Source of the DNA: Octopus vulgaris
Taxonomy: Eukaryota
Direction: 5' to 3'
DNA: 64,000 nt
Assembly (NCBI GenBank): GCA_951406725.2
Contig: OX597826.1
Coordinates: 47,678,001 to 47,742,000 of the forward strand
The notes under the pieces are model-generated. The model had not been told where the DNA came from, did not search any database, and saw only the letters and a list, made by a program, of their open reading frames with translations. The translations under genes and the position numbers were made by a program. Below are positions 1 through 64,000 of this stretch, piece by piece. How positions within the stretch are numbered: position 1 is the first letter of the stretch; every line of letters begins with the position of its first letter.

Positions 1-186
1 TAATAATTTTTATTTACTAAATCAAGTCAGAAACCATGGTCCAGGAATTAGATGGTAAATGTTCTTATTTTTTATTTCCTTCAAGAATTTATCCCTAGTT
101 AATGGTTTGGACTTTAACTGTTCTTTCTAGCATAAAGGATTCCTATGATGGAAGCTTCTTAATGTGTTTTAATGTACACTGTATTT

Positions 187-250
<64 letters not shown>

Positions 251-520
251 TATATCAGTAATAGAAGATTAAATCAACCCCAGTACATTCCTGATATTTT
301 GTTCACTGGTATTAGAAGGATATTAATATAATGTCTCTTAAGGTAGGATAAAAACTCAGGATGTAAGAGTTCTTATATAAAATGCCATAAAGCACTTTAG
401 TCAATCATATAACTATCTCTATCGTTCCATCACCTAATAATTATGAATAAAACTGGTGAAGCCATGCAATCTCATATAAAGTTTCACCTCATCTAAATAT
501 TTTCATATTTATTTATGTAT

Positions 521-555
<35 letters not shown>

Positions 556-689
556 TTGTGACTATTTTGCTCATGATGTGAGCAGATAGGATTTTGGCCT
601 TCATTACAGAAATAGTTAGTTAACCTGAAACTCAAAATTACTGAGCAAATGTATGTAATTAAGCTGTATTTAGAAAGCCCTTACTTCTT

Positions 690-1030
690 TCTAATACCTT
701 AGCACCACCACTGCCACTGTCACCTCTACCACTCTGGAACCACCTCCCATCACCACCACAACTATCAACAGCACTACCACCTTCGCCACCACCACCACCA
801 CTACCACCTTCACTACCACCACCACTACTACCTTCACCACCACCACCACTACCACCTTCACCATCACCACCACTACCACCTGCCAGCACCACCACCACCA
901 TCACCATTATAAAAACCACTATCACCAACTATTCTTTCACCACCTCCACCTTCACTGCCAACCATTATAAGCATCACTACCACAACCAACAACAGTAAAA
1001 ACATCTCTACCTCCAACACCACCACCACTT
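690..1030. repeat. degenerate (CCA/CAC)n trinucleotide tract
   Basis: Direct reading; explains the Gly/Val-rich ORFs 659..928 and 691..879. Confidence 0.9.
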
Positions 1031-1806
1031 CTACAGCCAGCATTACTTACCCTAGTGCTATGCACCCCTTAATATCAGCAAATATGTGGTATGTACCCTG
1101 GTACGGTTTCTGAGTGGATATTTCAACTTGAACATTTATAGCTTTGTGTGTGGAATTAAAAAGCAATTAGAAATTGTTTATAGCTTTCTTATTCTCCAGC
1201 TAATGTTTCATGGAGTAAAAACTGGGAAATAGAAAAATAATAACAAATATTCTGCTACTGAAGAGTGATGCCATTGTCATTATTAGCATGAGACTGGAAG
1301 ATTGGCCGAGTGGTTAGAACAGAGGACAAAATGCTCGGTAATATTTCTTCTAGTTCTTTACATTCTGATTTCAAATCCTGTTGAGATCAACTTTACTTTT
1401 CAATCCTCCAGGGTCTATAAAACAGAAAAATGAGACTCAAGTACTGAAGTCGATGACAATGAGTAATCCGCACCATTCAAAACTGCTGGGTAGGCACTGG
1501 CAGGGCTGTGTAGTAAAGCAGCATACTTCTCAGTCATATGGTTTGGGGTTCAGTCCTATAGCATGACACCTGGGACGAGTGTCTTCTACTATAAGCCCCA
1601 GCTCAACTAAAGCTTTGTGAGTTGATTAGGTAGACAGAAAGTGAAAGAAGCCTATTCGGCATATATAAGCTTGCTTCCCAAACACATGATTCCAGGTTCA
1701 GTTCTACTGCATGGCACCTTGGGCAAGTGTCTTTTACTATAGTCCCAGACTGACCAAAACTTTGTGAGTTGATTTTGTAAATGGGAACTGAAAGAAACCC
1801 ATCGTA

Positions 1807-1972
1807 GGCTGCAACAGGCTCCAATCTGATCTGGCAAAGTTTCTACAGTTAGATGCCCTTCCTAATGCCAACCACTCCGAGAGTGTAGTGGGTGCTTTTT
1901 ACATACGACTGGCATGGGAGCCAGACAGGAGGCACTGGCATCAACCATGTTCGGATGGTGCTTTTTTACATG
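1807..1972 (-). mobile_element. SINE-like family C fragment (ggcgttaggaagggcatccagctgtag motif)
   Basis: Reverse-complement match to the copies at 2507 and 43934. Confidence 0.75.
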
Positions 1973-1988
1973 ATATATATATATGTAT

Positions 1989-2069
<81 letters not shown>

Positions 2070-2071
<2 letters not shown>

Positions 2072-2197
2072 CGGAGTAAACACATAAATGTGAAACAAGG
2101 TGGAAAAAGAGTACTCAAATACCAGTGGTAGAGTAATATGCTTTATTTAAAGCAGCAGTTGTTGTTTGTTGAATTTTCTGCTGCTTTAAATAAAGTA

Positions 2198-2267
<70 letters not shown>

Positions 2268-2464
2268 CATATGACTGCGTGTGCATCATTGTCGATTTTC
2301 TTTCTCTGTCTTCCCTTCTTTGGACCTTTTCTATATTTCTGATGAAGAGCTCCGCTCGAAACATGAAATGCTCTTTCTTTTCTTTCTTTTCCTGAGTGTC
2401 CAATAACACAGTACTTGTTCCACATTCTCACATTGTTTTTTCTTGCTTGTTCTTGTTGGGATTG

Positions 2465-2470
<6 letters not shown>
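2070..2470. mobile_element. Penelope-type (pLTR-like) non-autonomous fragments embedded in (TA)n
   Basis: Carries a hammerhead-like motif at 2334-2370 and a 23-bp inverted repeat; resembles the fragments at 44100-44890. Penelope assignment is inferred from the minimal hammerhead. Confidence 0.55.
2334..2370 (+). ncRNA. minimal type I hammerhead-like motif, probably inactive
   Basis: UAUUU-CUGAUGA-A-GAGC(UCC)GCUC-GAAA-C-AUG-AAAUG. Stems I and II are in register; triplet AUG is not NUH. Confidence 0.6.
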
Positions 2471-2506
<36 letters not shown>

Positions 2507-2508
<2 letters not shown>

Positions 2509-2685
2509 TGGCATGTAAAAAGCACCCACTACACTCACGGAGTGGTTGGCGTTAGGAAGGGCATCCAGCTGTAGAAACATTGCCAGATAAGACTGGAGCC
2601 TGGTGCAGCCTTCTGGCTTCCCAGATCCCCGGTCGAACCGTACAACCCATGCAAGCAGTGAGAACGGACGTTAAATGATGATGAT
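2507..2685 (+). mobile_element. SINE-like family C, (GAT)n tail
   Basis: ggtggcatgtaaaaagcacc...ggcgttaggaagggcatcc...ggacgttaaatgatgatgat; multiple copies in the window. Confidence 0.8.
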
Positions 2686-3380
2686 ATAGATATATACATA
2701 TGACAGGCTACTTTCAGTTTCTTTCTACCAAATCCACTAACAAGTCTTTGATTAGCTTGAGGCTATAGTAGTCTCAAGGTCTTAAGGTGCCACATAGTGG
2801 GACTGAACTCTGAATCATATGGTTGGGCAGCAAGAATCTTGCTACAGAGCCACATACATGCATAAATTTATAGGTGCCTGTGTGTTTTTGTGTGTGTATG
2901 CTTACATATATGTATGCATGTGTGTGCATACATATATGTGTGTATGTGCATACATATATATGCATATGTGATTCCACTAAATGCCATCTAAGTCAAGGAA
3001 TATTCATAATAGCCTTAGGCTATCCAATGAGACATTGGAGTGAAACTGGGGTAGATGAAAGCTGTGAGTTTGAACCTACAATTAGATCATGGTTTCAAAC
3101 CAAACATCCTAACCACATAACCATGCTTATAGCTAGATGCATGAGTGTGTCTGAGAGAATGTGTGCACTTGTAACTTGCATATATCTGTGTGTGTGTATG
3201 TGTATGTGTGTGTATATGTGTGTGTATCTGTGTGGGAGGTTTTGCTTTATACCTGTATCGGTTTCACTCCCACACGAATAATTCTATAATTAATATGACT
3301 AATAACCATATTTTGGTTAGTAAAGTCTTTGGTTCACATTCTACCTGACTATGCATTACATTCATACATATTAGCGTGTA

Positions 3381-3429
<49 letters not shown>

Positions 3430-3444
3430 CACACATGAGTTTAA

Positions 3445-3495
<51 letters not shown>

Positions 3496-3504
3496 TGAGT
3501 TTAA

Positions 3505-3570
<66 letters not shown>

Positions 3571-4221
3571 GTATATGTGTGTGCGTGTATTATACATATG
3601 TGCCTGTATATATGTGTGTGTGTGTGTATGTGTGTAAAGAAATAATATATGTTATGCACACAGATATGATATTTATGCTTGCATTTTGAATGCAATGTTA
3701 CGGGGAGGTAAAATAGAGAAGAAAATTGTGTGAGGGGCAGGAGCAGTGAAAATGTCTTGGCTGGATATTAATATGAATTTGTTGTCATGTGATAGTCATA
3801 AACATCGTATCACTTGTTATACAGACGAGATTTTAATCTCTGCACCTGAATGAATTGCTATGCGTCTTAATAAAGCTTTTGCTATACAAATGCACACATA
3901 CACATGTATATTCATACACACATACATTATCACATATTATATATATATATATATATACATATATGTGTGTGTATGTATGTATGTATACATACACATGTAT
4001 TATGTATATGTGTGTGCGCATATTTATCATCTATATATATATCTTTGCCAGTCTATGTATTTATCTGTGCATGTGAATGTGTGTGTGTGTGTGTCCGTGT
4101 GTGTGTGTGTATGTGTCTGTGTGTGTGAGTAAATATATGAGTGCTTTCATATATGCTCTCAAATTTCTTATTTCTCTAAAGGTATGTGGGTGTATATGTA
4201 TTATATATCAATTATCTGGTG

Positions 4222-4259
<38 letters not shown>

Positions 4260-4260
4260 A

Positions 4261-4316
<56 letters not shown>

Positions 4317-4467
4317 ACATACACACATATATGCTGATACATATACATATAGGTATATATACATACACACATATGCCTGTATATTCATATACATGCATAA
4401 ACACATGCACACGCATACATTTGTGCACGCGTATTCATATAGGCATATTACATTTGCTGGATATCCA

Positions 4468-4504
<37 letters not shown>

Positions 4505-5596
4505 ACACACATACACACATGCACACATGAGGATGAATGTATCTGTATATCAATATCAGCTCTTATGATTTTATACATGTATGCATAAATGTGCACCTAT
4601 GTGTAACTTTTGTGTGCATGTGAGAGCATATGGGTATATTTATGTCATTGTATACATATCTCTCCTTGCACATGCATACAAACGTTTTATCATCTTCCTC
4701 CTCCACCTCTTCCTCCTCCTCCTCCTCTTTATCATCATCACCATCATCATCAGTTTTAATATTTGTATATACTTAGAGATGAATCGGTTAAGATAAAATT
4801 AGATACTGCCATAAATTTCGCGAGAGATGCTTAGGGAACCAGCTTTGATGCAAAAATAATAATTATTTCATTTGAATAAAGCCCGATATGAGAAGATTGT
4901 AGTTAAAGTTTTATAGCAGCATATTTAAATAATATATGTAGCAATGAAGAAACAGTAATAATGTCACATAAGACTTTGATAATAGCCATAAATAATCATT
5001 GAAAATATTGAGAAATATACCAGTAACAATAAATATATCAAATATTTCTTGTTCGTTTTTATCCATGGTCCATTATGATTATCATTATTATTATTATTAT
5101 CGCTATTATTATTATTATTATTGCTTTATCTTTTTTCTAAATGTTTTGTCGTTGATGTTGATATTCAATTATAATTATATAATTAAGCTGTAATACATGC
5201 TTATATATCTATGTAAGTATGTATGTAAGTACGTATGTATATATGTATAATTCCACATGAGAAATTACTAAGCTTGGTGATTTATATTTATTTATTTATA
5301 AAAAAAAAAGATAAAGATATTTGAGAAAGTTAAGAAAAATATTAAATAGGAATATTGTATATTCAATAAAATATTATTGTAAATTTAATGTGTGTGGAAG
5401 GAAAATATTATTAATAAGAAAAATGAATAGAAATTAGAAAAACAACAACAAATGTAAGTGTTAGTGTATGTGTGTACATATGCATATATGTGTGTATGTG
5501 TATATGTGTGTGTGTATATATGTATATATGTGTGTATATATATATTCAGGAAATGCCTCAATAATTGCATTGCCTTTTATATTGTCATTTGTTTAG

Positions 5597-5650
<54 letters not shown>

Positions 5651-5790
5651 TAAATTATATATTCACTTGTAATAATTTCAATTTAATCAACACAAATTCC
5701 ATATAATAAATGCATGAAGCACACTGTCCTGTTTTTTATACATATGTAGGAATATATATATTTATGCATGTATGTACCAATGTGTATGTA

Positions 5791-5835
<45 letters not shown>

Positions 5836-6490
5836 AAATGTATGTATGCATGTGTGTAACTGTATGTCAATGTATGCATGAATAAATTAACTCTAGGTTC
5901 ATTTTCTAGGCCAGTATGTACTGGATAGGTCTGATAATAACTTTACCACCAGAGATTTGTTCACAGACATGAGTGTGCATGCATGTGTATGAAACAGACA
6001 GACAGACTGAAAAGGACAAGGAGAGAGAGAGAGAGATACAGACAGACAGAAAGGGGCAGAGAAACAGAGACAGACTGATAGAATATATTGTGTATTATAT
6101 GTTTAATTACATGTTATGTTTTTGTGATTGTGTCTTTTATTTGGTCGAAGCAAACACTGGAATAAGCTCAGTGTTGATCTTGTTTCTAAAATAAATGTAA
6201 TTATTATAATTCCTTAACTATACTTTGCTATACATTTGTGCAAATTCTTTTTGATAAGCCAAACAGTCACCAAAATCACTTTCGAAAATATGTTTCCTGC
6301 CATCTGATATCATGATCCACAGCATTTAGTTATGCTAAATTGCTTATGGGTTCAAATCTCACTGAATTCTACTTTGGCAACTCCAAAAAAACAGAGACTC
6401 TTGTAATAGTGATAGAAAAGTGGTTGAGAGGAGAGGACTTATTTGTCGGCCAGAATTTGGAAAATGTCTGTGAATGATTTTCTGCAAATC

Positions 6491-6650
6491 AGGTGCAGAT
6501 GTGGCTGTGTGATAAGAAGCTTACTTCTCAACCACATAGCTCCAGGTTCAGTCCCATGCATGGCATTCTGGTCAAGTGTCTTCTACTATAGCTTCAGGCT
6601 GACCAAAGTTCTGTGATTGGATTTGATGGACAGTAACTGAAAGAAGCCTG

Positions 6651-6695
<45 letters not shown>

Positions 6696-6956
6696 TCTCT
6701 ATATATATATGTATGGATGTATATATTTATGTGTGTGTCTTTGTGTCTGTGTTTGTCTCCCACCCACCATTGTTTGACAACCGATGTCAGTGTGTTTGCA
6801 TCTCCATAACCTAGCAGTTCAGCAAAAGAGATAGATAAAATAATTACTTGGCTTACAAAGAATAAGTCCTTGGGGTCAATTTCTTCAACTAAAAATCCCT
6901 TAAGGTTATGCTCCAGCATGGCCGCAGTCAAATGACTGAAAAAAGTAAAAGAATAA
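6491..6956 (+). mobile_element. tRNA-derived SINE family A, full length, internal (TA)n(TG)n
   Basis: Head with A/B-box-like motifs, CORE-like accttgggcaagtg motif (degenerate here), tail gcatggccgcagtcaaatgactgaaa; more than 12 copies in the window. Confidence 0.9.
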
Positions 6957-7045
6957 ATCAGTCAAGTGACTTTCTTTGTATGCACTCTGGAAGAGAGCAT
7001 GCATTCTATAGTTAAAATTCTAACAAAATATTTGTGTGTTTAAAG

Positions 7046-7325
7046 CAGGGGTTCCCAAAGTGGGCGATATTGCTCCCTTGGAGCGGTGGAAAAATCCAGG
7101 GGGGCATTGCAGAAAAGTGGGATGATATTGGGTTGGGAAAATTGGGGTGATAGATGTATAAAAAATATTTATAGGTTAATTAGGTTTAAGTTTTATTTGT
7201 GAAATTTGAATTTGCTGCAGAAAGAGGTCTATGTTTGTGATGATGAGTTTAGTGTGTGTGTAGGGGTACTGGGGATGTGTCCTGGGTGCCAAGGGAGCAG
7301 CAGCCTGAAAAGCTTGAGAATCCTG
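7046..7325 (+). mobile_element. hAT-type MITE
   Basis: Imperfect TIR caggggttcccaaa / ttgagaatcctg; exact 8-bp TSD gtttaaag (7038-7045, 7326-7333). Confidence 0.85.
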
Positions 7326-7455
7326 GTTTAAAGCCTAACTGGTCATTTTTTGTCAACAAAAAAAAAAAACCCAGAAAACTATAGAAATTTATTTAGATCA
7401 CTTAAAAACATGGAATTTGTACCATAATGCACATCATAAATATATCCTAAGATAT

Positions 7456-7820
7456 AGGTGCAGGAGTGGTTGTGTGGTAAGTAGCTTCTTTATCAACCAC
7501 ATGGCTCTGTGTTCAGTCCCACTGTGTGGCACCTTGGGCAAATGTCTTCTACTATAGCTTCGGGCTGACCGAAGCCTTGTGAGTGGATTTGATAGATGGA
7601 AACTGAAAGAAGCCCATTGTATATATATATGTGTGTGTGTGTGTGTTTATCCCTCCACCAATGCTGGTGTTTTTATGACCCCATAACTTAGCGGTTCGGC
7701 AAAAGAGACTGATAGAATGAGTATTAGGCTTACAAAGAATAAGTCCTGGGTTCGATTTTTTCAACTAAAGATGGTGCTCCAGCATGGCCACAGTCTAACG
7801 ACTGAAACAATTAAAAGAAT
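7456..7820 (+). mobile_element. SINE family A
   Basis: Aligns with the other family A copies. Confidence 0.9.
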
Positions 7821-8662
7821 ATATTTACAAAAAAAAAATCCAAAGAAACACAGGGCTGTTACTGATCTGCAGATAGAACAGTAAATCCTGGATCTAATTT
7901 ATGTTATAACTGACCAACTTTGTTTTTGCTTTTAAATTTTGGTATGATTCTTATTTCTTGAACCATTTCCACTATTTCCTTGTTTCTTCAAACTCAATTT
8001 CTGTTCTTCCTCAAATCTGGGCTACAGCAGCAAAACTTTTCTCCACTAGTTAGGATCATAAAAAGTAATAATAAAAAAAATATATAGTTTGGTTTCATTC
8101 CACAGTAAAAGGAAGCTTCATATTGCCTTCAGATGAGCTTTGATATTCAAAGATCATCTCTGCTGTTTCATTTCATAACCCAATAATGGCCTCTGGCAAT
8201 TAAGTCCTTAGTTCTTCTGTTTTGTGCACAAATTACATTATGGTGTTCCTCAGGCTGGGATCCCTTATAATGTTACTTTTTGTTGAAAGGTGACATGTAG
8301 AAATTTCAATAAAGAAAAAATGGTTTGTGTTGATGTTTGTAACTGAATAAAACAATTTGATTCTCAGCAATTGTGTTTTGTTATAACAAACCAAATTACA
8401 AAACTAGCTGCTGGTTATCAACAACAAAGATGATTGATATCTTAATTATTCCCATTTCATTTTTTTTTCTCTTGTTTCAGCCATTGCACTGCAATCAAGC
8501 TGGGCATAACCTTGAAGAGTTTAGTGAACTAAATCGATCAGAGCACTTGAATTTGTTTTATTGGTTTGTGTTTTGCTGAACTGTTCATTATAGGGACACA
8601 AACAAACCAGCACCATTTGTAAATGTGATGGTGAGGTGACAAAGACACACATACACATATAA

Positions 8663-8849
8663 CGTGCTGGTGCCACGTGAAAAGTACCGAGTACATTCTG
8701 TAAAGTGGTTGGCATTAGGAAAGGCATCCAGCCACAAAAATCATGTCTGAGTACACAATGGAACATGGTGTAGTCCTCTGGTTTGCCAGCTCTGGTCAGA
8801 CCATCCAACACATACTAGCATGGGAAACAGACATTATCTGATGATGATA

Positions 8850-8908
<59 letters not shown>
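8663..8908 (+). mobile_element. SINE-like family C with expanded (GAT)n tail
   Basis: Same motif order as the copy at 2507. Confidence 0.75.
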
Positions 8909-8909
<1 letters not shown>

Positions 8910-8920
8910 TGCTTCTATTT

Positions 8921-9339
8921 AGTTGACCATAACCAGTTGAGCATGTCCCTTGGTGGCTAATGATGTGTGCATCTCTGATCATGAGCAGAAGTAGTGGGTG
9001 GGGGGCATCATAACCATGTGCCGAGAGAGATTCTTTGGAGTTTGAATAACTCATCTCTGGAAACCTGGGTGCTTCGTTCAACATCCCTTGAAAATAAAAC
9101 TTATTCAGGAACCTTTTGAGTGGGTTGGGCTACTCGATCTGAAGAAAATTCTAACTAGGCCCCCCACCTGCAAGACCATCTGCTGTTTATCTTGATATGA
9201 GATCACCATGTCATACACATAGGGTTGTGATGCATGTGCCTGGTGTTCCCTTATCAGACAGGTAGTCAGGATGGGTATACTGGGCTTTGTATATTTGTAC
9301 CCCTGTGTTGCTTTGATGGCATGTGCTACTCTCTCACTC

Positions 9340-9340
<1 letters not shown>
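8921..9340 (+). mobile_element. non-coding (AAT)n-associated element, 5'-truncated
   Basis: Reverse complement of the copies at 31096, 32044 and 49794; ends ctctcactc(aat)n. Confidence 0.85.
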
Positions 9341-9405
<65 letters not shown>

Positions 9406-9651
9406 CCTTTCTACTAAAGGTACAAGGCCTGAAATTTGGGGGTTGGGAGAGGGCAAGCCAATTACGTCAAACCTTGTACTTGATTGGTACTTTATTTTGC
9501 TAAGCTTGAAAGGATGAGACGCAAGGTAGAACTTGACAGCGTTTGAACTCAGTCTAAAGAGCCTTAAAAAATCTCAATAAGCATTTTTGTCCAACACGAA
9601 AGCAGCAGTAGCAGCAGCAGCAGCAGCAGTAGCAGCAGCATCAGCAGCATC

Positions 9652-9703
<52 letters not shown>

Positions 9704-9719
9704 AATAATAATAATGATA

Positions 9720-9928
9720 TATGAGGACAGCAATTTTTGGGAAAGGGGTATCTCAATTGCATCACCCCCCTCCAGTGTTCAACTGGTATTTGTTTCATCG
9801 CCCCCCCCCCCCGAAGGATGAAAGGCAAAAGCGAGCTCGGCGGAATTGGAACTCAGAACTTAAAGACAGCTGAAATGTCACCTAGCATTTTGCCTGGTGT
9901 ACCAATGATTCTGGCAGCTCGCTGCCTT
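9720..9928 (-). mobile_element. SINE family B (ggcggcgagctggcag head)
   Basis: Reverse-complement match to the copy at 36801. Confidence 0.8.
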
Positions 9929-9938
9929 AATAATAAAG

Positions 9939-10105
<167 letters not shown>

Positions 10106-10391
10106 TATCCAGCAGGACAACTGAAAAATAACTTTAAAAGACTGGAATATCTACAATTTCCTATGAGTATTTTGAATTTCTCTATCTACAGTTTTCGAAC
10201 ACATAAACGATCAGCTTTAAAACCTTTAATATCTACAACTTCTGTGAATATCTATCCTTTCCTTTCTCTCTGAGTATTCGAAAATGTAAACATCTTCTTT
10301 ATTCCAAGAACACTACAGTTTTCTCTGTTCGGACAGACAAAAGGTAATCTCCAGTAAATTTTAAAACCTTAATATCTACAATTTCCTTTTC

Positions 10392-10770
10392 GTAATTATT
10401 GAAAAAGAGAGCAAATTATACTGGATCAAAGATATAGCATGCCCAGCTGACAAGGTATGCGATAAGGAAGAAAGAAGGGTCGCGAGATAGAAAAGGTTAC
10501 CTTGGGAGGTTAAGCAGTTGTGGTCGATGAAAAAGGTGGTAGTAGCACCAATAATTGTCGGAGCCCTGGGAACAGTGAGTAAAAATCTTGAGAAGTACAT
10601 GGAACAAATATGGGCTGCAATAAGAGTGGAGCACTTGTAGAAGTTAGCACTGCTTGGAACTGCTTGAATACTCCGGAAGGTGTTAAAAAAATAAGAGGTG
10701 TTACTTTAGTTCACTGGTATTGAACAGCTGATACCGTAGTACATCTCCATCGTTAGAAGCTGTGCAAAGG
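10392..10770 (+). pseudogene. Dong/R4-like non-LTR retrotransposon 3' end (restriction-like endonuclease), decayed
   Basis: Translates ..DIACPAD..EVKQLWSMKKVVVAPIIVGALGTV..LALLGTA.ILRKVL with in-frame stops; followed by (AAT)n. Confidence 0.85.
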
Positions 10771-10771
10771 C

Positions 10772-10808
<37 letters not shown>

Positions 10809-10864
10809 GTAATAATAATAATAATAATGATAATAATAATAATAATAATAATATGTCAATACAT

Positions 10865-11289
10865 TGGGATATGCCAATACACACAGATAGAGAAATTAAG
10901 GCCAACAGACCATTTTTTGATATAGTTGTCAGAGATCATGAAGAGAAGAAATGCTTTTTAATTACCAGCAGATGACAACTTTCAAAATACAAAGACCTGG
11001 AAACAGAGATAACTAGAATGTGGAATCTAAAAACAGAAACAATTCCTATCATAATAGGTGCATTAGGTATGATAAAAATATATTCAGACAAATACATAAC
11101 AAAAAACACCAGGACTTACAAACACATATAACATTCAGAAAATTGCACTACTAGGCACTGCACACATCCTACGCAAAACACTTTCAATACAGTAACCATC
11201 AGAGCACCAAAACAAATCACAACACATACCCAAGGCACACAGAGCTGCGCTCGGTAGTGAAGTGAAAGCACGCTATAAAAATAAAACTA

Positions 11290-11292
<3 letters not shown>
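10865..11292 (+). pseudogene. Dong/R4-like 3' end, second subfamily
   Basis: WDMPIHTDREIKANRP.DIVVRD..SKYKDLETEITRMWNLK..PIIIGALG..QKIALLGTAHILRKTL; (AAT)n on both sides. Confidence 0.9.
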
Positions 11293-11336
<44 letters not shown>

Positions 11337-11364
11337 TGATGATGACGATGATGATAATAATAAT

Positions 11365-11578
11365 ACTTTCCATTACAGGCACAAGGCCTGAAGTTTTAGG
11401 GGATGGAATTTTTCGATTGCATCGATCCTAGAATTTCTCTGGTACTTGATTTATCGACCCCGAAAAGATGAAAGGAAGAGTCGACCTCGTTGGAATTTAA
11501 ACTCAGAACGTAGTGACGGGCGTCACTGCGTAAGCATTTCGTCCAGTGTGCTAACGATTCTGCCAGCTCGCTGCCTTA
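11365..11578 (-). mobile_element. SINE family B
   Basis: Reverse-complement match to family B. Confidence 0.85.
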
Positions 11579-11893
11579 ACAACTATAATAATAATTAACA
11601 GTTAGGAAGGGTTGGGTAGGGTTGATAATTGAGTTTCTTGTCTTTCTCTTTGATTCACAAGGCAATGAAGTAGGCCCTTCAGTTAGGATTTGCAACAATA
11701 GTACTCCACCCATTGGAAACCATAGACAAACATATGTGTAATGGAAAACCTTAAAACAAAAGGTTATAGCTGTAGGCTGACACTGTTTATTTAAAAATCT
11801 ATTGTCATCTTAATTTATATTTTTTTGTGTTGTTCTCTCTCACTCCTGTTTCGTTCTTCACGTTTATGTTTTTCTTCATACTATGCTCTCTCC

Positions 11894-11950
<57 letters not shown>

Positions 11951-12733
11951 CTTCTCTCACTCGATGCCTTCAACTGTATGGTGTTGATATAACTGGAGAA
12001 TTCATTTTTGCCTGTTTGATTTGACATTCTGAAAATAATGTTAATATACACACTTATACACGTATACACAGATGTGTGAGCGAGTGGACATATGTTCGTT
12101 CACAGACACACACATACATATATAGCATATATACATACATAAACACACACATATACACATATAGATGCATATATATGATCATATATATATATATATATCT
12201 GCATATACATGTACATACATTATAGTTGAAATTCACATTTACATACACTATATATATTTGTGTGTGTGTGTGTGTGTGTGAAATGCACATCCTTATGAAT
12301 ATGATATTTCGTGACTAGAATGTGAGAAAGCATAATTATGGAATCGCCTGCCCCACCTTGAAATTTACCATTAATTGTTAGAGTAGTCTTTTTATGTCAT
12401 AATTGTATTTCATATAATACAGTAGGTATTCACAATGCTCATATATAATTACCATACAGATGCTCTCGTGTACAAAGTCATATAAAGACAGATAATAATA
12501 TATACAGCTCTTTAAGAAAGAAAAAATATATATTAACGAATGTGTCTGTTTATTTATCTATATGTGCATCTGCGTATATGTATTCACACATACGCATACA
12601 AGCATCACAAACATATAGTCAAAAAGCATTGCAGTTTGGGCAAATATTTTCTACCAGAGCCTCTGTCAAGACAAAGCTTTTAATTTCCATTTGGTAAATG
12701 GAAATTAAAATACAGAAAACTGAAGGAAGCTTT

Positions 12734-12796
<63 letters not shown>

Positions 12797-12818
12797 TTGC
12801 TGCGAGTATATTCTGCAT

Positions 12819-13060
12819 AGATGGGCTGGACACGTCGCCCGGCTCACCGATAATCGGTGGACGCACGCAATTGTCGAATGGTACCCGCGTGAGCGGAAAA
12901 GACCACCCGGAAGACCTCCACGACGGTTGAGTGACGATTTCAAGAGTACGATTGGGATCACGTGGATGAGAAAGGCGCGATCCAGAGAGGAGTGGACAGC
13001 GTGCTGTGACCAGCGGTGCCAAATGGACGCCTGACGGACTGGTCGGTCAAAGTGATCAAA

Positions 13061-13064
<4 letters not shown>
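12819..13064 (+). pseudogene. RTE-clade LINE 3' end (5'-truncated, apparently young)
   Basis: Open frame RWAGHVARLTDNRWTHAIVEWYPRERKRPPGRPPRR..W...R.EW..; stop at 13032-13034; (caaagtgat)2 tail; CpGs intact. Confidence 0.92.
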
Positions 13065-13102
<38 letters not shown>

Positions 13103-13380
13103 CAAAACGCCCCCCGTCCAATGGACGGTGCTGAGTTGTCAAGCATTTAAACCAAATTTTCTTAAAACAACTTGCCCGACAGTCCCATAGGCCTCACCTT
13201 TGAGAACCGCTGATTTAACCTAAATTTGAGACACCAAACAGGCCTGCTTTTTTTGCGTAAACTGCACGTGCATTTTTCTCACGTACGCGTAGTATCGATC
13301 GCAACAGCTGATGTACTTGCGCGTACAGATGCATGTTCCCACGGCTTTATCGATCACATTCTCACCTGGAATCGATTTTT

Positions 13381-13575
13381 GTTAGCAGTATTTCGTCTGC
13401 CGCTACGTTCTGATTTCTAATTCCGCCGAGGTCGACTTTACCTTTCATCCTTTCTGGGTTGATTAAATAAGTACCAGTTACGCACTGGGGTTGATATAAT
13501 CGACTTAATCCGTTTGTCTGTCCTTGTTTGTCCTCTCTGTGTTTAGCCCCTAGTGGGTAGTAAAGAAATAGGTAT
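13381..13575 (+). mobile_element. SINE family B, head-truncated
   Basis: Aligns with family B. Confidence 0.85.
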
Positions 13576-13619
13576 AAAAATAAGGAAAGATGGCGTATGT
13601 GTTCCAGATGCAACTAGTT

Positions 13620-14710
13620 CCTCACATTTGTTAAGTCAAGCGGATGTTAAATGACTTAGTGCACAATTTGGAATTGCCAAAAGAAAAGGCAGAGTTGCTT
13701 GGTTCTAGACTTCAAGAATGGAATTTTCTCCAGCTAAACACCAAAGTTTTCCATTTCTGCCACCACCATTTGCAGTTTTCATCATTTTACTTACAGAAGA
13801 AAAACGTTTGCTTCTGCCACGATATCAGTGGCCTGATGGAAAGGATTGGCTTCCTCTATGATCCAAAAGAATGGAGACTGTTCATTGACTCTAGTAAAGC
13901 TAGCCTTAAAGCTGTATTACTGCACAACAGCAATGAAAAACCTTCAATACTTGTAGCACATGCTACCGTCCTTAATGAGACTTATGAATCAATAGAACTG
14001 CTACTAGGATTCATTAAATATAAGGAACACATGTATAATATGTGTGGCGACCATCAAGTTGTATCAATACCTCTTTGGTTACAGTTGGACTACACAAAGC
14101 ATATGTGCTTTTTGTGTCCGTGGAACAGCAGAGATAACAAGAACCACTACAAGAAACATGATTGGCCATCTTGAACTGAACATGTTGTTGGTAAACAAAA
14201 TGAAAAATACTCAGAACTTATTGACCCTTAGAAAGTGCATTTTCTACCACTTTACATTAAATTTGGCCTTATGAAAAATTTCATGAAGGGTATAGATTAT
14301 CAAGGTAGTTTTTTCAATACTCAAATGATAAATTGAAAGGCATATTGACAGATACTGAACTAGAAGCTGGAGTTTTCTCTAGGCTACAAATCCGCAGTGT
14401 CATCCACGACTCATCATTTCCATCTGATCTAAATGAGAATGAACAAGGAATGTGGACATCTTTTGTTGAAGTTGTCAAAAACTTTCTTGGCAACCACAAA
14501 GCTGAAAACCACCATGAACTCGTAGAAAACATGCTTAAATTTTATTAAACAATGAGATGCAGAATGTCTTTGAAAATGCATTTTTTACATTTTCATCTTG
14601 ACTTCTTCTCGGCCAATCTTGGGGCTGTGAGAGACGAGCGTATTAAGTGCTTCTACCAACAGATCTCAGTTATGGAAAATAGATACCAAGATAATTTCAA
14701 GCCAAACAAA
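13620..14710 (+). pseudogene. Chapaev3-like (CMC superfamily) DDE transposase, disrupted
   Basis: LNDLV..L.LPKEKAELLGSRL; WRLFIDSSKASLKAVLLHN; CGD; CFLCxWNSR; LPLYIKFGLMKNF; GNHKAEN; CRMSLKMHFLHFHLDFF..NLGAVRDE. Spread over three frames with stops. Confidence 0.8.
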
Positions 14711-14879
14711 GGAAGAGGAAACACCAAAGTTTCACTTAAGAAATGGAAGTTTCCTTTCCGTTGGTACAAAATACTAAGGCGCTCCGGGTGAACGGTTGAG
14801 TGCAGGGGTGGTAACTCTGCTAGTGGAATCCCGCTGTCTGTCTTAAGTCAGAATAAAAGCGTAAAGACTCCCTTGTTCA

Positions 14880-15301
14880 TTAATTATTTAAGTTTGCTTA
14901 ACATAAAACGTGACACAGAAAAGCAGTTTAGATGACTTTCGCAATAAAAGTGAGTGACAAAAAAAATGAAAAATAGGGGTTTTCGGTTACACAAAATTTG
15001 GATGTGATAGAAAAATTTAGATATACCAACTAAACACTCATAGGTGCAGGAGTGTCTATGGAACAGCAGAGAAGACAAGAACGACTACGAAAAACATGAT
15101 TGGCCATCTAGAACTGAACATGTTGTTGGTAAACAAAATGAGAAATACCCAGAACTTACCAACCACATGGTTCTGGGTTCATTCCCACTGGGTGGCACCT
15201 TGGGCAAGTGTCTTCTACTATAGTCTCGGGCCGACCAAAGCCTTGTGAGTGGATTTGGTAGACGGAAACTGAAAGAAGCCCATCGTATATATGTATGTAT
15301 G

Positions 15302-15391
<90 letters not shown>

Positions 15392-15689
15392 AGTGTCTTT
15401 GTCCCCCACCATCGCTTGACAACCGATGGTGGTGTGTTTACGTTCCCGTAACTTAGCGGTTCGGCAAAAGAGACCGATAGAATAAGTACTTGGCATCCAA
15501 AGAAGAAGTCCTGGGGTCGATTTGCTCGACTAAAGGCGGTGCTCCTACATGGCCGCAGTCAAATTACTGAAACAAGTAAAAGAATAAAAGAATATAAGAT
15601 CTGGAATTAGCATCAGAAATTTGATAGGAATCAGTAGTTTACGTGTTTGTAACAAAAAAGAAAAGTTGAAATTTGTTGCCTTGCATAAT
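14880..15689 (+). mobile_element. 3' terminal region of the Chapaev3-like element, interrupted by a SINE
   Basis: gtgatagaaaaa..(SINE)..ctggaattagc..gttgaaatttgttgccttg resembles, from memory, this family's subterminal/TIR region; no partner TIR found. Confidence 0.45.
15041..15594 (+). mobile_element. SINE family A with a 107-bp transposase fragment in its head
   Basis: Head split after caggagtg and resuming at ccaaccacatgg. Confidence 0.9.
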
Positions 15690-16725
15690 GGTTCTATCCT
15701 GTATTATTTTATGATGGCAAGATAATCTCCAAGTCATTTAATGTAGTAGAACAAGTGATTCTTCAATTGTTCAACTTGGTGTGGTTTCCTTGAAACAATG
15801 TTTGCAATGGCCAGAAAAATTTCCATGAATCAAATCAAATCAAATACCAACTAAACACTCAGAGATAACACTCTCACTTCTTGATAAACGGAAGGACACA
15901 CTGGATAACGTAGTCCTAAATTAGAAACAAAAATAGGCGGTATGATTACCCCTAGAATGCTTTTGACTCTAAGTCTGTACTCTCTCTCTCACCCCAGGTG
16001 TCTTGCCTGTTTTACATGTACTGGAAATCATAGCCCTCCATTTCAAACTCTGAATACTCATGGTTGGTGGGAAGGAGATGAGATACGACAATGGTTTTCT
16101 GCTGGTTTATTTACAATTTACCTTGGTACTCTCTTGCTCTCCCAAAATTACCTTTGAAGCAGATAATTCATTTCACTCTCAGGCAGAGGGACTGGATCAC
16201 ATGACATCAGAATATAGCCACACACTGGTGAAACTGTGCGGCACATGTCAGGGGATCAATCCGTTCTCTAAGTCTTGTGTGTCTTAGCCACTAGGAAATC
16301 TTTCTATTTTCATCTGACCTACAACTGGTGCCCTTTGACGGGTATCAGAACGGACTCGGTACTAATTGTGACTAACTGGTAACTCCATATTCTTCAAAAC
16401 GCTTCAACTTCTTGGTTGACAGAAAATGTAAGATGACCGTCGTGTGTGTGTGTGTGTGTGTGTTTGTTCCCCCTCCACCGCTTGACAACCGGTGTCTGTG
16501 TGTTTATATCCCCTTAACTTAGTATTTCGGCAAAAGTGATCTATAGAAAAAGTATCAGGCTTTAAAACAACAAAAAAAGTACTGGGTTTGATTTTGATTC
16601 ATTCTACTACAGTTCTTCAAGGCAGTGCCCCAGCATGGTCGCAGTCTAATGACTAAAACATGTAACAGATAAAATAAAAGATACAATATGATAGAAACCA
16701 AACAGTGGCAGCAGCAGCAACAGCA

Positions 16726-17145
16726 GTGGAGGCACAATGGCCCAGTGGTTAGGGCAGCGGACTCGCGGTCAGAGGATCGCGGTTTCGATTCCCAGACCGG
16801 GCGTTGTTTGTGTTTATTGAGGAAAATCACATAGTTTCACGACGCTCCGACAGGGGGTGGTGGCGACCCCTGGTGTACCCTTTCGCTCTAACTTTCTCTC
16901 AGTCTTTCTTCCTGTTTCTTGTCCCCCGACTTCCTACGCAACCGCTGAGCCTGGATGCGCATTCATCCATCCGTCGATGCTTTCGGTGTCGGGGGTTGAC
17001 CTGCTTTCTCTTCTGCGGGTCTTACGAATAGCAAAGGACCACGTTTCGGACTTCTCCCACTACAGAAAATCCTGAGGCGCGATCTTGCGAGCTCTGGGAC
17101 GAAGACCGTTTCGCTCAACAAACAAACAAACAAACAAACAAACAA
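16726..17145 (+). mobile_element. tRNA-derived SINE family D (resembles octopus OR-type), (AAAC)n tail
   Basis: A box tggcccagtgg, B box gtttcgattcc; head shared with 35327-35650; approximate TSD agcagYaacagcag. Confidence 0.85.
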
Positions 17146-17399
17146 GCAGTAACAGCAGCAGTGACAATTGTATTAAAGGTTTGTGAGTATGAGAAAAGGG
17201 TGTGAGGGTGGTTGCTTATGAGATTCAGATGACATCCTGTTATGTGACAACTTTACTCAGCAACACAAGACACTACTACCAGTTGTAATTAGACGCTAAG
17301 GTGATTATAAATATAATGGTATCTCCCCTTGAATGTTGGCTGTCACGGAAACAAGTGTATAACAGAAAAAAAGGGTGTTGATGAGTGAGAGGAAAATAG

Positions 17400-19020
<1,621 letters not shown>

Positions 19021-19024
19021 GGTA

Positions 19025-19640
19025 GAGGAATCTGAGTTCCTCGAAATTCGTTCAGGTGTCCGACAGAGACGTGTTCTACCTACAACGCTCTCTCAACCAT
19101 GATATCGGCTGGAACGTGAAGCGTGTTCTAGCGGGTTTCCTGTGCTTTGCTGTAGACAATGAGTTTTTTTTTTCTTCATCGACTTTCACTTTGGTCCCTA
19201 CATCATGATAAACGGAGTAGCACATAGTGTCAAGGGATGAACTGATCACACAGGGAGGCCGGTTTATACATTCACTTTTACTGTAATTGAAGAAACGTTA
19301 TTTTTTAAAGACGCGAGCGGCCAATTTGGCTCCTGCACTGAGCAGCCAAAAGTCACATAATGCCACTGATGCAGATATACAATATACCAATAAATGTCCC
19401 AGTATGTACCCGTCCAACATTAACATGAAAATCAATGTCAACAAGACAAAGATTGTATCCACTGACATCTCGTCTTCTGGAAGTATCTCCGTCGTATTCA
19501 TTTTGTCCAAGAAATCTCCAAAACGGGGCTAATCAATCATGCAGTTTTGGAGAAACCTACTTGCCACAAGCTGAGGTAAAGATGCGAGAGGTGTCCGGAT
19601 CAGCGGTGCACGAGGTACATTCTACCGTTTTCAAAATTGG
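19025..19640 (+). pseudogene. decayed RTE-like reverse transcriptase fragment
   Basis: SEFLEIRSGVRQRRVLPTTL (cf. GVRQGCVLSP.LF), NHDIGW after a frameshift, and MKINVNKTKIV (cf. GLKIN..KTK). Confidence 0.75.
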
Positions 19641-21514
19641 CTTATCTTTAGGTCGGAGATAACCGCAGCCACGAAATTCACATATATCGTCGTTTGTTAC
19701 TTGAAGTGACAAAATGTTTAAAATATTGCAAATGTTACAGAGAAAATTGTATATTATTATTTGCTGCTAAGTCATCGAATGAATCTGAGTTTTCAAAGAA
19801 AAACAAAATAACATAATAATGAATTGCTTCAATACTTTCTGACACAGCTAACTTACAATTTTTCTTTCTTTCTTTTTGCAATCCCTTTAGCATGGACCAA
19901 GGAATATGGCATTGACAGCAAACTCTTAGAAAATGTCTTTAATCTATGGGTACTTTTAGTATGAGTACACGAGGAAAAGAAAAATATGTATGTTTTCTAC
20001 GGGAACTTGAGGGTAAAAATCAGATGAGAGACAAGATTTATAAGTTGTGGGAATAGGACTAATAAATATCAAAGTATAAATGAATGCGAAGATAAGAATG
20101 GAAAAAATAGAATGAGCTGAGATTGGAAGAAAAAGTTACAATAAATATTGTTATCTGTTCTTCGTTTTCTCTCTTTTCTTTGGTTATTTCATCAAATAAA
20201 GACATCTATAAAGAACTTTTTTTCTTCTGGAAAGGGTTAAAAGCAAAGAGCTGCAAAACGAGGAAACTGAAACTTGGAGAACAAATGAGAAAGTGATGAG
20301 ATTGGGCTTCAGTCAATTGTCTCTCTAACGTATGTGAAAATATTCGGTTTTTCTGAGAACGTCTCTTGTGTTTGTCAATGCTACCATTTCATTGCCGAGA
20401 AATAAACTACCCAATCATGTAACACAGTCAGCAGAGAATTCAACGAAGCTTATTGATTGGCTGTTTAACCCAATTCAGATACGATCAATGCATAACAAGA
20501 ACAATAGAACGAAATACTATTGTCAACATTTAGATTTTTCTCCCTCACGTCTGACAGCACCAGGAAAATGCAATTTGCACAATTGCAATAACAAAAGATT
20601 GAAAAAATCCATAAAAGACACATAAAGAATTCAAAATTGCAACACCAACAAATATATAACAAATACCTCTATGGAGAGATCTGATTTTTTTCTTCCTCTT
20701 CTTGTTTAAATATTTTTTTATATTTTATTATATTTTTGAAGAATTTTTTTTTCAACTTGGTACAATTTATTGTCTTTCTCATTTTTCTTCTACTTTATCA
20801 GGATTTGTAAAAGTCACTCTCCGTGGTATACCTCGAAATAAACAACTTAATAATAGCGAAGCAAGAAATATTACACTGAAACCAAAACTGAAGACGAGAA
20901 AAGAAGAAAAATGAAGAAACAAAGAAGCAAAAAAAAAAAAAAAAAGAAGCAGAGGGAGCCAGAATGATTAAAAAAAAGTGTAGGGAGAAATGCAGAAAAG
21001 TGATAGAAAAAGAAGGGAAAGGAGGAAGGAAAAATGATATTCTAACAGAAAACTTAAGAATAGTTGAAGCAAGTTGTGATGGTCAGAATCGATTAGAAGG
21101 GAGTGTCATCCTGGTATTCACAAAGGGTCCCGTCACTGTTTTACATATTGGTTTCAAATTTTGGCACAAGGCCAGCAAGTTCTGGTAAGGAGCCCCACCC
21201 CACCTCAGTACTCAATTATATATATATATATATATAATTACATGCGTATGATTGTGTTTATATGTCTGTATCTCATTGCTTGTTGGTTTGTTTATGTCAA
21301 CCTTGTTGTTTTTACTTTGTTGATATCAAATTAGAAGGTAATAAGAACCAATTAATAATAATAGAATTTTCGAGAAAAAATAGTTGTTTTGAATTTTGCC
21401 AACTAAATGGTTTTCATAATGTTTTTGTCTATATTTTGGCTAAAACTTAGAACACAGTACTAGTCAAATACTATCTCCATCTAATCAGCGATAACTCATA
21501 CGGATTATATTTTT

Positions 21515-21550
21515 GGATACATTTCAGTCTTATTCTAACCTCATCAATCC
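21515..21550 (-). ncRNA. degenerate minimal type I hammerhead motif
   Basis: GGA-UUGAUGA-GGUU..GACU-GAAA-U-GUA-UCC. Confidence 0.45.
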
Positions 21551-22062
21551 CAGATTTCAAATCACACGCTTCCGTCGTCAGAATAAAGGGCAGGACTTGT
21601 TACTCTACGCCTGAAAATAAAATGAAATGGACTTAAGTTAACGCGTTTCCTCATATCTGATGAAAGAGCATTGATTTGAGATTAAATAGCAACAGCAAAA
21701 AACGCCGATGAATTCTAGTTTATCTCTGGTAGGCACCGCATTGAGTTTCAAAAGACAGAACATTTCACTTTCATTCACATAGTCTACATGGCCGTAAACA
21801 TGAGTGTTTTGTTTAATATATATATGTGTGTGTGTGTGTCTATGTATGAGTATGAGTGTGTGAATGTTTATATATGAAGTAAAACCAACTATAGTATAAT
21901 AAATATCATTAAATACATATACTAATGTATAAACTTTGTGCATTTCCGGTGGCTGCAATGACGGAAAATACACAAAGCATATACATTAGTATAAATAAAA
22001 TAATATATATGTATATATACATACATATATGTGCATACATATATATATATATACATATATGG

Positions 22063-22550
22063 ATACAGGACGTTACAAAACGTAAACAACTTGAAATACG
22101 AAAACAACATGAAATGTGAAAGCAACTTGGGTATGCGAACAACGTGAGAAATAAGTGGAAAACAAGACAAGTAACATAAAGAACGACCCTTCATCAGTTG
22201 TTGCTGTTCATCTACTCCACATTTCGAGCAATTAACAACAATATGAGGCCTCGAAAAGCAGTTGCTCCTGTGAACCAAAATAAAATTTGGGATTTTGCGG
22301 AGGGTCAAAGTTGGTAGCAAAAACAGGACAGTGGAGACATACAACAAACCAAACGAAAACATACATGGAGTGCCGTTTGACCAGACGCGGTAAGGTAGCG
22401 AACGCTGGAGGAACATTCTTTGACAAGAGAAAAGATAGGAGAGGTGGCAGATAAGAATGCGTCTGGGCTGTGCGACAGATTGAAGGAAAAGAAAGATGAT
22501 CACGTGAAGAAAAGATGGACGATGGTCACGTATGAGCAACGAGCGAGAGA
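22063..22550 (-). mobile_element. non-autonomous repeat next to (TA)n carrying a rearranged hammerhead (Penelope-like by inference)
   Basis: Partial second copy at 22826-23070; related copy at 44430-44620. Confidence 0.6.
22182..22248 (-). ncRNA. candidate pseudoknotted hammerhead ribozyme (non-I/II/III strand order)
   Basis: CCUCAU-A-UUGUUGUU-AAUUGCUC-GAA-AUGUGG-(11 nt)-AGCAACAA-CUGAUGA-A-GGGUCGUU. All three stems are in register with the core. Confidence 0.65.
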
Positions 22551-22778
22551 CTAAAGGAGGAAGAGGGGGAGAGAGAGACAGATAGAAAACGGTGAAGGGG
22601 AGAAAAAAGAATTAGAGAAAGGATGAGAGAGAAAAATGAAAGGGGAAGAAGGGGAGAAAAAAAATTTGGGAAAGGAAGAGAGAGAAATCGAAAGGAGGAG
22701 AGAGAGAGAGAACAGTACATGGTAGAGTCGCATCAAAATTATTACGATAAACTTACTTGGAAATGGATCCGTGGCATT

Positions 22779-22818
<40 letters not shown>

Positions 22819-22825
22819 TATATGA

Positions 22826-23070
22826 GTACAGGACGTCACTAAAGGTAAACAGCATGAAATACGAAGTCAAACTTGGGTATTCGAACAACGAGAGAAACAA
22901 ATCGAAAACAAGACAGGTAACATGAAGAATGACCCTTTATCAGTTGTTGCTGTTCATCTACTCCACATTTCGAGCAATTAACAACAATATGAGGCTTCGA
23001 TAAACAGTTGCCCCCGCGAACCAAAATAAGATATGGGATTTTTGCGGAGGGTCAAAGCTGGAAACAAAAA
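22826..23070 (-). mobile_element. second copy of the 22.1-kb element (core reads CUGAUAA)
   Basis: Direct alignment to 22063-22325. Confidence 0.8.
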
Positions 23071-23145
23071 AATTACTAGAGATGATTTTATTTCATATGT
23101 AAATATATATATATACGCTCACACACATCTACATATACACATACA

Positions 23146-23782
23146 CTGTGTGGTACGAAGCTTGCTTCTCAACCTCATGGTTCTTGGCTCAATCCCAGTG
23201 CGTGACACCTTAGTCTTCTGCTATAGCCTCTGGCCGACCAAACCCTTGTGAGTGTATTTGGTAGACGAAACTGAAAGAAGCCCGTCGTTTATATGTACTG
23301 GTGTGTATGTATGAGTGTGTGTGTGTGTGTATTTGTGTGTTTCTGTTTGCCCCCACCATCGCTTGACAACCAGTGTTGGTGTGTTTACGTCTTTGTAACT
23401 TGGCGGTTCGGCAAAACACACCGATGAAGTAAGTACTAGGCTTATAAAGAATAAGTTCTAGGGTCGATTTGTTCGACTAAAGGCGGTGCTGCAGCATGGC
23501 CGCAGTTAAATGACTGAAACAAATAAAAGAATAAGAGAGGGTGTCTGTGTAAGTGTTCTATCGGTATTTTTGCCGAACCGCTAACATACAAGGATGTAAA
23601 CACACCAACACCGGTTGCCAAGCGATAGATGGTGGGGACAAACGAAGATAAAAACACACACAGATATATACATATATATAGGATGGGCTTCTTTCAGTTA
23701 CTGTCTACCAAATCCACTCACAAGGCTTTAGCCGGCTCGAGGCTATAGTAAAATATACTTGCTTAGGGTGCCATACAGTGGC
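23146..23782. mobile_element. two SINE family A copies, tail to tail (+ 23146-23538, - 23556-23782)
   Basis: Aligns with family A in both orientations. Confidence 0.85.
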
Positions 23783-24328
23783 AATAACATAGACCAACTG
23801 CATAAATTAAGAGAAAACCTGTTGGAGGACTGGTGTTGAATAAGTACATATATAGATATCGTGGTAGCCATTTCGGGAGCATGGAACACAACTGACCTGT
23901 CAATTTATTGTGAGTTTTTGTGTTTTGTTCTGTGTGTGTGTGCGTGCGACGACAGTATTCATAATGGCAATCATGTTTATTATAAAGCACTTAAGTTGCT
24001 GAAAATGGCGTGATTACATATGAATTTATAATTATCTAGGAAACAGAACCTCGATAGAATATTTATATACACACACACATATACATCTATATATGTGTAT
24101 ATATACACATATATATACATATATATATACTTGTATATATATATATATATATATATACATATATATATACATATATAGACATATACATATACATATATAT
24201 ACGTATATGTATATATGTATATATATGTATATATATATATACATATATATACATGTATATATATATGTATATGTGTATATATATACATATATATGCATAT
24301 ATATGCATTTATATACATATATATATAC

Positions 24329-24364
<36 letters not shown>

Positions 24365-25017
24365 GCGAAATACAAACGTAACGTGGAAGAGAAAAAAATC
24401 AAATAATGGCCGTGCTGAGTATCGTTTCTAATTTTTCTCTAGCGTCCTGAATACCATTTCATTTAAATACAATTTTAATGCACCCTGTTGCTTTTTAAAA
24501 TAATTGACTAGGCATAAAATACTACATATTAGAGGAAGAAAAAGAAAAACAAACCTCCTTGACTCGATGCCAATTGCGAGTTATTTAACTGAAGTTTGAA
24601 ATCGCAGCGAGGAACAGGGCCTGTCCGAATTTTCAATACTACTTCGTGACGCTCTTCATGCATTTGGTTTGGAGAGTGACAAACAACACTGCCTTGATAA
24701 TGATAGCGACCATCAGGCAAAGCTATGCACTGGGACCCTGCGAAAACAACTACAACAAGCATATATTAGCGTTCGTTTTTTTTATGCTTTAAAATAGCAC
24801 TCATGGTGAAAGCCATAGATTTAGAGTATGAGAGATAGATGTTTCAGTCCCTAGTTAGAACTGTTTTCACTTCATTTACCATTTCCCATTACTTGCCATT
24901 TCTCTCTTCTCAAATAGCATAAATCTATTAATTCAAAAAAGCATATTTTGAAAGAAAATATAGTAACTTTATTCGAAAGTCTGCTTCCTCATTTTTGTTC
25001 TATGCTACACAACACTC

Positions 25018-25470
25018 CAGTCTGTTCTTGGACTACATATTGTTCCGTTCTTGGATTGCATGGTGGTCCGCTCTTGGATGATTTGGGGACTATATATCTA
25101 TCAGTTAGTTGCTGGACATTCCTGGACGATATATTACTCCGTTCTTAGACAGTTCACAGATTACATATCAGTCCGTCCTTAGATGGACTACATATCGGTC
25201 AGTTCTTGGATGAGTCTTGGACTGCATATGAGTCAGTTCTTGGACATTTTTAAGATTACATGTTGGTATGTTCTTAGTTCATAGACAACAAATCGGCATG
25301 TTTTTGGAGATTTCTTGGACTACATATTGCACAGCATTTGGTTAGTTCTTGAACTACTCATCGGTCCATTCTTTGATAGTTTTTGAACTACATAGTGATC
25401 TGTTCTTGGCTGGTCCTTTGACAATATATCGGCTCGTTCTTAGACAGTTTTATCATATCAGTTTTTTCCT
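25018..25470. repeat. degenerate minisatellite, ~23/34-bp units (ttcttggactacatatcggtcag..)
   Basis: Recurrent ttcttgga and actacatat words, roughly 13-15 units. Confidence 0.8.
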
Positions 25471-26247
25471 AGAAGTTGCCAACTCTTTCCTCAAACTTTG
25501 TCAATTATTTGAGAAATGGTCACTGCGAGTTGTCTCTAACGCAGAACCTCTTAGAAAAATTTTGCAAAACGAAACAAAACCTGCTACCTAGTCATCGGGG
25601 ACAAACCCACTAGCACCTGAAAGGTATCTGAGTTTTCTTTATATTTTACGGTGAAGCCCGTCAGAATTTCATGGACCATTCTTCGGCACTGCACACCCTG
25701 GACCGATGTACCAGTTGAACCAGGCTCTACAATTATAACCCCTCTGCAAGAGTTACAATAAAGAATCGAAGGAATTGACTGGTGCTTTATTTATCAACCC
25801 CAAAAGGATCAACAACAAAATCGGCTTCAACGATATTTGAACGCAGAGCAGTGTATACAATAGAGGCAAATTCATTCTATTCAATACTGTAGCAACTCTG
25901 ATAATTCCCTGCTTTATTTGAAAATCCACATCTATATCTGAAGAAAGAATAAATCTAAATGAGATTTTTGGTCAATCTCGTTTGGTATATGACCGATTGA
26001 TATGCTGTTTATTTATTTATATTAGCTGATCTGTAATACTTGTTAATGTTGTTGCTATTTATCTCCAGGTTAGCACTGGCAGAGTAGACCCCTAGTCAAA
26101 CACAGTCCACTCTTGACCATCCATTCTATTGTATGTCACTGTCAGTAACAGAAACAATTTGTAGAAAAAAGGTCAGGGTACTTTAAAGTTGTTTCCCTTG
26201 CTCCTAAAACCCAAAGTTAGAAAAGTGTGTGAACCAGAAACCATTAA

Positions 26248-26885
26248 GAAGAACAACAAACTTCCTGTGAGCGATGAAAAGTGGAACGGCTATTGGGAGA
26301 TGACTACAGACTTATCAGGGTTCCAGAGACTCTTTCCCATCCCAGTTATGAAAAAAAATAGACATTTTAATGTGGTGTGAAAGAAAGAAAGTTGTAAATC
26401 TAGTCGAGTTAATGGCTCCCCATGAAGATAACATGGACGCCACTCGGGTTCGAAAGATTGACCCTTATGCAAACCTCCTCGAGGAATGTGAAGACACAGG
26501 ATGGAAAGCGGAGATTTTCCAATCGAAGTCGGATGTAGGGAGTTTGTTGGACACAGTGTGAGACGACTGTTGTTATCGTTAGACCTAACTCATCGTAAAG
26601 TTAATACCACCATGACCGATATCCAAACAACAGTGGATATGGCTAGACACTGGATTTGGTTAAAAGAAGACGATGAACGGTGGCTAGAAGTATATTGAGC
26701 TGTATTTAATAACCAGTTGATCTAGCCAGCGGGAACTCATATCAGTGAGGGGGCCTGTGCGCATTGATGCCGTCGAGAGGTAGGCTCCGAAACGGCGCGC
26801 ATTTTCTCCTGATGACCCTATACACATGCTGGCATCCAGTATGCGGCGTTCTAGACTGGTTGCATTTGCATGTGCAAGTTGTTTT
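26248..26885 (+). pseudogene. Hero-like (REL endonuclease) LINE 3' end plus structured 3' UTR
   Basis: DILMWCERKKVVNLVELMAPHEDN..RK..Y.NL.EEC...GWKA / FPIEVGCREFVG.S...ARHWIWLK across frameshifts; stop at 26698. Confidence 0.85.
26768..26820 (+). ncRNA. candidate pseudoknotted hammerhead in the Hero 3' UTR
   Basis: GCCGU-C-GAGAGG-UAGGCUCC-GAA-ACGGC..UUUCUC-CUGAUGA-CCCUA. Stems III and I are in register; stem II is imperfect. Confidence 0.55.
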
Positions 26886-27144
26886 CAAAACGTCAGTTTG
26901 TAGAAAAAAGAGCAGAGTACTTTAAAGCTCATAAAACCCAAGGTTAGAAAAGTGTGTGAACCAAAAAACATTAACTTTCGTGAATAGGATAACGCTGTGC
27001 CTTACATAAGATATTAGGGTATTATTTGAGAGGATATGGTTGCTATTCCTGGGTAGAAGAACTACAGTATGTATATAAATATATATATATATATATATTG
27101 TTATATTTAGGAATGGTCATATTGCCAGTTTAGCCAATACGTAT

Positions 27145-27205
<61 letters not shown>

Positions 27206-27333
27206 CATATATATATATATTTACACATATATATAAATATATACACACATACACATGTGTATGCATGTATACGCACACACACATATATATATATATGTAT
27301 AATATACACATGTATCATCTATCTATCTATCTA

Positions 27334-27368
<35 letters not shown>

Positions 27369-27370
<2 letters not shown>

Positions 27371-27568
27371 CTTTCATTTTTACTTGTTTCAGTCACTAGA
27401 CTGCGGCCATGCTGGGGCATTACCTTGAAGAATTTTAGTTGCATAAATCGACTCCAGTACTTTTATATTTTTTAAGTTTGGTACTTATTCTATCGGTCTG
27501 TTTAGCCGAACCGCTACATTACGGAGATATAAACACACCAACACCGGTTCTCATGCAGTGGTTGGAAA

Positions 27569-27626
<58 letters not shown>

Positions 27627-27781
27627 CACGACGGGCTTCTTTCAGTTTCCATCTACCAAATGCACTCACAAGGCTTTGGTCGTCCCGAGGCTATAGTAGA
27701 AAACACATGCTTATGCTTCCACGTAGTGGGACTGAACCAGGAAACACACATTCTTCTTTCCACACAGCCACGCCTGCGCCT
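27369..27781 (-). mobile_element. SINE family A
   Basis: Reverse-complement alignment. Confidence 0.88.
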
Positions 27782-28501
27782 ATATACATATAATCAGCGT
27801 AATGTTAAGAATTTCCATTAATTCCTCAAGTTTTTAATTGAATACAAAGAACTGCAAAAGTTTAGGTACCAAATACAAGCTCAGGAATCAATTGTGATTT
27901 TCGAGAACATTTGTAAACGGTATACTTAAAACCCAGTTCAAATGTCGTGAAATGAGTGAAAAACAATTATAAAATTACAAATATTTCTAAGTATACTTCA
28001 AGAATAATTACAATACTTGGAACTTGAGATCTTGAAATTAAGTGGATTATAAGCATCAGGGAGTAATTCAGAAATAACAAAACATACTGAGACGTGGTTC
28101 CGCCAAATACTTTAGGAGCAACGGGAGGTAAACAGGCGCCAATATACATGTTTGTACAACAACATACACTGTACGCGGTACTCCCTGCTAGCCTACTGCT
28201 GGTTGATTCTTCACGCTTTTCTCTACGAAATGCTAGAATGGAATATTTGCAACATAAATGTTGTAGATGTGAATGATGGCTACAAGTGTTACCGAAAAAC
28301 ATCACCAAAGCGTAGAAAATAGTATTTTGTCTAACTCTATATGTACTAATGTATTAAACATATTTGGAAATTATTTAAGGATTTTTAATGTGTATGCAAA
28401 AGTTGAATGGTGCTAGCTGTAATATTTTGCCGCAGAGAAACTTCTAAAAGACACCTGTATGCTAAAGAAACTTAATTTACTTAGAATATCATCGGCGGAT
28501 C

Positions 28502-28544
28502 GTCAGACACCGGTGTCTCAACTTGTTTTAGTCCCCTCAGTGAC
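28502..28544 (-). ncRNA. degenerate type I hammerhead with palindromic stem III
   Basis: GUCA-CUGAGGG-GACU(AAAACA)AGUU-GAG-ACACCGGUGU-C-UGAC; two core A>G changes. Confidence 0.55.
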
Positions 28545-29638
28545 AAATACCAGCAGCCACTCTGAACAAATCTAAAATTTTTCATTCCGACGCAGAAATC
28601 ATGAAACAAAGTAAATATTGATTTCTGCGAAAGCTAGTCGAGCTAAAACTAAAAGTCTCGTAGCTTTAGGTCTGAAGCAACAACATTATAAGTTTCACTG
28701 TAGCATTGCCATAAAACACGCTCACCACGCACAGACACGCACACACACACATACACAAGCAAACACACACACAAACACATACAAAATTTAAATGGATAAC
28801 ACTGTCCAAAACATGAATTGTATTGAGTACTTGTTTCCTCTTCGGTTAATAAATTAGATCATTTGCATACATATGCATATACACTCCCTCACTCACACGT
28901 ACGCTGATACATACATACGCGTGAGTGCGTGTGTGTGTGCATACATGTATGCGTGTGTGCACGATTGTGTATGTGCCTGCTTGTGCGTAAAATATCATAC
29001 CTTATGGCCTTCAGCACTCTTTTAATTATGCTCACACAAGAGATATAATTGAACACTTCATGCAAACAACATCTTACTCAAATACGAACTAGTTTTAAAA
29101 GATATAGATGTTCCTACACTCTGTATATATAATAGTATTTAGACGTTCAAACAAGACACAGATAGAGGGAGAAATTTAGTTATATTATACTTACGCATTC
29201 ATATATTTACTTGTACAAACATATTTACAAATACGCATTAGAATTCTTTTTGAAGAAACTTCTACAATCACATGCATATTTATGTGCACGTGGTGTCCTG
29301 TGGGATTAAATGTGATTTTTCGTCTAAAATTACTGATTTCGCTTCGTATCGTTTGATTTTTGTATGTTTTTGCATTTTGGATTTTGTTTTCTGTTGTTGT
29401 TGTTTTTTTTTCTTTCATAACTATTAAGGTATCGTCTTTAATTTACCTTCTTAACAAAACTGGATATCATTATTTTATTCCTCCTCCTATGTCATACGGG
29501 GACTGCAATGTTGGGAGGGGGATAGGTGAGAGAAGGTGTAATGAGAGTGAGAGAAAAGATACAGAGAGAGAGAGAGAGGGGGAAGAGAGGCAGGGAGAAA
29601 AGAGATGGGTAGAAACAGGGCAAGTGTACGTGTGTGTG

Positions 29639-29675
<37 letters not shown>

Positions 29676-29915
29676 TCGTGTTCTGTTTCCTAAGTTATGT
29701 ATCAATTTTATTCAGGCAATACATGCGTTTAAAAATATTTTTTATTAAATAAATTGTTTCAGGTTAAGAAACACACACGTATACACGCTCACAAACACAC
29801 ACACATACTCACGCATATATACATACACGAACGCACGCACTTACACAGTTAAAGACGCATAAACTCACACGCACGTCCACATATGCCTACGTATATTTGC
29901 ATGGTTAGCATATAC

Positions 29916-29964
<49 letters not shown>

Positions 29965-30162
29965 CACACACATATTTACATGCATATATATGTATGTATA
30001 TACACACACATACACACATATATATACATATATATGTATAGATAGATATGTATATATATATGTATATATATACACATATATAATGTTCGTTCATATCTAT
30101 GAATACAGATACATATGTATGTATATGTGTGTGTATGTATATGTATGTATGTGTGTGTGTGT

Positions 30163-30205
<43 letters not shown>

Positions 30206-30244
30206 TATACATATTTATATGTATAGTGAAAACGCTTTTCTCCA

Positions 30245-30284
<40 letters not shown>

Positions 30285-30407
30285 CACACATATATGTATG
30301 TATATATTTGTGATTTGTGTGTATGCATGTATGTATCTATGCATTTCAACATGCATGTGGTTTGTGTGCAAGTATATGCAAGTATTTGTGTGTGCGTGTA
30401 TGTGTGT

Positions 30408-30476
<69 letters not shown>

Positions 30477-30977
30477 CGTGTGTGTTTGTGCAACATATTT
30501 CTGAAGAAATTTTAAGGAAAGATTTGTGAGAAAGACCGTTTCTTTTCTTTATTTTTTTGTCTCTTTCTTTCACATTCACTGAAATATTTTTAAAACATTA
30601 GATATATTCTTTAAATTCAATTCTCCTTTTTCTTTTTTTTTTTTTTTGCTTTATTTGTGAAAGAAGAAAAATAGATATTTACTTATTTATTTTCCAATAA
30701 TAATTCTCAAACCGATAGACCTTTCAACCAATATCATATTACGACTGTTTTTAGTACAGTAGTTGTAGCTATCCTAGTTGTTGTTGTGTCGTTAATATTG
30801 ATGTAGTCCTTGCTGTTACTTCTGCAGTTGTTGTTGTTGTTGTTGTTCTTGTTGTTGTTGTTCTTAATATTGCTGCTGACGTTGTTGTTGTTACTGTTGC
30901 TGCTGCTGCATTTTACAAATGCTAAAGATGACATCACTATCTTCGTAAAATACTTTTTTTAACCTAAATTCTATTAC

Positions 30978-31013
<36 letters not shown>

Positions 31014-31042
31014 CATTATTATTATTATCATTATTATTATTA

Positions 31043-31094
<52 letters not shown>

Positions 31095-31095
31095 C

Positions 31096-31927
31096 GAGTG
31101 AGAGAGCAGTGCATGCAATCAAACTGACACTGGGGTAAAATATACGAAGCCCAATATACCCATCATGACTACCCGTCTGATAAGAGTACACCAGGCACAT
31201 GCATCACAATCATATGTGCACAACATGTTGATTGCATATCAAGATAAACAGCGCTTGATCTTGCAGGTGGGGCCCAGTTAGAATATTTTTCATGTCGAGT
31301 AGCCCATCCCGCTCAAAAAGTCCCTGAATAAGGGTTTTTTAAGGATGTTGAACAAAACACCCATGTTTCCAGAGTTGAATTATTCAAACCCCAAAGAATC
31401 CCTCTCAACACATGGCTATGATGCTCCCCCACCACTTCTGCTCGTGATCAGAGATGCACATATTGTCAACCACTAAGGGACATGCTCAACTACAGTCGAA
31501 ATTATTATCATCATCATCATTAAGGCTGTTACATGCTACATTAGTTAGCAGTGGTGTTGTCATGAAGTCTGGTGACAAGTCTCCTCAAATCTCAATGAAT
31601 CTTTCTTGGGAATTCTACAGTATGTAGACTTGAATTTTTCCATGTTTCCACAGGTGAATTATTCAAACCCCAAAGAATCCCTCTCAACACATGACTATGA
31701 TGCTCCCCAACTACTTCTGCTCATGATCAGAGATGCACATATCGTCAGCCACTAAGAGACATGCTCAACTGGTTAAGGTTAAACAACTGACAAGCAAATC
31801 TGTGGTATTGAACAGAATATTTGCTGTAGTCCATCTTTTATACCGAGACAAAAGAATAGACATGATAACACTTCCAGTCAGATAAGATGAGAAGCCATGA
31901 GAGTCACTGCCTGGTACTGCATCAAGG

Positions 31928-32019
<92 letters not shown>

Positions 32020-32560
32020 ATCATCATCATCCCTATTATTATTGAATGGGAGAGCAATACATACCATTAAAGTGACACAGGCGTAGAAATATACGAGGCC
32101 CAATTTACTCATCGTGACAACCCACCTGATAAGTGTACACTCGGCACATGCATCACAACTAGGTATGTGCGACATGGTGATCTCATATCAAGATATTGTC
32201 AACCACTAAGGGTCATGCTCAACAGGTTAAGATCAAGCAAGGCGGCGAGCTGGCAGAAACGTTAGCACGCCGGGCGAAATGCGTAGCCGTATTTCGTCTG
32301 CTGCTACGTTCTGAGTTCAAATTCCGCCGAGGTCGACTTTGCCTTTCATCCTTTCGGGGTCGATAAATTAAGCACCAGTTACGCACTGTGGTCGATATAA
32401 TCGACTTAATCCGTTTGTCTGTCCTTGTTTGTCCCCTCTGTGTGTAGCTCCTTGTGGGTAGTAAAGAAACAAGATCAAGCAAGTAACAAGCTGTGTTGTT
32501 GAGCAGAATATTTGCTGTAGCTCATCTCTTTATACCAAGACAAATCATGTACATGATGGT
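31096..32560 (-). mobile_element. cluster of three (AAT)n-element pieces with a Dong-like 3' tail (31523-31640) and a nested SINE B (32242-32470)
   Basis: Aligns with 49794-50288 and 50605-50735; SINE TSD aagatcaagcaag. Confidence 0.85.
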
Positions 32561-32665
32561 TTATTATTATTATTATTTTTTTATTATTATTATTATTATT
32601 ATTTTTTTAATTTTTTTTTTATTATTATTATTATTATCATCATCATCATTATTATTATTATTATT

Positions 32666-32736
<71 letters not shown>

Positions 32737-32982
32737 CATTATTATTATTATTATTATTATTTGGACTGGAATAGTAAATTGGCGGAATCGTTTAGCACGC
32801 CGGACAAAATGCTTAGCGGTATTCCTTCCGGCCGTATGTTCCGAGCTCAAATTCCACCGAGGTCGACTTTGCCTTTCATCATTTCGGAGAACGATAAAAT
32901 AATTACCAATATACACTGGGGATCAATGTAATCGACTGGTCCCCTCTCCCAAAATTTCAGTCCTGTGCCTTTAGTAGAAAGG

Positions 32983-33028
<46 letters not shown>

Positions 33029-33029
<1 letters not shown>

Positions 33030-33780
33030 ACTGTTCAACATTTAGTAGTTTGTGGCAAATTTCTTCTGCATCACCTCCTACACTTCTGTATTGCTTGGGT
33101 GTTTTCTTTTCTGTTGTTGAGAGTACGCAAACTCTTCCCAGTATTGTATTGTGTTAGCCTTTTTTCCCATGAAGTTTGGCGCAGTCTTATGTTATATTAC
33201 TGCTTCTATTGTGTTGAGTATCTAAGGCGTCAGTTATCTAGTTTGCTGGTGGAAGTTTATTTCACTGGAAAATCACTGTATTGAGTGTGTCTTGTGTTCG
33301 TGGGTCGTTATGTTTAGGTTGTATTATTGGATTGATGGTGTCTTGCGTAGGATGTGGGCTGTTCCTAAAAGGGCTATTTTGGGGATAATGCGTAGTGTTG
33401 AGGATCCAAGTATAGCTTCTACGTTTTTGTTCATATGTTCTTTTATCATGCCCAACGCTCCAATTATTATTGGTATTGTTTTTATCTTCATACCTCACAT
33501 CTTGAATACTTCAATTTCGAGGTTTTTATACTTCGATAATTTCTCCACTTCTTTTTTGACAATATTTTGATCAAAAGAGACTGCAATGTCTATCAGTAAG
33601 CAAGTGCTTTTTTTCCTAATCCTTGATTATTATATCTGGGCGATTAGCTTTTTTTCTTTTTTGACGGTTTGAAACAGCATATCCCAAATAATTGTGGTCT
33701 GGCCGTTGTCTTGTTCCTTGTTTGGCACATGTTCATACCACCTATTTTCAGTTTTAATGTTGTAATGTTGGCATAGATGG
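33029..33780 (-). pseudogene. Dong/R4-like 3' end, third subfamily
   Basis: LCQHYNIK..RWYEHVP..TIIWD..ANRPDIIIKD..CLLIDIAV..KLSKYKNLEIE..PIIIGALG..KIALLGTAHILRK; (AAT)n tail. Confidence 0.9.
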
Positions 33781-33833
33781 TGGACTGGCAGAATTCCTAG
33801 CACGCCAGGCAAAATGCTTAGTGCTATTTTACT

Positions 33834-34120
33834 GGCGCATGACTTGGTCGTTAGGGTATTCGTGAGTTCGATTCTCGACGGCATGTTGTGTCTTTGAGCA
33901 AGACACTTTATTTCAAGATATTTCAGTCCACTCAACAGATAAAAATAAGTAGTATCTGTATTTCAAATGGGCCAGCCTCGTCACATTCTGTGACACTCTG
34001 AATCTCCCTAAGAACTACGTTAAGTGGAGCGCTCAGCCACTTGCACGTTAATTTCACAAGTAGGTTGTTCCGTTGATAGAATCAGCTGGAACATTCGTCG
34101 TCATAACCGATGGAGGGTCA
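33834..34120 (+). mobile_element. tRNA-derived SINE (family D-related, different tail)
   Basis: ggcgcatgact..ttaggg head, gagttcgattctc B box, ttgagcaagacac CORE-like motif. Confidence 0.65.
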
Positions 34121-34282
34121 GTTATTATTTATAAGTGAAATCACGTACAATATAAACTGGTAGAATGCTGCTGTTTAGCCCCCAAATCAAACTTCATTCT
34201 ATTTTTTAAAACAAAAGCTGAAAAGCTTTCCATACATGACTATTACATTTTTTTTTCTATATTTAGGCATATGTTGACCAAT

Positions 34283-34472
34283 AGGCGTGGGCTTGGCGGT
34301 AGTAAAATGTTTGCTTCGCAACAACATGGTTCTGGGTTCAGTCCCATGCGGAACACCTTGAGCAAGTAACTTCTGCTATAGTCTAGATCTCACTAGAGCA
34401 TTGTGAGTGAATTTTGTACACGGAAACTGAAAGAAGCCCATCGAATATGTGTGAGTGTGAGTGTGTGTGTGT

Positions 34473-34510
<38 letters not shown>

Positions 34511-34720
34511 GTTTGTTCCCTATCCTTGCTTGACAACCATTGTTGGCGTGTTTACGCCCCCGCAACTTGGCAGTTCGGCGAAGTGGCCGACAGAATAAGT
34601 ACCAGGCTTTACAAAATTATGATAAGTGTTGGGGTCGATTATTTCGACTAAAATTCTTCAGGGCAGTGCTTCAGCGTGGCCGCAGTCTAATGACTGAAAC
34701 AAGAAAAAGATAAAAGAAAA
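34283..34720 (+). mobile_element. SINE family A
   Basis: Aligns with family A. Confidence 0.85.
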
Positions 34721-35326
34721 GCTAAAGAAGAATATATTCGTGTGCATTCCTTTCTCACCGTATGCTGAGATATGAAAGAATTCAGCTATTCTTGACACCC
34801 TTTTGACTAGATGCATGATGGCTTCGATAAGACATCTCGTCTGAAGCTCTAATATGTCCATCAGTCTTCCGCTCTGGTTTGGCACATTTTATCGACCCCC
34901 AAAAGCTTAAAAGTCGATGTTGACTTCAACGAGAACTGAACTCGGAGTTGATAGAGTCGTAATAAATACCACGTGGCATTTATTCTATCGAACACTTTTA
35001 CCGACTCTATTAGTTTGCCCCTTTCTATGAACGTGCAATTTCACATAAACATGAAAATATACAAAAGTAGATATAACTAAACACAGGGACAAATAGTAAC
35101 ATTAGTAACAGTTGGATCGATGAAATCGTCTAGTCCCCTCCCCACGAATTTCAGGCCTTGTGCTTATAATAGAAAGGATTATTAAACCCGATATAAGGCG
35201 GTAGGTTAGCAGAATCGTTAGTGTCATCTTGTCAGTCTTTATGTTCTGAGTTAAAATTCTGCCGAAGTCAGCTTTGTATTTCATCCTTTCGGAGACAAAT
35301 AGTAACATTATACTCACATATAAACA

Positions 35327-35650
35327 TTCACCATGACCACACCGTGATCACAGTGACCGACCAAGCTATCAGATGTTGCTACACATTGCTGGTCACAATG
35401 CGCTTCGCATTGTTTTAGCCTTCAAATGACGCCACCCCGCTTGGCTAAGCGAACTGGCCAACAGAAGAAAGGGAGAGAGAAAGTTGTGGTGAAAGAGTAC
35501 AACAGGGATCGCCACCTTCCCCTGCCAGAGCCTCGTGGAACCTTCGGTGTTCTCGCTCAATAAACACTCACAACACCCGGTCTGGGAATCGTAACCGCGA
35601 TCCTACAACTGCGAGTCAGCTGCCCTAACCACTGGGCCATTGCACCTCCA
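35327..35650 (-). mobile_element. SINE family D with an RTE-derived tail
   Basis: Head matches 16726; tail matches the RTE end at 13005-13064. Confidence 0.88.
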
Positions 35651-36093
35651 TATAATCATACACATGTATGTATAAATGAGTATACATGCCTTTATACTTA
35701 CACAAATGTACATATATATACACACTTGCAATTAAGTGATCACAATGCACATACATTCATACACATATACACATAAACGCATATATGCACTAATAAAAGA
35801 ATATAATCACGCACATATACTTATAACTGAGTAGACAAATGTATACACAAACACAAACATACACATATATATGTCAAGGGCGCATGGCCAAGGGATTAGA
35901 ATGTTGAACTCGCGATCACGAGATCGCGGTTTCAGTTCTTGGGCCAGGTAACACTGTTGTGTTCTTGAACAAAACGCTTCGTCTTATGTTACTCTACGAT
36001 CACTTCTACACCTGATGTACGGTATATCGCCTTATTCAAGCAACGTCGATCTGATGGAGCGAGTGAGCTAATGTGCAACATTAAAACTATAAT

Positions 36094-36383
36094 CAAGTGA
36101 TTACCAAACTTTTTCACGCTGCCACCCCATAGTTCTAAGGCCACATTCCTAGTGCCCCACCTCCACTCACCATCACAGACATAGACCACTTCTGCAGCAA
36201 ATTCAAAACAACAGTATTTCAAAAATAAAATTTAACTCAATTAGCTCTTTATTTTGTTTGTTTTTACGTTTCTTGTCTCGTTTTGGTCACCCCATTATCG
36301 CCCCATTTTTCTTCAACGCTCCCACCCCCTGGACCTTTCCACCACCTCCAGTGGGGCGGTATCGCCCACTTTGGGAACCACTG
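36094..36383 (-). mobile_element. hAT-type MITE, same family as 7046-7325
   Basis: atcgcccactttgggaaccactg is the reverse complement of the 7046 terminus; TSD decayed. Confidence 0.75.
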
Positions 36384-36800
36384 CAATAAAAAAATTATTT
36401 CTGTAGGTTGTTCTACAATAAATCGCAGAACCATCTTTCTCGACTCCGAGAATTACAATTTAATTACCCACACACACTTGCAAGCATTCGCGCGTGCGCG
36501 TGGTGTACATACATACGCTAGCATGTACACTGATGTATGTGCATATATATAGTCACACATACGTACTCATAATCACATATATGCACAAATAAGCACATGT
36601 ACGTATAACTGGATACAGCCCATATATTTACACAAACATACATATATATACTCACGTGTATATACACATACTCACCTTAATGTGAGCATACTTACACACT
36701 TCACATACAAACCTCTACATTTAATCACATTAATGTACCTATTAAAGGATTTCAAAGTATTACTGTTTAGTCTGACTTCATTATTACACTTATATATGAA

Positions 36801-37990
36801 GGCGGCGAGCTGGCAGAAACGTTAGCACGCCGGGCGAAATGCGTAGCCGTATTTCGTCTGCCGTTACGTTCTGAGTTCAAATTCCGCCAAGGTCAACTTT
36901 GCCTTTCATCCTTTCGGGGTCGATTAAATAAGTACCAGTTACGCACTGGAGTCGATATAATCGACTTAATCCGTTTGTCTGTCCTTGTTTGTCCTCTCTA
37001 TGTTTAGACCCTTGTGGGTAGTAAAGAAATAGGTATTTCGTCTGCCGTTACGTTGTGAGTTCAAATTCCGCCGAGGTCGACTTTGCCTTTCATCTTTTCG
37101 AGGTCGATAAATTAAGTACCAGTTGCGCACTGGGGTCGATGTAATCGATTTAATACCTGTGTCTGTCCTTGTTTGTCCCCCCTGTGTTTGGCCCCTTGTG
37201 GGTAATAAAGAAATACGTATTTCGTCCGCCGCTGCGTTCTGAGTTCAAATTCCGCCGAGGTCAACTTTGCCTTTCATCCTTTCGGGGTCGATAAATTAAG
37301 TACCAGTTGCGTACTGGGTCGATCTAATCAACTGACACCCCACCAAAAGAAAAAAAACTTTCGGGCCTCGTGCCTAGAATAGAAAAGATTATTAAACTCG
37401 ATTTAAGGCGGCGAGCTGTCAGGAGCGTTAGCACACCGGGCAAAATAATTAGCGGCATTTAGCTTTCATCCTTTCGGCGTCGATAAATTAAGTACCAGTG
37501 AAACAGTTGAATCGATGAAATCGTCTTGTCCCCTCCCCTCCCCTCAAATTTCAAGCCTTGTGCTTATAATAGAAAGGATTATTAAATCCGATGTAAGGCA
37601 GTAGGTTAGCAGAATCGTTAGTGGCATCTTGTCCGTCTTTATGTTCTGAGCTCAAATTCTGCCGAAGTCAGCTTTGCTTTTCATCCTTTCGGAGTCAATG
37701 AATTCACAACCAGTGAAACTCCGGGGTCAATGTAATCGACTTAACCCCTCCTGTAAAGTATTAGGCTTTGTGCCAAAATTTGAAACCAATATTAAAGATA
37801 ATACCTTGAGGCGAGGCGTTAAAGCGGCATTTCGTTCATCTTTGAGTTCTGAGTTCAAATTCCGCCGAGGTCAGCTTTTCCGTTCATCCTTTCGAGGTTG
37901 ATAAAACAAGTACCAATTGAGTACTGTGATAGATATAATCGATTTACCCCATCTCCCAAAATTGCTGGCCTTATGCCAGAATTTGAAACT
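36801..37990 (+). mobile_element. head-to-tail array of SINE family B units
   Basis: One headed unit, then headless ~185-bp units starting at 37032 and 37217, then further older copies. Confidence 0.9.
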
Positions 37991-38321
37991 AGTCAGCTGC
38001 CCTAACCACTGGGCCATTGCGCCTCCATATAATCATACACATGTATGTATAAATGAGTATACATGCCTTTATACTTACACAAATGTACATATATATACAC
38101 ACTTGCAATTAAGTGATCACAATGCACATACATTCATACACATATACACATAAACGCATATATGCACTAATAAAAGAATATAATCACTAAACTGAGGAAT
38201 TAAGTCTAACCTAAGTAGGCCAGGGTAGAATTTGAACACAGAACGGAAAGATTCCAAACAGGCACAGTAATGCATCTCGTCTGAAATTGTTAAGGTTCTG
38301 CCATCCGCTTTTTATCGATGA

Positions 38322-38749
38322 CTAGCAGCATAGCCCGGCGTTGCCCGGGTATGTAAGAGCCCCTAGTAGGCAACGACTAATCCCAATCTAGTCCTTTTCC
38401 TCTAAGGAACGAAGGCGCATGTGTAGGTTGCAATGTCTTCTCTTCACTCGAATACTTCTGTGTATACGATGTTCCTAGCTGTCCCTAGCTGTCGAGTTGT
38501 GTCCCCTAGACAGAAAATGTGTTGCATATAAAAAGCTTAGATTCTCGACCCCATGTCGAATTTATCGATTTTTTCAGAACTGGGGGAACTTTTCAAAATT
38601 TTCGCTGCGTTAGTTTTGAATTATGACATTGGGCTATGTGTGTGTCAAGTTTCATCAGAATCGGTTGAAAGCCGTGGTTAGGGTGAGGGTACAACCTGAC
38701 AGACACACAGACACACAGACAGACGAACTGCCGTTTATATATAGAGAGA
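38322..38749 (-). mobile_element. non-autonomous Helitron
   Basis: 5' TC (tctctctatatataaa), subterminal hairpin cccgggcaacgccggg, 3' CTAG, inserted between A and T, no TSD. Confidence 0.92.
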
Positions 38750-39507
38750 TAAAAAGCAAAATTGAACTAAATGCGAAAAGGTTTGGAACAATACTGTAAG
38801 ACATTCTGATTCTGAACGTTGCTTTTACGTCTCTGTCAGTTCGCTCTCTCTCTCTCTCATACGTAGAGTCACGCACATGTACTTTTAAAAAGTCACACAA
38901 ATACTGCCCACATTGTCACGCCAAAACAACATTGATGTGACACCGTGTGAATTCTATCCTAAACTAAAGAACTACAGCTTTAAAGAAACTCTGAGTTACA
39001 TAATATTGTCTTCGACTGGAAACATTTGTTTTTCATTGAAATATTCTAGCATTTATAAATTTAGTCTTTCGTTCATTCTTCGTTTTTCTATTCAATTTTT
39101 CTCGGTTCTTTTCCCTTCTTGCAAACCCCTAAAGTATTCCTTAGATTTACTTTTAACATTTGTTGTTACTGCTGCTGCTACTACTACCGCTGCTATTCTC
39201 CTTCTTGCTATTATGAATAATTTTTTTTGTTTTCAGTGGCATTGTTATTGCCATTCCAGTTGTTGTGATGGCTGTCATATTTGTTCATGTTCTCATTCTA
39301 TATTTTTGACTTGGATTCCTTGTTGGCTATTATCATTGCCGTTGTTGTTGTTGCTGGTGTTGTTGCTATTGATGTTATGGCTGGTGATATTTTCGTTGTT
39401 CTATTGTTGTCATCATGTGTGCTGTGATAATTTCTGAAGTTTCTTTCCATTGTTATCGCTGCTGTATTGTTTGCTGTTTCCATTATTATCGTAGTTATTA
39501 TTATTAC

Positions 39508-39561
<54 letters not shown>

Positions 39562-39655
39562 CAATCTATTATCATCGTTTGTGATATTAAAAAAACACGA
39601 AATTGTGTTGTTTTTCTTGCCATTGTCGAGGCAGTAGTTGCTGTCACAGTTGTGG

Positions 39656-39707
<52 letters not shown>

Positions 39708-40671
39708 TAAAAATAATAATAATAATGATAAAAATAATAATAATAATGATAAAAATAATAATAATAATGATAAAAATAATAATAATAATGATGATAATAA
39801 AAATAATAATAATGATGATGATGATGATGATAACGGTATTGCTATTATTTGTGCTATTGCAATTTGTGGTTTTTGCTATTATACAGTCTTATTGTCATCA
39901 ACCTGTGATATGAAAAAACACGTTTGTTTTCCTTGCTGTTTGTTATTGTTGGTGAGTTTATTGTTCAAATTTACTGCGTTTGGTGTTGATAAATGTGTGT
40001 GAGCATGTATGTATGTATTATGTATGTATGCATGTATAAGCCTGTATAAAAGTTTCATTGTTGTATGTGTGTATGTGTGTGTGTTTGTGTGTGTGTTTTA
40101 TATATTTTCTTTTTAATGTTTAATTTAGTGTCGTTTTTCTTTTACTTGGATCGTTTGTTTCTATTTAGAGAAGTAAACATACAAATATATTAAAATATTA
40201 CGTTACAAAAAAAACATGACAAAAATCTTTAAAGCAAGCAAGCAACCAATAAACAAACAAAAAATAAATACATAAATGTATATAAAATATCGGAGAAAAA
40301 CTTGTTATAAACCACTTCGAAAAATCAATCTAATTTTTATTATAAATTTATATATTTTTTAATTTATAAAAAAAAAATTCATTGTTAAATATTATATTTT
40401 TTTAAAAATACAGAAAATATATTAATAAAAAATAAGGAGAATAATATCTGACTAAAATAAAAATTATTTAAAAAAAAATTCTGTAAATATTTTGCAGAGA
40501 AACTTAGAAGAATATAAGAATAGCTGTCTTTTAAACGTGGCTTCTGCTGTTGCAATTATAGAGGAAGGATAACAATAGCCAATGGTGAGGTCGGTGGATG
40601 GATGTGTCGGGGGTGATTTTGGTAGGTTTGCAGGGTTTAGAATTGAGAATGAATAAATATTAAATGAAATG

Positions 40672-40724
<53 letters not shown>

Positions 40725-40746
40725 GATAATAATAATAATAATAATT

Positions 40747-40777
<31 letters not shown>

Positions 40778-40785
40778 TAATAATA

Positions 40786-40837
<52 letters not shown>

Positions 40838-41394
40838 TGATGATGATGATAATAATAACAGTGTTGATGATGGTGACGATGATGATGAGGATGATAAATG
40901 GAAGAAATCCATTCTTAGTTTTAATTGTTATCATTGAAAAAAATAAACGTGAGCCATGTTTGAAGATGTCTTTATGATATTAATTTAGAGTCTATTCCGG
41001 GGGGAATTGACGAAAAACATTCGTCCCCCGTGGACCAGGAGTAGGGTGGTAAGCAAAACAACAAAGCTATGACAATTTGGATAATATTTCTCATTTTCTT
41101 TATATTTAGCTATTTCTGTCTTTCGATGTTTTCTATTTTGTCCTTCCCTCTTTCTTTCTTTCTTCACATGATAATTTAAAATTAACAGTAAAAATGGGGA
41201 TTTATAACACAGAAATTCAGAGGATGGAACAGGAAAAAAAAAAACGATAAGTAAAAGTAATTTTGGTGGTGTTTGACATCAGTTTGCAAAAGTACAAAGA
41301 TAAACTAATTTTATTTTAAATGTAATAAAATACTAGCTGTACCCATTGAAATTCTAAATTCCAAACGTCTTTGAAAACTTTAAAATTGCTGTAC

Positions 41395-42389
41395 AGGCGC
41401 AGGAGTGGCTGTGTGGTAAGTAGCTTGCTAACCAACCACATGGTTCCGGGTTCAGTCCCACTGCGTGGCATCTTGGGCAAGTGTCTTCTGCTATATCCCC
41501 GGGCCGACCAAAGCCTTGTGAGTGGATTTAGTAGACGGAAACTGAAAGAAGCCTGTCGTATATATGTATATATATATATATGTATGTGTGTGTATATGTT
41601 TGTGTGTCTGTGTTTGAACCCCTAGCATTGCTTGACAACGGATGCTGGTGTGTTTACGTCCCCGTCACTTAGCGGTTTGGCAAAAGAGACCAATAGAATA
41701 AGTACTGGGCTTACAAAGAATAAGTCATGGGGTCGATTTGCTCGACTAAAGGCGGTGCTCCAGCATGGCCGCAGTCAAATGACTGAAACATGTAAAAGAG
41801 TATCTATAAAGAACTATGAAATACATAAATATTTTGAAACTGTTTTTCTGCGTCGTTTGATTTTCGAGACAGCGTAAAGTCCGTCTATGTAGCTGGAGTT
41901 TTAGGCGTGGATAATTTTGAAAACTATATTCTTTGTTAGACACTTGCCATTTTGTAGATTTTGTATTCTCATATTTTTATTTTGACGTCGAAACGTTAAC
42001 GTACTTAAAATTGAGTTACATATACATAGGCGCAGGAGTGGCTGTGTGGTAAGTAGCTTGCCACTGCGTGGCATCTTGGGCAAGTGTCTTCTGCTATAGC
42101 CCCGGGCCGACCAATTTGGATTTGGTAGACGGAAACTGAAAGAAGCCTGTCGTATATATGTATATATATATGTGTGTATGTGTGTCTGTGTTTGTCCCCC
42201 AAGCATTGCTTGACAACCGATGCTGGTGTGTTTACGTCCCCGTTACTTAGCGGTTCGGCAAAAGAGATCGATAGAATAAGTACTGGACTTACAAAAGAAT
42301 AAGTCCCGGGTTCGAGTTGCTCGACTAAAGGCGGTGCTCCAGCATGGCCGCAGTCAAGTGACTGAAACAAGTAAAAGAGTAAAAGAGTA
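41395..42389 (+). mobile_element. two young SINE family A copies (41395-41802, 42028-42389)
   Basis: Near consensus, CpGs intact. Confidence 0.92.
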
Positions 42390-42700
42390 TGTGTATAAGA
42401 AAATTACTTTATCACTACTCGTGATTTTCTAATGGGACTATTTTATTAAAACTACTGAAAATTCTGTTAGTAATCTTTAAAATGGCATGAAATCGAAGAC
42501 TTAATCTCTCTTTAATATTACTTTATTACAATACGACTACTAATATAACTTTGCACTACTTTCTTATTTTTAAATCAGAGAAAATTGTATATAGCTGGAT
42601 TTGGACGAACAATTTCAGTGAACACTGTGAAGCGGATTCTAAAATTCTAAAACAATATATTAGTAATACGCATATACCCCACCCACCACATACACACATT

Positions 42701-43176
42701 CTATTTCTTTACTGCCCACAAGGGGCTAAATATAGAGAGGACAAACAAGGACAGACAAACGGATTAAGTCGATTATATCAACCCCAGTGCGTAACTGGTA
42801 CTTAATTAAGGCGGCGAGCTGGCAGAAACGTAGCACGCCGGGCGAAATGCTTAGCGGTATTTCGTCTGCGTTACGTTGTGAGTTCAAATTCCGCCGAGGT
42901 CGACTTTGCTTTTCATCCTTTTGGGGTCGATAAATTAAGTACCAGTCACGCACTGGGGTCGATGTAATCGACTTAATACCTATGTCTGTCCTTGTTTGTC
43001 CCCTCTGTGTTTAGCCCCTTGTGGGTAATAAAGAAATAGGTACTTAATTTATCGACCCCGAAAGGATAAAAGGCAAAGTCGACCTCGGCGGAATTTGAAC
43101 TCAGAACGTAACGACAGACGAAATACGGCTACGCATTTACCCCAGCGTGCTAACGTTTCTGCCAGCTCGCCGCCTT
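42701..43176. mobile_element. SINE B (+, 42808-43038) nested in an inverted SINE B (-)
   Basis: 11-bp TSD ggtacttaatt at 42797-42807 and 43039-43049. Confidence 0.92.
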
Positions 43177-43203
43177 TCATCACATATATATACATGCATA
43201 TAG

Positions 43204-43279
<76 letters not shown>

Positions 43280-43346
43280 CGGCGTACGTACACTTTATTC
43301 TCTTATATGTAAGTACACATTATATATATATATATGTATATATATA

Positions 43347-43911
43347 CAGACATGCAGGAAGTAAATAGACACCTTTAATTTTCAAAATCTTTTATTTGGT
43401 TGAAGGAGAGGTTTTCTTCTAGCTGCTCGTCCATAATACCCAAGCTTATGCAGATGTGTAACACACGTTCTTGGACTAACTCCTAGCTGTTTTGCAATGT
43501 CAGAAGCCTTCGAACGGGGTTCGTTTTCCACAATTCTCTTCAAACAGCGAAGCTTCCTTTAAGAGGGCCCAGGTCGGCCGGGACGAGAATCTGTTGATCA
43601 TTTTCCTTGGCTTTTGAATTGCACTGTAATTCTATTAACAGTAGCAAGAGGAATTTGAAGATTTTCGGCAATTTTTCCCTGGCTAAGATCATCCTCAGAC
43701 TGCCCAACAATGCGGCCTCTTTGAAAATCTGACGGTTCTGCTGAATTTTTTTGTGTGTGGCATGGTTACTCTTCGCAAATGTTTAATATAATGGCACCTG
43801 GAATGATAAAGAATAATTACATTGTAAATTCTCCACCGCTGAAAACATATTAAGACGCTTAGATCAGAAATTTTGAAAATTAGAGATGTCTATTTACTTC
43901 CTGCATGTCTG
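43347..43911 (-). mobile_element. internally deleted Tc1 transposon
   Basis: 42-bp TIR cagacatgcaggaagtaaatagaca.. with 2 mismatches; TA flanks; relic N-terminus [32 protein letters not shown] (ATG at 43763); catalytic domain absent. Confidence 0.93.
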
Positions 43912-43933
43912 TATATATATATATGTACACACA

Positions 43934-44080
43934 TTGGCGTTAGGAAGGGCATCCAGCTGTAGAAACACTGCCAGATCTGACTGGCCTGGTGCAGCCTTCG
44001 GGCTCCCCAGACCCCAGTTGAACCGTCCAACCCATGCTAGCATGGAAAACGGACGCTAAATGATGATGATGATGATGATG
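43934..44080 (+). mobile_element. SINE-like family C 3' part
   Basis: Aligns with the copy at 2507. Confidence 0.85.
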
Positions 44081-44190
44081 ACACATATATATATAATGCA
44101 CTGCTCCGTGATAGAAAGAGCAACAAAAAAGTACTCCATCTAATGAGAGATAAATATTATTTATTTAAAGGACACAATGCATGTCTTTAA

Positions 44191-44245
44191 GTGCTACTAA
44201 TAGTTTCATATGTTGAGAAATATCTCAAACATATTTATCAGGCAC
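44191..44245 (-). ncRNA. type I hammerhead motif with G8>A
   Basis: GUGC-CUGAUAA-[11-bp stem II]-GAA-ACU(AUU)AGU-A-GCAC. Confidence 0.65.
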
Positions 44246-44565
44246 AAACCACATATAACAAACTAAAAATACACGTTATAGCAACAAACGACGTTACTAC
44301 AGTTTTTAACCACTAAATCAGTGGTGATGTCGTTTCCTACGGAGCAGGCGTGATAAACATTACTGATGCATATAATAATAAAAATAATATATAAATATAT
44401 GCATATATACATATATGGGCATGCCTACATATATATGGGTACATGACATCATACAAACGTTGAACACAATGAGAAACGAAAACATAAAAACAAAAACATA
44501 GAAAACGAACTTTTTTCGAACAACGAAAATAACAGAGAAACAAGACAAGCAGCATAAAGAATATT

Positions 44566-44618
44566 CCCCTTCTTCAGTTGTCCCTGTTTCATGTACTCCG
44601 CGTCTTCGAAGGTAAGGA
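44566..44618 (-). ncRNA. 5'-truncated homolog of the pseudoknotted hammerhead
   Basis: UCCUU-ACCUUC-GAAGACGCGGAG..AGGGACAA-CUGAAGA-A-GGGG. Confidence 0.55.
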
Positions 44619-44824
44619 TGTATGCATGTATGTATGTATGTATGTGTGTATGTATGTATGTATGTATGTATGTATGTATGTATGCATGCATGCATGCATG
44701 TATGTATGTATGTATGTATGTATGTATGTATGTAGGGGAGAATTCACGAAAAAACAAAAGACGAAGACAGGTGGTGTAGAAAACAAACAGATATATTAGT
44801 ATAACGCTCAGGAATTTAAAAAGT

Positions 44825-44860
44825 CTTTTACGTTTCGAGCCTACGCTCTTCCACAGAAAG
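44825..44860 (-). ncRNA. minimal (dimer-type) type I hammerhead variant
   Basis: CUUU-CUGUGGA-A-GAGC(GUAG)GCUC-GAAAC-GUA-AAAG; palindromic ACGU stem III; A6>U. Confidence 0.6.
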
Positions 44861-45423
44861 GAACACAGAAAGAAACAAGGAGAGAAACAATTGTATGTAT
44901 GTATGTATGTATGTATGTATGTATGTATGTATGTATGTATGTATGTATGTACGTATGTGCCGCATTTAATTTTAAAGTATTTATTTCCAGTCAAATGTCT
45001 TACGAATGATTTAAATAATATAAATGTTGCAATGAGCTTAATTTTATGTAGCTCCAGTCTACTAAAGCAAAAATGCATATCAGCCGATTATTGATGTAGC
45101 TTTTCCTCCATCCACCTGTCACATTACCGATATTCCCTTGGGTCAAAAGAAAGGTTCAAAGGGTGTCGGGTCGTAACTAAATAGGCGCTTAAAACAAATA
45201 AGGAAAACAAGGTACGTGTTATTAAGCGTTCATGTGTAATAAATTAGTACTTTGATTTTGTTCCATAGTCAACCTTAGCAGAATAATATAAAATGATATT
45301 GATTATTTATTATCAAGATTCACAATTTTGCAGTAAGTACACATATGACTAAATTAACTGACTTTGTATATAGCCGGGACCTATTTTATCGATTCCTGAA
45401 ATTTATGCCCATTAAGATTCAAG

Positions 45424-45867
45424 CTCTTTTACTCTTTTACTCTTGTTTCAGTCATTTGACTGTGGCCATGCTGGAGCACTGCCTTTAGTCGAGCAAATCG
45501 ACCCCATGACTTATTCTTTGTAAGCTTAGTACTTATTCTGTCGGTCATTTTTGCCGAACCGCTAGGTTACGTGGACGTAAACACACCAGCATCGATTGTC
45601 AAGCGATGTTGGGGGGACAAACACAGACACACAATCATACACACACACACACACACACACACATACACACACGCACACACACATACACATATATATATAT
45701 ACATATATGTGACGGGCTTCTTTCAGCTTCCGTCTACCAAATCCATTCAGAAGGCTTTGGTCGGCCCGAGGCTATAGTAGAAAACACTTGCCCAAGGTGC
45801 CATGCCATGCACTGGGACTGAACCCGGAACCATGTGGTTCGTAAGCAAGCTACTTACCACATGGCCA
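45424..45867 (-). mobile_element. SINE family A
   Basis: Reverse-complement alignment. Confidence 0.9.
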
Positions 45868-46645
45868 GTCCTATCAATAATGGTTTCAAATTTTGGCACA
45901 AAGCCAGCAATTTCGGGAGGTGAGGTAAGTCGATTACATCGACCCCAGTATTCAGCCAGAAAGGCAAAGTTGACCTCGGAAGAATTTGAACTTAGAACGT
46001 TTAGTCGGACGAAATGCCGCTATGCATTTTCCCCGGCGTTCTAGCGATTCTGCCAGCGCACTTGTTCATTCAAGCTATGAATATTAAGATATGTAACTTA
46101 GTTTTGAATGTCGTTTAGAAATTGTTACTAAGGAATATTTTTAGTTGAAGTATAGTGTAGTATATCATATTACAATATACGACTAGTAACATCTCTGAAA
46201 ACTAAGATATATTTGTTCTTCCATTTTGCGACTAATATCAGCAATAATACTTACAAGGATGTGCTGGTGGATTGTTAGAATCGGTTAATACGTCAATATC
46301 ACAATATTCTCTTACTCCTTTAATTTAAGATATGAAATCGTGTAAAATCTATAGCTATAAGTATTACATTGACATTTTATTTATATGTAACATATTAGAA
46401 CACTTTAGTTCGCATGTTTTCTGAACAAATTCTGAATAATCCAACTGGCAATTAAACAACCAAAACTAATTTATTTTTCTGCTTCGTAGATATTTTTAAA
46501 TATCTATACTTTGTTAATCAATTTAATCATTTCTGTCTTGGTATATATGTATATATATATATACATATACATATATATATATACATATACATATATATAT
46601 ATATACATATACATATATATATATACATATACATATATATATATA

Positions 46646-46751
<106 letters not shown>

Positions 46752-47111
46752 AAGATATTAGATTTCCTTTATACAATACCATAAATATACGGCCAGCATT
46801 AATTGAAAACATACTGAAATAATCAAAAACGTAATAAGTGGAAATGTCTCTGAGAACCACCAGTAGGTCAATAGGTTAATGCTTGAATTTGACTTCATAC
46901 ATGGTATACTGTTCCATTGCAAAGGAAATTAGTACACTTGTTTTCCCAGAATCTAGATGAATTTTTAAGCAGACGACTGAAGCGTCTTTCCTGGTAAACA
47001 CACCGTTCGATTAAGTTCTACTCAAGACACATAAACAGGTAGCCCAATATTTAATCCACACTGCTTTTCTACAATTAAAAATTAATTAGCGTCCCTTTGT
47101 TGTTATTTAGC

Positions 47112-47743
47112 ATTACTATCACATAAGTATGGACAATCCTTGAAGGGCATTACCAAACTTCGGCATTAGAGAAAATTTTAATGCTCGAACTAGCCGACAC
47201 TGTCAGCTTTCAAAATACACCACCTTCAAAATCACGAACACAAACACTTCATTTGTACCAATCTGATATTTAGATGACTCCAATTGTTCGACTGCCTACT
47301 TAAAGAAGTCAGAAATGTAAGACGGTCCTCCAATGAAATACTATTTCTTTATTACCCACAAGGGACAAACAAGGACAAAGGGATTAGGTCGATTACATCG
47401 ACCCCAGTGCGTAACTGGTACTTAATTTATCGACCCCCGAAAGGATGAAAGGCAAAGTCGACCTCGGCGGAATTTGAACTCAGAACGTCGCAACAGACGA
47501 AATACCTCCAATGAAATATTAAAACAAAAAAAAAACATTGGATACACTCCCAACGACAATACCGAACCAAGCAGCCATTCAAGGATACACTCGGGGAAGA
47601 TCAGCTCCTACAGATTCATTCATAGACCCACTTCCAGCCATAAAGCGACTACAAAGCTGAAAGAAAATAAATTTGAGTGGTGGTCAAGTATGGCCGCAGT
47701 CCTACGACTGAAACCATCATAAAATTTAAAAGAATAAAAGAAT
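47112..47743 (+). pseudogene. CR1-like LINE 3' end, decayed, interrupted by SINE B (47341-47504, -)
   Basis: WTILEG/PNFGIRENFNARTSRHC..QLFDCLLKEVRN..; SINE TSD cctccaatgaaata; 3' UTR resembles the family A tail. Confidence 0.65.
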
Positions 47744-48160
47744 GTATAACAAAGCACACTTTTTGTCATTACCATGCAGTCATTTATTTAATTATTTATT
47801 TATTTATTAGATATGGTGTGCCTAGGACTACAATATCCGGGCGCTCTTTTAGTTTCCTAATGCTAGGCCAGGATTCGCTGGGAAAATTGATATTTTATGT
47901 GAAATAGATCGAAAAACCACGAAGTGGATCTCGCGTTTCTTCTATCTAACATCTCCGTTTATGCTATTAGTTGCATTTTGTATGAAAAACCAATTGACAA
48001 ATTAGCTGCCTTAATAAGCTGTAATTATAACTTAATTTCGCTTTAAGATTGAGTATCTAAAAAAATACTCTGGGACAGGAAGTATCGGTAAGTTATAGTG
48101 GTACCATTTATCTGAATTAAATCAGAGTGTGTAAAACGTGGGGTCGAATTAAGTGGTTTT

Positions 48161-48194
48161 GAATTAGCGTTAATTCGGGGGTATATAAGCCTAG
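48161..48194 (+). mobile_element. possible Helitron 3' end
   Basis: Hairpin gaatta-gcgt-taattc followed 14 nt later by CTAG|T; no 5' end identified. Confidence 0.25.
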
Positions 48195-49049
48195 TGTATT
48201 TACTGAATCAACTACATTATGTACATGGTAAATATTATAATAGAATTATGTAGAATTAGGTAATCGTGTGCGTGTGTGAATGAGTACATGTATGCATGTA
48301 TGTGAGTGAGTATATATATATATATATATACGAGTGAGTGTATGTGAGTGCCATTAGAGGATGCGTGCGGGTGGGTTCTCAGAGGTGTGGTAACATAATG
48401 TTTCTTCGACTTGTATCAAATGTATAAATACATTCTAATAACAGATCTAAGTGCTCACTTCCTCGGAGGTGGATGCTTTTGTACCTCCCTCTATTCAGGC
48501 ACTCGCAAACCGTTTGTTTCTCCTTCTCCACTTGTCACAATTGTTTTGTACAACACCCTAGCCCTCTCACTCACTAATACGACCAAATCTTTCCCCCGCA
48601 AAACATAATCCCCCAGGAATCTCTCCCCGTCCATGTTTTTCCTGCAGGTGTTGACGCTTTTATTGTGTGTGGTGTAGGTGTGTTTTCTGGGGGGGGGGGG
48701 TTCGAGCCCATGACATAGAAATGTGCGAACACACAAGATTTCCCCTAAACAGGTCGCCGGTCCATTTCAGGGGCCAAGAGCAGTAATTTTGAGTTAAAAA
48801 GAATATGTGTACTGTACTTTCGTATATCTTTACGTTCTGAGTTCAAATTCCACCGAGGTCGACTTTGCCTTTCATCCTTTCGGGGTCGATAAATTATGTA
48901 CCATTTGCGTACTGGGGTCGATCTAATCATCTGGACCCCACCTCCCCCAAAATTTCGAGCGTTGTACTTCGAGGAGAAAAAAAATATGTGTGACGTACTA
49001 GTTAAAACAATCTTTTGCACTTCTTACATGGATGGTGGGTCAGGGATCA

Positions 49050-49483
49050 TTCTCAAATAATTTTCATAGTCTTTTTTATCATTCCAAGTGCTCCTGTAGT
49101 CATTGGTATTGTAACTGGCTTGAGAAGCCACTTTTTTTGACAGGGAGCGGTTTAAGATTTTTTTGCTTTAGTATTATGATCACAAGGGATACTCATGTGT
49201 CAGTCAATAAACAGACTTTATTGTTTTGGCATTTTACAATAACATCCAGTTTATTAGCTTTCGTAGTTATGCTGTGTGTACAGGAAAGTTCCAAAGAAAC
49301 ATTATATTTTCTTCCTCAGGCTTGATGCTTATACCACTTGTCAACAGTTCTGATTTTATAATGCCAACAAATTAACCAATGTAGATAGTGACCAACTCTG
49401 TCATGTCTTGATTTATGTTCTACTAGTGCTAAAACTTTACACCTAGCGGTTAAGTAGTCCCTTATTTCAATCACAGTTTCACA
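49050..49483 (-). pseudogene. old Dong/R4-like fragment (zinc-knuckle to REL region)
   Basis: CKVLA..EHKSRHDRVGHYLHWLICWHYKI...KWYKHQ. Confidence 0.8.
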
Positions 49484-49521
49484 GATTATTATTATTATTA
49501 TTGTCATTGTTATTATTATTA

Positions 49522-49642
<121 letters not shown>

Positions 49643-49653
49643 TATTATTATTA

Positions 49654-49684
<31 letters not shown>

Positions 49685-49692
49685 CATCATCA

Positions 49693-49744
<52 letters not shown>

Positions 49745-49793
49745 CATCATTATCATCATCATCATCATCATCATCATTATTATTATTATTATT

Positions 49794-50284
49794 GAGTGAG
49801 AGAGCAGTGCATGCCATCAAAGTTACATTGGGGTAAAATATACGAAGCCCAGTATACACATCATGACTACCCGTCACATAAGGGTACACCAGGCACATGC
49901 ATCACAACCATATGCGTGTGACATGGAGATCTCATATCAAGATAAACAGTGCATGACCTTGCAGGTAGGGCCCAGTTAGAATTTTCTTCTGGTCGAGTAG
50001 CCCATCCCGCTCAAAAGGTCCCTGAATAAGGAATGCTTAAGGATGATGAACGAACCACCCTTGTTTCCACAGGTGAATTATCCAAACCTCTAAGAATTCC
50101 TTTCAACACATGGCTATGATGCACCCCCACTACGTCAGCTTGTGATCAGAGATGCACATATCGTCAGCCACTAAGGGACATGGTCAACTGGTTAAGGTCC
50201 AACAAGTGACAATGTACATGATAACACTACCAATCAGTTATGATCAGAAGCCACGTGAGCCACTGCCTGGTACTGCATCAGGGC

Positions 50285-50288
<4 letters not shown>
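49794..50288 (-). mobile_element. (AAT)n-associated non-coding element with both ends present
   Basis: (ATT)n directly abuts both termini. Confidence 0.88.
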
Positions 50289-50317
<29 letters not shown>

Positions 50318-50604
50318 CATTATTAAGGTTGCATGCTAACAGAATCATTACTGTGCAACACAAAATGGTGAGCAGCATTTCCTTTACCTCTATGTTCTGA
50401 GTTCAAATTCCACCTAGATTGACTTTGCCTTTCATTTTCTTGAGGTCAATGAAATATGTACCTGTCAAGTATTGGAATCGATAAAGTCCACTATCCTCCA
50501 CTCAAATTATTCCAGGCCAAGTACCTACAGTAGAAATTATCATCATCATCATCATCATCGCCTTCAACATCATCATTATCATCATCATCCTCGTTGTCAT
50601 CATT

Positions 50605-50960
50605 AAAGCTGTTACATGCTACATTAGTTAGCAGTTGTGCTGTCATGAAGTATAGTGCCAACAAGTCTCCTCAAATCTCAAAGAATCTTTCTCAGGAATT
50701 TCTCAAGAATTTTACAGTATGTAGAACTGAATTTTGCCACAGGTTAACAATGTGGTTCTTATTCTAGAATGGTTCACCCTATTAGGTAGCATTGTTATTA
50801 AATGTTGGGTGTTGTGCCAAATGCTCCAATTACCATGAGAGCAATTATCATTGTAGTGAATGAAATACAATATCTTCATCTTTCTAGTAAGATCCTGATA
50901 TTTCCCGATATTTCTCAATTTCTTTGGTATCCATTCTATTATCATATTGTATTGCAAAGT
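50605..50960 (-). pseudogene. highly decayed Dong/R4-like C-terminus plus 3' UTR
   Basis: KYQDL..VIGAFG-like motifs; UTR duplicated at 31523-31640. Confidence 0.55.
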
Positions 50961-51011
50961 CTATGATTTCTCACTGAATGATTATTATCACTATTGTTGT
51001 TATTATTATCA

Positions 51012-51042
<31 letters not shown>

Positions 51043-51074
51043 TATTATTATCATTGTTATTATTATTATTTTTA

Positions 51075-51129
<55 letters not shown>

Positions 51130-52460
51130 CATTATTTAACAGAACTGATGGGTGGATGTCAAATGTGTGGGATATCAATAAAAAAAAATACGATAATATT
51201 TATTTTAATAGTATCAAATTCAATATGATAACAAAAGAAGTCTCTAGTAATATTTGCTTTGAATCTATCATGCAGAATATATATAAAGTGAGAATTTAGT
51301 GATGTCAAATTTGACATAAAAATTCTGTGATTTAATGATATCCAATTTAATATAAATATAATTTTAAGGGATTTATCGTTTCTTTTTACCGTTATTGTTT
51401 TAAATTCAATATTTCCCTGAATAAACCAATATTTATTTCTATGTTCTGTTTTCCACTGTTCAAAGAATTCTCTTTTGTAATGGATGTATGGTTAGTTAAA
51501 CAAACAGCATGGCATCTTTCTGTTTACCAAACTTTCCATTAATCCAATGTTATTTATTAAACTGCAGTTATGTATTGAAGGCAACTATACTGCAGAAACG
51601 GTTAAAGAAGAGACGGATGGGAAAGAGGAAGAGGAAGGGAAAGAGGAAGGAGAATACGGATGGGAAAGAGTTAGAATTCCATTTATTTACCCATTCTTTG
51701 TCTGTTCTTCAGCACCACAGACAGTAAATTTTTGATTATTTAGCAAATACTGACCAAAACATTTGGTATTTCAATTAAAGTGGTCATAATACTTTGTACA
51801 AGAAATCTTGGTTCTGCTCAGTTAATTCTTTCTACAGCATCTTGTTAAGTAAATACATGTTGGCATTTTCACATTTTTTTTTTCTGTGTATGTATGTGTA
51901 TATACTATATACATGTGTGTGTGTGTGTGTGTGTATGTGTGTGTGTAAGGGAGAGGGGAAGAGGGAGTGAAATGGGGGGGGTGGGAAAGAGGGATTGAGG
52001 TTTGCTGAGAATTTTACAAACCAGAATCAGCTGACCTTTAACTAACCACATGGTAAATCCATTTCCACTGGACCCCTTGGTATGTTCTAGCCATAAACCA
52101 CAGATGGTGAGAGAGAGAAAGAGAGAGAGATACAGACAGACTGACAGACAGACAGATGGAGAAAGAGAGAGACTGACAATCAGACAGACAAACAGATAGA
52201 CAGACAGACAGACAGACAGAGGAGAGCAAATCAGACAAAAGAATTCAAACTATTAAGTTCTTGTTCTTTGCAAATTGCCTGTGTTCCAAGATAGATTTAC
52301 CCCTAATGAAGAAGCATAAATCAATGTCTTAAATATTTAGATATTCTGACCTTTCACCTCACCTCAACAAATTGTTTGCAGGATCAGAAATAAAACAAAA
52401 TACAGGGCTGTTCAAAACACTGATCCCCTTCTCCCCAACACACACACACACATACACACA

Positions 52461-52502
<42 letters not shown>

Positions 52503-53575
52503 ACTTTCTTTCTCTGTTCTCTTCTTAGTTTTCATTTCATTATTTTTCAGTTTCCTGATTTTTCTCTTTCTCCCTCTCTCTCTCTCTCTCTATCTGTCTC
52601 TTTCTCTATCTCTCTTCATCTTCCTTTTTTACTATCTCTCTTTCTCTCTTTTTTCGCTCTCTCTCTCTCTCTCTATCCATCTCTCTTTCTATCTCTCTCC
52701 CTCTCCCTCTGTCTATCTGTCTCCCTCTCTATCTCTCTTCATCTTTCTCTCTCTTTTTTCAATCTCTCTCCCTCTTTCTCTCTGTCTATCTGTCTCTCTA
52801 TCTCTCTTCCTCTTCTTTTTTACTATCTCTCTTTCTCTCTTTTTTCGCTCTCTCTCTCTCTGTCTCTCTCTCTGTCTATCTGTCTTTCTATAACTCTCTC
52901 CCTCCCTCTGTCTATCTCTCTCTCTCTCTATCTCCCTCTCTATCTCTCTTTTTTCAGTCTCTCTCTCTCTTTCTCTATATCACAAACATAAACATATACA
53001 CATACGCAGACAGAAAATACACTGATTTCCAAACAAAACGCACATACATGCAACAATAAACAAATATAATGTCCAACAAAATCACACATAGCATACACAC
53101 ATACTTACACAAATGCAAATATTCACACACACAACTGTAAATACACACACAAATACAGATACACACACACACACAAATATAAATAGACAAATACTTACAC
53201 AAATACAAATACACACATACACAGCTGCAAATACACAGATACTATCACAAACACAAATATACACATACTCACACAAAAACCTATCAACTATGAGAAAATC
53301 TTTCAATAAACAGCTTAAATTTTAAATAAACAATTAAACTGAATCACATTATCCGATAGTGTATATTGACCTATTAACCGAAGGGTTTTGGTGTTCAAAC
53401 CACACCAGTGACATTGAATGGTCCACAAATTGTTACATTCACAAAGCACAGGACCATCAGTGATGAAGCCATCATCATCAGCATCATCATCATCATCATC
53501 ATCATCATCAACATCATCAACATCATCATCGACGTCATCATCGCCATCGTCGTCGTCGTCGTCATCATCATTTAA

Positions 53576-53797
53576 CCCTTTTGTTACCAACCCCGCTGAA
53601 ACCGGCTCTGGCTCTGTTGTACAAATGTCTTGTTTTCTTAAAGTTTTAATTAAAATCTTCCACCAAACCTCAGTCACAATTTATGTTCCTAACACTAGCT
53701 GAATGATAACTAAGTTATTTTACTAAATTCTTTGTTATATTTAAAATTAATTGAAAGAAACACAGAGCATCTCAAAATAAATACAGTAATGAAAGGG
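53576..53797. mobile_element. piggyBac-type MITE
   Basis: TTAA|ccctttt gttac ... gtaatgaaaggg|TTAA; inserted in the tail of a family C copy. Confidence 0.85.
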
Positions 53798-53801
53798 TTA
53801 A

Positions 53802-54560
53802 CATCTGTTTTCCACACTGGCATGGATTGGATGGTTTGACTGAAAACTGGTAAGCCGAGGAGCTGCACCAGGTTCCAATCTGATTTGGTATGGTTTCTAC
53901 AGCTGGATGCCCTTCCTATCACCAACCACTCCAAGAGAGTGTAGTGGGTGCTTTTTATGTGCCACTGGCATGAGTACCAGTTACAAAACACCAGCATCAG
54001 CCACGACTACAATCTCACTTTGCTTGATGGTATATCACCCAAGGTTTTGGTCACTTGTCACTACTTCCGTGAGGCCCAGTGTTCAAAGGGTGCTTTTTAT
54101 GTGCCACTGGCACGAGTCACAACTACGATTTCACTTGGTGTGATGAGTCTTCCCCAGCACTGCATATTGCTCAATGTTCAAAGAGAGCTTTTTTACATGC
54201 CACCACCGGCACAAGTGCCAGTTGCACAACACTGATATCAGCTATGACTACAATTTCAGTTAGCTTGAGGGGTTTTCTCAAGCTCCACATATCACCCAGC
54301 ATTTGAAGGGCACTTTTACATTCCACTTGCTCAAGTGCCAACTATGCAACACTGGCATCAGCCATGACTACAATCTCACTTGGCTTGAGGGGTCTTCTGA
54401 AGCTCCACATATCACCCGACATTTGAAGGGCGCTTTTACATGCCACTTGCACAAGTGCCAATTATGCAACACTGGCATCAGCCGCAACTTTGATTTCACT
54501 TGGCTTGATAGATCTTTTCATGCACAGCATATCACCAAAGGTCTCAGTCATTTGTCATTG
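53802..54560 (-). mobile_element. family C element with a 5' tandem array of about five ~100-140-bp units
   Basis: gcttttWaYRtgccac motif recurring at about 53950, 54092, 54188, 54310 and 54430. Confidence 0.8.
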
Positions 54561-55312
54561 GCCATCTACTCATATTCTGTCACTGGATGTACAAGGCTTA
54601 ATTCTGGGTAGCAATGAAACCTAGCATCCAGAGAGCATAGAGGTGGAGGCTTTTGTGCAGTTATTTGATCTTTTACTAATGGCTAAATCTTCGACCTATC
54701 ACATACAACTGCTTTTATAAAATAAATTTTAAATGAATCACAAAGCTGGCATTTTTCTTTATTTTTTTGTTTTTTTAATTTCATAAAATACAGGACATAT
54801 TGTATAATGTAATCAATAACTTGTATTTGATGAGAAAAAAGCTGGGATGATTATGGTGGAACCAACTTTAATCGAAGGTTGTCTGGGGCTAAACAGAATA
54901 CAAAAGGAACCTCTACAAGGATGCTCTTCCCGATAAAAATAGCAGCTGAATCTACCTCAAATCAGACTCCACAAATGGTATGCCATGACAGTGCCTCTGC
55001 TACTTCATCAGAAATTAAACACTTAATGGATACAAAATAGACTTTAAAATTAGGGATTAAATATAATAAATTTCTATCCCTTCAAATGTACAATGTCTTA
55101 CATCAACTTGGGAATTCTCTTCTCATTACTTCAGCAATTACAATAAATGAAAATGCTATACTTATCTGATGATGTCTTGTAAAGTCAAAGCACACCTGGA
55201 GTTATCTTTAAGCTGACTGAAATCAATAAGACATTAGTCACTGAGCAAAGGCCAGTTTTTTTTTATCTCATAAATTATTTTAAACTGGACTTCTGGATGC
55301 TTAATTCATTGA

Positions 55313-55532
55313 CCCTTTAGCATTCAAACTACTTTATCAAATGTAATGCTTATTTATTCACATTGTTTTGAATTAATCATGCATTATCTCATAGCTTTGA
55401 AATTTCAATGATGTGATTGTTAATTTCTAGAATGACATTGTTGGATAAGTGCAATGGGTTGGACATGGCCAGTTTGAACATAAAATGGATAGAATATTTT
55501 GGCTGGATATGGTCAGTCTAAACGCTAAAGGG
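55313..55532. mobile_element. piggyBac-type MITE, second family
   Basis: TIR ccctttagcattcaaact / agtctaaacgctaaaggg; decayed TTAA flanks. Confidence 0.75.
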
Positions 55533-56422
55533 TTTAAGATGCTAACACTGACTCAACTATTGGATCTCATGCAGATGGTACCTCAGAATAATTTGTATTA
55601 CTGATTTACTTCAGAATTCTTTGTATTTCACTTTGACCCTTAATATTCTACTTCTGACTGTGGTCTATAACTTCAAGTGGAATGAGAATGGCCAGGCTCT
55701 TGGTCACAGGTGGTTGATTTTATTTCAAGGTACATCAGGTGAAAAGCGTAAAGTTTTGATTATTAGAATAATGGGAAAGATATAAGGTTGAGTATCACTG
55801 CAGGTAGTGTTCTATGAAAGTTAATTTTCCATAATATATTTCGTATAATAAGTTAATGCAAGAAGCTATGCTTTAATAATTAGGATGACACTGATCTTAA
55901 AGTATTGGCTCTGGTCTTGTAGAGGGAAGATTTCAGTAGAAGAAAGTTCACTATATTTTATATATTATTTACACTATTTTGGGTGTACAAAAAGACAGGA
56001 GTTCTGAATAGAGCAATGTCCAAAGACAGTGAATTGGTAGTTGTTAGAGTTGGTAGTCGTTAGTAAATTGCTTTACAATATTTGATCAGATTCTCTTTGT
56101 TCTGAGTTCAAACCCTGCTGAGATCAATTTTACCTTTCCTCTTTTCAGAGTTGATAAAAATGTATTGATGTACCAATACTGGGAAGTGGATTGATGAAAA
56201 TATTAGAAGGTAGAACTAAATGCCTTGTATCATCCGTCCTAGGTGACTGCTTTCAGTACTTTTAGTACGTTCAGACAGCAATGACCTGCTTTATTGGCCC
56301 TTTTCCACAGTCTTACCCTTGGATGAATATGAGCAATATCAAGTGAAGGGACTTGTATGTACAGGCAGCAATCAGTCTTCCTAAAAGGAAATCTTGCCTA
56401 TGTGAAGACCAACATGTGTAAA

Positions 56423-56830
56423 GGTGGCAAGCTGGCAGAAATGTTAGCACACCGGGCAAAATGCTTAGCGGTATTTTGTCTGTCTTTACATTCTGAGTTC
56501 AAATTCCGCCGAGGTCAACTTTGCCTTTCATCCTTTCGGGGTCGATTAAATAAGTACCAGTAACGAACTGGGGTCGATGTAATCGACTTGAGCTGTTTGT
56601 CTGTCCTTGTTTGTCCTCTCTGTGTTTAGCCCCTTGTGGGTAATAAAGAAATAGGTATTTCATCTGTCTTTACATTCTGAGTTCAAATTTCGCCAAGGTC
56701 GACTTTGCTTTTCATCCTTTCGGAGTCAATAAATTAAGTACCAGTTATGCACTGGGGTCGATGTAATCAACTTAATCTCTTTGTCTGTCCCCTCTATGTT
56801 TAGCTCCTTGTGGGCAATAAAGAAATAAGA
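56423..56830 (+). mobile_element. dimeric SINE family B
   Basis: 12-bp TSD aacatgtgtaaa encloses a headed plus a headless unit. Confidence 0.9.
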
Positions 56831-57344
56831 AACATGTGTAAATTCATGGTCCATATGAACAATTGAGGACAGAGATTAATGTTGTGGAAACCCAGGATAT
56901 AACTTTTGATAGTATTTCACAAGAATCTAAGATTTCGTATTTGATTTTGTAAAACAACATAAAAGAATCATATCACAAATTTTGATCCAGAAATTTTACT
57001 AATTGGAAAGCCAAAGATCAGTAAAGGATTTAGATAATCTATAAAAGAGAAAAGAGATTCTTGGATTTGAAACAGGGATTTTGTAAAATCAAGAATAGTA
57101 ATTTTGATTTGTTTCTTTATGCATCTAGTATGCATTTAATTTATACACACTGTTTAGAATAATTTTGATCTGCAGTTATCTTAACATAATTTTATTCCAA
57201 TACTGAAAACTGTTATCATTGGAACAAGCAGGAAGAACGTTCTTGAAACATAATCAGTGATAGTAACCAAAATACTTGTCAAGATGGAATATTTTAAAAG
57301 AAATTTAAAATAGAAAAGAAATAAAAAACTAACAACACAAGGAC

Positions 57345-57391
<47 letters not shown>

Positions 57392-57702
57392 GTGTTACAA
57401 AACAAAATAGAAAAAAGACCATTCGTCTGATAAAACTTTATCGCAAACCAGTCAAACAATAAAGAGATGGAGGTCTGTTATCAAGAGTTTGCTTGTGTCC
57501 CTCAATTTTGCTTGAGTATTAACAGAGGGATAAGAGTTTAACTTAATCCAGATTTAGCCAACAGCTAGAGAAAGTACTTAATTCACATATCAGTTTTAAA
57601 CACTTAAATAACAACCCTGGTGAATTAGTAATCAATTCTGATGTTAAAAAAAAAAGAATTAATCTAATTTTTTCTATTTCCATGTTGTTGTTGGTGTTGT
57701 TG

Positions 57703-57754
<52 letters not shown>

Positions 57755-57850
57755 TATTATTATTATTATTACTACTATTATTATTATTATTATTATCACT
57801 ATTATTATTATTATTATTATTATTACTATTATTATTATTATTATTATTAC

Positions 57851-57917
<67 letters not shown>

Positions 57918-58502
57918 CATTATTATTACTACTACTTATGGCTGTGATTATTATTATTATTATTATTATTATTACTTGTTGCTGTTATTTGTTATTTTGT
58001 TTCATATTGACAAGGAGAAACACTGGAAGACTTCTTGGATTGGAAATAATTAAATAAATAAATAAAAGTCTTTAACTACCATAAAAACTGATTGTCAAAA
58101 CTATTTCTACCCAGCACCCAGCATGTATACAAAAAATAAAAAGTGTTAAATTGATGATGAGACTCTCTACTGGGTCACCTGATCCCTACTGGAAATAGCA
58201 GCCTCATCAACCTCAAATCACACAATATCACCTTTTTAAAAGGAAGATTAAATGATGTAACACAGAGGAAATAAAATAGCAGATAATAGCAACTGGAAGA
58301 CCTTTGGTCAAGAATGTTTGTCCAAGATTTATTTGCAGTTAAACACTAGCAGCATATAATTCAAGACAAAGACCAAAAGTCCCAATTCAGCTTCAATTCC
58401 ATGCATACTTCATTATTGTTATCATATAGCTATTTCAGCTGATAATAATATTCACATCAATTGACCATCTATTATTTTACCTTACCAATAATAGATCTTC
58501 TT

Positions 58503-58735
58503 ATTTCTTTATTACCCACAAGGGGCTAAACACAGAGAGGACAAACAAGGAGAGACAAGGGGGTTAAATCGATTACATCGACTCCAGTGCGTAACTGGTA
58601 CTTAATTTATCGACCCCGAAAGGATGAAAGGCAAAGTCGACCTCAGCAGAATTTGAACTCAGAACGTAATGGTAGACAAAATACCGCTAAGCATTTTGCC
58701 CAGTGTGCTAACGTTTCTGCCAGCTCACCATCTTT
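58503..58735 (-). mobile_element. SINE family B
   Basis: 16-bp TSD aataatagatcttctt. Confidence 0.9.
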
Positions 58736-59591
58736 TAATAATAATAATAGATCTTCTTGTTAAATACAAACCTTTCATAAACTCTCCTGAGAATTTTGAA
58801 ACTGATGTGTAGTTTTATTTAATGATATGAAGTGGATGAATGTTATATATTCCCCTGGATAAAACGCCAGTCTACAATATTCTTAGAATTATTAGTCTTC
58901 CTTTCCCTGTCAGCTAAGTTAACTGAAATAATATAGAAAAATTGTTTTTTGTTCATAAACACAACAGAATGTCAGCAGCAGTTTTGAACTTGTGACCTAT
59001 GAGAAAGCAGTCCAGTTCCTTATCAACACATCTATTTAGTCTCTGTGATTATGTTGCTGTTATAAATGTTCTTATTTTATTATTAAAAAAGAAAAAAACT
59101 GAGAATTCTAAGGTGTTACCTGATGTAATCTGAGTAAATCCTATTTAAAAAATATATAGACACAGGTATGGCTGCATGGTAAGAAGTTTGCTTCCCAACC
59201 ACATGGTTTAGGGTTCAATTCTACTGTATGGCATGTTGGACAAGTGTTTTCTACTATAGCCTCAGGTCAATCAGTACCTCGTGAGTGGATTTGGTAGATG
59301 GAACCTGAAAGAAGCCCATTGTATATGTATGTGTAAATATATATATATATGTATGTATGTATGTATATCATCATCATTTAATGTCAATTGTCTATACTGG
59401 CATGTGTTGGACAGTTTGACCAGAGCTGGCAAGCTGGGGAGCAGCACCAGTCTCTCGTCTGATTTGGCATGATACCCTTCCTAACACCAACCACTTTACA
59501 AAGTGTGCTAGTTACTTTTATATATGTGTGTATGTGTATACACACACATATGTATATATTTATACACTCACAAACAAACATGTATATGTAA

Positions 59592-59642
<51 letters not shown>

Positions 59643-60472
59643 CACACACATAGAGACATGGATAAATATATATATGTGTGTATATATGTGCGTGAAAAAA
59701 TTAAAATGCTTTTAGACAAACAGAGATCAATAAGAATATTTGTATGAACTAAAAACAGAGTCAATATGATCAACTAGAATATTTTGATGGTGATGCCCCA
59801 GCATCACCGTAGTCTGATGACTGAGCCCAGTCAAACAATAAAATCCATGGGATATTTTAACAGTAATATATCTGATAGTGACCCATTGTTATAGTTTAAC
59901 TATTAACATGTATATTGGATGTCAGAATAAGTATACTGTGTCCTTGTATGTGTTAATACATGAATGTAAGTGGGTGGCATCAGGAAGAATGTCTGGATAG
60001 AAGGCATTGCTTCAGAGAGATCCCATTCAATCATAATCAGGATTATGATGGTTGTTGTGGTGGCAGTGATAATGATGATGGATATGATGCTGTTGATCAG
60101 GCTCAGGATCGTGATAATTAGATGATGATGATGATGATGAGAAGGAGGAAGGGGGTGATGATGATGATGATGATGAGGAGGAGGAGGAGGAGGTGGAGGA
60201 TAGTGGTGGCCGACATGATAATGATGTAAACAGTCAAATATTTCCATATATATTTATATATGAGGGTCATCTAATTTCAGTATAATTTCCCTCTCCTCTC
60301 CTTCTCTGAATCTCTCATTTTCTTTCTCTTATCCCTCTCTTTCTCTCTCTCTCTCTACATATACACATTTGTAACTTGAGAGAGAGAAAGGGCAAAAGAT
60401 CTATATTTTCTATATCTACTTGTGTAACTTATGCACATATCTATCTATCTATCTATCTATCTATCTACTACT

Positions 60473-60503
<31 letters not shown>

Positions 60504-60529
60504 TCACACACCTACACATACATACACAG

Positions 60530-60565
<36 letters not shown>

Positions 60566-60872
60566 CATACATACACATATATAATCATTGACTTAGATAT
60601 TTCCGTATAATATATCTGTAGTTTAGTCAGGTATTTTACAACACACTTAATAGTACCCCTACACAATATCTTAAACTCAACATATGTAAGTTATTGACGC
60701 AGCAGGATACACTCACAATTCGTTTAATCATTTTTCACTTCAAAAGCAAAGGATTTTAAACTGAACAAAAGTCACACCATGAAGAAATATCGAAACCTCT
60801 TTTTATATGCTCTGCAATAAAAGTGACTTACTTTTCACAAGTGATATACGCCGATATGCGATGAAAATAATT

Positions 60873-61465
60873 GTAGGCACAAGGCCAGAAATTTTGAAGG
60901 TAGGAATGGGTTGTTTACATCGATCCCAGTACTTGACTGGTGTTTATTTTATCGACCTCGAAAAGATAAACAGCAAAATTGACCTTGGCAAAATTTGATC
61001 TCAGAATGTAAAGACAGACAAAAGGCAATCATCATCATCGTTTAACCGCCGCTTTCCATGCTGGCATGGTTTGGATGGTTTGACTGAGGATTGGCAAACC
61101 AGGAGACTGCACCAAGCTCCAATCTGATCTGGCAAGGATTCTACAGCTGGATGCCCTTCCTAACGCTAACCACTCTGAGAGTGTAGTGGGTGCATCTTAC
61201 GTGCCACCAACGCTGGCATCGACCACGCTCAAATTATGCTTTTTACACACCACCAGCACGAGAGCCAGCCAGGCAGCACTGGCATCAGCCACACTTGAAT
61301 GGTGCTTTTTACATGCCACTGGTATGAGAGAAAAGAAAAGCACCATTCGAGCATGGTCGATGCCACCACTAAGTGATAATGGTGATGGATATGATGCTGT
61401 TGATCGCGATCAGGATCGTGATAATGGTTCTGTGTGCTAATGGTTCTGCCAGCTCACTGTCTTAA
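60873..61465 (-). mobile_element. SINE B interrupted by a family C element (61029 to ~61330)
   Basis: The family B head resumes at 61431-61465. Confidence 0.75.
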
Positions 61466-63635
61466 CATACAATGGTAATGATGCTTGCTTGTAGAGTAAG
61501 AAAAATTCGTTCAAATTTTGGTGAAAAATAACGGTATTGAAGGAAGATGAGAATCTAAGACAGAAGAATTAAATGATTTGTTTGTGTATCTCTCTCTCTC
61601 TCTCTCTTGCTTCTACTTTTCTTTTGCTTTTATTTCTATTTGTTTCAGTCATTAGATTGTGATCATGCTGGGGCACCACCTTGGAGAATTTTTAGTCGAA
61701 TGACTATGTTTTGTTAAGCCTAATATGTATTCCATCAGTTCTGTTTTGCTGGACTACTAAGTTTTGGGGATATAAGTACACCAACACTGGTTGTCAAGTG
61801 GTAGTGGGGGGACAAACAAAAGACACACGCCCATATGTGTGTGTGTGTATGTGTAGGTGTGTGTGTGTTTACATTTGTTGTTAAATTGAGTATTGTGTCC
61901 CACTATGTTTCAGAGTTAGCAGTTCATCAAGCAGAGATCTATAAAATAAATACCAGATTCAAATACGTACTGAGGTCAGTATGACCAATTCAATTTTTGA
62001 TGGTGACACCCCATCATGGTGACAGTCAAAAGACTAAACCCAGTAAAATAATATTTAAAGACTTAATGGCTTCAAATTCAAGGTAATGGATTATTAACCA
62101 TAAGATAATGAATTGAAAACTTCTTATTGAATTTCCACTCTATATGATACCACTATATGTACTTCCAACAATCAACAATTGTAATTTAAAGGTGAATAGT
62201 TAGCAGTAAGAAAGCTGTCCAGATTTCTTTAAAAATATTGTGCAAAATATTCTGAGAAAAAGCAATTTTTTTCACCATAACAAAACACACACACACACAC
62301 ACACACACAAGTCTTTGTTAAAACACACCCTTTCTTCAAAACAAAGACAGATTTACAGTATTTCAGGAAGGAAAATAAGCTATGTGATGGGTCTGCTACA
62401 TCAGAGGCAACTCTGGGCTAAACAAAACACAGACAAACATACTGAACATTAAAAGATTATCTACTAAACAATACTAATACAGTTCATTCCCTTCAAATTT
62501 TCATTCCCTGGTAAAACTCCATGTATTTTAAACATTTTTTCATCATGCTCTACGACATAAAAATTGTTCCCTTAGTTAAAGACCTCAAAATTGTGTGACC
62601 CGATCTCATTTTTGAGGTAATTTTTGTTGAAAAAAAAGAGTTGTTGTGCAAATTCCATTCTTTATTTGGTAGCTGAAAGGTTACTGAATCTTTTGATACC
62701 TCATAGGTCAAAATCAACAACTCAGTTTTCAAATCCATAAAGAACGTGGACTATTGTAATGTAAAATCAAATGTCTTGCTCAAGGATGCAATGCAAAACC
62801 CAATCCAAGAATCACTACCTCAACTTTATGATCATGAATACATCTTTCATGATGTCACATTCATGCTAACCACATGCTTTCACTTTCTTAGTTATTATGG
62901 TTTCAAATTTTGGTATAGGGCCAGTAGCTTTTGAGGGAAGTGAAGAATTAATAACATTGGCCCCAGCACTTGCCTGGTACTTGTTTTACTAACTTCAAAA
63001 CAATGAAAGGCAAAGTCAGCCATGGCAGAATTTGAACTCAAAATGTAAAAGACAGAGGAAATGCCACTAAGTGTTTTGTCCAACACAAAAGCATTTCTGC
63101 CAACTTGCAAATTTCTAAGTTATAATGATCACAAAATGCTGTACTAATATGTTAAATTTTCTATCTTAAATGCAGAACATTTTTTACAAAATTATGAAAC
63201 AGTAGTAATATCTAGTTTCTGCTGGTCTTATGCCAAAATTTGAAATCAATATCTACAGTTTCTCTTTATCACACAAAAAAAAAAAAAAAAAATTTTTCAA
63301 ACTACAAAATTATAACTGAAGATGAAACAACCAAAACTGTTACATACAGAAAACAAAACAAAAAAGAAATTTGTAAAATTACGATTGTCCATGTCCAATA
63401 ATACATAAAAAAAGGTTAAGTATAATTCTCTACTAATTTTAAAATGAAAACCAGATGTTCTCTAGTTCTGAACCTAAGCAGAGAATAGTTGTCTCTTGAA
63501 CACTGATCAAATTCTCTCTTCATTTAGTCTTTTACTGTTTTTTACTTTCTGTTTCCATCCAAGGTTGATATATTAAGACTAATATTTTACATAAGATGGG
63601 AAGTGAGTGATACTGGATTTATTTATAGGGTTCTG

Positions 63636-64000
63636 AACATATAGGTTACTTCTAACCATTGAAGGGGGTACATCTTTTATGTGGTAGGTTTGTATGAGAA
63701 TAGCTGTCCAATGTTGCTAAGATGGATTATATCATAAACATTTTTAAGGTTAAATCTTAGCACTATAATATGAATATCTTCTATGCCATAACTCTGCATA
63801 AGAAGGTGACCAAGATTGCTAAGATGAGCAATCTTGTATATATTTTTCTGGTATAGTTAGATCACAGCTTTGATTTCCCTAGGACTCGAGACAGAGATAC
63901 CATGGGTTGCTGATGATACTAAACATATGGGTTACTTCTAAGAATTCAAGGGACTACATCTTCTATGCCACAAGTCTCTATAAGAATAGTTGGCCAAATT
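63636..64000. repeat. old degenerate tandem repeat (3 units visible)
   Basis: atcttYtatg..atRagaa..ccaa..ttgctaagatg recurs near 63672, 63776 and 63958. Confidence 0.6.

Follow-up and report, generated by a model that had tools for sequence, protein, structure and literature searches.

Does the motif that follows the endonuclease frame of a decayed LINE copy at this octopus locus represent a genuine ribozyme, and, if so, what would it do for the element? A sequence-only reading of the window (the whole 64,000-nucleotide stretch of Octopus vulgaris DNA analysed here) had placed a rearranged hammerhead in the 3' UTR of a Hero-like LINE. We find that the motif is a real, conserved hammerhead variant in an unreported setting, and that the order of its blocks is itself already published as type SGC.

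The insertion and its parts occupy the following positions in the window.

26246..26891, + strand: 5'-truncated, decayed copy of a LINE family with a restriction-like endonuclease (ends by BLAST against other copies)
26246..26698, + strand: 3'-terminal part of the single ORF, now broken, from the endonuclease domain (three-frame translation against the intact frame of copy L063)
26880..26893, + strand: 3' end of the insertion, ~120 nt after the predicted cut and without poly(A), the presumed start of reverse transcription

The window copy is 646 nt long and 86–89% identical to 39 other best matches (the best 40 of 2540 candidates were scored). The protein end of the element has 20182 candidates in the genome (the best 150 were scored), marking it as a high-copy repeat. 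The stop codon of the element lies at 26696–98, 76 nt before the predicted cut. Young copies have open frames of 1100–1175 aa, the frame of L063 being 1175 aa. The sole Pfam match in the intact frame is a reverse transcriptase (RT) domain (RVT_1, E 5.7e-19). Characteristic motifs in the ORF also point to a zinc finger at the N-terminus, a CCHC knuckle and a nuclease of the restriction-like type (PD..E). One protein among the matches, 79% identical, carries an Octopus label.

An RT together with a restriction-like nuclease is the layout described as common to the clades CRE, R2, R4, NeSL and HERO (PMC4640811). HERO elements share with this one the single ORF with RT and C-terminal nuclease, and their insertion is described there as mostly non-site-specific, with some microsatellite targets. 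The insertion flanks of our element are likewise varied, and several are (AT)n. Dispersed insertion fits HERO, and the label 'Hero-like' rests on layout and insertion; no HERO-named protein occurs among the matches listed (86 + 120 proteins).

Several further features of the element and its surroundings were recorded. A direct repeat of ~90 nt (78% alike) flanks the window copy at 26155–26247 and 26894–26974. L005 (235 nt), L223 (62 nt) and L014 (~50 nt) likewise have long duplications at their flanks, and most of the 65 loci checked have none; such repeats are possibly rare, very long target-site duplications. A GGAAAGAC-type motif is found six times in the 5' leader (L063 5120–5280), five of them at ~20-nt spacing, and recurs downstream of the ribozyme motif in two distant relatives, L102 and L112; these repeats are perhaps protein-binding sites. 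One locus (L067) holds two element copies in opposite orientation within 9.5 kb. The window also contains a degenerate repeat of ~23 nt and multiples upstream of the element (25020–25460), as well as tandem arrays of 184-nt (36848–37333) and 120-nt (54209–54536) units.

The core of the motif consists of three blocks, enclosed by an outer helix.

26712..26716, + strand: 5' arm of the outer helix, pairing with 26856–60 (5/5 pairs in this copy)
26769..26780, + strand: block S, with a stem III strand, the GUC triplet, the predicted cut after 26774 and a stem I strand
26783..26796, + strand: block G, with a stem II strand, GAAA and a stem III strand
26803..26818, + strand: block C, with a stem I strand, CUGAUGA and the 3' arm of helix IIa

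The core had been read correctly. GUC with C26774, GAAA (26789–92) and CUGAUGA (26809–15) lie exactly where they had been placed; stem III pairs GCCGU (26769–73) with ACGGC (26792–96) at 5/5 positions, and stem I pairs GAGAGG (26775–80) with UUUCUC (26803–08) at 6/6, two of them G-U. Of the two outer helices proposed earlier, ACCAG/CUGGU holds in this copy (5/5 pairs). The other, gccagc/gctggc, is perfect here, but most copies differ at 26727 and use another pairing register. The proposed stem II, CCUA/UAGG, does not stand: it depends on a minority C-to-T change at 26819 that most copies do not have. No Rfam family matches in the window at gathering scores. Single-strand folding recovers only the nested helices, with unremarkable z-scores for the window copy (-1.78), L063 (-0.38) and L084 (-1.09) and strong ones for L090 (-4.2) and L109 (-4.5).

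To explore how far the motif is kept, an alignment of 52 endonuclease-domain proteins was used to collect 75 metagenome loci and 2 genome-collection loci, mostly 30–57% identical; the viral collection gave 2 weak matches only. The two genome-collection loci are probably stray animal DNA. Two bacterial genome assemblies with both elements and motif (L160, L161) probably represent contamination by animal DNA. A descriptor search located the S-G-C core in 28 of the 77 loci. Among the 69 related 3' regions that extend 150 nt or more downstream, 27 have the order with intact stems. The reverse strands gave 1/69 and the coding regions 0/54, and 50 dinucleotide shuffles averaged 0.26, which puts the motif far above chance. 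A relaxed descriptor raises the count to 31/69 (reverse strand 0, shuffles mean 0.2). It leaves 38 of the 69 regions without the motif, several of which look cut short or decayed by eye. In one branch (L119–L134) the motif is present ~540–640 nt downstream in decayed form. On a quick version of the tree (56 rows, with matches below 90 aa left out), the motif is found on most main branches.

The full junction described below could be followed in 28 loci, namely 27 relatives and L063 (L097 ends too early), and removal of 7 near-duplicates left 21. In these 21 distinct loci, stems I and III each pair in 103/105 cells. A helix formed between a third strand and the strand preceding GAAA (IIb) pairs in 84/84 cells, and another, between an upstream strand and the strand following CUGAnGA (IIa), in 82/84. 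The covariation counts observed in I, III, IIb and IIa were reached by 0 of 5000 permutations, and sliding the registers drops pairing to 27–60%. A conventional stem II pairs in only 25/84 cells, below the permutation mean of 30.1. Because portions of stems I and III were required by the descriptor, which also picked the upstream registers, controls were added. In 20 of the 21 loci the junction scored better than its upstream 100 nt did when shuffled 300 times (p<=0.05). When 13 of the loci were aligned with MAFFT blind to structure, pairing across stems I, III and IIb reached 92.1% of cells and included 38 double changes, a level that 0 of 500 shuffles reached; IIb alone pairs in 89.6%. This check covers I, III and IIb; the registers of both IIa and IIb had been picked by a pairing search. 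The conventional stem II pairs in 33% of cells on the same alignment (187 of 500 shuffles were as high). It was rejected, as it pairs at chance both in the relatives and on the structure-blind alignment. In three of the 21 loci (L089, L093, L107) a conventional stem II of 4 bp, offset by 0–2 nt, would also be possible.

The catalytic core is complete: CUGAnGA, GAAA and NUH are present with stems I and III in register. Several of its details were not imposed by the search. G16.2-C15.2 occurs in 21/21 loci and G10.1-C11.1 in 20/21, with position 7 free. When the positions concerned were freed, U16.1 and a base other than G at position 17 were found in 25/25. The C3-G8 tertiary pair is present as C-G in 19 of the 21 loci, U-A in one and U-G in one, and the swap to U3-A8 is seen in L112, L114, L153 and L155; this swap is a natural hammerhead covariation reported to be active in vitro (PMC3088659). 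These unforced signatures may be read as signs of selection on the catalytic core. The order of the blocks and the covariation of their stems in relatives support the view that the rearranged hammerhead is kept in the 3' regions of a LINE lineage, and, judged from sequence, the motif very probably adopts a hammerhead-type fold.

The unusual feature is the second stem, which the earlier reading had called imperfect; it is actually split over a four-way junction. In most copies (30 aligned from the octopus genome), a conventional stem II is impossible because a run of C precedes GAAA and another follows CUGAUGA. Two upstream G-runs were predicted as the partners from this family alone and then tested on the relatives, with the results given above. 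The additional strands in the window copy are listed below.

26731..26733, + strand: 5' arm of helix IIa, pairing with 26816–18 directly after CUGAUGA
26736..26749, + strand: hairpin of the four-way junction (5/5 pairs)
26750..26755, + strand: third strand, supplying G10.1 and pairing with 26783–88 before GAAA to form stem IIb (6/6 pairs)
26757..26762, + strand: arm of the I-II helix, pairing with 26797–26802 (sequence and single-strand fold)

The 5' to 3' order is IIa arm, hairpin, third strand, I-II arm, S, G, I-II arm, C and IIa arm. Few bases, if any, are left over where helix IIa, the hairpin, IIb and the core come together in the four-way junction. The third strand provides the stem II of a hammerhead, which would stack under G12-A9. 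A junction hairpin of at least 4 pairs was found by pairing search in 24 of the 28 junction loci. The I-II helix joins the far ends of stems I and II and has 5–10 bp in 17 of the 21 relatives and 3 bp in 4, in a register chosen by search. In the window copy it runs into stem III over a 6-nt bulge. Such a bulge, of 6–7 bases, characterises the branch that holds the window family, and in 18 of the 28 loci the connection from stem III to the I-II helix is made by a three-base bulge and tandem G-A pairs, which we take to be a kink-turn. For stems I, II and III to be linked at their far ends, a sharp bend would be required. Helix IIa has decayed in the window copy (3 bp with a 2-nt offset, compared to 4 bp in L063), and this copy may be dead. 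Copies differ in the length of the G-run that belongs to both the hairpin and the third strand (L063 4942–4946 versus 8679–8684), a difference that could shift the register of the junction.

The order of site, GAAA and CUGAnGA was named type SGC by Eckert et al. in 2023, who describe five examples that cleave (PMC10085705). Type SGC (HRIMA-1 and variants) has the same block order as our motif, all core bases and a short linker between stems I and II, as well as a helix that binds the other sides of stems I and II near the far end of stem III (PMC10085705). However, in type SGC a stem II strand directly follows CUGAnGA, while here it lies upstream of block S; the four-way junction between A9 and G10.1 is also particular to our motif, as is an I-II helix that joins stem III on both strands, through the kink-turn-like loop (18/28) or the bulge. 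Starting from the SGC wiring, the motif is obtained by a closure running from stem II to block S and an opening between A9 and G10.1. The motif thus works like SGC, and it is not filed as SGC because its block C is not unbroken (25/84 cells). In the permutation scheme of Eckert et al., CUGAnGA is assumed to be inseparable from its stem II strand, the known alignments having at most 1–2 inserted bases there (PMC10085705). Some change is tolerated at this position, since natural hammerheads with one unpaired base between A9 and G10.1 have been described (PMC4209133). Hammerhead variants with additional helices are mentioned, with three papers cited, in another source (PMC13725137).

The same arrangement is found in a second repeat family of the window.

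22185..22306, − strand: repeat with the same S-G-C order and a split stem II (30 copies aligned)

In the 30 copies, IIa pairs in 169/180 cells, IIb in 170/180, III in 151/180 and I in 159/180, while a conventional stem II pairs in 58/180. The two motifs had been described as unrelated. This is true of their sequences, yet both have the split stem II, and the 22-kb family is more likely to share ancestry with one of these LINE lineages than to have arisen independently. No ORF was found in the aligned copies of this family (4942 candidates). A second copy, with a changed core, lies at ~22931–23053 on the minus strand of the window, and some members have nearby inverted partial copies.

What such a ribozyme could do is suggested by the arrangement of long copies. 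Among 20 stretches fetched for long or paired frames, seven show a ~3737-nt unit placed after a partial copy in head-to-tail order. No junction query was involved in finding these seven; their junctions are seamless and, one substitution aside, identical to the base, with upstream parts of ~240–1980 nt. A junction query, which yields a query-biased set, returned 30 loci (including those seven, and one likely duplicate pair), all 30 gapless. Their upstream parts range from 25 to >1549 nt, and none ends at 120 nt, the position of the cut. The upstream motif in a tandem lies ~320 nt before the first in-frame Met. Head-to-tail order is also seen in relatives: the start of the next ORF lies downstream in L088, L102 and L112, and in L109 two copies of the motif are separated by 3643 nt. 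To assign the motif to a '3' UTR' is only a convention, since within a tandem it precedes the following ORF as well. The accompanying guess of a self-cleaving or ligating module fits the tandem structure.

Among 95 distinct insertion ends, none has poly(A). The ends scatter over 0–11 nt of the start of the next unit, and the case they make for internal priming is slight because just three run more than 5 nt into it. Three copies (L182, L184, L185) begin 25–26 nt before the junction, inside a short inverted repeat that is a possible pause site.

Derivatives with internal deletions, whose breakpoints differ, retain both ends and the partial tandem (for example L174, L175, L178, L186, L190, L191), in units of ~0.7–1.5 kb. 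A deleted unit of ~1.25 kb (L063 5918 joined to 8402) was noted among the deepest contigs of four probable-RNA runs (X1–X4) from one study; these are contigs whose RNA status is guessed and which show no start, end or strand, and no pile-up of ends is listed for the runs. Its breakpoint was not seen in the genomic loci checked. One X1 contig goes once round the deleted unit plus ~25 nt, bridging cut and junction, and is not evidence for a circle because a tandem transcript would give the same.

More direct traces were sought at the predicted cut, using a pattern of the 20 bases after the cut preceded by four non-matching bases. It matched 6 loci, all starting exactly at the base equivalent to 26775. 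Five lie in unrelated flanks, and the sixth (L195) is joined to an internal part of the element, as judged by eye. The same pattern shifted to -6, -3 and +6 gave 0, 0 and 0 loci, with control 20-mers that are equally common (36–38 of 59). Six of six at one named site of four would arise by chance ~2 times in 10,000 under equal rates, on small numbers. A seventh such copy (L209) was the one among 30 young copies chosen by their last 120 nt, of which the other 29 run through the cut. The bond after C26774, predicted from the sequence alone, is the exact start point of these seven genomic copies. All seven have T just upstream, either as a non-templated base or as a target preference. None of 30 aligned copies has an indel at the cut. 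In the 22-kb family the cut-site pattern, searched without control positions, gave 1 match, a short fragment. The starts at the predicted bond may be taken as an indirect sign of cleavage, and the motif probably cleaves in vivo.

We consider it fairly likely that the conserved rearranged hammerhead with split stem II cleaves and circularises as the template for reverse transcription. In the proposed scheme, a transcript would run through the upstream partial copy and the full unit, and both ribozymes would cut, releasing a 3.7-kb monomer. The ends of the monomer would re-anneal, since they are the halves of one ribozyme held by ~20 bp (IIa, IIb, III and the I-II helix), and would be sealed either through the reverse reaction or by a host ligase. 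The element protein would then nick the target and prime ~120 nt downstream of the joint. Copying would proceed round the circle and could stop anywhere, giving truncated or more-than-unit copies, the latter of which would restore two ribozymes; on a template that is cut rather than joined, copying would run off after 120 nt. The priming site is 120 nt from the 5' end of a cut-to-cut linear RNA, so long copies need ends that are joined or bridged. A circle explains the seamless junctions, the upstream parts of any length, the renewal of two ribozymes, the short copies at the cut site and the fact that deleted forms survive. That a covalent circle is the main template is a proposal we would put at slightly better than even.

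A close rival is a nicked ring held by base pairing alone, in which the RT primes 120 nt from the 5' end and jumps the nick, with no covalent circle formed. It would explain the same tandems as well as the seven copies stopping at the cut. R2-type enzymes copy across non-continuous templates, the join in L195 between the cut site and an internal part of the element could be such an event, and the T upstream of all seven cut-site copies is what a non-templated base would give. However, template jumps usually leave added or lost bases, and the cut is free of indels in 30/30 aligned copies; we regard the nicked ring as unlikely.

The two other alternatives fit worse. The fold might serve only as a docking site for the element protein, cleaving incidentally or not at all, with the tandems produced by uncut read-through or linear end-to-end jumps. 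The young copies that run through the cut (29/30) and the loss of a conventional stem II agree with such a role, and in a Penelope-like element hammerhead cleavage is reported to be dispensable in vitro (PMC11167929). Docking does not predict starts at the scissile bond (6 versus 0, 0, 0), however, nor the U3-A8 swap, the exclusion of G at 17 or a G10.1-C11.1 pair supplied by a third strand, and it appears distinctly improbable. That the ribozyme only trims the transcript 5' end as in R2, with an inactive downstream copy and a linear RNA, is very hard to credit: the upstream motif does lie before the first in-frame Met, and in R2 and L1Tc the ribozyme is known to sit at the 5' end (PMC6765202), but trimming predicts upstream parts ending 120 nt before the junction, which 0/30 do, and the ribozyme half upstream of the cut would be lost in each round.

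The circular scheme has a precedent, having been proposed earlier for Penelope-like elements (PMC4209133). These elements resemble ours in their partial head-to-tail tandems with a hammerhead in the repeat, and in an internal RT start with a proposed circular template for more-than-unit copying (PMC4209133; PMC11167929). In one Penelope-like element, internal priming has been demonstrated, and no RNA ends were seen at the cut (PMC11167929). They differ in carrying a telomerase-like RT and a GIY-YIG nuclease, while the element here combines an R2-type RT (RVT_1 in Pfam) with a restriction-like nuclease. The hammerheads of their pseudo-LTRs are minimal type I motifs, often dimers, in contrast to the self-contained permuted ribozyme described here (PMC4209133; PMC11167929). 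Retrozymes are non-autonomous hammerhead retroelements with circular RNAs, and the deleted derivatives resemble their small non-coding, hammerhead-bounded units (PMC4918200, PMC7229834, bioRxiv 10.64898/2026.07.22.740005). Animal retrozymes use type I hammerheads and are linked to Penelope-like elements (bioRxiv 10.64898/2026.07.22.740005), whereas the partner here is a restriction-nuclease LINE. R2, which shares the protein layout of our element, and L1Tc also free the element RNA from a longer transcript by a ribozyme. Theirs is of the HDV-like class, lies at the 5' end and makes one cut, leaving a linear template primed at its 3' end (PMC6765202), and in each of these respects our element differs.

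Taken as a whole, the broader reading is that an entire lineage of R2-like, autonomous LINEs replicates through a ribozyme-closed circle, by means of a hammerhead topology outside the six proposed permutations (opened at A9/G10.1, with a four-way-junction clamp and a kink-turn cage) whose build would favour religation, and that the deleted derivatives and the 22-kb family are its retrozyme-like passengers; we hold this full picture to be evenly balanced between right and wrong. The literature searched, with Repbase Reports and most subscription journals outside it, yielded no description of a hammerhead in HERO or other restriction-nuclease LINEs, or of a tandem structure in HERO. Nor did it yield a four-way junction at hammerhead stem II (the supplementary figures of Eckert et al. 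may hold related folds), a precedent for a break between A9 and G10.1, or a paper describing a circular copying route for this kind of element. In the account of Eckert et al., type SGC occurs only in metatranscriptomes, with none in genomes of known organisms although RefSeq was searched (PMC10085705).

If the present reading is correct, the permutation rules of the best-studied ribozyme would be extended at a bond thought to be unbreakable, and non-circularly permuted hammerheads would be present at high copy in animal genomes, of which that RefSeq-wide search reported none. The circular-template idea, put forward in 2014 for Penelope, becomes directly testable with the young intact copies, the predicted cut base and the natural compensatory variants. 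An RNA module that both cuts and closes itself, in partnership with an R2-type enzyme, would also be of interest for RNA circularisation and gene-insertion tools. For the LINEs themselves, R2-like elements would gain a second replication route, circular and internally primed, that is convergent with that of Penelope elements.
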